A DNA stretch of 63,140 bases, the filler included, from Reticulomyxa filosa (lineage: Eukaryota; Protista; Foraminifera): assembly GCA_000512085.1 (NCBI GenBank). It is 21 parts of 21 records of this genome, joined end to end, with 100 filler letters (N's around TTAATTAATTAA, not from the genome) between each part and the next. Parts side by side here need not be neighbours in the genome. Positions count along the whole stretch, not along the records: positions 4,388 to 14,853 come from ASPP01006259.1; 20 more parts are not named here. One strand, given 5' to 3'. Below, in pieces: positions 1 through 63,140 of the stretch (position 1 is the first letter of the stretch; each line of letters opens with the position of its first letter). Under the pieces are notes generated by a model. The model made no database searches. It was not told the origin of the DNA and saw only the letters and a list, made by a program, of their open reading frames with translations. A program made the position numbers and the translations under genes.

Positions 1-39
<39 letters not shown>

Positions 40-76
40 CAACGCAATCACGTACACTGTAAATGCGCAGACTTAC

Positions 77-2583
77 CCAATATGGCCTTGTGCAAAAGCG
101 TAGGCAATCAAAGCCTGCAAGACAAAGGAACAAGCGAACCAAAACACATTGGCACAATTGCAACGGCAACAATCCCTAGCATATTTTGCGTCAGGAGGAT
201 CGCTTGTTACCATGTATTCGTTATCACTCAATTGATATTTATGTGACAATGCTTGAAATTGATTGGTTGGCGTCTTTCCTCAAACCAATCAAAAAAAAAA
301 AAAAAAGGAATTTAAAATCATAACAAAACGACAACAAAGAAAGCCAAACTGAAGATATGGGAGAAGAGAATTGCGTAGTTAATTTGGCAAAGAACTGACA
401 TGCCTCGACGCTGACAAAGTTGTAATAAACGTGGAACATTGAATCCGATTCAAACTGCACATAACATTGACACGTACCTTCTTGAGGAATAAACCAAGCA
501 ATTGGAATTTCAAATGCCATTTCCATTTCAAACAATGACCTCAGCAATACCTATGCAATTGCGACGATTTTTAAAAGAAAATTTTTTTTTTTTTTTGGAA
601 AGTGCGACAATTAACTAAAAACAAAAAACGTAGCTGTATTATTTTGTGAGGAGACAATGAATTCATATTTTCGTGTGTATTGATGATCAAAGCCAGACTG
701 CGGACATCGAGTAACCAAGAAGGCATATTCTCCAGAAGGCAGTCGTCGACAAAGCGGTTTTTGTTTGGTGGATTTTTGAGGGGACAATTTGTTTTCTGGG
801 TCATGCCATACGAACTCGGCGCCATAGTCATTCTCGTCGTCATGATTGCTCGTCTTTCGCTCGTGGAGCTTGTCGTCGGAAAGGAAAGGCCCATGGATCG
901 ATGTTCGCGTCACTGGTCCCGTTGGCGCCCACTGCTGATAATGACGAGGATGGGAATTAGAATGAGAATGAGGATGGGGAAAGAGAATTGACTTATGACT
1001 GAAATACTTGGACATGAAGAACACAAAGGACTTGGAAGTGATATGTCCGGATCCATTGATATTGAGTTCCTCGAATACGACGTCATACATTTCATCCCAC
1101 GAATAGTCCATCACCAACTGGCTCATCCTCGAGTAATGATCTCGCAACTGGTCATTCTTTCGAATGGACAGATTGCGTTCGGCCTTTCTTTGAATGGCCT
1201 TGAATAGCGGAATTTTCCAGAAATTGCATAGACGCAATGCGTGGCCCAAATGGTCTTTGGACAAAGACAAGCGCAAAATGGTGGCGTTTGAAGAGGGTTG
1301 GGAGACGGAGAATGGTGCTTTTTCATTGGAAGACCTGGTTTGCGAGCACAGATACTCAAAGAATTGCCCCCACAACAAGGTCCTTTGTTCCTCTTTGGAC
1401 AGTTTTTCAAGGGTGGTCGACTGCTGTCCCCCCAAGTGTCCCCGTTTGACCAGTCGTCTGGCACACTCGTGCAAGCGACGAGCGAAATGGTAATACAACG
1501 CCCTCTTTGTTTCCTGTGTCAACACCTGGCGTGCTTCCGTCTTGTGTGAAACATTGGCGCTCGTTGCCATCGACGAAATGGCCTCGATCATTTGTTTCCG
1601 ACCGGTCAGCGTAGAGTCAGCAGCTTTGACATCGACCTCTTGGCTTTTCCAGGGACGTGCATACGCATGTGTATGTGTATGCGTATGTGCATGTGCAGGC
1701 GCATGCAGCAATGACGATGAATGTTGCGGCGTTCCAAACAATATTTGGCCCTTTTGCAAAATGGTGTCCACAATGGTTTGTCGGGCCATTTCCAAATTGG
1801 ACATGTCTTGTAACGGAGTTTCCAAGAAGCGCATCCACATGTGAGGGGTGACGTGGATAGCAGACGAGGAAAGACGTGACAGATAAGATCGATTCGAAGT
1901 AACCCACGCAGAGTCGGAAGAAGAAGAAGAAGAAGAAGTCTGAGACGTATTGATTTGCGGAGATATGTCTTGGTCCCCTTGGTATCGGTATTCCTGGCAT
2001 TGCATTATCATTTCGGCAAAGTCCTGCTCACTCACAATTACATTCAACACTAACAAACACATCTTCAATGTCGAGGCGTTGGCGTATCCACGATTCTTTG
2101 TGTCCATCGATCCGAACATCATTTGCACCAATTCCCATAAATGTGCATTCTTTGGTTGATAGATTGCATTTGCATTTGTATTTGTATTTGTATTTGCATT
2201 TGTATTTGTATTTGTATTTGCATTTGCATTTAGTTTTGATTCCAATGGATTTAATGGCGGGACGAGCACGTGTGATGTCTCTCCACTTGTTACGTCTTTC
2301 ACTGCAGTTGAAGGAAAATCGCCATGGGATAGGAATTCATTGGATTTGGATTTGGATTTGGATTTGGACTTGGATTTAGACTTTGATTTCAATTTCAACA
2401 TTGGCTGCATTGGCGATTGCAATGACAACGGCGTTTGCTGTATGTCAAGGCCACAGGCTTGAGTCTCTTCGTGATGCTCGATCACTGTGACTTGTGGCGT
2501 CACACTTGCTGTTGCCGTGTTTGGCGTTGCAAATGGGTTTGTGGCGTCCACATTCACTTCCAATTTTCTCCCTACGCCTTCTG
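77..2583 (-). CDS. Partial multi-exon protein with two EF-hand-like motifs, low-complexity dipeptide tracts and a downstream Cys-rich/transmembrane segment; function unknown
   Basis: 665-aa ORF 611-2608 contains EF-hand-like loops FGSMDTKNRGYANASTL and FEELNINGSGHITSKSF. Further exons lie at ~239-547 and ~77-280 (reading ...ARDCCRCNCANVFWFACSFVLQALIAYAFAQGHIG), ending at a GTAAGT donor at 76. Confidence 0.55.
2164..2390 (-). repeat. Coding hexanucleotide microsatellites encoding (NA/NT)n and (KS)n dipeptide runs
   Basis: Plus strand shows (GCATTT/GTATTT)n at ~2164-2230 and (GGATTT)n at ~2341-2390 inside the 665-aa ORF. Confidence 0.9.
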
Positions 2584-2611
2584 CTGCAAAATACATACAC
2601 ACACACACACA

Positions 2612-2711
2612 NNNNNNNNNNNNNNNNNNNNNNNNNNNNNNNNNNNNNNNNNNNNTTAATTAATTAANNNNNNNNNNNNNNNNNNNNNNNNNNNNNNNNN
2701 NNNNNNNNNNN
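2612..2711. other. Artificial contig spacer N44-TTAATTAATTAA-N44 (first of 20)
   Basis: Identical 100-bp blocks with stops in all six frames at 2612, 4288, 14854, 19500, 21627, 26906, 29680, 33881, 35609, 40022, 42036, 43617, 44717, 47038, 48748, 50821, 55958, 59298, 60404 and 61774. Confidence 0.98.
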
Positions 2712-2756
2712 AAACATATTAGCATATCAGAGATTATTTTTTTGCAATTCTAGTTA

Positions 2757-4287
2757 CCGTCTTGGTTAATCAGAAAGAATTTGGAAGATTGCCATTTTTT
2801 GCACAAGCAAAATTGGGTATCATTTTCCTTGGCACTTGCATCTGTAAAAAATAATTCTTTGGCAATTTCGATTGCATTTTTGGTTGCCTCGTGCTTGTAT
2901 TGAATGGGATGATCGTAAACAAGTTTATTCTCAAGCAATTCGGAATCAACCAAAATTTTAAATTGTGTGAACAAGAACTTGAAGAATATGGTATATTGTA
3001 AAGGACTTTGTTGTATCGATGGTGTCAATCGATTGAAAAAGGATTTCATGAAGTCATTACAATTTATTGTATCTGGATTAGTGTTGGGCGTCTCAGACGA
3101 GGAATAATTCCGCTTTAACAAACCCGACTTTATAAGCCTGTTGAAGGAAAAGAAAAAAAAAAGCAATAAATATTCAATGCAAAAAAGATGTCAACAAATT
3201 CTCCACACTTTAGGTTGTCCGCTTGAAATTCTTTGATCCATTTAATACAATATTGTGCCTCTTTTCCAAATTGGAATGGGTTATTGTCCTTGTTTACATC
3301 AACTGTTGGAAATTTTGATCTAGGAAATAAAGTATACAAAACATCTGCTGCGGTTCCTGGAAATGAATCAAATTTGGACGGAATTTCAATGAAGAATGCC
3401 ATATTTGGATTCACATGGAAACTGCAACCATCGGTGTCAATGTGTTGTAAATACAATAATTGGAATAAGAAGTTATTCATTTCTTTGCCCACACAAGATG
3501 ATATATCCAAATGATACACCACCAAATCATCTTTGCTTCTCTTTTTCTTTGTTACTATTTCTTGATTATCCATTTTCGAATCATTATTGAATTGACATGG
3601 ATGATGTTGCCAAAATTTATTAATAGTAGAATCCCAATCAATTGTACTACCGTTAAATCTCACATAAATCTCTTCTAATTTTTTTTCTTCTTCGATGTCG
3701 TGCCGAATTCTCCATGTCTTTCCCATTCCAGCATTCTCTGACTTGTACAATTGAACAAACGGCTTTCGATTGATTCTTTCTGTTAAAAACGATCTCCATT
3801 CTTTCATATACAAAGAATCCTCCATATGTAATAAAACTATAACTTCCTTCGACTTGCGTTCAAAGTGTTGTAAAGTGACTGCTACCTCATTTTCTCTATT
3901 GGAAGAGAAAGTCACAAATAAATATGGACATTTGTCGCAATTCGGATTGACTTAATAACATGTGTTGCAAAAGTTTGATCACTTTGGTCGAAGTTCTCAA
4001 TGCCAATTTTTCAGGCTCAACCAAACAATACAATGGTGTTTGCGAATTTTTTTTGTTGTCTTTTTTGGTGCACAACAATGCTCGCAATAGCAAACATTCA
4101 ACTTCTTCTTCAGTTGTTGTTTCTTTGCAGATTAACACATGTTCTGATCGTGGGATCATTCCAAGCAATTTATACAAATTCGAGACTTTGGCAAATCCTT
4201 TCTTAGATTGAATTATCAAATTTGGTTCGCCTCGACACAATAGACTTACTTGTGCAGAGCAATTAGGTACAGTTTCATTGTTTTTTG
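2757..4287 (-). CDS. RNF213 (mysterin)-like giant AAA+ ATPase/E3 ligase, internal fragment around the first AAA module; one apparent frameshift near 3925
   Basis: GEPNLII, SEHVLICKETTTEEEVECLLLRAL, YKSENAGMGKT and VVYHLDISSCVGKEMNNFLFQLLYLQHIDTDG match, in order, RNF213 motifs as I recall them (GQPNLVV, DEVLLCTPATTFEEVALLLRRCL, ASERAGVGKS, VLFHLDVTSSV...FLFKLLILQYLMDING). Confidence 0.8.
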
Positions 4288-5289
4288 NNNNNNNNNNNNN
4301 NNNNNNNNNNNNNNNNNNNNNNNNNNNNNNNTTAATTAATTAANNNNNNNNNNNNNNNNNNNNNNNNNNNNNNNNNNNNNNNNNNNNTAATTTTTTAGTA
4401 TTTTTGCTTGTTTCCATCAAAAAAAATTGTAAAAAAACTTTTTTTGGAGTCAACAAGAATTTTTTTGTTTTAATTTGTAGTTTATTCAAAATTATAGGAA
4501 GGGTAATTTGAATGTACAAGAACGTACAATTGATTAGTCCATAAATACGTTCAAGAAAAAGGTAGTCATGATTTTGTCGCAATTTTGTGGGCAATAAAAG
4601 AAAATAAAATTGATAATTTTCCATTATTCATCCAACCTCTCAAAAGTACAAAATATTAACATTTTAACACACTTTATCCTTATTCCAATAATTTCCAAAA
4701 ACACAAAAGGGGAAATAAGAATTCAGTTTACTTATTTTCATAATCACCAGCCTCTTGGGAACGTTTTTCCCTTTAAAATGTAATTTAGTAAAGAAAATGT
4801 TCTGCTCCGTTTCTTACTTTTCTTTGTCAGTCAAAACGTGAAAAAATTATTTTCGAAAAATCAATATTGTTCTGAATAGAACAATCAATTGATTATTACT
4901 TAATGCAGTCAAACTGACCGAAATATTTTTGACAATATCCTTCATTATTCTTAAAAAAAACTTAACATCTTCCATTTTACATCATCAAAAACGATCTTAA
5001 TCAAAAAACAAAGAAGTTGAAAAATGAGAACCCTTAAAAATAGGAAGCAAACTTCAATACGACTGGCTTTCAAAAAAGCTGAGTCGTTTTTTTATTTACT
5101 ATGTGCAATTTGTGATCTGTATTTTTTCTGTTTCGAAGAGCACATAATATTATTTAAAATCTTTGAAGTATTGCCATTTTCATTGAATCTTTTCAAAGAA
5201 TACAACAGGTATAGAAAAAGTTTGTAAAAATCGGATAAAGAAAAAAGATGTTAATAAATTTGACAGGCAAACAGCAAAGTAATTTCATC

Positions 5290-5589
5290 GATAATGGACA
5301 TAAGTGTCGTGTAACTTTTGTTGAATATTCATCATTTGTAGAAGATATTAAAATTGATGATAGTTCAAATGTAATATGCTCTGGGTCATATGATAATACA
5401 ATTCGTTTTTGGGATATTCGATCAAATGAGAAAGAATTATATGTGGTCAAAGAAGACGATGAAGATAATGGAATATTATGTTTTAAATCCTTAAAATTAA
5501 AAAAAAGAAGAAAAAATAATCATCATCGTGGTTGTGAAATTAATTTGTGTTATGGTTCGTTTAATGATTTAATTCATATTTGGGGATAG
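5290..5589 (+). pseudogene. 3' remnant of the expanded WD40 family
   Basis: SSNVICSGSYDNTIRFWDIRSN...LCYGSFNDLIHIWG* matches the C-terminus of 58051-59124. The upstream repeats are missing. Confidence 0.75.
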
Positions 5590-5996
5590 TATCATTTTTT
5601 TAACAATAGGAAATTCAATCAAATAAATTAATATATATTTCAAGCATTTCTATTTTCCAATTAAACATCAATATTGTTATGATGAAAATTTTAAATCTCT
5701 TTCAGAAGCTTTACATCACGTAGATATAATTTTAAAAATATCACACATTTTTCTTTTCATGTGTGTTAATTACTAAAATTGTTTTTGTTGAAAAATAATG
5801 AAAAAAGATATTATTGTGGTATTGGTCTATGTTATGGTTCAGATAAATGCCCCATTCGTGAACACATATTAATGATTTTTAAACTGTACTACTATTCTTC
5901 ATTTCATAGATTGATTTTTTTTTTGAAGATTTTTGTTCTTTGAAAAACAAGAGAATGAATATTCTTTCAAAATAAAAATATACAAAATATAATAAC

Positions 5997-7043
5997 TCAA
6001 TTGTACCAATACAAAATTACAATCTTATCTTTTTCCATACATTCAAAAGGGATCATATTTGAATAAATTAATGATGGAACTTTCTTTACCAGAAAAAAAG
6101 TAATAGCATCAATTTTTTCACTTCTTTTTTTGCTGTTAATGTTTCTTCATTCCATTCACCTAATACACTATTGTATATTTTCCATGATTCTTCAAAATAT
6201 GTACATGCTGTTTTATCTTTTCCTATTTTTTGATAAATATATCCTATATTCCAATAAGAATCTGCAACATTTTTATTTATATTCCAAGTTTTTTTTATCT
6301 TTAAAGCTTTTTCATGACATTCAATTGCTTTATCATGTTGTCCTTTATGAAAATAAGGAATTCCTAAATCATCATATGAACACGCAACAAAGGGATGATT
6401 AACTCCAAAAATTTTTATTCGAATTACTAAAGCTTTTATATAATATTCAATTGCTTCATCATATTGTTTATTTTTATCATATCCATTACCAAAATGATCA
6501 CATATATTTGCAATCCAAGGATGATTAATTCCAAAATGATGTAAAAATATTTTATCCCATTCTCCACATATAATTCCTAAAAAAGTATATAAATCTGCGA
6601 CAAAAGGATGATTTGAACCAAAATTATCAATACAAATTTGTAAATTTTGTTGTGCATAAATTAATGCATTATCAAAAAGCTTTTCTTGTAGACATTGCTT
6701 TTTTTTATCTTCGAGATCTATCCAATATTATTAATTTTCTTTTTATTAAATATATCCAATAATCTTCAATTTGTTTTTTTGCAATACTATTATCATTTAT
6801 TAATGTATAAGTTGAATTTTTATTTGCATTCGAATGTATTTTATTTTTCCATTCAGAAGTGTTATTTGTAATAACAATTAAACCTTGTTCATTTTTTTCC
6901 ACCATTCTGTTCACTATTTTTGCTGCTTCTACGTTTGAGTCTATCCAAGATTTACTCCAATGTTTCTTCGAATTTAAAGTCTCAAAGGTAATTGTGTTGT
7001 CCGTAGTCAAAAACTCCTCGCATTTGTTTTCACTTGTATCCAT
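5997..7043 (-). pseudogene. Kinesin-light-chain-like TPR repeat gene with frameshift/internal deletions
   Basis: N-terminal ORF 6705-7043 shifts into a start-less open frame (~6718 to 5997) encoding FGSNHPFVADLY, FGINHPWIA..YDEAIEYYIKAL, FGVNHPFVACSYDDLG..HDKAIECHEKAL. The first TPR is internally truncated. Confidence 0.75.
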
Positions 7044-7713
7044 CTTTCAAAGATAATATTGATGGGATTTTTATTAAAAAGTTTTTTTTTGACTGAGTTT
7101 TAAATCGAATAGTACTCGTATTCTTTCTAATAATAGTACTTAACAAAATTTTGGCTCTAAAGATGTTTAAAATAGTGATTGGAGGAAAAAGTTATTCCAT
7201 AAAAAAGTACAACGGGTAAAACTTCACTGTCTGAATAATGTCCAATAGATAATGTAATTGCTTGAGCTTTTTCGTTGGCCAGACACATCCTTTGGCAAGA
7301 ACAACAACGGCAACTAAAACGAGTGGAGAGCGTAACGTTTTTTTAGTACTATGTGCCTTAACTTTTTGACACTGACTCTCAGTCCTCTCAATCATTTTTT
7401 TTAACTTTTTCATCAAAACAATAAACGTACTACCCTTTTTCATATTCTGACTAGCTTATTTTTCAAAGATAACTTGATTTCTGTGTTAATCACAAAGTCC
7501 ACTGGCAAAGGCGTTCTTAATCCTTGACAAAGGAATTTGAGACGGAAATGCTTTTGGTTTAAAATTTAACAGAGACTAAAATAATCAAAGCATAAAAAAT
7601 GTTTCAACAACAAAAATTTGTCTCCGAAAAAGCGCAGATTTTTTTTCTATAAAAAACTCTTCTCCATATTTATTTTTTTTTTGAAAAAAAATATCGATTA
7701 CTGGAAAGAAATA

Positions 7714-10700
7714 ATGCGTGATTTTGAGGTCGGTTTGCTTTTAAATGTTGCGAAGATAACTTTTCATTCCGTTTGTGCTTTTTGTGAAAACAAGGTTTCA
7801 ACCCGTTGCTGTTATTACGAACCAATATTGTCACTGATAAATCCGATGCGGCATCATGAAGAAGTTATTGATCGAAGTTTTAATGTGTTAGTTCAAACAT
7901 TATGTTCTCCTTTTAGAAGCACGAGTAACGAGGCCAATATTAATGATACGAATACCATAAAATGTCGCGGAGGAATGCAAAATGATAATGTTGGAAATAG
8001 CGAAAGTCGAAAGTATGCAAAAGAAATAAAGACATTACTTCGACTATTTGGGAGCATAGCTAACAAAGAAGAGTTGCAACAAAAAATAGAATATTACAAT
8101 GGGAATATCGAATTAGTAATTAAAGATGTTGTCCAACAATCGATTGAAAAAGAGGTGTAAAAAATATACAACCAGATATCTTTGTACTGTTAAATTGATC
8201 ATTTTACCTTTTTTTTTGTATAAAAAAAAAAACGAATACATCTGAATTGAAAGGCAAAGGCAGTAAATTGGAAAATATGGAACAGGTAAAAGAGAGTTGC
8301 TATATTTTGTGTCACAGTATTGTTTCATTTTGTTGTTTTTCAATGAAATAGAAACAACCGCAAAGAACTCGAGCAAATACAAGCAAGAATTCAAGCAAGA
8401 ATTTACAAAAAGAGATGGAAAAAACCGAAATCGGAGACACAAAACCAGGGATTAATTTGAAAGGTTATTGCAGTAATGATACTTGTTTGGCGTCAAAAGC
8501 AAAATTACCTGTTTGGATTAACATTGAATTTGCCAATATTAAATTTGTTTCAAACAAGACTTGCTTCTCTTGTCCTGATTGTAAAAGACCAACGGTCACA
8601 TCCATTATCAAAGCGATGTTTTACAATTCTGAACATTCCATTTGTGCAATTGGAGATACGATACCTGTGAAGGATAACAATTATCAATGTTCATATGTAA
8701 TCAAATCTGGACTGTCATATGAATTAAAGGCAAGCAAAATTAGACAGCATGCAAAGAGCATTGAAGATTTGAGAGAAAGGAGTGAAAATGCAATGAATAG
8801 CGTTGAAATTAAGAATTTGGTCGCAGAATTGCAAAAATATGACATCACAGTTGTGAAACCGCCTAGTTTGAAAGGAAATGACAGATTATTGGAAAAGATC
8901 AAAGCTGATTATGATGGTGATTTTAATCAAGCATTTGATATTGGAAGATTTACCATCTTATGTGATAATCCAACCAAATTACAAACTGCAGTGGCAGTGA
9001 TAAAGAAAGCAGAACAATTCAATTTAATCGTTTCAGAAGACAAGGATTTCTTTGACAAACAATCCAAGACGCATCACAGATTTCATAATATTAAATTGTA
9101 TGTTCCAAATCATGACGTATATATTGAAATGCAGGCAACATTGAAGAATTTTACAACATTGGAAGGATATACTGTCATTGAAAATCCAAAATTGAGTCAT
9201 TTATTTTATGAACACATTCGAGCATGGAAGCCTAATAATCCGTCAGAAGAGGAATTAAAACAAGCAAGTGATGAGACTTTGGCCAAAATCAACGATATAA
9301 TTTGTGAATGGCTTGACACAAAAGAAATCAAAAAAATCTCGAATCGTTATAAACCACATTCCGAAATTCAGTTATTGAAACCTCCACAATTGAAAGGATT
9401 GAATGAAGAACAAATCAATTCCAAAAAGGATATTACATTAAAATTGGCCAAATTTGTATATGATCAACTGTGTAAATTCAATCCAATGAGAATGAAAGGA
9501 CAAGCTATTTATGTGATTTTATTTGAATATTTCAAAAAATATATTATGGGTGAATCAAATCCGGCAAGTTGTGCTGATGTAATATCCATGTTGAATCAAT
9601 CAAGAAAGCAAGAACTAGAAGAAGACACGACCATGCTACAAGCCCTTGAGACATATATTCCATTGCAAGCAAATAACTATCCATACACGAACGATAATGA
9701 CAATGAAAAAAATGATTCATATGATTGTAATCAACATGTAATTAATTTGTTAGCAGAAGAAAAAGAGGAAAAAAGTGAACGACAAAAGCAAAAAGTAATT
9801 ATATTACAAGGGAAATCAGGATCAGGGAAAAGTTTGTTTTGTCGTCATTTAGAAGAAACTTTGTGGGAATCATATGCAAATGGCTCCACAATGTCTATTC
9901 CTGTTTATATCTCATTACCAAAATTTTATAATGAATTAAATGAAAAGCAAATCATTTCTCAAGCTTTACAAATGAAACAAATCAACAAAGAAATAATAGA
10001 CGTAATTCGTGAAAATATTTCATTTGTGTTTATTTTGGATGGATTTGATGAAATATTTGACAAATATAACAAAAATAACCATGATGAAAGATATTTTTTT
10101 TCTCGTTTCAATTTAGGTGAATGGAATGCAAAAACCATAGTTAGCTGTCGAAGTCATGTATTAAATGATGAAGATATTAACCAGGTTTTAACTGCCTCAA
10201 ATAGCACAGCAATGACATATTTGTGGCCTTTTTCAAAGGCACAAATGAAAGGATATATTGACAAATTTGTGAAGGTGAATAAAAAAAACAAAATGAATGA
10301 CAATTTGGATTGGACAATACAACAATATGAAGAAACATTGAACAATTATCCAAATTTGAACAAAATGATGGAAGAACCTTTTTTACTTCGAATGATATTA
10401 ACTGTATTACCATCGTTAATGAAGCAACATCCAGCGGGGACAAAAATATCCAAAGCACAAGTGTATGAAGCATTCAATGAACAGTGGATTGACATTCACA
10501 TAAAAAACATTTCAAATAAATTATCAGAATTAAGAATTCAAACAAATACTAAAAAGATCAAAGCAGCCTTTTATCAGTATTGTCAAGATTTAGCTTTTGA
10601 GATGTTTGTCCAAGGAAATCAGGTTGCAACAGAAAATCATGACACAAAATATGTGGACAACACAAGTTTGAGTAAATTGGATCCAACGATAGAAAAGATT

Positions 10701-13501
10701 AATGAAAAAATAAAAGTGAAAACGAATGCTATTGAAAATCCGGCTATGAAAACACAAGACGTTTGGGAAAAGTATTTCAATGGGGATAGCGTTGCAAAAT
10801 ATGTATTGCGAAGAGTTGGTGATGACAAATACCAATTTTTACATAAATCATGTCAAGAATACCACGCGGCACAGAAAATTATATTTGATATCATTTCATG
10901 GACACCCAATGTTATCAATGGTAATATTGATAATCAAGAATTCCAACAACAGTTTGAAGCACATGTCCAAAATTTGTCTATTAATAATAAATTGTTAAAT
11001 GAGGAATTGGGGATTATCCAATTTATTGCAGAAAGAGTTCATGATATCAATCCAATCTTTGTAAATTTGAAACCACGACTATTCCGAATCATTGAAACAT
11101 CAAAAGGAAATGAGAAAAATAAAATTGCAGCAGCAAATTCCGTCACCATACTTAATTCAGCAAATGTGAATATGCATAACCGAGATTGGAGCAATATCAA
11201 AATTCCTTCTGCAATCTTGGATCATGCATTTCTTGAAGGAACCAATTTCAGTAATGCCAATTTGGATAATGTAAGTTTTGTTCAAGCTTGCTTAAGCAAG
11301 GCCAAATTCACAAAGGCATCAACGAAAGGAATTTACTTTGGGGAATATGCTTATTTGGAGCATTCATCTGCTGTAAATGGAGCTCAATTTTCACCAGATG
11401 GGACAAAAATTGTGTCATGGTCAAATGATAATACGATCCGAATATGGGACGCATCATCAGGAAGGCAGCTTCACTTATTGAAAGGACATTCAAATTATAT
11501 AAAAGCAGCACGATTTTCACCCGATAGTTCTAAAATTGTATCGGGATCATGGGATAAAACAATTCGAATATGGGATGTATTATCAGGTCGGCAAATTCAA
11601 ATATGGGAAGAGGATTCAAATTTCGTAAGCCCACAATTTTCACCGGACAATTCTAAGATTGTATCGTGCTCAGAAGATCAATCTATTCGAATATGGGATG
11701 TGTCATCTGGAGCACAAATCCGAGTATTGGAAGAACAGGAGGAATTTGTTAATGTGGTGCAATTTTCACCCGATAATTCCAAAATCGTGTCATGCTCACA
11801 AGACAAAACCATTCGACTCTGGGACGCGTTGTCCGGAACACAGCTCCAACTATTGGAAGGACATTTAGAAGATGTAACCGGAGTGCAATTTACATCCGAT
11901 GGATCAAATATTATATCATACTCGCGAGATGAAACCATTCGAATGTGGGATTTGTCTTCAGATCAGCCGATCCATATATTTGAAGGACATTCCGAGGGGA
12001 TAAATGGAGTGCACTTGTCATCAGATGGCTCCAAACTTTTGTCATATTCCGATGATAAAACAATCCGAATATGGGATCTGCTGTCCGGAAAACAACTTCA
12101 GACGTTGGAAGGGCATTCTGATAGTGTAAAAGCAGCGCGATTTTCATCGGATGGTTCCAGAATTGTGTCCGGCTCGGCTGATAAGACGATCCGAATATGG
12201 AACGTGACATCAGGGAAGCAGCTCCAAGTATTGGAAGGGCATTCCGATGCAGTGAATGGTGTGGAATTTTTTCCAAAAGAGCCCAAAGTTTTATCATGTT
12301 CGAATGATGGGACAATTCGAATATGGGACATAGCTTTGGAAAGGAAGATCCAGCTAGCGGAAGGACATTTAGATATTGTAACCGGCGTGCAATTTTCCCC
12401 AGACAATTCCAAGATTATATCATGTTCAAAGGACAAAACAATTCGATTGTGGGATGTGCAATCAGGAAGACAAATTCAAATATTTGAAGGACATTCAAAA
12501 TCTGTGCGTGGGGTAATATTTTCACCAGACTGTTCCAAAATTGTGTCTTATTCGTACGACAAAACGATGCGAATATGGGATATGTTATCTGGAAGACAAA
12601 TATCAAACACCCTTTTGGTGTCTGAAATTGCCATCCAATTTTCGCCAGATGGCTCGAAGATCGTATCGAGTTCATTAAATGACGTCATCGAAATTCTGGA
12701 CACATCGTCCGGTAAAAAAGTGCATTCATTGAGTGGACATTCCGCGGACTAAACGGAGTACGCTTTTCGCCAGATGCCTCCAAACTTGCGTCCTTTTCAA
12801 AGGACAAAACAATCCGATTGTGGGATATGTTGTCTGGAAAGCAACTCCAAGTATTTGAGGGACACTTGGGAGATATTAAGAGTGTACAATTTTCGCCCGA
12901 TGGCTCCAAAGTTTTGTCATGTTCGACGGATAAGACGATTCGACTATGGGATGTATCTTCCGGAAAGCAACTTTTGGTACTGACTGAACAGTCCAGCTGG
13001 GTAAGGGGAGTCCAATTTTCTCCGGATGGTACCAAGATCTTGTCCTTTTCCTATGACAAAACTATTCGTCTGTGGAACGCGCTATCTGGAAAGCAGCTGC
13101 ACACATTGGAGGGACATTCGGATGGAGTGCGAGGAGCACAATTTTTGTCTGACAATTCCAAGGTTATTTCATACTCCAATGACAAAACGGCTCGAATATG
13201 GGACGTGTCTTCAGGACAACAGATTCAAATATTGGAAGGACATACTGGAGATATAGAGGGAATGCAATTATCACCGGATGGTTCAAAGATTGTGTCGTAC
13301 TCGCAAGACAAAACCATTCGATTATGGGACATTGATAGCACTAAACTTATTGATGCACATGATATTACTTCGCTGAAGTGCATTTGGAAAGTAGGGGGAC
13401 AAAGTTTTGGTTTATCAATGAACAATAGTGTTTGGGAGGGTTCAAATGGTTTGACACCTCAACAAAAAATGCTCGTGGAACAACGTGGTGGGAAATTTTG
13501 A
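7714..13501 (+). CDS. NLR-like STAND protein: UBA-like / Cys4 module / RelA-SpoT-like nucleotidyltransferase / NACHT / pentapeptide repeats / 16x WD40; 1-bp frameshift at ~12746
   Basis: Exons ~7714-8154, ~8225-8285 and 8352-13501. RSH-like motifs SLKGNDRLLEK, DIGR, KDFF..HHRFHN, IEMQAT, SHLFYE (~8850-9225). Walker A GKSGSGKS (9810-9833), Walker B FILDGFDE (10029-10052), VSCRS, PFLL, FLHKSCQEY. Pentapeptides AILDH-AFLEG-TNFSN-ANLDN (~11211-11330). WD40 repeats ~11355-13335. Confidence 0.9.
11355..13335 (+). repeat. Tandem ~126-bp WD40-coding repeat array (16 units)
   Basis: Recurrent GH....V..V.FSPD.SKIVS.S.DKTIRIWD..SG unit; 16 IRxW(D/N)-type motifs counted across the frameshift. Confidence 0.9.
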
Positions 13502-13700
13502 TTTGTGTGTATTGTTTTGTTGTAAATAAGATCTGCTTGTGTGAGTTTTTTTGGCCAGCTGCAAATAAATGAAATTTTTTTTGCATGAGAAACTTTTTTT
13601 TTTTTTAAAGTGGTGGGCTTTGAACTTGGTCAGTAGTTTTCACCCTTTTTTTTTTGCATAATTTTCGAAAAGTATAAAAAAAAAAGTTGCACCATTTGAA

Positions 13701-14808
13701 ATGAGTTATCAGTCAAATACAAAACGTCCTCGACAAAGACGTCATAGCAGTCTGATAGTGCGTCAGGACTATCTTTCTCAGTTGGACACAAGTAACTGGC
13801 AAGACGAAAGCGTGCAACAGCAACAACAACAACAGCAACAGGACTATCAGCAGTATGATAGCCACTATCAAGGCAACCCAACAGGTTGGTTGCGTGGAAA
13901 AGATGGAGGATACCATCGACGTTCTCGACCAAGATATGTGAGATACCGTCGAAGACCCAATCAAGGAGGATTCAATATCGGCGCAGACACTAACGACAAC
14001 AACAACAACAACGACACGAATAATAATAACAACAATAACAACCGATCGAAAAATAAACGAAGAAGACGTCGAGCACCAAACCGAAGAAATCAAAAAGGCA
14101 TCGGAGGCAAAGTGTGGCGACCCAAGCCAAATCAACCACCGCACGACAAAGTTCACGAAAAAGACACCTCCAAAGAGCAGACCGTGCTCATAACTCCGTC
14201 TGTAAGTATTTCAATCCATTTTTTGTGTGTGTGTGTGTAATATGCTAACATTTGAAGGTATATAAAAGAATTTATGCAAATAACACATATAAATAAATAT
14301 GTATAAATATATACATATATATATATATATTATATATACACATATATGTATGTCGTGTGAAACGCAGGAACAGACACAATCAACGCAGGAACAGACACAA
14401 TCAACACAGCCGACACAGTCGACACAGTCGACACAATCGACAGTGAGCGAGCAAGCCCCTCAAGTCACCTCCGTCGAAACAGCGACAAAGACAGCGACGG
14501 AAGCAACAAAGCCTGCGACGAAAGAAGAGGAAAAGCAACCTGAGAGTGTGCCACGACAAAAGCTTCCAGTCACTGTCCTTTCTGGGTAAGATTTTGTAGT
14601 GTTTGCATTTTTTCCGCATTCCAAAAGAGACAATGTCTTTTCTATGTCCTCTCCAAATTCTTTTTTCCTCTTTCTTTCTTCGTCTTTCAATGACTACGCA
14701 CACATACAAACAGATTTTTAGGAAGTGGCAAAACCACATTGATGGAACACATACTCAAGAATAAAAAGGGGCTCAAAGTTGCGGTCATTGTCAATGACAT
14801 GAGCGAAC
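13701..14808 (+). CDS. COG0523/CobW (YciC/ZigA-like) G3E GTPase metallochaperone with long disordered N-terminal extension; 3' end lost at contig break
   Basis: Introns 14202-14367 and 14586-14713 (GT-AG, in phase) give ...[40 protein letters not shown]. Confidence 0.85.
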
Positions 14809-15957
14809 GTTAAAAAAAAAAAAAAAAAAAAAAAAAACCTAAAAAATTTTTTTNNNNNNNNNNNNNNNNNNNNNNNNNNNNNNNNNNNNNNNNNNNNTTA
14901 ATTAATTAANNNNNNNNNNNNNNNNNNNNNNNNNNNNNNNNNNNNNNNNNNNNAAATGTTGTTTTTTCATGGAGAAACACAATCATCTATATAAGGTAGC
15001 ATTTTAGGTGTCAACTTTCTTTTTTATCCTACTGTATTTGTAGATACTAAGAGAAAGTTATTTTTTAGACGAAAAAAATATTAATTTGTGACAGTGATCC
15101 AGATAATACAACATGACACAATACTAAATATAATGAATTATTTTGAAAAATAAAAATTTATACAAAAAATTTGCGACAGTATATGAAAATTGACACTATA
15201 TAATAGTCGAGTAAATGAAAAAAAATTAAAACAATAATAAAGCAAAAACGTACAAAATAATAGAAAAAAATATTAAAAAGTTAAATTTTAAATGTTGCAT
15301 TTTTTTAAAAACTATGAAATATACATTTTTTTAATAAAATAAAAATTCATTTTATTAAAAAATGAAGTTGTGGGATTTGTTACTATGCTAGACTGTCACA
15401 AAATACGAAAATATCTTTCTAAAAGATATTTTCAATAAAAAAAACGAATAAATTTAAGTCAATAAAAATGGAATGGTAACAACAACAAAAAGAGAAATAA
15501 AAAACGGAAGTCATAATAAAGTTTTGAGAAACAGGATTTCAAGATTCACTTGAACATTGGTACTAAATAGCCGGACTCGCTACAAAATACACTTTTTAAA
15601 AAGTATATGCATAACTTGACGATTCCTAAAAAAGAAACAGATTCAAAGGTTTAATTGTGCCAATATATTTTTGATTTATATGCATTACTGAGAAATTTTT
15701 AAAGATCATATGAAAGAATGATGTTTTTATCCATACTAAAAAGTTATTAACCAATTCATTTTTAAAAATTACAAGATTTGTAGATATGAATAAAAAATTT
15801 CTACATTAGCAGCCGAGGCACAATGAAGAGATTCGCAGTATGCAATGAACAAATGCATGCATTCGAATTTTCCAAACTAAGCAAAAAAGATTGATCGCAT
15901 CATTTTTGTTCAAAAAAAAAAAGTTTTGAGGGATCAGAAAAAAAGAATGCGATATGT

Positions 15958-16884
15958 TCATGAAAGATTTGGAATAGTAGATTTGATATTTGTCACTTCT
16001 TCGTGTTGTTCCGCATTATCTTCGACATTATCATTCAGGTTTTTAAGTGAATTGGTGATCTCACCAATTTCTTGTAAATGCTTATTCGTCACTTCGAATA
16101 CCACCTTTTTTTGTTTTGTTTTGATTATACCTTTTGGAAATGTATTTGTACATAACTCACGTACACATCTACCTGGTCAATCAATGCTTCCGCTTCTTCG
16201 TCGACGTCCCTAGACTCTAATTCTTCGAAAGCCTCATCGACCATCTGCAAAGAACAATGTTGCATGTAGGCACACACAAGTACGTATACAGACTTCATTT
16301 CACTCGTTATTGGACATAGGTAATAGATATTTGTAATATTTTGTTTTGTTTGTTAAATCTTGACAGACTTCTTGGATAAGACCCATTTTTTGCATTTCCA
16401 TTGCCATATCTGTTGTCCATTGCTTCGCTTCTGATATTTTTATCAGCTCATTCATCTTTGCACTTACTACAGCTGACGCTTCCAACATTTTTGATATTTT
16501 AATATTGGCTTGTTGCTCTTTGATCTATACTCCATTATTTATTTTTTTAAGTTTTGTTTTTTTATCAAAAGTAGAGCCAATACGAAAGTCCAAAACTCCT
16601 AATATGATAGAATTAATTTGTGTTTTCAGGGTGTACAGGCGTTCTAAATTTTTATTGCATCGTACCAAACCTTTTGCTAGTATCTTTATTGCTATCACCA
16701 GCGCAGGCTCTTTTTTCGCTTTCTTGGCCTCTTTTTTCATCTCCAGTTTTAGTTTTAATATTACACGCTCAGCCTTACGAATTTGCTGTTGAAGTTCTCT
16801 TTGTTGATGTTTTAGTTCTTTTATCCATCGTTTACTCATTTCCTGAAATATTTTTTTGTTTTCTGCATTTTCTTTTGAAGCCAT
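15958..16884 (-). CDS. VPS24: ESCRT-III subunit, CHMP3/Vps24-like (Snf7 family)
   Basis: Spliced sequence WIKELKHQQRELQQQIR...ILAKGLVRCNKNLERLYTLKTQINSI...KMNELIKISE...EMQKMGLIQE|MVDEAFEELE...EEAEALIDQ|VVFEVT follows the CHMP3 pattern. Confidence 0.75.
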
Positions 16885-18787
16885 TATGTTTCCTTATTTT
16901 GAAAATTGGAATTTTTGCCCCTTCAATTTTTTAACTAGGGTCACTGTCGACGCAATAAAATGTTGTCTTTTTTTCATTTTCAGCAAAAATTCTAATTTTT
17001 CTATTTGCTTGTTTATTCTCAGGTTGTTTTTTTGAAATTTAGTTTGTGATGATAATGACATTAAAACTATACCTTCTTTTGAATGATTAACACTGGAACT
17101 ACCATAATTTCAAATTTTTCAAAAAAGCAAACAATTTTTATTTGTTGAATTCAAATAGACGGCTTCATTTTAATCATTTAGTTTTGTCTTTTTGTGTTTT
17201 TCCCTTAACAAGTAAAGAAGAAAAAAACTAGGTTTATGAATTTTTCAAACGAATATTCTATTTGACAATTGTTGGTCATTATGCATGTCAGAAGCAATCT
17301 TATAAGTAGTACGTGAAATCTGTGAAGAGAGCACATGTTCCCAAAAATGTCATTGTTTATAGTCAAAACGACGACAAACCATTGTCAAGGCAATACTAGC
17401 AATCAATATAATCGAATTGAATTGACGAATCGACAAGTGAATAGAGTAACAATACAAAGCAATGTAATGATAAGAACAAATTGATGCTCAAACACAAAAT
17501 ATATATTAACGAAATCGTTGTCAATCGAATCGGAATTGGACAAGCTAAAGTAATAATTTGAACTTTGTACATTTGTTCGTTTCGAAAAAACTTGTCAATT
17601 ATGACCGTGATTATATCGTTTATACGAAAGACAAACAAGCAAAGAGTGCATTTTTAAAAAGTAATAACGATAATACCAAAGAAGTAAGCTATTAATGAAA
17701 GTACAAGTAAAAATAGAAATGAAAAATGTAAAACAGATTAAAATGAAGATAAAATAACAATGATAAATGTTGCAAAAATGTTAATTAAATCCATTTGACT
17801 ATATTAACTGTAGACTGTACGTCAACAAACACAACGTTATAGCAAATTGTATTCCAACATAGATCAAAAAATTGACTTTTTCATTCAAACTATAATATGT
17901 TGCAATAATATTGATAAATTAGACAAAAACCAAAAAAAAATACAAAAATTAATAAAGTAAAATATAAACGCTGTAGAAAATAGTAAAAATATTTAATTGA
18001 CAAAAAATTGAAGAAAAAATGAAATGCATTTTGAAACACTTGAATATTAATATATATTTTTTAAAAAAACCGATTATTTTAATAAGGTGTCATTTTAGTG
18101 TGTAATTGCTTTCGTCACAACATTTTAATGGGTTTTCCATTTTTCTGCAAGTTACTGTAGTGATATGATTGATAATTAAATCGTTTTTTTATAAGTACAT
18201 TATGACTATGTTCTACAATTTGAGTAGTGTTGTTGACAACGTTTTAATATGTACATACATCCAACGATGTGAAACAATGAAAACAAAGACGAGAGACTGC
18301 GATGAACTGGAAAAAGTGGAAAGTCGAAGATTTAATAAATTTTTTGTTTTACATTATGTAGAATTTTTTTCTTTTTCATTTCGTTGAACCCTGGAAAAAT
18401 TCTTTCTTTTTTCATCTCTTAGTTTTTGAAATAATCAACTTTTTTTGGAAATTTTTTCATTTCAAGAAAAAAGTGACGTTTTTGATGAAAAATTATTGTT
18501 AAGATGTCTTTTGTTTATTTTAAGCGTCTTCTTTTGTGACTAGCTTTTTAAAATTTTTTTTAAAGAAACTTTGGTCGAATGCAAACTTTTAAAAAAGACA
18601 CAAATTTGAGATTCGAGAACAAACACTACGATAAAAATGAAATTAATTGCCGGCTTTGTGAACTGCTCCTTTTGTTTGAACGTATCATAATTTAAAATAT
18701 AATTTTGCTACAATTTTTTTTGCGTGATATTGCATTAGTCACAAGAACAACGTTTGCAAAATAAGAAAAAATTGTGATTATTGAAGT

Positions 18788-19435
18788 ATGAGCACACAGG
18801 AAGCAAACGCAAACTCAGGAAAGACCAAAGCAGGTAAGCCCAGTAAAGAACATATTTGGCAAAAAGAGAATACAATTAAATAGCAATGTTCTCTTATTTT
18901 TTAGCCTTAAGAAAAAGAGATTTTTTAGTAAAAAGTGAAAATATATTAACAGGACAAATGCTTACACTACGTATATTCACCAGTAAGGATGTCAATGTGA
19001 ATGATAATCCGCCCATAAAACTATATGGACGTGTTGCACACGTACAATATGGATTATTTGGTCAAGTCAGAGAAAATGAAAATGAAACTCATCAAGTTAA
19101 TAAGAGGGTAGTGAAACTACTAGGAGGAATGCAAAATAGATCTGAGCAAGAACAATACGCAATGGAAATGAAAGCACTGAAAAGATTGTGTGGAAACAGC
19201 ATTGAAGAAGAAACATTGAGGAAACAGCTTGAAGAAAACAAGGGAAATGTATCTTTGGTGATTGAAAAGATACTCATTCAATTGATGAGCCAAAATGTAC
19301 GTATTGTATTTAAAAGATAGCAAAGCTGTGATTTGTTTTAATGGACACGTATAACATCAACAAAAAAAACAGACTGAAGTTCAAGAAACAGAGCCAGAGA
19401 AGAAGATAGAGCAAACAGAAAATAAAGATGAACTG
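18788..19435 (+). CDS. 5' part of a paralog sharing the GGMQN + UBA-like N-terminal cassette of the NLR-like gene; truncated by contig end
   Basis: Exon 1 (ATG 18788, GTAAGC donor) splices to exon 2 at 18953. KLLGGMQN..QYAMEMKALKRLCGNSIEEETLRKQLEENKGNVSLVIEKI aligns with KCRGGMQN..KYAKEIKTLLRLFGSIANKEELQQKIEYYNGNIELVIKDV. A short E/K-rich exon follows in both genes. Confidence 0.7.
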
Positions 19436-19649
19436 GTTATATAGCATTCGATCGAATTTGATTTGATATATTTTTTTCTTTCTTCCATATACATATATAN
19501 NNNNNNNNNNNNNNNNNNNNNNNNNNNNNNNNNNNNNNNNNNNTTAATTAATTAANNNNNNNNNNNNNNNNNNNNNNNNNNNNNNNNNNNNNNNNNNNNA
19601 CGTTTGCACTATCGATATATACGCATACAAAAAAAAAAAAAAAAAAAAG

Positions 19650-19957
19650 CGTGTGGAAATGGACAACTGAATGCAATAAAATTGTTGTTTTATTACTCAA
19701 GAAGTGTGTATAATGTCACATTGCCAACCGAACAGACTGATTGTTGGGGGGATACACCCTTGCACCGAGCTGCAAGGTTTGGCAATATTGACTGCTGTCA
19801 TTATTTGATTATAACGACCGATGCAGACTTGAGAGCGAGAAATGGCCTCGGCCAAACTCCTCTGCTCAGAGCCGCTGAACAGTCACAATATGATACTGTT
19901 CGATTTTTAAATGAATGCGAAATTGATTACTCCGAAGATAAAATTGTCATGTTGTAA
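19650..19957 (+). CDS. Ankyrin-repeat protein, last exon
   Basis: ACGNGQLNAIKLL, GDTPLHRAARFGNIDCCHYLI, GQTPLLRAAEQSQYDTVRFL. Confidence 0.9.
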
Positions 19958-20611
19958 AAAAAAAAATAAAATAAAAATAAAATCTTTTGTTTTTTAAGTT
20001 TTGTGTTGATTTCTTTTTTTATTTATGAAAAAAAAAAATCTCTTTGTACAAAATAATAGTTCGATCAAATAGGAAAAATTGTATTGCTTTTATGTGGGTA
20101 GTGGTTTGCTGTAATGTTTTTCTTTTTTTTAAATCTTCAAAAAAAAAAACTCTTTCTCTCCCCCTTTTTTTCTTTTGTAGTATCCAAGTTTCAAAAACAA
20201 GTGTTTGAAAAGTCAAAGGTAGTGTGTTGGTATTGTGTAATACATATATGAAAACCTTTTTGTTTTGCTTACAAATGTTAGTTGCAATGTTTTGCTTCAC
20301 AATGAGTTAAGAAATACAGTGCCACTCTTGCTTGTTTGAACAAGGTGGTCTCAATGTTTGTCGAGTTAAAGATAATGATATTGGATCTTTAACTTGACCC
20401 ACATACTCGTAAGGTTTTTATATCTTGTATTATCCAAAAAATAACTAATTTTGCAACCTTTTTGCAGTTGGACAAATAAACAGTAAACACGTTAATTTCA
20501 AGGTTTTTAAGAAGTTCCCGGTCGCCCCGTTCTTTAAAAAAAAAACATAACCAAACAAAACAATATATTATAAACCTTGGATATTTCTTCATCTTGACTA
20601 TTTGAGTTGAA

Positions 20612-21626
20612 ATGAAAGATCGTTGGAAATTATGCTCTCTTTTATGGTTGTGTTTTTTTTTGGGAAGCCTGTTGCTTTTTTTTCAAAAATCACCGTGCGA
20701 AATAAACAAGAGCACAAGTGCAGCTGTGAGACTACCTCTAACTGTAGAAGTACCCGTTTTGAGCACTCCAAAGAGTGCAATTGTATACGAAAATATGAAC
20801 AACTGCACGAACATTCCAATTTTTCGAACAAAACGCGATCGAGAAATTGCATTTGAAAAATGGAGAAATGGAACAGGAAAGATTGTGTTATTACATATTC
20901 ACAAAGCTGGTGGTACAACAGTGAGAAATTATTTTAAGTTAATGGCAAAAATTGATTATAAAAGTAATTAACTTTTATTTAATTACTTTTTTAGTTTTTA
21001 AAAAGACCTCCTTTTTTTTTCAAAAAAAAAAAAAAAAAGAGAGTTGCAAAAATTTTTTATTGGCAAAAATATTTGGTCAATGGATGGTAAAAATAAAACC
21101 TTTGAAGAAATAAAGAAAAAAATGATGAAACTTTGCAAGTGATCGAGTCCTTTACGTATATTCATCGATTTGGATATTCTTTTGATTTGCTCAAAATGAT
21201 ATCGAAAAATCCACATCACATTTATGTGATGACAATGCGAGAGCCCATTTCAAGAATTTTGTCACAATATCAATTTGTTTAGTTTATTATTATTATTATT
21301 ATTATATTTACAAATATTTTTGTAAAAAAAAAAGGAGTGGCGTTGGGGTGGACAACGTGGTTCGCCATTTGCACCTTATGACATTGGTTTGGAGTACAAC
21401 GAGTTGAAGAAATATTTTGAGAGTCATCCAAAAGAATTGATTGATATGGAGTACTCAAAATGGAGTGAGAAGTATGCACACTATTCGATGGAAAATTTGA
21501 TTGAAATGATTGAAAAAGTAACGTATCCACAGACGGTAAAAAACGAGTATGTAAACAACCCTGGTATCAACGTTCGAAAGCATTTCAAAGAGGACAATTC
21601 ACACAATGACAAATTTGAGATTCTAT
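20612..21626 (+). CDS. Golgi type-II membrane carbohydrate sulfotransferase (Sulfotransfer_2-like), partial
   Basis: N-terminal TM LCSLLWLCFFLGSLLLFF; 5'-PSB motif LHIHKAGGTTVR; 3'-PB motif YVMTMREPISRILSQY (~21220-21275); apparent homopolymer frameshift near 21120. Confidence 0.8.
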
Positions 21627-21780
21627 NNNNNNNNNNNNNNNNNNNNNNNNNNNNNNNNNNNNNNNNNNNNTTAATTAATTAANNNNNNNNNNNNNNNNNN
21701 NNNNNNNNNNNNNNNNNNNNNNNNNNATTTTTTTTTTTTTTTTTTTTTTTTTTACTGTGTCTTTCTTCCAATCAAAAAAG

Positions 21781-23490
21781 TGACAATGAAAGAAACAGAA
21801 CAAGAATTAAATCGTGCCATTCATGGACAATTGAAAAAGCTCGAAAAAAAAGAAAACAAATATTACGAAATGAAAGACCAATTGCAAGATTCGCTGCGAG
21901 ATGTTTTTAAAAAAAATAAAGAAATTCAAAAGCTACAACAAGTTATATTTATGTATATATAAACATATATTGTGGTGTACACATGTGTATGTACGTATAC
22001 TACGAGCAATCAACAAAGTGAAGAAACTAATTGTTATGTGTGAATTCACTTTGACTAACCCAAAGAAATACAACACGTTGGAGATGCAACACTTGGCTCT
22101 TCGCGAAGTGATGGCTTTCAAAGAGAGTGACGACACAGAGTCGGAAGCAATAAGAAATGAATTGAGCACCAAACCCACAAATGAGGTTATTATTTTTTAT
22201 AATTTTTTTTTTTAAGTTTTTTTAAACTTTGCAAACGCTTGAAAGGACTGTGAGGTTGAGTTTGTAATTTTAGCAAATGGCCCATTTGAAACAAACTTGC
22301 GAGTGGATCAAGCGCGAGTACAAAATGCTGAAAACTTGCAAAGACAATGAGGCAACTCGACACATCGCCGAACTGCAGAAATATGTAGAAAAGGTGAGCG
22401 AGAGCGAAACCAAAACCCAATTGGTAAAAGACGATCTGGACAAGTACAAGGGACAAGCTAAACAAGTTAAAGAGGCATACAAACGGGTCAAACAAGTCAA
22501 TCGATCTTTGCTCGACAAATTGTCGCAAATAAATCGCGTCGCGGATACAGGTACAAGTCTTATTAACAATATATCAAGCGTACAGCCGCAAGATATTCCT
22601 CAAAAAGATGTCCGTCCTGCCTTTGGGCATGAACAAACTTTGTCGACCGTCTCTTCTGCTTCTTCTTCCTCTAAAGAAAAGGCAAGTCTTAGCAATCAAA
22701 CCAATGAAGAGGTACGTTGCAATGTTTAATTTTAATGTACCCCCCCCCCCCTCGATTTCAATCGGTTTTTTTTTACAACGTACCCCTTTTTTTTGGGGGA
22801 AGAAACAAATGATAAAAAAGTAATGTGTTTTAAATCATTGAATTAGGGGACAAGCACTCAAATACCAGTGGTGCCCAGGAAGGAAAAAGTAGCTGTATTA
22901 AATGCTCGTAATAATATTACTGGCATTGGCGATATTGCGAGAAATGGAAGAAAAAGAGTTGAGTTAAAAATCCTTTTTTTACTTTAATGTTTGATTTGCT
23001 TATATATTTATGTGCTTGACTTAGACTCATTCACAAATGGTTATTTATGACGGCAAAGGTGGAGAAGAACATTTCTATGGCTTTGGGAGTTTTAGTGATG
23101 TTTATAATCGTCAGAAAAACGCAAGCAATTCACTGGGGTCAAAGTTGTTAGATATGCCGTATAAACGTACTAAAACAATTAGCGAACCTTTGGCAAATAC
23201 TTTAGGTAATAATGCTACTGCATTTCGATCCGATTTAACAAGCAAGAGCCAGCCAATGCATAAATATGGCTCACTACCGAGCAAGACGGCCAAAGAAAAA
23301 AAAAAAGCGCAAGCAAAACCTCCTGAGAAAGTGCACAACACAATTACACACTATTTTAGCAAATAAATAGCAACTACGGACTTGTGTCTTTTTTTTTTCG
23401 CACGTCTTTAATTATTTAATTTTTTTTTTAAATGATGGAGAAAGAACTGCTGATTCAATTGAAGAAGATAAAAAAAAATTGTTTTGATGT
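21781..23490 (+). CDS. Multi-exon coiled-coil protein, C-terminal part; function unknown
   Basis: Co-oriented heptad-rich ORFs 21780-21962, 21901-22215, 22277-22729 and 23037-23366 separated by GT-AG introns. Confidence 0.55.
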
Positions 23491-23661
23491 TTGACCATTT
23501 CCCTGTTCTTTTCTGCTTCAAAAGAAATTTTCTTTTTGTACTTGATCTCTTGGCGTCGAAAGATTTTCTTTAAAAAAATTGAGAGTTACAAGTATTGGAA
23601 ATGAAAAATGTAAAGGGTAATTAATGACTCTTTTTTTTGAAAAATATTGGTCTGTTTAATT

Positions 23662-25558
23662 TCACTTTTTTTTGGATGCAATTTCGGACATGAGACAGGG
23701 GTATTTGTATTTTTTAAACATCTCGACCAATTTGCTGGGCCACTTGCCGTCGACACTGTGTACAAAGTGAAGCCCAAATTCATAGTTATTTCGAATGACA
23801 TTTTTCAACAGACTTGCAACATTTAGATCTTCTAACAATCGGAAAACGTTTTCGTTGGACTGAATCATGACAGAATCTACAAATTCACTAATAAAATATT
23901 GTTGCAAACATTGAATGGGTTGTGAATAATCTTTGTCCACATTTAACAAGAGTCGATGACAATGATTTCGAATATATTCAGACAATGTATCACTAATCTT
24001 GAAATTTAATTGAACACTGTATTTAATGGCGCGGAGTATTCGAATGGGAGAAGCCTTAATCAACACGTCCATGTCACATTGTGGATTAACTTGGATTAGT
24101 TGATCTTTACAGCAATCACGGATTCCATATGTTGTCAAATCAATGATATGTTTCGTGTTCCATTGAACAGAGTTTTCAATGTCAGCCAAACGCATTAATA
24201 AAGTATTAATGGTAAAATCTCGATGGAGTATATCCTGTTGCAATGTAACTTCATGACACTTCATCAAAAATTGCATGGGTTGTGGCTTAATATTGCAACG
24301 TAGTGGATCTTCGATATACGTCCATGACGAATTTTGCTTGTAGTTTTGATTTAGAGGAGACATCTTATGAATACTAGTATCCACAATGTCAATTTTCAAT
24401 CCATTCAATTTTATTTTTTTTCCGTTGATATATAAGTCTTTCAATAGCTTCATTCGAACAGCGTCATAATTGTCACGAAAGACTCCAATCTCATAATTCT
24501 TTTCATTTTCATTGGTGACCATTGTTACTATAATGTAGGCAATAAAATCGGCATTGAACACATTGATATCACGACAAGCTGTGTACATCTTTGTTTTTTC
24601 ATTGCCATTCAACTCCATTTTAATTTTGTCCACTGTTTTCCTGGCTCCAACTAGCCGAAGGTATTGGCTCCAAACTTGGGCATATCTCTGCCAATACAAG
24701 CACTGCTCACTCTCCTTATTACTTGGCAATGGTGCAGACATTGCTCCATGGAATATCGAGTATAGCATTGGATATTGCGACACATATCTCACATATTCAG
24801 AAAATCGAACAATTTTGTAGGAATGGTTTTCCGTTTTTATAACATTGATCGATTGAAAACAAAGAGATGATACCAACAATGTATCACTTTTAAGCACAAG
24901 TATTTCGTTTTCAAAACCCGACGTTTCACTTTCAATCAGCAACGTGATCGTAGTGTCTGTCAAAATTTGCAAACTTTGGAGGGAGTGCTTTACGGATACG
25001 TACGAGGAGTCCTCCCATTTCAACATGCGTTGGTTTGTATACACAACGGCCTTATGATTTATCGACAATGCAACAAAAAGACACGTTTCGTTTGTGTTCA
25101 GTTCGAACATCCATTCTAATTGATTTGAAGAATATGACAGATTTTTTGTGAGTGCACCAAAGATGGAGGGAGCCAAAAATTAGAAAAGTTAATACAGCCT
25201 CAAAAAAATGCATACTGTTTCGATATTACCTTTTTGGAGAGATGGCATTTGTTTTTGGCTACTCATATGTGAGTGATGTGCTCTCAAATGCTCCAGTTGC
25301 CTCTTTGATAAGACTTCTGTATCCACGACAAGATCTAAGTCAATTATTGGTTTGTTTAACAAAAAATTACGAATGGCTCCGCCGACAATGTATACATTGG
25401 ACAACAATAATGATATCAATCTGTTTTGGGTGTCGCTTTCGTAAGGACAGCGATGCTTATTTTCCACATATGATGCAATTGTATTTCGTAGCCAATAGCT
25501 TCCCTCTATGGCCAATCTGTTTGGGTTAGAAGTTTCGGAATTAGATAGCGTGGTCATA
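23662..25558 (-). CDS. Divergent class II nucleotidyltransferase (CCA-adding enzyme / poly(A) polymerase family) with large insertion
   Basis: Motif A VYIVGGAIRNFLLNKPIIDLDLVV, motif C-like IDIVD, motif D QQDILHRDFTINTL, IIDLTTYGIRD, motif E SPIRILRAIKY. Confidence 0.8.
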
Positions 25559-26137
25559 TCTTGCAAAATAAAAAAAAAGGGAATTCGCTAACACAAACAG
25601 AACTTTCTGAAAAGTAACGTCAAAGGAGGGTGTATTTAAAGAAAAAATTAAGTGTTGACCGAACTTACTTTTGCACAGCAGGTCCATTTGCACAATGTAC
25701 TTCAGTTGAAACAAAAGGAAATTATAGTATAACTCATCCAATCTTTTCATACACAAGCACATTTGCAACATTAACAAAAAAAGATAACTTCTAAGTGACA
25801 AGCAAATACAAAATAAAGAATCGGGTGATATTATTCAACTTTGTCACATAGGACTTAGTAACAACATTTGAAGAAAGCAAAGATTTCAACTTCCATTTGA
25901 GCAAACGTGTTTAAAGATTTGAAACAAAACATTGTGTTCCTGTCATTCGCTGACAGTGCAAACAGTGCAGCGTGCACACAAGAGCACGATAGAAGTCAAT
26001 AAGAAGTCGGTACATCCCTCCAAGCAAGAGCAGGGAGAATTTTTTTTTTTTTTTTAAAAAAGAAATTTTATTTTTAATATTTGAGCAGGAAAAAAAGGAA
26101 GATTTTTGTCGTTGGATACAAGTCGCAGAAAATGTTG

Positions 26138-26850
26138 CTAACTTTGAAGATTGGCTTTTAACTCATTTACCCAAGGTTCTTTGTCGTCGATCAATATCTG
26201 ATAACTTCGGCTTTGGGTTGTCTTCAAGAATGCCTTCAAAAAGTACTGTTCTTTGGCCCCTTCGGGTTTTAAGTCATCTCTCAACTGTTGAATAAGCGAT
26301 CTGTCATCCAACATAAAAGTTAAGCAAACTAAATAAATAAATAAATAAATAAATATACATACATACATATTATGTATTTATTTATTTATTTAAAAAACTA
26401 CAAAACTTAAGATTTTCAAATATTTTCTCTTCGCCAAAGGACACCTTTCCTAAAGTGGCCATGATATCTCTTTGTTCATTGAGTTTGACCATGACAGGCC
26501 CTCGTTTTGCCTCTCGAATGGCCTTGATGGGGTCTTCGGTGAGAGTACCCATCTTTGGGTTCGGTATCAGTCCGAGAGGCCCCAGTTGTTTGCCGACTAG
26601 GATCAGTTTGCGCATTTGGTCGGGCGTGGCGATGCACACTTGAAATGTGGGCTTCACGCCGCTCTCAATGGCTTTCAGCAAAGCATCGTCTCCGAGTATG
26701 TCGGCCCCTGCTGCCTTCGCTTCTGCGCGCATTTCATGCGGCACAAACGCCGCAACCACATATTTCTTGCCCGTCCCGTGGGGCAGCACCACATTGCCGC
26801 GGATGTTCTCGTTCATTTTGCGGGGGTCCAAGTTCATCCGAATCACAATC
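26138..26850 (-). CDS. MRPL1: Bacterial-type ribosomal protein uL1, nuclear-encoded mitochondrial form, partial
   Basis: NLDPRK..NIRGNVVLPHGTGK, AKAAGAD, IATPD, LGPLGLIPNPKMGT; interrupted by a spliceosomal intron (~26300-26400). Confidence 0.85.
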
Positions 26851-27005
26851 TATTTCGACATTTTTTTTTTTAAAAAAAAACACACAAACTTTTTATCACC
26901 CTTTCNNNNNNNNNNNNNNNNNNNNNNNNNNNNNNNNNNNNNNNNNNNNTTAATTAATTAANNNNNNNNNNNNNNNNNNNNNNNNNNNNNNNNNNNNNNN
27001 NNNNN

Positions 27006-28042
27006 ATAATTGTTGTTGTTGTTGTGATCGCTGACGTAGACGCACGTACGATTGTGAGAGGGACTGCGGACAAGACAAATTGGTTCGTGACGAAGAGATG
27101 TGGGAACATTGAATTTGCTTTGCAATGGTCTTATGCAGACTCAACAACAAATAGCTTGTGTCCATCACAAACTCGGTCATCTCTTCAAACATCAATCTCA
27201 GATTCTTTGCTGACTTGCCATCCTGACGGTCCTGCTTCACCAAGTGCAAGTACTCCCACTTTTCCAGCACTTGTGACAACAATATGCGCTGCATCAGCTC
27301 CATTGACAATGTCACGTTGTCCACAGACTTTGCACTGTTGCTACTATTGCTATTCGTCTCGTACACTATCACCCAGTCCATGCTGTTCCGCCATTGTTGC
27401 TTCGATTGCAACGCTCGACAAAATGACGATGCAAACCACAACTCGCTTGACGCTGAAGACAATGGCTTCCACAACTCAGGGAATTTGTATCCTTGTTTGG
27501 AAAACCATTGCTTCATTTCCTCTCGCTTTGTGGACATTTTCATATCAAATGTTTCATTTGCTTTTTTTTTTTCCCCCCCCCCCCCATTCACAAACGCAAT
27601 TTCGCAATTTTTTTCTCTTTTCCTTCCTTATAACAAAACAAAACAAAAACTAACAATAAAAATCAAAATACGCCGATACTTTTATCTCATTCTTCAATAA
27701 TTTTTCAGACGTATATGCTGACATATTCAAATTGAACAGACTCTCTTTTTGCATTCCCAACTTCAGAGAGGTCCAATTGAATGGCTGGTCACGTCTTCTC
27801 ATTGTGTCTCGGACTGTTCCTTGAAAGAAGAATGGAGGTTTAATTTCAGTTCCTCCCTCCCACTGCAATATCCAAACCGTGAACAAACATATTATTATTA
27901 CAAATATTGTGATAAATCTTTTGCCGTAATAGTTGCATTTAATCCATGTAATTTTGTTCTTGCAAAGTTGTAATGACGAGTCGTCTACTAGCATGCGTCT
28001 CATAAAAGATTCTCTTTTCCCCCTCTTAAACGCGAGATACAT
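27006..28042 (-). CDS. Putative type-II membrane protein (possible glycosyltransferase-like luminal domain), partial
   Basis: Single N-terminal TM RFITIFVIIICLFTVWILQW followed by spliced exon 27006-27560. No diagnostic motif recognised. Confidence 0.4.
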
Positions 28043-28427
28043 TGATTCTTGTTTTAAGTGAAATTCCAAGAAAGATCAGAATAAAAAATATGTGCATTGT
28101 AGGCATATTTTTTTTTGTTCCATATAAACGATAATAACTGAAGTAAAAGTACTTTTCTTGGGATGTTTGAAAGTTTCCCTCCTTAAAAGATCGAATGATT
28201 TACACGTAATTTAACAAAGTTTCCAAATCAAAAATGAAAGTAGTCAAACAGTTGGCATAAAAGTCGTGTAAAGCGATAAGTTTGAACAAAAAAAGTTGCG
28301 TGTTGCGTTTTTTTTTTGGCAAAAAAAAAAAGACCTCGACAGCAGTCACAAAATCGATGAAAACAGCAAAGTGTTGGAGATAGACACTTTACATTACATT
28401 TTTTACAGACGTGCAATGTTCAGGAAA

Positions 28428-29660
28428 TTAATACATGGCATCAACATCAGTATTTTCAGACTCTGTTTCCTCCATGACAGGAGTACTGGGTTTGGCCATT
28501 TGTTTTCTTTCTTCCACACGTCGACTCAATTCATCCCGAAGCACGGCTTATCCAATACATTTATATAAAAAAAAAAAAAGAAAAAGATAAACAAATGAAC
28601 AAATATATGTTTACAAGAGAGAAGGAGATAGGAGGGGGGGAAAAAAAAAAAGATCTAACCAATGACATCTCTGCATCGGACATTGGAATCAGCACCACTG
28701 CTCAATAAGAACAAAGCACTAGGAGCACACAGACGGTGATCGAACGACACTTTGGACAAGGAAACGTCCAAGACTTCTTCTCCGAAATGTGCTGACTTAA
28801 TTCTTGCCAGCAGTTGCAAAGATAAAGGACGTTGCAAGATAGGATTGAATGAGGACAAAGACGACAAGAAATCCAAATGCCAAAGCAAAATTGTGCCGTC
28901 TTTACAGCCGCTCACTAAGTAAGTGCCTCGAATGGAAAGCGAGGTGACTTCGTAGGACTTGTCATGTTCCCACGTAGTTCCACACAGCGAATAATAAAAA
29001 TCGCATGCATGGATATTGTACACGCGTTTGCGCTCTTGAAAGCGTTTCAGTTGGTCGCGCTGTTCAGTCAACGACGACGCAAAGTACTGCTTTTTCCACA
29101 CGCTAATGCCACCACGACCTTCGCCTGCAATTATGTACTCATTATCTTCCGTCCAGCTCAACGCCGTGATTGAATCTGCTTTTTGCAAGCCATCTAAGAT
29201 AAACGTCGGCACATATATAATACATTATACATATATACATGTACATATATATACATATATGTATATATATACATGCATGTGTATATATATATATGTATAT
29301 ATGTATACGTATAAATGTATGTACACAAATAACAAACAAACAAACAAACAAACAAACAAACATATGTTTGATGATTTCAATTGATTCCATTTACAAACAT
29401 CAAACTGTGATGATACCGTCAACACCCAACAGACTCTCTTTGCTGTTGGAATAGTAGTTCTCCCATATGGCAGGACCCAAGGGCGTGTCTCAGCCTTGTT
29501 GGCATTGCTTCCACTCTCTTGAACAAGCTCGTCCTTCTTCGTATTTGCATCTTTTTCTTCAATGTGTTCCTCCTTGGTCTTATTCTCTTCATTTAGCGTT
29601 TGATCCAGCTCCTTCAGCCAATCACGCTTTCGGTCTTTGTATTTGTCGTCGTCCGTTGTT
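28428..29660 (-). CDS. WD40-repeat protein, C-terminal exons (not the expanded family)
   Basis: ITALSWTEDNEYIIAGEGRGGISVW, VTSLSIRGTYLVSGCKDGTILLW, LLSSGADSNVR; last exon ends ...TDVDAMY*. Confidence 0.75.
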
Positions 29661-29837
29661 TTCTTTTTTTTTTTTTTTTNNNNNNNNNNNNNNNNNNNNN
29701 NNNNNNNNNNNNNNNNNNNNNNNTTAATTAATTAANNNNNNNNNNNNNNNNNNNNNNNNNNNNNNNNNNNNNNNNNNNNTTTTTTTTTTTTGCATGTTGG
29801 TATGTGTAAATATGTAACAATAAATCGATGCTTTTTG

Positions 29838-32104
29838 GGGTTGGTCACAGATGAAATGGAACATGACATGCAAGAAGACGACCAAATCCAACCGTTGGTC
29901 GCCTTTGGCGTGAATGGGGAAGACGAAGAGGAATACACAATGATGATCGACCCCAATGAGTCGCAACTGGACGAACGCGAGCGGATGGTCGGCTTGAACA
30001 CCAATAGCAAGCAGCCCACTGTCGACAATGCGTTTAATATCAGCAATTGCAATAACATTTATCCAAGTCCCATTCGCGATGCAAATGAAAGTACGAATAG
30101 GAATAATACGAAGAGTACAAATACAAATACGAATAGTGAGAATAATAATAAAAAAAAAAGTCAATCGAAAATAGACTATACAAATCGCAGTTCGAAAAAT
30201 AGAGAGGAGACAAGTGAAAACAACATCTTGGAAATCATCAACTTTGCAATCAAAGAGGCAAGTGAATCCAAACATGCCACATACAAAATCAAAAGTGGTA
30301 ACCAATTGATGACCAAAAAAAACATTCAACACGAATTGCATCACTTGGAAAGTCAACTTACTGATCAACAAAAAAAATGCACTTTTTGGATCAAAAGGTA
30401 ATTTTTTTTTTTTTTTGTATGTATTCATTGATTTATTGCAAACAAGTTTTTGTTTGTGTTTTGAAATAGTATCAGTTCTATCAACAAGTCAAAGAAATTA
30501 CTGATGCGTATTTAAATTGTTTAGAAAATAAAGCTTCCATTATCGAGGTCTTTTTTTTTTTTTTTCCCTCCCTTCCCCTGTCTCATAAACGGAATAATAT
30601 ATCTTGCATGTGCGTGTTATGTGTATTTGTGTGATGAGGATTACACAATGTTAGAGCATGACATTCGCAAAAAAAGGTACATTGAGTGGCTGGACGAGTG
30701 GCGAAGCTGTGCCTCAGATTTGTATCAACGCGCTTTTCGTCCACAAGAATACTACTGTGATGTACATCAACCCGACACACCTATGACAGATGCAGCCAAT
30801 GATACGCTGCCGGAAACTGCTTCTAACAATAGCAATCCCAAAAAAAGAAGATATGAGGACATGCTCAAAAGTGATGTGATTGTCTCGGAAAACAAACATC
30901 CAAATAGTACCGCTTTTGGTAATGACAAAAGCCAAAATTGGATTGAAATGTCCAGAAAACAAAGGCAACATTTACCCTTGCAGTCCATTATCAATGATAC
31001 TTTACTCACTCAACAGTTCCAATATATTACATATATGTACATTGTATATATTGTCTTGTCGTAATGGTATTTTTTGCAAAATAAACAACAAAACAATGAC
31101 TGGTTAGCGAAACCGTAAAGACAGAAATATCTAAAATATTTGATGATACGGACGAAAAATATGCAAATACCGAATTATTGGTCGAAGTGATGACCGAATG
31201 GCAAAGTCGATATCGCAAAGACTATGAAACAGCCTATGGCTCCACTTGCTTGATCAAAATAGTTGCACATTACATCAAAAAAGAAATGATGGAGTGGTAT
31301 CCACTAAGTCATTATAATTCTTTTCAACATGACCATATTGGTCCCGATCTTTTCGTGCATCACAATTGGTATCGGCTTCTTTCCAGTATTAGCTATTGCC
31401 AAGAGATTATTCCAACTTTAGTCGCAAAAGTTGTTGTTCCGCATTGCAGCGACATTATTGCGTTTGATTGGAATGTCCGACACGAAGAGGCATCGCAAAC
31501 AGTGCTTGCAATACTCGATTGCATTTTTGATCACATTCGCGAAGAGAATACAACTAACGACATTGTAAAGAAAGAATTTGAAGACATGTGGCACACGCAC
31601 ATTGTGGAAACTATTCAGAAAAAATTTACAGAATTGATTGATATCTATACTTTCAACATTTCAAAAAACGACTGGGATTTGCATCCTCAAATGTATTGTG
31701 GTGATGAAAAATACGAATATTTATTCAATGTTCGAGTCTTGGACGTATTACACTTGTTGAAATGCTTGCAATTGTTTGTAAAATTTGTTGGAGAAGAGTA
31801 TTGGAGACAACAATGCAAACAAATATTCACAAAAGTGATAGAGCCATTTTTAGCTATGGTTATAATATTGATTGAGCAGTACCGAAATCAAAGCTTTGAT
31901 TTGGAACTGCAATTGTTACACGACTACGTATTTGTTGTGACCAATACAATCAACTCGACAAAAGAAGTGGTCGAAACAGAAACACACAACACGAGTGTCA
32001 CCGCAGACAACGTTAAAAAATTTAATGAACAAATTAAATCTAAAATCTCTGAATCACAAGTATTCCAGAGCGAATTAGGACAAAGTTTGCTCAAGCAAAT
32101 TTGA
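29838..32104 (+). CDS. GCFC2/PAXBP1-like (GC-rich sequence DNA-binding factor domain) spliceosome-associated protein, partial
   Basis: IFDDTDEKYANTELLVEVMTEWQSRYRKDYETAYGSTCLIKIVAHYIKKEMMEWYPL matches the GCFC-domain pattern F.DV...F......F..W...Y...Y..AY....L......R.....W.PL; IIPTLVAKVVVP..DWN follows. Confidence 0.75.
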
Positions 32105-32360
32105 ACAAACCACTTTTGAATTTTTATTTATTTTTAAAAATGACTACAAAATTTTCATTTTTTTTTTACGACGACACATGAAATGTTGAAAGAGTTTTAT
32201 TTTTTAATATTGGTACTTTCCAGTTTCCCCCCTTCCCCCTCCGCGCATTCTATGCTTTGAAACTTTTCCCAAGACTGCACAGACAAAACTATCGTTTTGG
32301 GTTGGAATAGTCTCAAAAACTAAGAGGAAAAAAGAATCTTTTCATCCAACAAGTTCATCA

Positions 32361-33870
32361 ACTCGACATTGGTAAGATTTTTTCCTCATACCACGATTTT
32401 ACCAACTCCCTTGATTTCAGAGACTCTTCAAGTTCTTTGGTTGCTTGGTATTGTTGTTGACGTGAAAAGTTCAACTGAAAGATGACTTCTGAGGCCTATA
32501 GAAAATACAAAAAAATATTGACGTTTTCACAAAAAAGAAAAAAATATTAAATCAAATCTAAACTTCGCTCCAAGTTGATCTGTGAGCTAGCACTGGGACA
32601 ACAGTGGATGAATTTCTATGTTTATGTGCAGAAGGCTCGTCAGAGGCACTACCTTTGCCTCCGCCATTTTGGTCTTTGTTTTTGTGAGTTTTACTGATTT
32701 TGGACGTGCTCGACTTTTCTTCGCTAGCATCATGTTGATTTTCAGCAGCTTTGGTTTTGTCTTGTTCTGAAGAGTGATTATCTAATGCACTGTGTGCATG
32801 TGTATCGTCTCGACTGTACAATTCTTTTTCTTCATTGGGCGCTAAGGGCACGCCCTCACGATTCAAACGATCAATGGCTCGTTTCATTTCGCTCATGATC
32901 CAGTCAATTTCCCCTTCTTCACGACGTGCCAATTGTTTTTTGTTACTAACATAACGCAGGCTATTATACTTTTGTTCACATTGAGTTCGAATTTTGCTTA
33001 ATTCCATTTCTCTCGGCAAATGGATCTCGCAATAGTAGCGATGGTACAATTCAAATACTTTGGCAACGTTGGCATTTTCATCGACATAATCGATGACACC
33101 ATGCGGGCCATTTTCACTTTTCTGAGTTGGATGTGCGATTCATGTGAGCCACACATGAGAGAGAGAGAGAAAGGAGAGAAAGAGAAACATATATTGTCAC
33201 ATTCAAAACAAAACAAAAACAATTAAATTACAATGACGTTAGGGAAGATATCAATAATAAATTTCGCCATTTCTTCTTCAAACACAGCAGCCTTGGGTAC
33301 AGCCAAATCACTATAGCTTCTTGCTCTTTTTTTCAATTTGTCAGTTTTCTCAGAGCCGTTGGCATCATTGTCATTGTCGTTGTCTTTATCTTTATCTTTG
33401 TCTTTTTTGCTATCGATATTCTTGTCTTTGTCGGTATCTTTTTCGTTATCTTTGGATTCATTTTTGAGCACTTGGATTTGTCCTTTTTGCAAAGGTTGTG
33501 AAGACTGTGTGGGCAGTTGCGACTGAGCCGCTTCCAACGACCCCTGTCGTTTCATCATCCCCGGGCCCCCAGCGGAAGATACCGTTTTTCGAGGATGATT
33601 GTGTTGCAACACTTCTTGACACAATTTCAATGCATCTCTTGCTTTGATATATATATCAATGGTTGAGGCAGTCGTCGCATGTTTGCTTCCGGTGCTCCCA
33701 AAGATTTCGACAACGCGTTGTTGCAGCTCATTCGATTTCCGCACTTGCTGTTGCAACACATACAGCGCTTGATTCAAGTGTCCCAACTCGTCACGGAACG
33801 ACGTTTCTTGCGTGTTCATCTCATCCTGCTTCGTGCGCAGTTTACGATGTTTCTCTGCCATTTCATCTCG
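32361..33870 (-). CDS. Multi-exon coiled-coil/low-complexity protein; function unknown
   Basis: ORFs 33223-33861 and 32558-33049 plus a last exon near 32361-32495 have plausible splice sites and a DK/DN repeat tract. Confidence 0.5.
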
Positions 33871-34720
33871 TAATTCAATTNNNNNNNNNNNNNNNNNNNN
33901 NNNNNNNNNNNNNNNNNNNNNNNNTTAATTAATTAANNNNNNNNNNNNNNNNNNNNNNNNNNNNNNNNNNNNNNNNNNNNTTTTTTTTTTTGATGTGTCG
34001 TCATTTTCTGTTCGATGAATATTTCAGTAAAAAAAAAACAGATGAACACATTAAACAAAACTGGGGTAAGAAAAAAAGAGAAAGATAGAGAAGAAAAAAA
34101 AAAAAAAGACTGTTTCAAATGAACGACTTTATAGCTTCTTTTGTTTGTTTTTTATACTAGTAAACATGTTAACATACGCGTTGTGTCCATTTTTCTCAAT
34201 GTTTTTTTTACTTTCATTTTTCAAAACTAACTTTGAAAGAATTTTTTTAATTAATTTGTATTGTTTGAGAGAGAGATGAAAAAAAAAAGAAACAAAAGGA
34301 GGAGACGAAGGGATAGAACAGGAGAAAGATGGATGGAGAGAAAAAGGGAAAAAAGAAGAAGGAGTAGTAGGGAAAATACAAGTGGGACTGATGATTTGAT
34401 TACTGAAGAAAAAATTTACTCGTTCCTCGCTTTATTGTAACGAATGAATTAACTATCCACACTTTTCTTTTTGTTCGCTTGTTATTTTAAACCTTTGCCT
34501 TGTCTTTTTTTAAATTTCTTGTCATCTGTTAGTCGTTCAACTTCTCACCCTTTTCTAATAAAACTACTAGCATTTTTAAAGTGGGTCTTACATTATCTTT
34601 TCTCTCACAAAAATTTTTTTAAAAAAAAGACCAGCAAATGGGTCTGTTACTGTTTTTTGACGGGTTTTTTTTTTTTTAGAAAAAAAATTCAGCATCTTAT
34701 AATTCTAATAGATATTAAAA

Positions 34721-35600
34721 ATGCCAAAGGCAACGGTGAGATTGAACAATAAGAAAAAAGTAGTTGAATTGAAAAAGTTGACAGTTCGGGAATTACAAGA
34801 ACGAATTACGACAGCGTTTGCGAGTGAAGTGGACGCTTCTGCTTTTACGATACAAATAAAAGATAAAGATGATTGCGACATTGAGACGGACGAGGCAGTG
34901 CAAGAAGCATTTGAAGATGAACTGACCGTATTTTTTGTCAATTTAGTGAAAAGTGAGTTTGCGTGTGTTGAGTGGAGTGAGCGACGTGAAACAGTCAATG
35001 CACATATAAAACAAATGTCAACAAAAAAATTCTGTCTCTATAGAAACGTACACAGAGACAAAATTGGAGCCAGTGGAAAGCAAAGCTATAGAGAAGGACA
35101 AGTCACCTCCTTGTGTCAGTTTGTCAAATCAACATACTAACCACAAACAAATAAACAAAATAAAATAAAAAAAAAAAGTAGGTGTAAACTTGTGTCGGGT
35201 CTAATTTTGTGTACCTTATATGTATATTTTTGTATATGTGTGTGAATATATATGTGGAAATTGAGCCCAAAAAAAAAAAATTGTAATAAAGCTGAATTGC
35301 AAGTAAAAGAATTGTTTTCAGAGTATTGTGTATTAGCATGGAATCATTTGCGACATTTGCACTGTGTGTACTTAGTAATGAACGACAATGCGTTGGTGTG
35401 TCAGACTGCGACCAATACAGTCAAAATCGAACAGTTGAAACCCGAGACCAAATATCAATTTTCCGTGATTGCCACTTATCCCCCACCCTCACAAAACAAA
35501 GAAAAAATGTCACACCAGTCCAATATTGATATTTCAACACTCCGACAGTCCAAAGCAAATCCTTCAGTCACTATTCAAACACCTCCCACTGGTCCTCTTT
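34721..35600 (+). CDS. PB1-like domain + fibronectin type III protein, 5' part
   Basis: MPKATVRL...LTVRELQERI...FTIQIKDKDDCDIETDEAVQEAF (OPCA-like acidic motif); FN3 CVLAW...IEQLKPETKYQFSVIA. Confidence 0.65.
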
Positions 35601-35789
35601 TTTTTTTTNNNNNNNNNNNNNNNNNNNNNNNNNNNNNNNNNNNNNNNNNNNNTTAATTAATTAANNNNNNNNNNNNNNNNNNNNNNNNNNNNNNNNNNNN
35701 NNNNNNNNTGTGTGTGACATTGGGAAATGGATATTGGAGGAGGAGGAGGAGGGAAGGAGGAGGAGGGGGGGAGAAAAAAAAAAAAAAGA

Positions 35790-36492
35790 GGTTAACTGCT
35801 TCTGCCAATTGCAATTCATTTCGTTGCACTAATTGAACTTGGGCTTGAGCATTCATTTGCAAACTCACTCTGCTCGGTTGTCTTTGCGCGTCTATTAGTT
35901 TACGTTTTTGTTCTTCCATTTGAAGCACTGCAGCTAATTGATCACTGATCACTTTCTCCGGAATCACTTGTGAATAGTGTTTGCCTCCCACATTCTAAGA
36001 TTCATATACATATATGTATATATATATATATATGTATATTGATATTGTTGAAAAGAGCACAATACACATAACAATTGCAGAACCGCCCGGATGTATAGCA
36101 TATCTCTTCAAGTGATTCCAAATCAACTCCCAATGGGACATGTTTTCCACTCCAAAGTACTGTGCGATTTTGACTTTGTCACTGTCGTTTTGCGGACCAA
36201 TGGTTCGAAACAACGCGCCGACAGTCACGACGCCGCGCTTTTCAAAAAGCGACTTGTACAGCCTGCGCATTCGAATTTCGTCGAGCCATTGGTCGAACTC
36301 GCGCATTGCCAATTGAAAGTCTTGGATCTGCTGCCAAATGCGTCTTCGATGGAACTTGGAGTTGATTCCAATGTCGACCAAGTCTTGTTCCGACGTGATC
36401 GTGTTCAACAGAGTGATGTCTGCGATCTCCGCCTTTGTGAATAGCTCCAAGTATTGAACCAAGTTGCATTCTTCTTTCAGCCACACTGCAAA
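35790..36492 (-). CDS. Tandem SAM-domain protein, partial
   Basis: FAVWLKEECNLVQYLELFTKAEIADITLL...EQDLVDIGINSKFHRRRIWQQI, then FDQWLDEIRMRRLYKSLFEKRGV. Confidence 0.8.
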
Positions 36493-36586
36493 CTTGTTTT
36501 TTTTTTTATAAAAAAAAAAAAAAAAAGAAGATTGGTTATTACATATATAAATATATATAAATATATATAAATGTGTATGTAAATAT

Positions 36587-36627
<41 letters not shown>

Positions 36628-36684
36628 TATGTATTTATTTTTGGTAATATACTTCATCTTTTGCGACAATGGTGTATTGAATAG

Positions 36685-38112
36685 ATGGAAATAACCGTGG
36701 ACGAGAGTGACATCACAGCGATGGTAATAAACGAGATTGAGCTTCAATATTGCAAAGTGGAAGAGAAAGATATAAGCGTAATCGTTGGCAGCAAACTTGG
36801 AAATGAAGATGACAATAACAGGAGCCCCAATTCGAAGTTGCAAGCGATAATCGACAAAATGACGTGGAAATCGTGTTTGGTGTGTCCCATTTCGAAACTG
36901 CAAGTGCTGACAAAGCAATTTGAAGACAAGTATCGCAAAAAGTTGAAAAAGCTTCGCAAAGCGGACAAACCAAGAGCAAAAGACGACGAAGTGCGAAGGC
37001 AATCCAGCTCCAAGGGTGTAGTGATGAAAGAAGAAAAAGATAATCGTGGTGATAATGACGGTAGTAATGATAATGATAATGGTAATGATAATGATAATGG
37101 TGATGGTAATGATGATGATAATAAGGGCAACGAAAACGATCAGAACAAAAACAAAAAAAAGAGTGATGTTGATGTCGGTGCTGATTATGGACAAGATAGT
37201 GAATCAAAGATTCTCCAAAAAAGTAAGCTGTATTATTACGAAGTCAAGAAGCTGCACGCTGAAACACCTTATTGTATTCGCGTCCGAGCAAAGAATGAAG
37301 CGGGATGGGGTATTTTTAGCAATTTTGTTTTAGGGCATACTTCAGGCATCAGTTTAGAGCCTTGTGACTCCAAAAAAAAAAAAAAAAAAAAAGAAGGTTG
37401 TAAAAACCTTGTTCTTAAGAAGCCTCCTTCCTTATTCAACATGCTTATCATTATATGTGTGATATGTTGCTTGGTGCACGTTCTTGTAATAATAGAGCTG
37501 TCGTGGGATCACAGATTTGTCAACGCGAAAGGCTTGGCTGTGACATTGTCAAACGACGATTCCGAGTGTTTGTGGAATTCGACCTCATATTTGACGGTAC
37601 CTTGCAGCTATGCCATATCAAAAAAAACACATAAAAAGTTCACATGGGAATTTGAAGTAAATGAACTTTCGGCTAGTGGTGCTTGTCTGGGCTTTATCAC
37701 ATTGAACGGAAGGGAGTCTATATCCAGCTGGAACTATTACAACAATTGGTGCGGCTCCATACCAAAGACGTCTTGTGTGTACCTTTCTGGAACGGACCAC
37801 TGCTATCAGTATACAGATGGGGTTGCCACAGACCTACACTTATCTAAGGCTGCTGCTCGTGGAGATAAATTCCGCTTTATCTTGGATTGGAACGTAAAAA
37901 TAATCAATGTGTTACATAATGGGCAAAAGACGGGAGCATCCTTCACCTCCATCTCCGGTGATTATGTCGTCCCGGCTGCAAGCAACAATGGCAATAACAA
38001 TCAACGCATTCGTGTAAGGATCGTCAAAGATGAGCCCAAACGTCGTACTGACGATGACGATGATGTGGATTCTTCAACTTGGTGGGAAGCTGTCACTTGT
38101 AGACAACAGTAA
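36685..38112 (+). CDS. FN3 + SPRY/B30.2-like protein, 3' part
   Basis: YEVKKLHAETPYCIRVRAKNEAGWGIFS (FN3); FTWEFEV..ACLGFI..GDKFRFILDWNVKIINVLHNGQKTG..YVVPAAS (SPRY); probable in-frame intron 37352-37495. Confidence 0.75.
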   Translation: MEITVDESDITAMVINEIELQYCKVEEKDISVIVGSKLGNEDDNNRSPNSKLQAIIDKMTWKSCLVCPISKLQVLTKQFEDKYRKKLKKLRKADKPRAKDDEVRRQSSSKGVVMKEEKDNRGDNDGSNDNDNGNDNDNGDGNDDDNKGNENDQNKNKKKSDVDVGADYGQDSESKILQKSKLYYYEVKKLHAETPYCIRVRAKNEAGWGIFSNFVLGHTSGISLEPCDSKKKKKKKEGCKNLVLKKPPSLFNMLIIICVICCLVHVLVIIELSWDHRFVNAKGLAVTLSNDDSECLWNSTSYLTVPCSYAISKKTHKKFTWEFEVNELSASGACLGFITLNGRESISSWNYYNNWCGSIPKTSCVYLSGTDHCYQYTDGVATDLHLSKAAARGDKFRFILDWNVKIINVLHNGQKTGASFTSISGDYVVPAASNNGNNNQRIRVRIVKDEPKRRTDDDDDVDSSTWWEAVTCRQQ

Positions 38113-38791
38113 CTTGGTTTTGTTTTTTTTCTTAACAATAGATTTATTCTACCCGGTCTTCCCCATTTGAAGGGGGGGGAGGATAAGAGGGAAAGGAAAA
38201 AAAAAGATTACGGCACATTTTAAAAGCATTCTACTAGTGCAGAGGAAAAGAAGAGTCACAGCAAGGGGTTTTGTTATATTTGTCATAAATAATATTATTT
38301 CAGTGCATACAAGTTTGTTCAACGTTGCTGTTAAGTTTCACTAGTTTATACTAATATGATCCTTCTTGTTATTAGAATTTTTACAGTGTTAATTAATTAG
38401 AAGTAATACAGTAAACGTGCAAAGTGATTGACAGAAATTTGTCTTCAACTTTGTCAAAGGAGAAAATGATGCAATGTTGTAGATTGTAATTTTGTAATAA
38501 TTTAACAAAGGAAAAGGAGTGTGCACTTGATAACTCGAAAAAAACCGATAACACAAATGCAATGTAGTGAAAAAACGACGAAAACAGACACACTTGTCGA
38601 CGAACAAGCATTCGTCGACAAAAGGCCACAAAAATTGGTAGCTGTTGTCGCCTCTGTAAAAAAACTTCATGTTTCTAATTCGAGTTCAAATGCCAATAGC
38701 ACGAGAAGATAAAAATATTATTGATCAGTTTAGTCGAAAAAGTAGTAATTGAGTTTATCGTGCAAACGTGTGAAAAGTTTGTAAGGCATTA

Positions 38792-39906
38792 TTAAGTTTG
38801 TTTTAATGCTTCGATTAATCTTAACGCAGCCAACACACAACGTACTCCTCGCTATATTTTGATTTTTGTTTGTGTTCAAATCGTGCAGCACCGTTTATCG
38901 TATAATTTATAAATAAAAATAAAATAAAATAAAAGCAATAAACTCGTAGTTTGCGCACGTATTGGAACCGCTTCAATTGTAATAGTTGATTCGAAGTCAT
39001 TGCCTTATCTGGGGCTTTTCCTTGGAGCCATGGATGCTGTAGCGTCTGAGCTGCAGTTGCTCGTTTCGTTGGATCTCCGGCCAACAACTTTCTCACCAAA
39101 TCCTTGGCTTCGTCACTGACCGAGTTCCAATGAGGTTTGGGCATGTCATACTCTGCCTTTCGGATTTTTTGATATAGACGACCCATGTCTTCATCTTCGT
39201 CATAAAACGGCGGAAAGCCACATAACCTTGTTTAACGTGTACATAAAAAGCATATATGTAATTTTTTTTTTAACACTATTTCATTTATTTGAATAATCAA
39301 AAAAAAAAAATGGACTAAACATAATGTACAAAATAACCCCTGAAGACCACATGTCAACAGGGGCGCCATATTTTTCCCTTCTCAATATCTCCGGCGCAAC
39401 GTAGTTGGGCGTTCCACACGCCGTTTTCAAAGGATTGTCTTTACAAGACCCCGCCAGCCCAAAATCAATCAACTTTATGTTCCACTCCTCTGGCGCATAT
39501 ACGTTTTTGTTTTTGCATTTTTTCGAAAACAGCAAATTCTCGGGCTTTTATATGTTAATATCGTGTATTATTATTGTATATTTGTGAGTTCATACAAGTT
39601 AATCAAGTGTTCCTCTTTTTTTCGCTTCCCCCCCCTTGTTGGCAAAAAAAAAAAAGGGGCTCGCATGTACACGAGCAAAAAAAAAAAAAAACCTTCAAAT
39701 CTCTGTGGACAATTTTCTTTTGATGTAAATAATCCAACGCGACAACCAATTGACCGAAACATTGGGCGGTACTTTTTTCAGTAAAGTACCCTTGTTCGAC
39801 AATGCGGTCAAATAATTCGCCGCCTTCCAATAAATCCACAATAAGACACATTTTTGACTTACTGTCGAACACGTTGTGCAGTTTGACAACGTTGTCGTGA
39901 TTTATC
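38792..39906 (-). CDS. Ca2+/calmodulin-dependent protein kinase (CaMK1-like), 3' part
   Basis: [14 protein letters not shown]|[42 protein letters not shown] and a basic CaM-binding tail [12 protein letters not shown]. Confidence 0.92.
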
Positions 39907-40121
39907 TAAGTTTTTTTATTCACATTTGTTTTTATATTTGTGATTTGTTCGTGAATATAAATGTACATACGTGGGAATTTTTTTTTTTTGACTACGTATA
40001 CACTACCTAAAAAAAAAAAAANNNNNNNNNNNNNNNNNNNNNNNNNNNNNNNNNNNNNNNNNNNNTTAATTAATTAANNNNNNNNNNNNNNNNNNNNNNN
40101 NNNNNNNNNNNNNNNNNNNNN

Positions 40122-40160
<39 letters not shown>

Positions 40161-40249
40161 GATGCGTGTTATCCTCTACAGTGTCCCTCTCTCCCCTTCT
40201 CTTCTTGGCAAATCTTCTTCGTTACAAAAAAAAAAAAAAAAAAATTCTT

Positions 40250-41066
40250 TTGTTTGCAAAACTCGGTAAAACACGCTGAAAAACAATAACCCGTAACATA
40301 CATCACCAAACATGACGCCACCCACCAACAGCCATAATGGGATGTCCAACTGACAAGTGTTGTTGTCAAGGTTGTATTCGCTCTTCACAAACGCTAACAT
40401 TAGCACGCATAATATCAGGCAATGTATCGACTAAATCAATCATTTTTTTTTTTTTTGCATTTTTCAAGTCAAGATTAAAAAAAAAAATAACGTATGTATA
40501 ATTATTTATATATACATATATATATATTTTTTTTTTTTTTTTGAGTAGGTCGTATAATGCAAGAGGACCATAATGTAGGGAGACCACTTGATCCAGGGCC
40601 TCAGCTTTTTGTGAATGGCAGAAATCACCATGCGGCCACGGACGATACTGAAGAACCAAATGCAGTACTTGGATAGCCATTTGAGTGTTAGTGCAACTTT
40701 TGTGAAGTACTCGCACATCATCGTCAACGAGAAATTCGAGGTCAACCAAAACACTTTTCCTTTACTTTTTGATGTGCTTGACATATCTTTTGGAGAGTGG
40801 AACAGTGGGTCATTGTCTCGCAACAACAGTGACGTATGCGTCGTATAAAACAATACCGAACTTATCAAGGTAAACGTTAACGACAATGTAAATGTTGTAA
40901 ACGCTGCTGGCATTTTCCACATCTTTTCTTTACGTGTTAAACATTGGCCATACAACCACACTACCAGCAACACCAGATTTATACAACACAGCAACACTCC
41001 TAACAATTCCGCTATATGGCTGAGAAAATGCCATGTAGCGCTTTGTGGTGATAACAGTGCTACCAT
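40250..41066 (-). CDS. Multi-pass (7TM/GPCR-like) membrane protein, 5' part
   Basis: At least five hydrophobic helices across ORFs 40506-41066 and 40176-40406, with Cys in predicted loops. Confidence 0.5.
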
Positions 41067-41275
41067 TACTAATTTTTTTTCCAGACGCTTTGAATTTGGC
41101 GTTTATTTTTGGTAACCCTCTATCTTTCTTTGTGAACCAGTTTGTACAGACGGAAAAATTGGCAGGACAATCCAAAAAACCTTAAATAACCACTACGAAA
41201 AAAATCAAACAAGAGATCTCTATTTTTTTTAAGTAAATCCGGATAAAAGGTTTTCCCATAAAAAAAAACTGGAAA

Positions 41276-41960
41276 ATGTCAACAAGCAAGGCATTATCAT
41301 CCAAATATACGCATCCAAACGAGAAGAAAAAGATCAGTAAGCTGAAGAAGATAGTGATTGGAGACCGAGTGGAGCTTCAAAACAATGAGAAAGGAGAAGT
41401 ATGTTTCATAGGCCCAGTGCTGTTTGCAGAAGGTATTTATTATGGCGTGGAATTGGACTCGAATAGTGGGAAGTACAATGGTACTGTAGACGAGCATAAA
41501 TATTTTGGATGTGAAGAAGATTGTGGAGTCTTTGTGAATCGTTCAGAAATCATGTCTCTTTTGCAAAGTTGCGAAGCGCATGGATGCTTTAAAAACATGT
41601 GTTACCCTCAAATGTTATTTTGTTTGTTTCCTTTTCCCTCTATTTTTTTTTTGTGTCCGATAAATGAATGAAAACGTAACAGCAAACCAAACAAACAAAC
41701 AAAAAAAAAAAGATCGCGAAGGAGGAATTCGAATAGGGATTGAAGAGACAGTGGAGGTGCGTGGCAAAGGCAGCGGCACAATAAGATTCATCGGGCCAGT
41801 GCACTTTGGAGAAGGCATATGGTACGGGATTGAGTTGGATGAAAGCATAGGCGAAAGCAATGGGACGGTTGACCAAATCCGGTACTTTACGTGTCCCAAT
41901 TCATATGGGTTGTTTATCCAAGAGAGTCATCTTTTTGCTATTCTTCAAGGTAGTCAAAAA
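41276..41960 (+). CDS. Tandem CAP-Gly domain microtubule-binding protein, 5' part
   Basis: IGDRV..GEVCFIGPVLFAEGIYYGVELD..GKYNGTV..YF.C..GVFV and GTIRFIGPVHFGEGIWYGIELD..GESNGTV..YFTC..GLFI; intron 41568-41712. Confidence 0.92.
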
Positions 41961-41992
41961 GTTACTTTTTTTTATTTTAAAAAAAAATGGTC

Positions 41993-42035
<43 letters not shown>

Positions 42036-42135
42036 NNNNNNNNNNNNNNNNNNNNNNNNNNNNNNNNNNNNNNNNNNNNTTAATTAATTAANNNNNNNNN
42101 NNNNNNNNNNNNNNNNNNNNNNNNNNNNNNNNNNN

Positions 42136-43565
42136 TGCAAAACTGATGACAAGTTTATCTCTGTTGTTTCAAATTGTTGCATCCTTTTTTCCAATTCTTG
42201 TTTTGATTGCTCCATTCCTCTTTCAATTGTCAATTCTATGTCTTTCTCTGCAGTCAGTGCAAATTGCAATGTGCCCGCATCCTTGACATTGTCCAACAAA
42301 TGCCCCAAAATGATACTTTGATTTACCCCAGGCGAAACGACAAAAATGGAAACATTGGCTTTTATGGGCAACTCATTCTTCTTATCTTTGTAATTTATAA
42401 TAAGAGATAACTGTCCTTGGACTGTTTGAAAGTCTTTGTAAAAAACGATAGGTGAAATCTTTTGCAATTCACCTCCTATTTTTTTTTATTACAAAGTCAA
42501 GGTGTTAATGCATACTTAAAAAAAAAGTACACATACCTGCATCTTCATCTTCTTTTATTGAAATGGATAAGATATTTGTTTCTGTTCCACAGATATAGAC
42601 GCGCAGACTCCTTGTCCGTGGCTTACTCTCGTAGTCTTTGGATGAAATTTTTTTACACTCTTTCAGTAGAGTGCTAGTGTCTGCATCTTCGGTTAACTCG
42701 TGAAATTTTTGCATAATTTCCCAACACTTTTGTATTCCTGCAGTTTGTTTGGATTGATTTTTTTCTAACAGTTGTATAATCTCAGATGGAATACCACACT
42801 GACTTCGGATGCATGCTTCAATTACTTGCTTTACATAATTGAACAGCTCTTCAGTTAGACCGCTCGTAAACATTCTAAAGACTGAGAGTACAAAGAGTGA
42901 AAAAAGCAAATACTACACTTAAAAAAACTCTTTACAACAAGCAAAAAAAAAAAGAGTACACAACAGCTTGTATTTTTCGATGCCGCAGTATTAAAAACTT
43001 CCAGTGCTTGCATTGCACTTCCCGAAAGTGGGATTATTTGCATTTTCCGTCTGTCCAAATTCAAACAAAAAAAAAGTGCAATTATTTGTTAAGATTTTTT
43101 CAAAAAATAAAAGCTAAACAGTGGATTGTGTGGCATCCGCTTTATCTTTATAGGGAGCCATTCGTCATTTACAAATCGCAAACGAAATTGTACTATGTCA
43201 TCTTTTCTTGGCTCCTCTTCGGATGTCGGAGTAGCTCCAGCTTTCCAAAAGACCTTTATTACCATGCCCAACAACATTTTGAAAATTGAACAAAAAGTGA
43301 ACATTGTCTCAAAATATTTATAATACACATATACACACTATTTGCTTCCATTCTTTTGGGTGCATAGAAAGTGGTACAATTTGAGCTTTTGACTCGTCTT
43401 TTGACACCAAAACTTTTGTGGAATACATTTTGGGAAATGTTATGTCTTGTATTGTCACTGTGTTTGCTTCATTAATAGAATAACAGCACTCAATTTCATC
43501 ACCTTCTTTTATTTCTAAGTTTTTCCATTTTTCGTTATTTAGGTCAATCTCTGCTGATATATTGT
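42136..43565 (-). CDS. Internal fragment of an unidentified multi-exon protein
   Basis: Successive minus-strand ORFs (43089-43328, 42855-43064, 42505-42909, 42084-42467) linked by short GT-AG introns, e.g. 42476-42536. Confidence 0.5.
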
Positions 43566-43716
43566 TCTATTGCGTTAGCACGTTTTTTTAAAAAAACAAC
43601 TCCATTTTTTTTTTTTNNNNNNNNNNNNNNNNNNNNNNNNNNNNNNNNNNNNNNNNNNNNTTAATTAATTAANNNNNNNNNNNNNNNNNNNNNNNNNNNN
43701 NNNNNNNNNNNNNNNN

Positions 43717-44716
43717 AGGAAGAAGTGGAAGAGCGACCACAAGAGTTTTCCGCAGAATATACACTTCGAAAGCAATGGGGAGATAAAACCAAATTCGATG
43801 ACACATGGAAGGGCTTTGTGCAAGGCTGGAACCACGTTGCTAGTCGCGTCACCACCGACTATCAAAAATCTGGAGCCAGAGTCCGCGGACCTGGACAAGA
43901 GCCAGCGGAAAATGAACAAAAAGAGGAGGAAAAGAAGGACAATGATGAAAAGTATGACGTGGAGGATAAAAATAATATTGAGGCACTTGATATTGGCACT
44001 GGCAAATTCAAAAAGTATTTGGTTATGGTCGATACTCTCAATCAATGTAAAAATATATCATTCCAGTGCATTAAAACAAATAATCCAAACAATGAGCTGT
44101 CCGCCAGAGAGGTACCATTGTGGCCGGCAATTGATTGCGGAAGCACTGGACCGTTGGAGACCAGCAAAATGATTCGTTTGTTATTGGACCATTTGGTTAC
44201 TGTCAATAATAATTGTTTATCCAATTGTCATCAGTTTAGTATTTATTTATATATTTGTGTGTATGTTCAGAGATTTTGAATGGAGTTTTACAATTAAATG
44301 TTACAAATATCTAAGATTGAATGCTACTGAAGAAAATGCACTTGCAACACATACCTTGGGAGAAATTTTGCTAACTCATATTTCCAGTGAAAAGGATGTC
44401 GTTGGAATTGATGAGACTAAATTCTTACAGTTTGTATTCTTTTTTTTTTTTTTAAGTAGTATATATGCGTATGTAATGTTTGATTGATTTTGCATTTAAA
44501 AAAAAAAAGAGAAATACAAGAATGCACCAGCCAAAAGTTTGAATATGGGACAAATGTACCATTTGCTGTGAATTTGAGATTATTAGAAAGCCGAATGAAA
44601 GACAATTACATTGTTGGAAGAAAAATAATCAAATTCACATTAAGTGAACTGATGTTTGAATTGGCAGGACAACATGATATTCGACAAGTAATTGTGCATA
44701 TAACTGCAAAGTATAA
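43717..44716 (+). CDS. RNF213-like protein, C-terminal-domain fragment
   Basis: FVQGWNHV, IRLLLDHLVTVNNNCL, THISSEKDVVGIDE and IQECTSQKFEYG..VNLRLLESRMKDNYIVGRKII parallel the RNF213 C-terminus as I recall it (FLSTWNKL, ALVSYLIRLHNEIV, EVTELHVISYE, ILSNCQYQVEEG..FDLEKIQRQIVSRFLQGKPRL). Confidence 0.65.
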
Positions 44717-45509
44717 NNNNNNNNNNNNNNNNNNNNNNNNNNNNNNNNNNNNNNNNNNNNTTAATTAATTAANNNNNNNNNNNNNNNNNNNNNNNNNNNN
44801 NNNNNNNNNNNNNNNNTTTGTGGACTTTTTGTTTTACCATATCTTTTTCATTATTGAAAAGAAAAATAACCTTTGCTGTGCTTCCATTCCCCAAGCACGA
44901 AGTTGTCTGTCATATAAGTTCGCTTCTTGATTTGTTAATTCTGCCATTTTTAATGTTTTTTTCTTCTTCTTCGTCCCTCACCAAAACTCCGCGAAAAATA
45001 TGCTTTGCTTCTCAAGTTAAAATTATTGTTTCTGCTTTGTATCACAGAAATTTTTTTCAGTTGCAGTAATATGCATATTAAATGGTTTATAGAAAAATTT
45101 GTGCCTTAGTTAAACATTTTTCCTTAGGAATTATCCAGTTAAAATCCAAAATAAAATTAATGTAGCAATTAAATTAATTTTTTAAATAAAACTCCACTTA
45201 GATTAAAGGATAGTCAATAACACTGAATCTGCAACAGAGTGTCAACACTTGCCAAGACTACAACAAGAGTAATTGTTACAAAAAACTTTAAAGACTTGTC
45301 CTAATTAGTTGGAAAGAGAACATTAATTTTTGATGATTAATGAGCTGTCTACGTGTACCTTTTTTTAGCTTTTTTTCCGAGTGAAATTAACAGACTGGGT
45401 GAAAAAATTCTGTTTTTTGTTGGTACTTTCACCAGTGCAAAGCTTTTCCCCTTTTTCTTTCTTTTTTTTTTGGTGAGAAGGGCAGCCAAGTTTAAGTTAT
45501 TCGTATGAA

Positions 45510-46984
45510 ATGTATACTCAGAGTGCGTCGTCAAAGTTGTCTTTCAACGTGGCTCGGCTTGTTGGAATTCCGTTTACGTCGAACGATTCTGACATAGCAA
45601 AGTTTTTTTGTGGACTGCGAATAAACAAAATAAAGATTTTGAAAGATAAAAACGGGAAAAATAATGGGCATGCGTTGGTAAAATTTGCGACCGGTCAGGA
45701 TTTGATGATTGCATTGAAGAAAGACAAGCACTATATCGGTAAGCGTTACATTAATGTCAGTATTGCATCCAAGCGTGATGCAGTAGTCCACTTCAGTTCA
45801 AAGTTGACACCAATGCCAACACCGTCATTGACAGTCGTTCCAACAATGAGCACCGTCTGTGACAGCCAATATTCTGTCACACATCCCACAAAAGTTCACG
45901 TACATGAGCATTGGCATTCAATTCTGAAAATGACAGGACTGCCCCTGGACGTGCGGCCAAGTGATATTCTCCAATTTTTTAAGCAAGAAGATCCACAAAT
46001 TCAGCCTAGTTCTTTTTTTTTTTTTTTAAAGTGGCATACCAAGAAAGGATGTTTTTTTTTTACACTCTCTGCTTTTTTTTTTTTGCTCTACGTAGTTATT
46101 TTTTTTTGGCGAAAAAAAATGGAATCGGGATTATTTGCATAGCACAAATTTGCCTAGCGCTTGACAGCACTCACAAAATCAATGGAATCGCTTTCGTTGC
46201 GTTTGACACAAATGACAACAGAAAGTTACGTAATATTTTGAAGTAGAAAAAGACTGGAGAAAGGATGTACGCTAAAAGAGAAAAAACATCGCGGACAGAG
46301 AGAGAAAGAGGAGGGGGAGGGAGATAAAGGAAAGAGATAGCACTCGTGCAACAATAAACAAAACAAAAAAATATATGCAATAGAAAAAAAAAAAAGAAAA
46401 GAAATAAAAAAAAAAATAAAAAAAGCAAAGCTGTGAGGTTACATGAAAAGTATATCAAACAGCACCTTGTGCGATTAATGCACAGCGATGAGTATGAAAT
46501 GTCCCTACATTCGACAATCTTAATTTTTCTCGAATTTCCAAATCGTCGGGGATGGATCACACACGGACGTTATTGCAATTGAAAGACTCCTCACCGCTTG
46601 CATTGCAAGAGACCAAGAGCAAAGTCATGTTGGAAAAAAAATTTGGTGTGTTGCTCAAAGGATTGCCTGCTGGGATTGACGAAACGGCTATAATGCAATT
46701 TTTCCATGGTTCATGACAGCACCGACAAAAAAAAAAAAAAACCAACAACACAAAACAAACGATTTATATTGTAGTCATTGCAGTGAATATATGTATACAT
46801 ATTCATTTTGTTTGATTGTTTTTTTTTTTCATTTTGGTCCATTGGGGGGGGGGGGGGGGATTATCTAGATCGAAGGATTAGCCCTGTTGCGGTCTGTAAA
46901 CGAGTAGGGACGATCGAAGCGTATGTGGAGTTTGCCAACATGGAGAGTGTCAAAGAGGCAATAAATCAAAGCCCTGTTTTGTAA
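45510..46984 (+). CDS. hnRNP F/H-GRSF1-ESRP-type quasi-RRM RNA-binding protein (three qRRMs)
   Basis: ARLVGIPFTSNDSDIAKFFCGL..GHALVKF..ALKKDKHYIGKRYINV; LKMTGLPLDVRPSDILQFF..GIAFVAF; LLKGLPAGIDETAIMQFF..EAYVEF. Confidence 0.85.
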
Positions 46985-47653
46985 CTATACCAAGCCAAAC
47001 AAAACAGCAAAAAATAAAAAAATAAAAAAATTAAACCNNNNNNNNNNNNNNNNNNNNNNNNNNNNNNNNNNNNNNNNNNNNTTAATTAATTAANNNNNNN
47101 NNNNNNNNNNNNNNNNNNNNNNNNNNNNNNNNNNNNNCGACATGCCACCATGTGAGATGTATTTTGGACATTGTGCCCATTCACTAGTGAACTAACTGTT
47201 TGCCCATGTTTTTTTTGGCTATTGACTGCAAATGACTATGAATAAGCTTGATATTTTTTTAAAAAATAAAATTTTCAAAGGATGTCAAGCAAAGCACACT
47301 TTCATCTATACCATTTTTCTTGAGCATTTTCGAATTTCTAGTTTCTCATTATAAGAAAAAATCTCAATAATTTCACAGTTGTGAAGTCATGTAACTTTTA
47401 TTTGTGTTAAATAAAATATGGATCAAATGAAAAATATGGTTTGCTGCTATTCTTTAATTCCTTTTATCGAAAAGTTGATGAGTTTTATTATTTGGTATCA
47501 TTTAAATTGTATCAAATTTTTAAAAATTTTCACAATGTGGACGTCAATAAAACGCAAATCTTTATTGATTGTATTCAGTTAAATCGATAATTTTCTTTTT
47601 TTATTGTTTAACTTTGAAAAATTAAAATATTTAATTGTTTAACTTGAAAAATA

Positions 47654-48720
47654 GGATATCCCCAAATACAAATTGAACCTTTGGCTGAACCATAACACAA
47701 GCCCAAAGTAGTATTATTGTTTTTCTTCAACACTAAAAATTTAAAAGAACATATTCCACCACCTTTATCATCTCCGTTGATCAAATATAGTTCCTCTTTA
47801 TTTGATCGAATATCCCAAAATCGAATTGTATTATCTGTTGATCCAGAACATATTACATTTGAATTACAATCAATTTCGCTGTTATTTTTTACTACACATT
47901 GTAAATATTCAACAGCATATACAGTATTTGAATGTCTTTTGAATATTTGAATTTGTTGACCAGACCGAATATCCCACAAACGAATACTTTTATCCAATGA
48001 CCCAGATAATATTGTATTTTCACAGTCATTAATTCCTGGCCCATATTTTACACTCCTTACAGCACCTTCATGTCCTTTGAATACAACTAAGTCTTTAGTT
48101 GTTTCAATATCCCATAAACGAATGGTTTTATCCCATTATCCAGAACAAATAGTATTACTTTTATTATTAATATTGCTTCGTAATGATGAAAAGGCAACAC
48201 AACAAACAAAATTTGTGTGTCCATTGAAAATATGTACTGTTTTGGATATTTCAACATCATAAACGAATTGTTCTGTCGAATGATCCAGAACACAAATATC
48301 TGCCATCATTAAATGATGAAAATTCAACTCCACAAACGCCATCAGTGTGTCCATTAAATATTTTTAATTGTTCTTTTTTATTGCCATTGTTTTGTTTTAA
48401 AAACTGACTAATCTGTTCATTGTTTTCTTCAAATTTCTTTTCTTTTTCTTCAATTTTTTCTTTGATTTGTTTAATTTCATTATCTTTTAATTCAATATCT
48501 TTTTTTAATTGTTCAATCTCAATTAATGTTGTTTTCTGTTCAATTGTTGTTTTTGTTTTTTTAATATTTATCTTGAAGGAAAAAAACATACAGACCTGAG
48601 AAGATTCTGATTGTAAAATATTTTGATTCAAAAGCAAAATATCATCTTTTCCTTCTTTCAACTTTAACTCCAATTTATTGTTCTCGTTTTCCAATTTTAT
48701 TTTTTTAATCTCTTCCTATT
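47654..48720 (-). pseudogene. Expanded-family coiled-coil + WD40 gene with several frameshifts
   Basis: Family motifs (GRYLCSGSFDRTIRL, NTICSG, DKSIRLWDIRSGQQIQ, SNVICSGSTDNTIRFWDIRSN, CYGSAKGSICIWG) are split over ORFs 48257-48694, 48136-48354 and 47608-47997. Confidence 0.75.
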
Positions 48721-48850
48721 TTTATTTTTTAAAAATAAATGATAATANNNNNNNNNNNNNNNNNNNNNNNNNNNNNNNNNNNNNNNNNNNNTTAATTAAT
48801 TAANNNNNNNNNNNNNNNNNNNNNNNNNNNNNNNNNNNNNNNNNNNNTTA

Positions 48851-48885
<35 letters not shown>

Positions 48886-48929
48886 GTTGTCGTGTATTGC
48901 TTTCGCAATTGCAAAAATGAAATCAAAAA

Positions 48930-49804
48930 TAACAACTTGCACAACCAGGACTTGGAGTTGGAGAGGACAATACTAAAAGATGAATTGCAGCAGTTGAAAA
49001 ACGACCCATCCTTCCTACGTGCGCACACTGCCACCAGTACCATCAATGAACATCCTCAGAGATACAGTATTGATTTGTCCAAATTTGTTGTTTCGTTTTT
49101 GTTTTCATTTTTTTATTTTTATTTTTTTTGTAAAAAAAAAAAATGAAAACAAAAACGAAATAAAATGGAGCGGATTAGGAGGACGAAGATAAGCAAAAAG
49201 AAGAAAAAACTATAAGCACGGCCAATGGCATAGTCGACGAAGGGGACACTGGCATCTCTCCATTGGTAGTGCAAAAAATGAAGCTGGCATTGGAAGCAGC
49301 ACAAAAAATGACGAAAAATGGACTATCCACGACTCCTGGGGACAACACTTCCATTCCCTCGCAAAAACAAAACACTTCGGATACTTCAACAAAGACTTCT
49401 GCTCTTTCTTCAAACCCAGAAGAGCCCAACAAAAAAGTTGTGTGTGTGTGTGTGTATATATGTGCGTGTGTCTTTGTCCTTGCTCTTTTTCGAAAGTGAA
49501 AGGAGCAAGTCCAAAGATGAAAACTCTGAGTCAAGTGTTACTTCCTTTTGTTGTATATATCCTTGGAAGTACATTTCAAGGATAAGAATTTTTTTTTTTT
49601 TTTAAAATTTTTTTGATAAACAAAATAAAATGCCAACAATTGAAATAAAATAAAAATGATAAAGAATGAAGCCGAGATTTTATTACCAATTTTAAAAACA
49701 TATGCAAATCGATGGATATCGCACAAAGCACAAATCCAAAAGATTCGACATGGATTATCACAATCTCAAGATCAATGCAAAGTCATCAAAGTTAAAAATT
49801 GCAC

Positions 49805-49836
<32 letters not shown>

Positions 49837-50755
49837 GTATATATATGTATATATCTATCTATTTATATGTATGATACAATTGTTCAATACTTTATTAAAG
49901 AAACGATTACACCCATTGTTGGAAGCGGATGCATTGTCGGAACTACCATCACACAAATTGTCGACATTGCTGTCACTGATCCACTTAGTGGAAGACTCGA
50001 CGACGGACATATCGATATCTGCAAACGACGGGAGTTTGGAATTGGAAGAGTTGGAGAGATTTTTCGACGACATTCTGACGTCGTTGAAAGTGGACAACGA
50101 AGCGGCCGACGGTTCGAACGCCAACGGCAGCAAAGGAACGAGACAGTCCAAGTTCAATAGCGCATCACGACGGTCGTCACTACCGAACAAGTCGCAAGGG
50201 CCGCACATGTCCGGTTACCATTCGCGAATGACCTTGTCACGAGGAGACCACTTTCAGTCGGAAATGGACTTTACATTGGAGCGTCCGGAGGAGCATATGA
50301 AGCGAAGAGAGCAATACGCGGAGATCGTATCGGAATTGGAGATGATGCTTAAAGAGTCGCAGCGACAATGTTCGCAGGTGTCGACTACGTTGCGTGTATC
50401 GCTCAATGAGCTGATCAAGTCTACCGACTCAAATGAATGGCAATCCATGACCAATAGCATGTGCAACCATCTCGGCGAGTCCTTGTCTGCTGTTTGTCAG
50501 GCCTTGGAAGCGACCTTGGGTGAGGTCAAAAGCGCCGGCATGCTGCTCATGGAAAACGACAAGCAGATCGAAGGCTTCGAAGAACAGCTCAACGCGCTCG
50601 CCACGACACTCGTCGAGGCCCGCAAAGACTATCACCAAAAGGTCCAAGATATGTCCGAAAAAATACGCAGATTGCGCGATCGCAAATCCAATTTGCAAGA
50701 CGAGTTGCGTCAAGAGCGAGCCATTGCAGAGAAGCGATCTTCCGAACAGGCCAGG
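48930..50755 (+). CDS. Multi-exon coiled-coil protein, internal fragment; function unknown
   Basis: Heptad-rich 325-aa ORF 49799-50776 and upstream co-oriented exons with microsatellite-rich introns. Confidence 0.55.
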
Positions 50756-51012
50756 TATTTTAATGTTGTTTTTTAAATACCCCCCTTTGGTTTTTTTTTT
50801 TTTTTTTGGATCCCCCTTTTNNNNNNNNNNNNNNNNNNNNNNNNNNNNNNNNNNNNNNNNNNNNTTAATTAATTAANNNNNNNNNNNNNNNNNNNNNNNN
50901 NNNNNNNNNNNNNNNNNNNNTTTTTTTTTTTTTTTTTTTTTTTTCTAAACTTGTGTCTTATAATACGACACAAACGATCCGATCCCATTTCTCAATACTT
51001 TTGTGTGAATAG

Positions 51013-52046
51013 GTTGTTGCGCTTGGTCGATCGAAGATTTCGTGGCATTGCCAAAGGTGTCGGAACGGCTACTATAATTGGCCGAGTGCATGTGGCCAAG
51101 CTTAAATTTGGTTTGTTTATATTATTTCAAAACAAAATGTTTGCAAACTTTAAAAAAAATTTTTTTTTTTTTTTTTTTTTTTTGGAAATGTATTGTTGGG
51201 GGAGGGAGGGGGCGGGGAATTATAATATTTTATCCAAATAACACTTTGTTCAAAACTTTTGAATGGTGTTTGCTCTTTTGTTAATACGTGCGTCAAAAAA
51301 AAAAAAGGGAAGATTTTCCTGCCTTGCTCATTTACGATAATGGAGGATCCTGAAATGGAGTTCTTGTTTGGTTTGGACATGCTGCGAAGACATCAAGCTG
51401 TCATTGATTTGCAAAAAGGTGTCTTGCGAATCGATTCTGAAGAAGTTGCTTTTTTGCAAGAAAAAGTTACGTTTTTTTTAAATTTTATTTTCACGAAAGA
51501 AGAAGGGTCTCATTATGTAATAGTAGTTTCAATTACCAAACAAATTAACAAAAAAAAAAAAAGGATATCCCTCATTTGCGGTCGCAAACTTTGGCCGAGT
51601 TGCAAGAAGAACAACTAACCTCAGGCCTTGGCACAATGCAAAGCGCTTCGAATTCTAACACAACATCCAACTCTGGCACCAATTCCAACTTGAGCTCGAG
51701 CACCAAACCCACAACCACTTCTAATAATACAACCACGTCAACCACGCCAGCCATTTCCACCACATCGACCACGACAACGTCGACGACGAGACCAAACAGT
51801 ACTGCCACCACAACTTCCCATACCGGCACAAGTTCGACTATTCAATCCACATCCTCGACAAGATCACAAGCAACTACTCGTCCCTCCACGCAAAGAACTG
51901 CTTTCAAAGAAGAAGATATCACCATGCTGATCAATAATTTTAACTGCACGCGAGAAGAGGCAATCCGAGTCTTAACCATTACAGGGGGAAATGCGGAACT
52001 GGCTGCTAACTTGTTGTTTCAGACGAGTGGGCTGGGATTTGACTAG
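51013..52046 (+). CDS. DDI1: DNA damage-inducible 1: retroviral-like aspartyl protease C-half + UBA
   Basis: [50 protein letters not shown]; C-terminal [27 protein letters not shown]; introns 51111-51307 and 51466-51563. Confidence 0.92.
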
Positions 52047-52896
52047 TCACAAACTGTTCCTTTTTTTTTCTCCTTAATTTTCGCAAATTTTTCGGTGAAA
52101 TATGTTTGTGGTGAAAATAATTTTTTGCGAAATTGGCTATCCAAAAAAAAAAAACTGCTTTTTCATACTTGAAGAAAATTTTCAAAAATGAAACTCTATC
52201 AAATTGTTTTACCAAGTTTATGAAGATTGAAGATCGCTGATAATTGAGTAACGACATCTGTGCGAATAATACAAGATCTGTGCTAAGAAGAAAAACTTTG
52301 TTATGCTGAAATAAGTTCGTCAATTTTTGATTTATCTTCTCAGTAAAAAAAACAGCAACTTTTTAAGAAGTCAAATTAAAATGGAAAATTTTTAACAATT
52401 GTTTTTGCATAATTTTTTGCTTTGATTGTTCGGTTATACAAAAATGATTTTATAAAAAGTGTGATGTATGTGCATATTTTGTACACACATACATATATAT
52501 TTTAAAGTTGAAAAAATAATTATTTGTGCTAAAATATCGTTACACAAGTAAAGTGAATTTTATTAAATTTTTTTTTATTAATGATATTTATTGTCCACAT
52601 AAACAAAGCGAATAAAAGTATAATAGTCATTGTATATGCAATACACTTCTTTTTTTAAAAAATTTTGGCTAAATATTTTATTTTTAAATGTTATGTTTTT
52701 GGAAAAAAACGATATTTATTTGATACTAGTAATGGCACTACGAAACACTTCTGGATTACAATTTACAATATTGACAAAAATGATTTAACAATGCCAATTG
52801 CGAACTTTAAGTATTTAATTCATGTCCCAAAATATGCACTTATACCAAAAAAATGAAGCAAAACATCTAGTACAATAATTAGACAAAACAACTATT

Positions 52897-55109
52897 TTAG
52901 TTTTGTGGAGTTGAAGCTGTTTTCAAAGTAACTGCAGTTTCACTGACAACAATTTGAAAAAGAATATCGTCGTTTCCTTTATTATCAACATTAAGAATTA
53001 AGCTCTGTTCTGCTGGAGAAAGTTTAAGAAAGTTCAACCACAATAAGCAGTTATACGTTGCTGATCCATAAAAACCTTGATATTTCGCAACATTAGAAGT
53101 CAATGGATAAATACAACGAAAATTCCCGGATCTATTCAATTGATCCTGAATTTCTTGCAATAATTGCACTTCTCTTGGACCAATCATAAGCCGTTCTTTT
53201 GAAAAATTTTCACAAGTAGGAGAACGCTTGTGAGCACTTTCAAGTGAGTTTGATTGTAAAGATGAGTACTCTTTCATATCAACTGGCTCCACACCAATAC
53301 AATGAAAAATATCGCACATCAGCGTAGTTCTGTTCATTCATTTATAAACAAGCAAGTAAAATAAAGAAATCAAATTGTAGAGGCTCACTTTAAGGATGTG
53401 CAAAATTAATATTAACTTGATACGCTTATCAAAGGGTGAAGAACTACTCAATGATGGTAACAGATTGACTTCTAGCAAGTAGGGTACTAATTCATCTGTA
53501 AGCAGAATGTCAAAACCGTACAATTCAAAGCATTGCTTCCATGAGCAATTCGCAAGTGTCAAGCGAGAGGTGATAGACGCATGAACAGACAACATGGTCT
53601 TAATAACAATATCATGAATGTCACTCAACAACAGGTCTATATTTTGATGGTCTCTGATTTGCAAGTATTCCAGAAGCTGCTTTAAGCTCCATTTTGTAAA
53701 CAAGTACTCGTTATAGTCAGTGTTTTGTTTGTAATTTTTGCTTTTTTTTTGAATGCTGTAATTGGTCAAATGAATCTTTAAATCACGCAAATACTTTACG
53801 TCATTAGAATATCTAAACAAATTACAAGCGAAACAAAAAAAGGGGGTTGTTCTAATTTCGTCATTTGAAAAAAAAGTCATTACCTTTTTGTAGAAAATCT
53901 TGTTAATCCATCATTGAAAAGATAAATTATCAAAGGGTCAAAACTTGTTACCAAGACGTATAATCTTAAATCAAATTTTCTTCCTTTTATTAAGTAAGGG
54001 TTGTGACGTACTCTTGAACCACAACAGTATTGCCATTCGTTGTAGCTCCGTTGTAGATTGGGAGTTGATGCAGATCACTTATCAAACGAATTCCTCGTCC
54101 ACAACTACTTGAGTTTGGTTTGCAAATCCACATATTTGGGTGCTTGCCATCCAAATGGTTTTTGGCGAGGTTAAATCGTTTTACAAAAGCATTGTGTTGA
54201 GCAGGCAATATATAGGTTCGAGGTATGATGTTATAATTTTTCCTACCATACTTTTGGATCATTGCATTTACACTTTGTGATAAACTATCTTTTCTTCCCA
54301 GTCTGGTACTTCCTGGGAAATGGTTGATCCGTTGAAAGGAACTTAAGTTACGGATTTGTTCAACACTCAAATGCTTACCCCAAAACACATTCCAATTGCA
54401 AGTGTTTGTTCGATAAAATCCTGCATTTTTAAATGTGTTTACTACCGCGTTGTATTCCCACACGTGTGAAGATATGCGGTAGCGCAGTTTTAATATTTTG
54501 TCTGATTTTTCCTCGGATGTAGTATCCACATTTATTGTTGAAATAGCTTCTGTCCATATAACAACATTTTTTTTTAAAATTAAGCTGATGACAAAAACTC
54601 CTTTTGGAATATGTTACTCTCATTTCACTTTTTTTCAAACCTTGATCCATATTTAAAATTCTATTCTGCTGACACACTGGTAAATAATGAAAGACCACGT
54701 TAGTTAATGTTTTTGCAAATTGACCGCGAATCACAAACACTTTATCAATTCGATTCACTTTTAATCCAATCATTTTTCCATTTCTGATAACAAATGATCG
54801 CTTTCTGTTCTCATTGGATTGAGAAAGTTCTTGGGAACAGTTATCATCCAGGCTTTTGTCAGTAGCGCTGGAAGCAGTGGAAATTGATCGTGTAGTAGTA
54901 GTTCTTGCCATAAAATTACTTACATCACGCAGCGCGATTTTTTTTGCAGACATTGCTCTATGGCTTTCTTGATGAGTACTCCCTCTGCGCGACTGCTTTG
55001 TTTTTGGTGCATTAAGACCTGTCTTTTTTTGCATGTGCAAGATTGCACTTTGGCGAAAATAAGGAAGTAATGGTGCAGAGTAAAATTGCTCTAGCTCATA
55101 ACTGATCAT
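52897..55109 (-). CDS. Tubulin polyglutamylase, TTLL4/TTLL5-like
   Basis: [79 protein letters not shown]. Confidence 0.9.
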
Positions 55110-55419
55110 TTGTAAATTGATTATTGCTCCTGTTTTCTAGTCCATCATTAGTTTTTATTGCTTTTTAAAAAAATTTGTTTTAATTGTGGCAAGAACACTT
55201 TTTTTTGGGTTTGTTTTTTTTATATCCAAAAATTTTTAATTTTTGTATGAGCCATTATTTATACATTTTTGGTAAAAAAGCCACTTGAAATTATTTTCTT
55301 TTTTTTAAGTAAGTTAATGTCCCACGACAAGAAAGTTTTGAAATATTGAACATGCTGCACAATGATGCAAAAAAATTTACAAGTTTGATCCAAAAAAAAA
55401 AGATCTAAAAAGAAATAAG

Positions 55420-55945
55420 TTACACCGTTGATTTTTCCACTGTATTTATGGACAAAACATTGGCCATTTGAACCGATACATTTTGTGTCGTTTCGCCCGT
55501 AGTTGAGCTAGCAGGTATATGCCTCTCACGCCAATTCATGGCGAAGTAGGCATCTTCAACACTGTAGTACCGATTGTATAAAAAGCTGATAAGTCCCATT
55601 AAGATTACCGTGCCCAATGCTCCGTAAGCTTTTTCTAGTACCTGCATATATTTTTTTTGTTTCAAGGTAACCCCCCTTTGTATCATACACACAAAAAAAA
55701 AAAAAAGTAACCGCAAACCTCAGCAGTATACTTATCATTGATAGATTTAATAGGAAAAAATGTAGCGAATAGTGTGGGAAAGGCATTTGCAATGATTGTG
55801 CATTGGATACTTTGAAACTTTCCGGTCACTTGGCGATCTTCGACGATGTGATGGAATGCCTGACTCATTGCAAACAGCCCAAACACCGCGAGCATCGAAC
55901 TTAAATTGCGAAACACACTAACGATTTGCACTCGAACCGTGTCCC
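55420..55945 (-). CDS. OST-alpha/TMEM184-like organic solute transporter, 3' part
   Basis: SSMLAVFGLFAM..HIVEDRQVTGKFQSIQ..and terminal TM ..ILMGLISFLYNRYYS resembling Solute_trans_a helices 5-7. Confidence 0.6.
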
Positions 55946-57748
55946 CCTTTTTTTTTTNNNNNNNNNNNNNNNNNNNNNNNNNNNNNNNNNNNNNNNNNNN
56001 NTTAATTAATTAANNNNNNNNNNNNNNNNNNNNNNNNNNNNNNNNNNNNNNNNNNNNTTTTTGAACATATGCTTATTTATTTAAAATAAATAGAAACATA
56101 AATTTAAATTTACATGAGAACAACTTCATTGAAGGAAAATAAATTTATTTGTAGATTTTTATGTGATGTTGGGAGTAATTGTTAGAATGAATACGCAAAT
56201 TAAGATTATCATGTTAATTTTTGTTTTATATTTACAGATGTCTTACTTATAATAAACACTCAAACTTTATTGAAAAAAAATAATTCTGCTCAAAACAATA
56301 AAAATATTTTTTAAAATGTGTTGTTAATGTGATTATTTTTGAGTGTGGTATACCATATATAAATAATGACTGTTAAAAAATAAAAACAATGAAAATATCG
56401 AATTTATCTTTCTTTTTACAGTATTAAGATTATCCAATATAAGGATTCCATAAGTACAAATATTACAAAACAATCATTCATATCACAAAGTATAAATTAT
56501 TTTGTCTGCTCTTCCAATCTTCGGATGAAGGACAAATGAATTCGCAGTTGAAAAAAGCAATTACCACAGACTGCCAAAAATCCTCTACCATAATGGAAAG
56601 TAGGATTGTGAATGAATACGACAAAAAGATACTTTATTTATTTTAAATCAACTATCAAAAATTAATCAGATCTTCATACAGACAAACACTTGAACAAAGA
56701 ACCAACTTTAACGTTGTTTGTGTTTAATCCTTTCATTGTACAAATAAAATCATCTGTAGAAAAAAAAGATATTCGTTATCACTTCATTTGTTTAATAACA
56801 AAATATTTACACATAATGTTTTTGCAAAAAGAGAAAAAAAAATCCTTTATGACGTATATTCTTTCGCATTATCAGCGTTTTTCTGCTGACACGATATTAT
56901 GGTGTAAATTTCATTTATTTTGTTATTAAAGCTAAACAAAAAACACATCAAAAGTATTCGAATTTTTGTAATGTGTATATCCTTATGAGATGATGTTTTC
57001 ACTTAAAATCCGAAAATAAATAAGTCCGTTTTTTGGATAATTCCGCGGACAATAGATAATATTTGATTACAAAGAAAAAAAAGGTAGCAAATAAACTTTT
57101 TTAGCTTCCAATCCAAAGATAGTGATATCAATTAACAAAAGTTTTTAAATGTTCAAGCAAACGATAATTCAAAAGAATTATGAAAATATTTGTGAACTTA
57201 ATTATTTGTTATGCCGAAAGGAAAAGAAAGGAAGTGAAATGAGGAGTCGAAATGTAATCTGAACTTGATATTGATAAATTATTCTATAATGAATTAAATG
57301 AATTGCTTAATTTTAACGTTTTATTATCCAAATTGACTTTTGCTCATTTAATTTGGATGAATACAAAAACAAAAAAAGATAATAATTTCATTTATTTGTA
57401 ATATCATCAGAATATGATACAATTGTATTTTCATTAGAATGTTCTTGCATTTAAACAAGTTTTCCAAATGATAAATCGTACACTGTATCGTCAATCATTA
57501 CTCCTTATTCTTTTTAGATATTTTTGATTTTAATTTTTTACAAAAAAATTGAAAGAGCTGTTTTTAGAGTTTTTGTGAATAAAAACTAAATTTTAAAGTG
57601 ACTTACCCAATTTTATTTCCTTTTTTTAAAACTCTTCGACTTCATTTAAAAAAACTATAGAATATTGTTCTTAAAAAAAAGTTCAAAGATTTTCCATTTT
57701 ACATTATCAAAGACAACTTTATGCGAAAAAATAAAAAGAGTCAAAAGA

Positions 57749-59124
57749 ATGGCAACTCTTGACAATGAAAAACAAGTTTCAACACAACAAGCAGAGGTAA
57801 TCTTTCTTTCAATTTTTCAGAAGTTAACTGTCTTCAAATTTTTATTGTATTTGCAATTGCAGAAGTCAAAAGAAGAAGAGATCAAAATAATTATTGAATA
57901 TTGGACTCGAACGTTAAATATTCAATTTGGATGGATCAATGACTTTGACAAACTAATCACCGATTATGTTATGTTTTTTTTGTTAATATATTTTTCACTG
58001 TTGTTATTATCATCAATAATCATAATTTAATGTAGGCAAATACGGCTTTCATGCTTGACACGTTTCGTTCATCATCTAAATTACTCAATACACTCATTGG
58101 ACACACTAAATATGTGCATAGTATTGATTATTCAACATTCGATAGTGGTCCGTTCATTTGTTCTGGATCAGGTGATAAAACAGTTAGTGTATGGGATGTT
58201 GATAACAACAAACAAATTCAATCATTTGATGGACATTTAGATCAAGTATTTTGTGTGAAATTTTCACAATATCATTATTGTGTTAATCATTGTAATGTCG
58301 TTTGTTCTTCATCAGATGATAATACCATTCGTTTTTGGGATATCAAAAGTAATCAACAATTGCAAATATTCAACGGATATACTGATGGTGTTTGTGGTAT
58401 TGAATTTTCATCATTTAGTGGTGGTAGATATTTGTGTTCTGGATCAGGTAACAAAACTGTTCGTTTATGGGATGTTGAAACATCAAGATTATTACATATT
58501 TTCAATGGACATGAAGATGCTGTTTGGTGTGTTGATATGTCACCATTGCAAAGCAACAACAATAACATTGATAAAGGTAATTATATTGGTGTGATTGGTG
58601 GTAATGGATATACAGTTTGTTCTGGATCATGGGATAATACCATTCGAATATGGGATATCGAAACAACAAAACAATTAATTGTATTGGAAGGATGTGAAAG
58701 TTGGATTGAAAGTGTAAAATATGGATCAAATCAATTAGTAAATACAATATTATCTGGATCAATGGATAAAAGTGTTCGTTTGTGGGATATTCGGTCTGGT
58801 CAACAAATTCAAGTATTCAATGGGCATACAGATTTTGTACGTGCTGTTGAATATTCACCACTTGTAGTAAATAATAATGAAATTGGTGATAGTTCAAATG
58901 TGATATGTTCTGGATCAAGTGATCATACAATTCGATTTTGGGATATTCGATCAAATAGAAATGACTTATATGTGATTAATGGAGACAAAGAAGATTATGG
59001 AATATCATGTCTTAAATTTATGCAATTGAAAAAGAAGGGAAATTGCAATAAACAAAAATTAAATGATGATTGCAGTGTTTATTTATGTTATGGTTCATCC
59101 AATAAAATTTGTGTTTGGGGATGA
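57749..59124 (+). CDS. Expanded-family WD40 protein (apparently intact)
   Basis: Exons ~57749-57796, ~57862-57967 and ~58036-59124; six to seven WD40 repeats with family motifs GGNGYTVCSGSWDNTIRIWDIET and SNVICSGS.DHTIRFWDIRSN. Confidence 0.9.
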
Positions 59125-60524
59125 ACATAAATGAGCGAAGTTTTATTTTGAATTAAATCAATGACAATTTTGGCAACAAAGCAAATTTTTTAAATGATGT
59201 TTGATGATGAACAAATTATGTTAGCATAATAAATTTAATTACAATAACCGGTGTTCCCTTTTTTTAAAAGCAATGATTTGCATCAATTTTTTTTTTTNNN
59301 NNNNNNNNNNNNNNNNNNNNNNNNNNNNNNNNNNNNNNNNNTTAATTAATTAANNNNNNNNNNNNNNNNNNNNNNNNNNNNNNNNNNNNNNNNNNNNACG
59401 AGTCAATGCGAATTTCCAAAGATGGTGAGAATGAACACGAAAATGAAAATATAGAATTAGTGTTCACACTGGTGAAAGACTCATATCGCTTTGTAATGAA
59501 CGACCAATTGGATTTCCCTGCGAGACTGAAGTTTGCAGTTTTCTAGTTTTATCAAATCTACACTGAATTATGCAAAGATATGGATCGTTCCTTATAAAAG
59601 CCTTTCTCGTTATTGTTGTATTCAAACAATCAATTTGTAAAGGAGCCATCAAGAACATAAATATTACGTGAGCTTTAGCCAGTATAAATCACATTGCAAA
59701 CTTCACAAGCGCACAAAAAAAAATACATGCACAAATCAACAAAAATGTTGACATTTACTGTGTGAAGGAATCACGTGTTAACCCCAAATAGCTGCCTATG
59801 GTGTACTTTCTATTTTTTTATGTAAACCTCAAATAAATAAAAGAAAAAATATATAAGAGCTTAATGTTCTTTCTTTTTTGGAAAGTTAATGAAATCAAAA
59901 GGGTATTAAAAGTTAATAACTTTACTTGACTTTCACAAATACTTTTTCAAATAAAATTAAATTTATTTTAGAACTGCTCGAGAACTCTTTGCTCATTCTC
60001 GTGTATGATATCATCTTACAGTATAGTATTGAATAAACAATATAAAAAAGCTGCAACGCAAAGAGTATAAAGAAAACACATCGCATCACATGCGTGACAA
60101 AGAAAAACATTATTTTATTGCATATTATTATTGAATGCATTTTTGTTGCATGTTGCTGTGTCATTGCAATCTTTCGATAATGCAAACAAAAAATGTGACA
60201 TATTTAGTTGAATCTTGGACTTTTATTTGTAAGTAATAATTTTCTAATATAATTTTGCCATCTTTCATTACAAATTCTTATACAACTAGTCTTGTACAAA
60301 CTTAAAAAGTAATCCCAACAAATCAGTTAATGCAGTAATATCAAAATCAACTTATTGTGCACCAAAAAACTTGCTCAATAAATGCAAAAATTCTCATCAA
60401 AATNNNNNNNNNNNNNNNNNNNNNNNNNNNNNNNNNNNNNNNNNNNNTTAATTAATTAANNNNNNNNNNNNNNNNNNNNNNNNNNNNNNNNNNNNNNNNN
60501 NNNAAAAAAAAAAAAAAAAAAGGA

Positions 60525-61203
60525 TAACTTTGTAAACGTGATAAGCCAAAAAGATAAACAAACTGGTATTCCAAAAGATATGAACCAGAACAACAATAGC
60601 ACCAAACAAGAACCCCTCAATTCCGGTATTATCGCAGTTGGTAAGGTGTAAGCGGATGTTGTGAATAAACAATGAAATCCCGTACGTGACACTTGGAGCA
60701 ATAACAAAAAAATAGCGTCTGCATCTGGGCACTTCGAAGACACTGCCTTGGAGGAGGACGGTGGCGCGGAGTAAGTAGAATGAGTAAAAAAACCCTTCGG
60801 TAAATACTCGCATATATCCTACGTACATTGCCTGGGCACATGCCGTTCCAACACTGTCGCTCAGCGCATACAGCAAATGTTCAAAGACGTTTCCAATACA
60901 TATCCAAAAACAACCGACTGTGTACAGAGTCACTGTCCATTTGATTTTGGGGTCAATTGGTATTGCTCTTTTCGCATCGCTTTTTGGTAGTGATATGCTT
61001 ACACTTGTCTCTCTCTTTTGCGAAGAGAGCTGAATTTGCTTATCCGACTCACTCACTGCCCTCTCTCTTTTCGGGCTCCACAGGTTATGCCATACTACGT
61101 ATAACAGCCAGGCGCAGTAAGCACTGCACAACGAACTGACAACCAGAGTTGCCATTAACCAATTTCTAGATTCAAAACCAGCTTTTTGCACATTTAAAGA
61201 CAT
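60525..61203 (-). CDS. Multi-pass (7TM/GPCR-like) membrane protein, 5' part
   Basis: Five hydrophobic helices; Cys at start of the third (TACAQA) and in the following loop (TNCD); FYLLRA..LQGSVF intracellular motif. Confidence 0.55.
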
Positions 61204-61873
61204 TTTTTTTTTTTGAAAATGGTCTTGAAAGAGAGAACAAGGGGTACGTTTTTCACAATTTTGGAAAGTTCTTATTTTGTCGCGTTGAAATTTTACTTTT
61301 CATTAAAAAAAAAAAAAAAAACAGGAATTTTTTTTATTTATGTTATTTATGTCATTTTTTTTGTCCTAAAATATATTCATTCGGGAAACTTAATGAATTT
61401 GGAAAGACCAACCAAAAATAAGTTTTGTTCCAACTTTGGAAGTGGCAAATATGATCAAGTTTATTTTACAATACTAGTTTGAACCTGGAGCTTGTCAAAA
61501 CATCCTCCATCTTTTCAGAGATGCAATTTCGTTTTGAAAAGTGAGACTCCACACATGGCAAGCTGTGTGGTCCCCTCCATCCCAAAAGCGAGTTTCTACA
61601 AAGAAATTAGTACATATATAGAAAAGTGTGCGTGACAAATTAGTTGCCAACAATAAAAAATAAAAGCGATGGACAATACGAATAACCAAGAAACGGAGTG
61701 ATCACAAAAGGATAAAGAAAGAAACAAAGCGAAACAAACTCAAACGAATGAAATTGAAACAACTTTAAAAAAANNNNNNNNNNNNNNNNNNNNNNNNNNN
61801 NNNNNNNNNNNNNNNNNTTAATTAATTAANNNNNNNNNNNNNNNNNNNNNNNNNNNNNNNNNNNNNNNNNNNN

Positions 61874-63110
61874 AATGATAATGATAATGGTAAAGACGAA
61901 GATTGCAACCTTGTCGAACCTGTCATTTCTGAATTCACACACGGAAAAAAAAAAAGCGAGCCGCCGAGTTCTGAAATAGTTGAGAAGGGAATAATCCTGG
62001 AGGAATGTTCCTGGAACATTCTCCATCAATACGATGAGAAGAACGATGTCGTATTTCAACAAGAATTGGAAATGAAAAGCAAGATAGGAAACAAAGTCTA
62101 CGAAATAGAAGAAAAATGCGTTTTGGATGACTCACCTAAATCGAAAGACACAGAGAGCAACGAAGCCAATACAAAAAATAAAGAAAAAATAAAAAAAGAA
62201 GAAAAGAAAGAAGAAGAAGAAGAAGAAGATGAAGAAAACCTTGAGTTGTGGAGAGGAATTATGAAAGATGTGAATCGGACATTGCAATATCGTGAGTTTT
62301 TCCGAAAGTATTCCACAAAGTATTCCTTGGGGAATGTGCTTTACATATGGGCAAAATCGCGCGGTGGCAAGCGAGGATACCTACAAGGCATGAACGAACT
62401 CGCTGCCGTCATTTTGTGTGCCCTGTCTTACGACTATATACAAATCATGGAAGGCGACAACTTGTTTGGTCAATTTTTTTATTTTTATTTTTATTTTTTT
62501 TCAAGTTTTAACTATGTGCATATACTCATTTGCACTTTTTTTTTTTTAATCTTTAAAAAAAAAAAAGTGGTGACACGCTATTGAATGAATTGGTGGATCC
62601 AAAATTTATGGAACATGATGCATTCACATTATATTCAGGTTTATAAAATGTATATGTGCATATACATATGTATATATATATATATATATGTGTATATGTA
62701 TCTATTTCTATTTCTATTCAAATGTGCGAATGCATTTGCTTGGAAACAGCGCTAATGAAATTGTTCGTGAATTTCTTTGACGACCCCATCCCGCCCATTG
62801 AAATATTGGAGGATAAGATGGGGACGTTTCGGTTCAATCAGGGATTGTATGATAGTGGCTCAAGCACGTCATTGTATTTGAAGCTGCATTATATCCAACA
62901 CAAGCTGTTAAAGCACTCTGACTTGTCCATTTATTTGCACTTTGAAAAGATTGGCTTGCAGCCACAAATGTATATGCTGCGCTGGATTCGTGTGCTGTTC
63001 TGTCGCGAGTTTTTTATTGATCAGGTCATCCATTTATGGGATGAATTGTTTTCCAGCTCTTCGCTTATCGAATTCATTGAATATATTTGTATGGCCATGA
63101 TTCACAACAT
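61874..63110 (+). CDS. TBC-domain Rab GTPase-activating protein (TBC1D5-like), internal fragment
   Basis: IMKDVNRT (Arg finger), GYLQGMNEL (Gln finger), MEHDAF, PQMYMLRWIRVLFCREF..LWDELF. Confidence 0.9.
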
Positions 63111-63140
63111 GTTATCTTTCTTTTCTTTTTCTTTTCTTTT

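Follow-up and report, generated by a model that had tools for sequence, protein, structure and literature searches.

The gene RFI_08036 of the amoeboid foraminiferan Reticulomyxa filosa encodes a protein with a tripartite effector-NACHT-repeat layout, whose effector position is occupied by a domain with a predicted RelA/SpoT (RSH) synthetase fold. We interpret it, with moderate confidence, as a STAND/NLR-type receptor gene in which the RSH domain would provide the effector output of non-self or altered-self sensing. The gene is carried by the R. filosa contig ASPP01006259.1 (10,466 bp), which occupies positions 4388-14853 of the window, the whole stretch of 63,140 nucleotides analysed here, whose numbering is used throughout. 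The receptor gene with an RSH-type domain noted in the original prediction is confirmed as real, and the interpretation attached to it is, as a whole, partly supported. The main ORF (8415-12752, + strand) encodes 1445 amino acids and shows 100% identity with RFI_08036. From N- to C-terminus, the gene contains a helical segment of weak CUE/UBA-like character, an all-beta Cys4 module and the RSH synthetase-fold domain, followed by the NACHT domain with both Walker motifs, the pentapeptide repeats, and 16 WD40 repeats:

7714-8156 (+), probable exon 1, the N-terminal region, in the ORF opening at ATG 7714, with its end inferred
7981-8157 (+), CUE/UBA-like helical segment, the conserved last ~58 aa of exon 1, from paralogue matches
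8264-8285 (+), possible mini-exon KLENMEQ, with boundaries inferred from GT-AG sites and frame
8427-8741 (+), Cys4 all-beta module, directly upstream of the RSH domain
8727-9404 (+), RSH synthetase-fold domain (ORF aa 105-330), Tas1-like and putative effector, from profile and fold matches
8937-8939 (+), D175 codon (DxGR motif), aligned with Asp in the RSH 'DxxGxR'
9126-9128 (+), E238 codon (ExQ motif), aligned with Glu in the RSH 'ExQIRT'
9795-10271 (+), NACHT P-loop NTPase (Pfam NACHT, 44.2 bits, E 2.4e-11)
9810-9833 (+), Walker A of the NACHT domain, GKSGSGKS (aa 466-473)
10035-10052 (+), Walker B of the NACHT domain, LDGFDE (aa 541-546)
~11163-11345 (+), pentapeptide repeats between NACHT and the WD40 array (Pfam Pentapeptide, 30.2 bits)
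11346-12749 (+), WD40 repeats 1-11 plus the opening 16 residues of repeat 12, frame 3 (Pfam WD40, E 5e-104)
12744-12752 (+), frame break in WD40 repeat 12
12752-13501 (+), remainder of WD40 repeat 12, followed by repeats 13-16, a C-terminal tail of ~56 aa and the stop, frame 2

The proposal of an RSH-type nucleotidyltransferase in the effector position is borne out by both profile and fold comparisons. The Pfam RelA_SpoT match in RFI_08036 itself (aa 153-240, 19-20.6 bits, E 6e-4) lies below the cut-off of 27 bits, which is reached by 13-15 of the genomic copies, with most falling under it; among the paralogue domains, 26 of 28 match this family, with a best E of 4e-7. The profile built from the family alignment (A2) and searched against the PDB retrieves Tas1 (E 2e-24), RelP (3e-10), RelSeq (4e-7) and RelQ (3e-6). 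Two AlphaFold models of the domain (pLDDT 85) match RSH synthetases first, and in the Foldseek check that had been suggested for such a model, the best 50 matches are all RSH enzymes, headed by Tas1 at E 2e-8. Scores obtained by VIA range from Z 13.7 to 10.5 for RelP, Tas1, RelQ, Rel, and CapRel, versus 8.2 or less for other nucleotidyltransferases. A phmmer search against 1.84 billion proteins also found relatives bearing RelA_SpoT, and the closest ones outside the Foraminifera are domains lying at the C-terminus of bacterial polymorphic toxins that carry eCIS_core, Phage_Mu_F, DUF4781, or Ntox3. These comparisons show that the modelled domain has a RelA/SpoT synthetase fold, with the bacterial toxin Tas1 as its nearest characterised relative.

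The alignments also show family-wide conservation of the motif residues with which RSH enzymes bind ATP and Mg2+. The two acidic residues singled out in the original prediction, at nucleotides 8937 and 9126, align with the motif acids of RSH enzymes: D175, in a region aligned with 'KDLAR' of Tas1 and 'HDIAG' of RelP, is an aspartate in 49/49 R. filosa paralogues and in all 17 distant relatives, and E238, aligned with 'EIQV' of Tas1 and 'EIQIRT' of RelP, is a glutamate in 48/49 and 17/17, respectively, being the sole invariant column of A2. Together with these, K153, R157, K161, R178, K210, R222, Q240, H262, and Y265 complete a set of 11 positions kept in 46-49 of the 49 paralogues and in 15-17 of the 17 distant relatives. 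The RSH motif 'GYRD/GYRS', on the other hand, is replaced by HHRFH here, so the acceptor pocket differs and the sequence does not predict the product. This change on the acceptor side, plus the many copies under the Pfam cut-off, would suit a domain that is inactive as an enzyme and serves as a nucleotide-binding or oligomerisation/adaptor module recruiting other effectors. We regard such a role as improbable, since every position of the ATP/Mg2+ motifs is kept in 46-49 of the 49 paralogues as well as in the distant toxin relatives, as purifying selection on an enzyme would lead one to expect, and since the closest relatives are catalytic toxins.

Downstream of the RSH domain, the NACHT domain scores well above its Pfam cut-off of 26.7 bits and has the intact Walker A and B motifs that had been reported for it, and the pentapeptide repeats likewise exceed theirs (20.2 bits). 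The count of 16 WD40 repeats, each 40-42 aa long, also holds: the ORF contains 11 whole repeats, a twelfth straddles the frame change, and the last four lie in the next frame, where Pfam WD40 matches positions 12818-13498 with an E of 5e-45. The layout anticipated from STAND/NLR receptors is hence present in RFI_08036. Across 384 WD40 repeats, high entropy values concentrate at repeat positions 15, 16, 18, and 34, a descriptive measure rather than a test of positive selection.

Even though all the domains assigned to one gene are present, they do not share a single open frame, as WD40 repeat 12 is interrupted by a one-base frameshift, with the TAA at 12750-12752 closing frame 3 and the repeat resuming in frame 2. 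The 16 and 25 residues flanking the break amount to the 42-aa WD40 period minus one codon. Since this preserved period leaves no space for it, an intron at 12744-12752 is ruled out, and from the sequence the break is a one-base indel, due to either a sequencing error or a real mutation. Because of this frameshift, the RFI_08036 copy may be a recent pseudogene. A real frameshift would make the locus a dead copy, producing at most a protein truncated past 11 WD40 repeats, and we take this as a serious possibility, albeit the lesser one, that concerns the copy and not the family. It would agree with a stop codon falling within repeat 12 while the remainder of the repeat lies in another frame, with the GenBank model, which terminates at that same stop (12750-12752), and with the presence of internal stops in about 15 of the 150 scored genomic copies. 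However, the sequence on both sides of the break is open and well conserved, and the picture would be identical if the draft assembly contained a single-base error.

At the other end of the gene, the GenBank model starts at ATG 8277 and includes a 30-nt intron (8322-8351). At least 25 paralogues have N-termini homologous to the upstream ORF (7714-8157), with its order relative to the Cys4 module kept, and this makes the earlier placement of the start at 7714 a reasonable one. The 5' splice junctions are predicted from the sequence, and the KLENMEQ segment resembles a 'KLEN.EQ' found in paralogue models, such as P0003. For the segment previously described as a UBA-like cassette, the paralogues hint at such an identity, with 9 of 22 paralogue segments matching Pfam CUE (best E 2e-4) and an E of 0.22 against the UBA-like domain of USP25 in the PDB, but the N-terminal segment of RFI_08036 itself gives no match to Pfam CUE.

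The Cys4 module described in the original prediction is well defined. Its four cysteines (C19, C24, C53, and C56, in ORF numbering) are kept in 48-49 of the 49 paralogues, and the AF2 model consists entirely of beta strands, with pLDDT values of 93-95. The module matched no Pfam family, and its sole structural match is a generic beta-sandwich (Z 6.0). It is probably a zinc-binding beta-sandwich, and it also precedes the RSH domain in the metagenome relatives P0069 and P0090.

RFI_08036 belongs to a family of more than 100 genes in R. filosa. The genome-wide count that had been proposed gives at least 151 matches to the RSH domain among 571 candidates, of which about 90 are full length and free of stops. 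No dedicated hydrolase or immunity partner for the RSH domain was found in this genome, and the only HD_4/long-RSH matches in the assembly are located on bacterial-looking contigs of less than 1 kb. Considering that RSH enzymes are classically stress regulators and that R. filosa is not known to show a conflict phenotype, these genes could instead form a conventional set of intracellular regulatory or signalling STAND NTPases that reports, for example, stress or nutrient status by means of an alarmone-like messenger and takes no part in biological conflict. We consider this very doubtful, as more than 100 diverging copies, many of them fragments or stop-containing, point to birth-and-death evolution, and as the toxin-type relatives and the concentrated repeat variability fit conflict systems better than housekeeping.

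The RSH-NACHT-WD40 architecture is not new as a kind, since both fungal and bacterial counterparts have already been listed. In fungi, RelA_SpoT-NACHT-WD40 proteins were catalogued by Dyrka et al. in 2014, for instance in Gaeumannomyces graminis, in line with the listing of RelA_SpoT among fungal NLR N-termini noted in the original prediction, and RelA_SpoT represents less than 1% of these N-termini (PMC4986451). In bacteria, NACHT proteins defend against phage, and alarmone synthetases are listed among their effectors (Kibby et al., bioRxiv 10.1101/2022.07.19.500537). The literature searched contained no co-mention of Reticulomyxa and NACHT, and a single co-mention of Reticulomyxa and NLR, in a paper on animal apoptosis, consistent with the earlier statement that such systems are not known to be characterised in Rhizaria.

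The fungal RelA_SpoT NLRs, likened here by domain order, share with the R. filosa gene the succession of RSH effector, NACHT, and WD40, and both belong to expanded and variable NLR repertoires. Contrary to them, the rhizarian proteins have a divergent, Tas1-like RSH domain, mostly below the Pfam cut-off, preceded by the Cys4 beta-module and the CUE/UBA-like segment, plus a pentapeptide stretch between NACHT and WD40, and more than 100 copies use one effector that is rare among fungal N-termini. Tas1 from Pseudomonas aeruginosa (PDB 6ox6), a type VI secretion (pp)pApp synthetase toxin, is the best match by sequence and Foldseek and joint best by VIA (Z 13.5), with an identity of ~19-21% and the motifs LKxxxRxxEKI, DxxR, ExQ, and GHxxYE in common. 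Whereas Tas1 is a secreted bacterial toxin with an immunity protein, the R. filosa domain is one part of a eukaryotic NACHT-WD40 fusion protein. An RSH-fold catalytic domain is also found in toxic small alarmone synthetases and in CapRel (PDB 7ztb, 8pu1), a fused toxin-antitoxin phage sensor and tRNA pyrophosphokinase; VIA gives Z 10.5 for CapRel and 6.0 for FaRel2, and the R. filosa sequences are nearer to Tas1 than to CapRel. The proposed logic would be alike, with an attached regulatory domain restraining a toxic RSH domain until a trigger is sensed, but the C-terminal antitoxin domain of CapRel would be replaced by the NACHT-WD40 switch, and perhaps the Cys4 module. The bNACHT/Avs antiphage NACHT/STAND proteins share the tripartite effector-NACHT-sensor organisation, whereas the R. 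filosa gene is eukaryotic, with introns and with WD40 and pentapeptide repeats as sensor, and its defence role is a candidate one. The closest match outside Reticulomyxa to the region from NACHT to the pentapeptide repeats comes from Mortierellomycota (Linnemannia zychae and Mortierella spp.), whose named proteins show 27-29% identity over ~96% of 546 aa (E 4e-39 to 5e-36) and the same NACHT-pentapeptide-WD40 order, with no RelA_SpoT among the Pfam matches listed for them.

R. filosa lives as a fusing, multinucleate network with a syncytial lifestyle, which would suit a role of the same architecture in allorecognition rather than against pathogens, with local death being set off when genetically distinct individuals fuse, as for HET-E/HNWD of Podospora. 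The nearest outside chassis, that of Mortierellomycota, is likewise fungal, and the features seen here are those described for fungal HNWD/NLR genes, namely a NACHT-WD40 chassis, a family of very large size and divergence, and WD40 variability concentrated at few repeat positions (PMC4986451). Nevertheless, the WD40 repeats are just 73-76% alike at the DNA level, whereas those of fungal incompatibility genes are typically near-identical, and the present features do not separate this role from pathogen sensing; we deem it unlikely.

Under the favoured interpretation of RFI_08036 as a receptor with an RSH effector, we infer by analogy a non-self sensor with a nucleotide messenger or pyrophosphate transfer as its output. 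The WD40 propellers, variable at few repeat positions, would bind a non-self or altered-self ligand, triggering nucleotide exchange and oligomerisation of NACHT, which in turn would activate or de-repress the RSH domain. This domain would then transfer pyrophosphate from ATP to an acceptor, most likely an adenine or guanine nucleotide, yielding (pp)pApp or (p)ppGpp, or alternatively the 3' end of tRNA. The resulting ATP depletion or translation block could lead to the arrest or death of the affected part of the syncytium. The Cys4 beta-module, since it always adjoins the RSH domain, is likely its regulatory or substrate-binding partner, and the CUE/UBA-like segment may connect the protein to ubiquitin. 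Neither a pathogen nor an incompatibility system is known to us for R. filosa, and its more than 100 genes of the RSH-NACHT-WD40 type suggest that this organism may possess a large and unstudied system of non-self surveillance.

A gene encoding an RSH-effector NACHT-WD40 protein is confirmed in the Reticulomyxa filosa window. Its main open reading frame (ORF), at 8415-12752 on the + strand, encodes 1445 amino acids (aa) and matches GenBank RFI_08036 at 100% identity; that model is 1481 aa long and takes the ATG at 8277 as its start codon. The original prediction had placed the start of the gene further upstream, at position 7714, and this is reasonable, since at least 25 annotated paralogues have an N-terminus homologous to the ORF that starts with the ATG at 7714 and ends at 8157, which lies, in those proteins as in the window, upstream of the Cys-rich module. 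One in-frame GT-AG path joins candidate exons at 7714-8156, 8264-8285 and 8352 onward, which were checked for an open reading frame alone; this three-exon join was used solely for the frame check, all searches and fold predictions being run on the separate pieces. The piece that carries the gene (4388-14853, ASPP01006259.1) is AT-rich, with a GC content of 0.23-0.43, and the exon order of the gene is common to dozens of R. filosa paralogues; on these grounds, a bacterial contaminant contig is rejected.

The reading frame changes within the repeat array, at the following position:

12750-12752, + strand: stop codon TAA in frame 3, inside WD40 repeat 12

Frame 2 takes up the rest of WD40 repeat 12 without disturbing the 42-aa period, and stays open to the stop at 13499-13501. 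An intron at 12750-12818 is ruled out, as the repeat runs on gaplessly in the other frame; the change is a one-base indel, which may have arisen in assembly or may be a recent mutation that inactivated the gene.

The order of domains is the effector-NACHT-repeat layout that had been proposed, with the RSH domain followed by NACHT, pentapeptide repeats and WD40 repeats, the last of these frameshifted in the window copy. The NACHT domain scores above the Pfam cut-off (44.2 bits vs 26.7) and, as predicted, both of its nucleotide-binding motifs are intact: Walker A, GKSGSGKS, at aa 466-473, and Walker B, LDGFDE, at aa 541-546. The pentapeptide region is likewise above its gathering score (30.2 bits vs 20.2). 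Pfam WD40 matches the two pieces of the array with E-values of 5e-104 and 5e-45, and the count of 16 repeats holds: 11 complete ones, the split repeat and 4 further ones, each of 40-42 aa. At the DNA level these repeats are 73-76% alike. Across 384 paralogue repeats, entropy is high at repeat positions 15, 16, 18 and 34 in an otherwise conserved scaffold, a purely descriptive result. Elsewhere on the same piece, an isolated ORF of 113 aa at 5248-5589 on the + strand contains a single WD40 repeat (28.5 bits) weakly similar to the paralogue arrays, and is probably the remnant of another, upstream NACHT-WD40 gene. Downstream, a separate gene (13701-14853, + strand) with further exon-like ORFs runs off the end of the contig, and includes:

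13701-14240, + strand: low-complexity Q/N/R-rich ORF
14712-14807, + strand: P-loop segment, Pfam cobW (CobW/HypB/UreG nucleotide-binding domain), 43.9 bits vs 20.7

The assignment of the effector (ORF aa 105-330) to the RSH enzymes is real, and stands on four independent lines of evidence: the paralogues, an exhaustive sequence search, profiles against the PDB, and predicted structure. The window copy itself falls below the gathering score of Pfam RelA_SpoT (PF04607), with 19.0-20.6 bits vs 27 and an E-value of about 6e-4 over ORF aa 153-240. Among paralogous domains, 26 of 28 match RelA_SpoT at an E-value of 0.01 or better (best 4e-7), and 13-15 other copies in the genome reach the 27-bit cut-off. 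A phmmer search of 1.84 billion representative proteins returned 88 matches to the domain. Those beyond the R. filosa copies share 26-38% identity with it, and one of them, from a Kofleriaceae bacterium, has the annotation RelA/SpoT domain protein. In many, RelA_SpoT falls at the corresponding place and is accompanied by bacterial toxin-delivery modules (eCIS_core/DUF4157, Phage_Mu_F, DUF4781, Ntox3), or by TPR or LRR repeats.

Against the PDB, a profile built from the window domain and its relatives matches Tas1 over the whole domain with an E-value of 2e-24, followed by RelP/YwaC (3e-10), RelSeq (4e-7) and RelQ (3e-6). When the profile is restricted to paralogues, Tas1 is the sole match under an E-value of 0.1 (0.016), and the single sequence in phmmer gives no more than a marginal match to Tas1 (0.24). 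A search of the N-terminal 480 aa against NCBIfam yielded nothing useful.

The predicted fold agrees with these profiles. AlphaFold2 modelled the RSH domain alone with a pLDDT of 85.0 and a pTM of 0.78, and together with the upstream Cys4 module with a pLDDT of 85.6; RSH synthetases are the first match for both models. All of the 50 top Foldseek matches are RSH enzymes, led by Tas1 (E-value 2e-8, TM 0.54/0.61). In VIA-align, the Z scores are 13.7 for RelP, 13.5 for Tas1, 13.2 for RelQ, 12.2 for Rel, 11.4 for an exported Streptomyces small alarmone synthetase and 10.5 for CapRel, compared with 8.2 or less for generic nucleotidyltransferases of the Pol-beta fold, such as TUTases and CD-NTases. 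The structural check proposed for this domain therefore returns an RSH synthetase fold that can be told apart from generic Pol-beta nucleotidyltransferases, and the RelA/SpoT-type reading is borne out by the Pfam matches of the paralogues, the profile match to Tas1 and the fold. In a separate fold search of the ESM Atlas, a model of 8352-9404 matched clusters of RSH-like fold from Nucleocytoviricota (giant viruses) and diatoms, the highest TM by target, 0.76, being that of a mainly eukaryotic cluster of 173 aa labelled as diatom; the matches further include a TPR-linked cluster.

The synthetase-motif residues are conserved both in the R. filosa paralogues (49 compared) and in distant relatives (17 compared), and align to the equivalent motifs of Tas1 and RelP.

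Conservation of synthetase-motif residues of the RSH domain (ORF numbering; paralogues, then distant relatives)
K153: 49/49, 17/17
R157: 47/49, 15/17
K161: 48/49, 16/17
D175: 49/49, 17/17
R178: 49/49, 17/17
K210: 46/49, 16/17
R222: 48/49, 17/17
E238: 48/49, 17/17
Q240: 48/49, 17/17
H262: 46/49, 16/17
Y265: 48/49, 16/17

The two acidic residues singled out beforehand, at nt 8937 (D175) and nt 9126 (E238), are conserved among the paralogues and fall on RSH motifs: in the HMM alignments with RelP and Tas1, D175 pairs with the Asp of 'DxxGxR' and E238 with the Glu of 'ExQIRT'. In RSH enzymes, these positions hold the Mg2+/catalytic acidic residues. The 'GYRS/GYRD' motif is replaced by HHRFH in the window domain, and the acceptor specificity is therefore not readable from sequence.

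The RSH domain is immediately preceded by a Cys4 module of approximately 100 aa, whose cysteines C19, C24, C53 and C56 are kept in 48-49 of the 49 paralogues. It is modelled as all-beta with a pLDDT of 93-95 and, when modelled together with the RSH domain, its sole structural match is a generic beta-sandwich (Z 6). The Pfam search returned no family for this module, its short homologues are R. filosa fragments only, and a feature search of the Atlas gave unnamed, mostly rotifer clusters of low recognition value. Two relatives from uncultured sources with 39-48% identity to the RSH domain, P0069 (ENA metagenome) and P0090 (soil metagenome, AAFX01), likewise have this module just before their RSH domain. 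Since the pairing recurs in both, Cys4 and RSH behave as an evolutionary unit, which therefore exists beyond the sequenced R. filosa strain; the Cys4 module may serve the RSH domain as a regulator or in substrate binding. One paralogue, RFI_08856 (P0001), has two tandem Cys4 + RSH units, at aa 26-340 and 392-722, before a single NACHT domain. Further towards the N-terminus, nt 7981-8157 encode a conserved helical stretch, the one originally called UBA-like. Pfam CUE is matched by 9 of 22 paralogue segments (best E-value 2e-4), the window copy being without a match, and the PDB profile gives marginal matches to the UBA-like domain of USP25 (0.22) and to EF-Ts (0.78); we consider a UBA/CUE-like nature no more than plausible for this segment.

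The gene belongs to a very large family, which appears to evolve by gene birth and death. With the RSH-domain profile, at least 151 matches were found in the 101.9-Mb assembly (571 first-look candidates, 150 scored), about 90 of them full length without stops and about 15 with internal stops. The protein database holds 58 annotated paralogues, all from R. filosa, with identities of 59-89%. At least 102 NACHT matches (315 candidates) fall into two score classes, the higher-scoring of which lies on contigs without an RSH-domain match. Three loci of this second NACHT-WD40 class, L003 (G000:C15901), L004 (C11739) and L005 (C12889), have Pfam NACHT scores of 62-83 bits; in two of them the NACHT domain stands at most about 130 aa from where the long ORF starts, whereas in the third its beginning precedes the first ATG. 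In their upstream ORFs and N-termini, neither an RSH domain nor a Pfam effector domain was found.

The sole strong matches to HD_4 (174 bits) and to canonical RelA_SpoT (79 bits) in the assembly are on the contigs C8583 (L002), C7084 (L001) and C32270, each shorter than 1 kb. They look like a conventional long RSH, most likely bacterial contamination or a separate organelle-type gene, and were rejected as a hydrolase partner of the NLR family.

As a kind, the RSH-effector NACHT architecture is already known, because examples have been catalogued in both fungi and bacteria. A 2014 catalogue of fungal proteins includes the RelA_SpoT-NACHT-WD40 type, with RelA_SpoT accounting for less than 1% of the annotated NLR N-termini (PMC4986451). 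For bacterial NACHT proteins, which as a group have been shown to defend against phage, alarmone synthetases are listed as one kind of N-terminal effector (bioRxiv 10.1101/2022.07.19.500537). Compared with those cases, R. filosa adds the rhizarian lineage, an RSH domain in fixed association with a Cys4 beta-module and with the putative CUE/UBA-like segment, a pentapeptide spacer, and more than 100 copies with one effector; the RSH domain is Tas1-like and mostly below the Pfam cut-off. For the region from NACHT to the pentapeptide repeats, the closest matches outside R. filosa are NACHT-pentapeptide-WD40 proteins of Mortierellomycota and metagenome sequences, with 27-29% identity. A search of one literature library found no link between Reticulomyxa and NACHT, and a co-mention of Reticulomyxa and NLR in the context of animal apoptosis only; the R. 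filosa genome paper might mention a NACHT/WD40 expansion. We know of no organism in which an RSH-effector NLR has been characterised, the fungal and bacterial examples having simply been catalogued.

RFI_08036 encodes an effector-NACHT-repeat protein whose effector has the RSH fold, conserves all the residues of the ATP/Mg2+ motifs, and is nearest to a toxin family. Sequence and structure support the original interpretation to the extent that they can; its functional part, with effector activation by ligand-induced oligomerisation and a role in recognising non-self, we infer by analogy. On the model of the STAND/NLR proteins already characterised, and of Tas1, toxic small alarmone synthetases and CapRel, the WD40 propellers would recognise a ligand and the NACHT module would drive oligomerisation, upon which the RSH domain would be activated. 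The latter may then use ATP to pyrophosphorylate an adenine or guanine nucleotide, or the 3' end of a tRNA, so that ATP runs low or translation stops. A pathogen, or foreign cytoplasm following cell fusion, could act as the trigger, two cases that the present data do not tell apart.

A broader and more tentative proposal, which we consider possible, if rather doubtful, is that the family forms an immune or allorecognition repertoire, where more than 100 NLR-type receptors would share one Tas1-like output, either runaway synthesis of (pp)pApp or a related pyrophosphorylated nucleotide, or tRNA pyrophosphorylation, that shuts down or sacrifices part of the giant syncytial cell. The effector would derive from a bacterial polymorphic toxin placed under lineage-specific Cys4 control. 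If true, this would be the first eukaryotic defence pathway based on alarmone-type chemistry.

Toxic alarmone chemistry is known from interbacterial killing and phage defence, and the toxins nearest to the R. filosa RSH domain kill by ATP depletion. Because the effector, which in R. filosa predominates in a family of more than 100 genes, is closest to these ATP-depleting toxins, its product and activation mechanism should be directly testable on the isolated domain. Should the inferred function hold, Rhizaria would be added to the lineages whose NLR-type immunity or allorecognition uses enzymatic effectors, a further bacterial toxin domain would have been recruited as a eukaryotic effector, and toxic alarmone chemistry would be tied to eukaryotic cell-autonomous defence.
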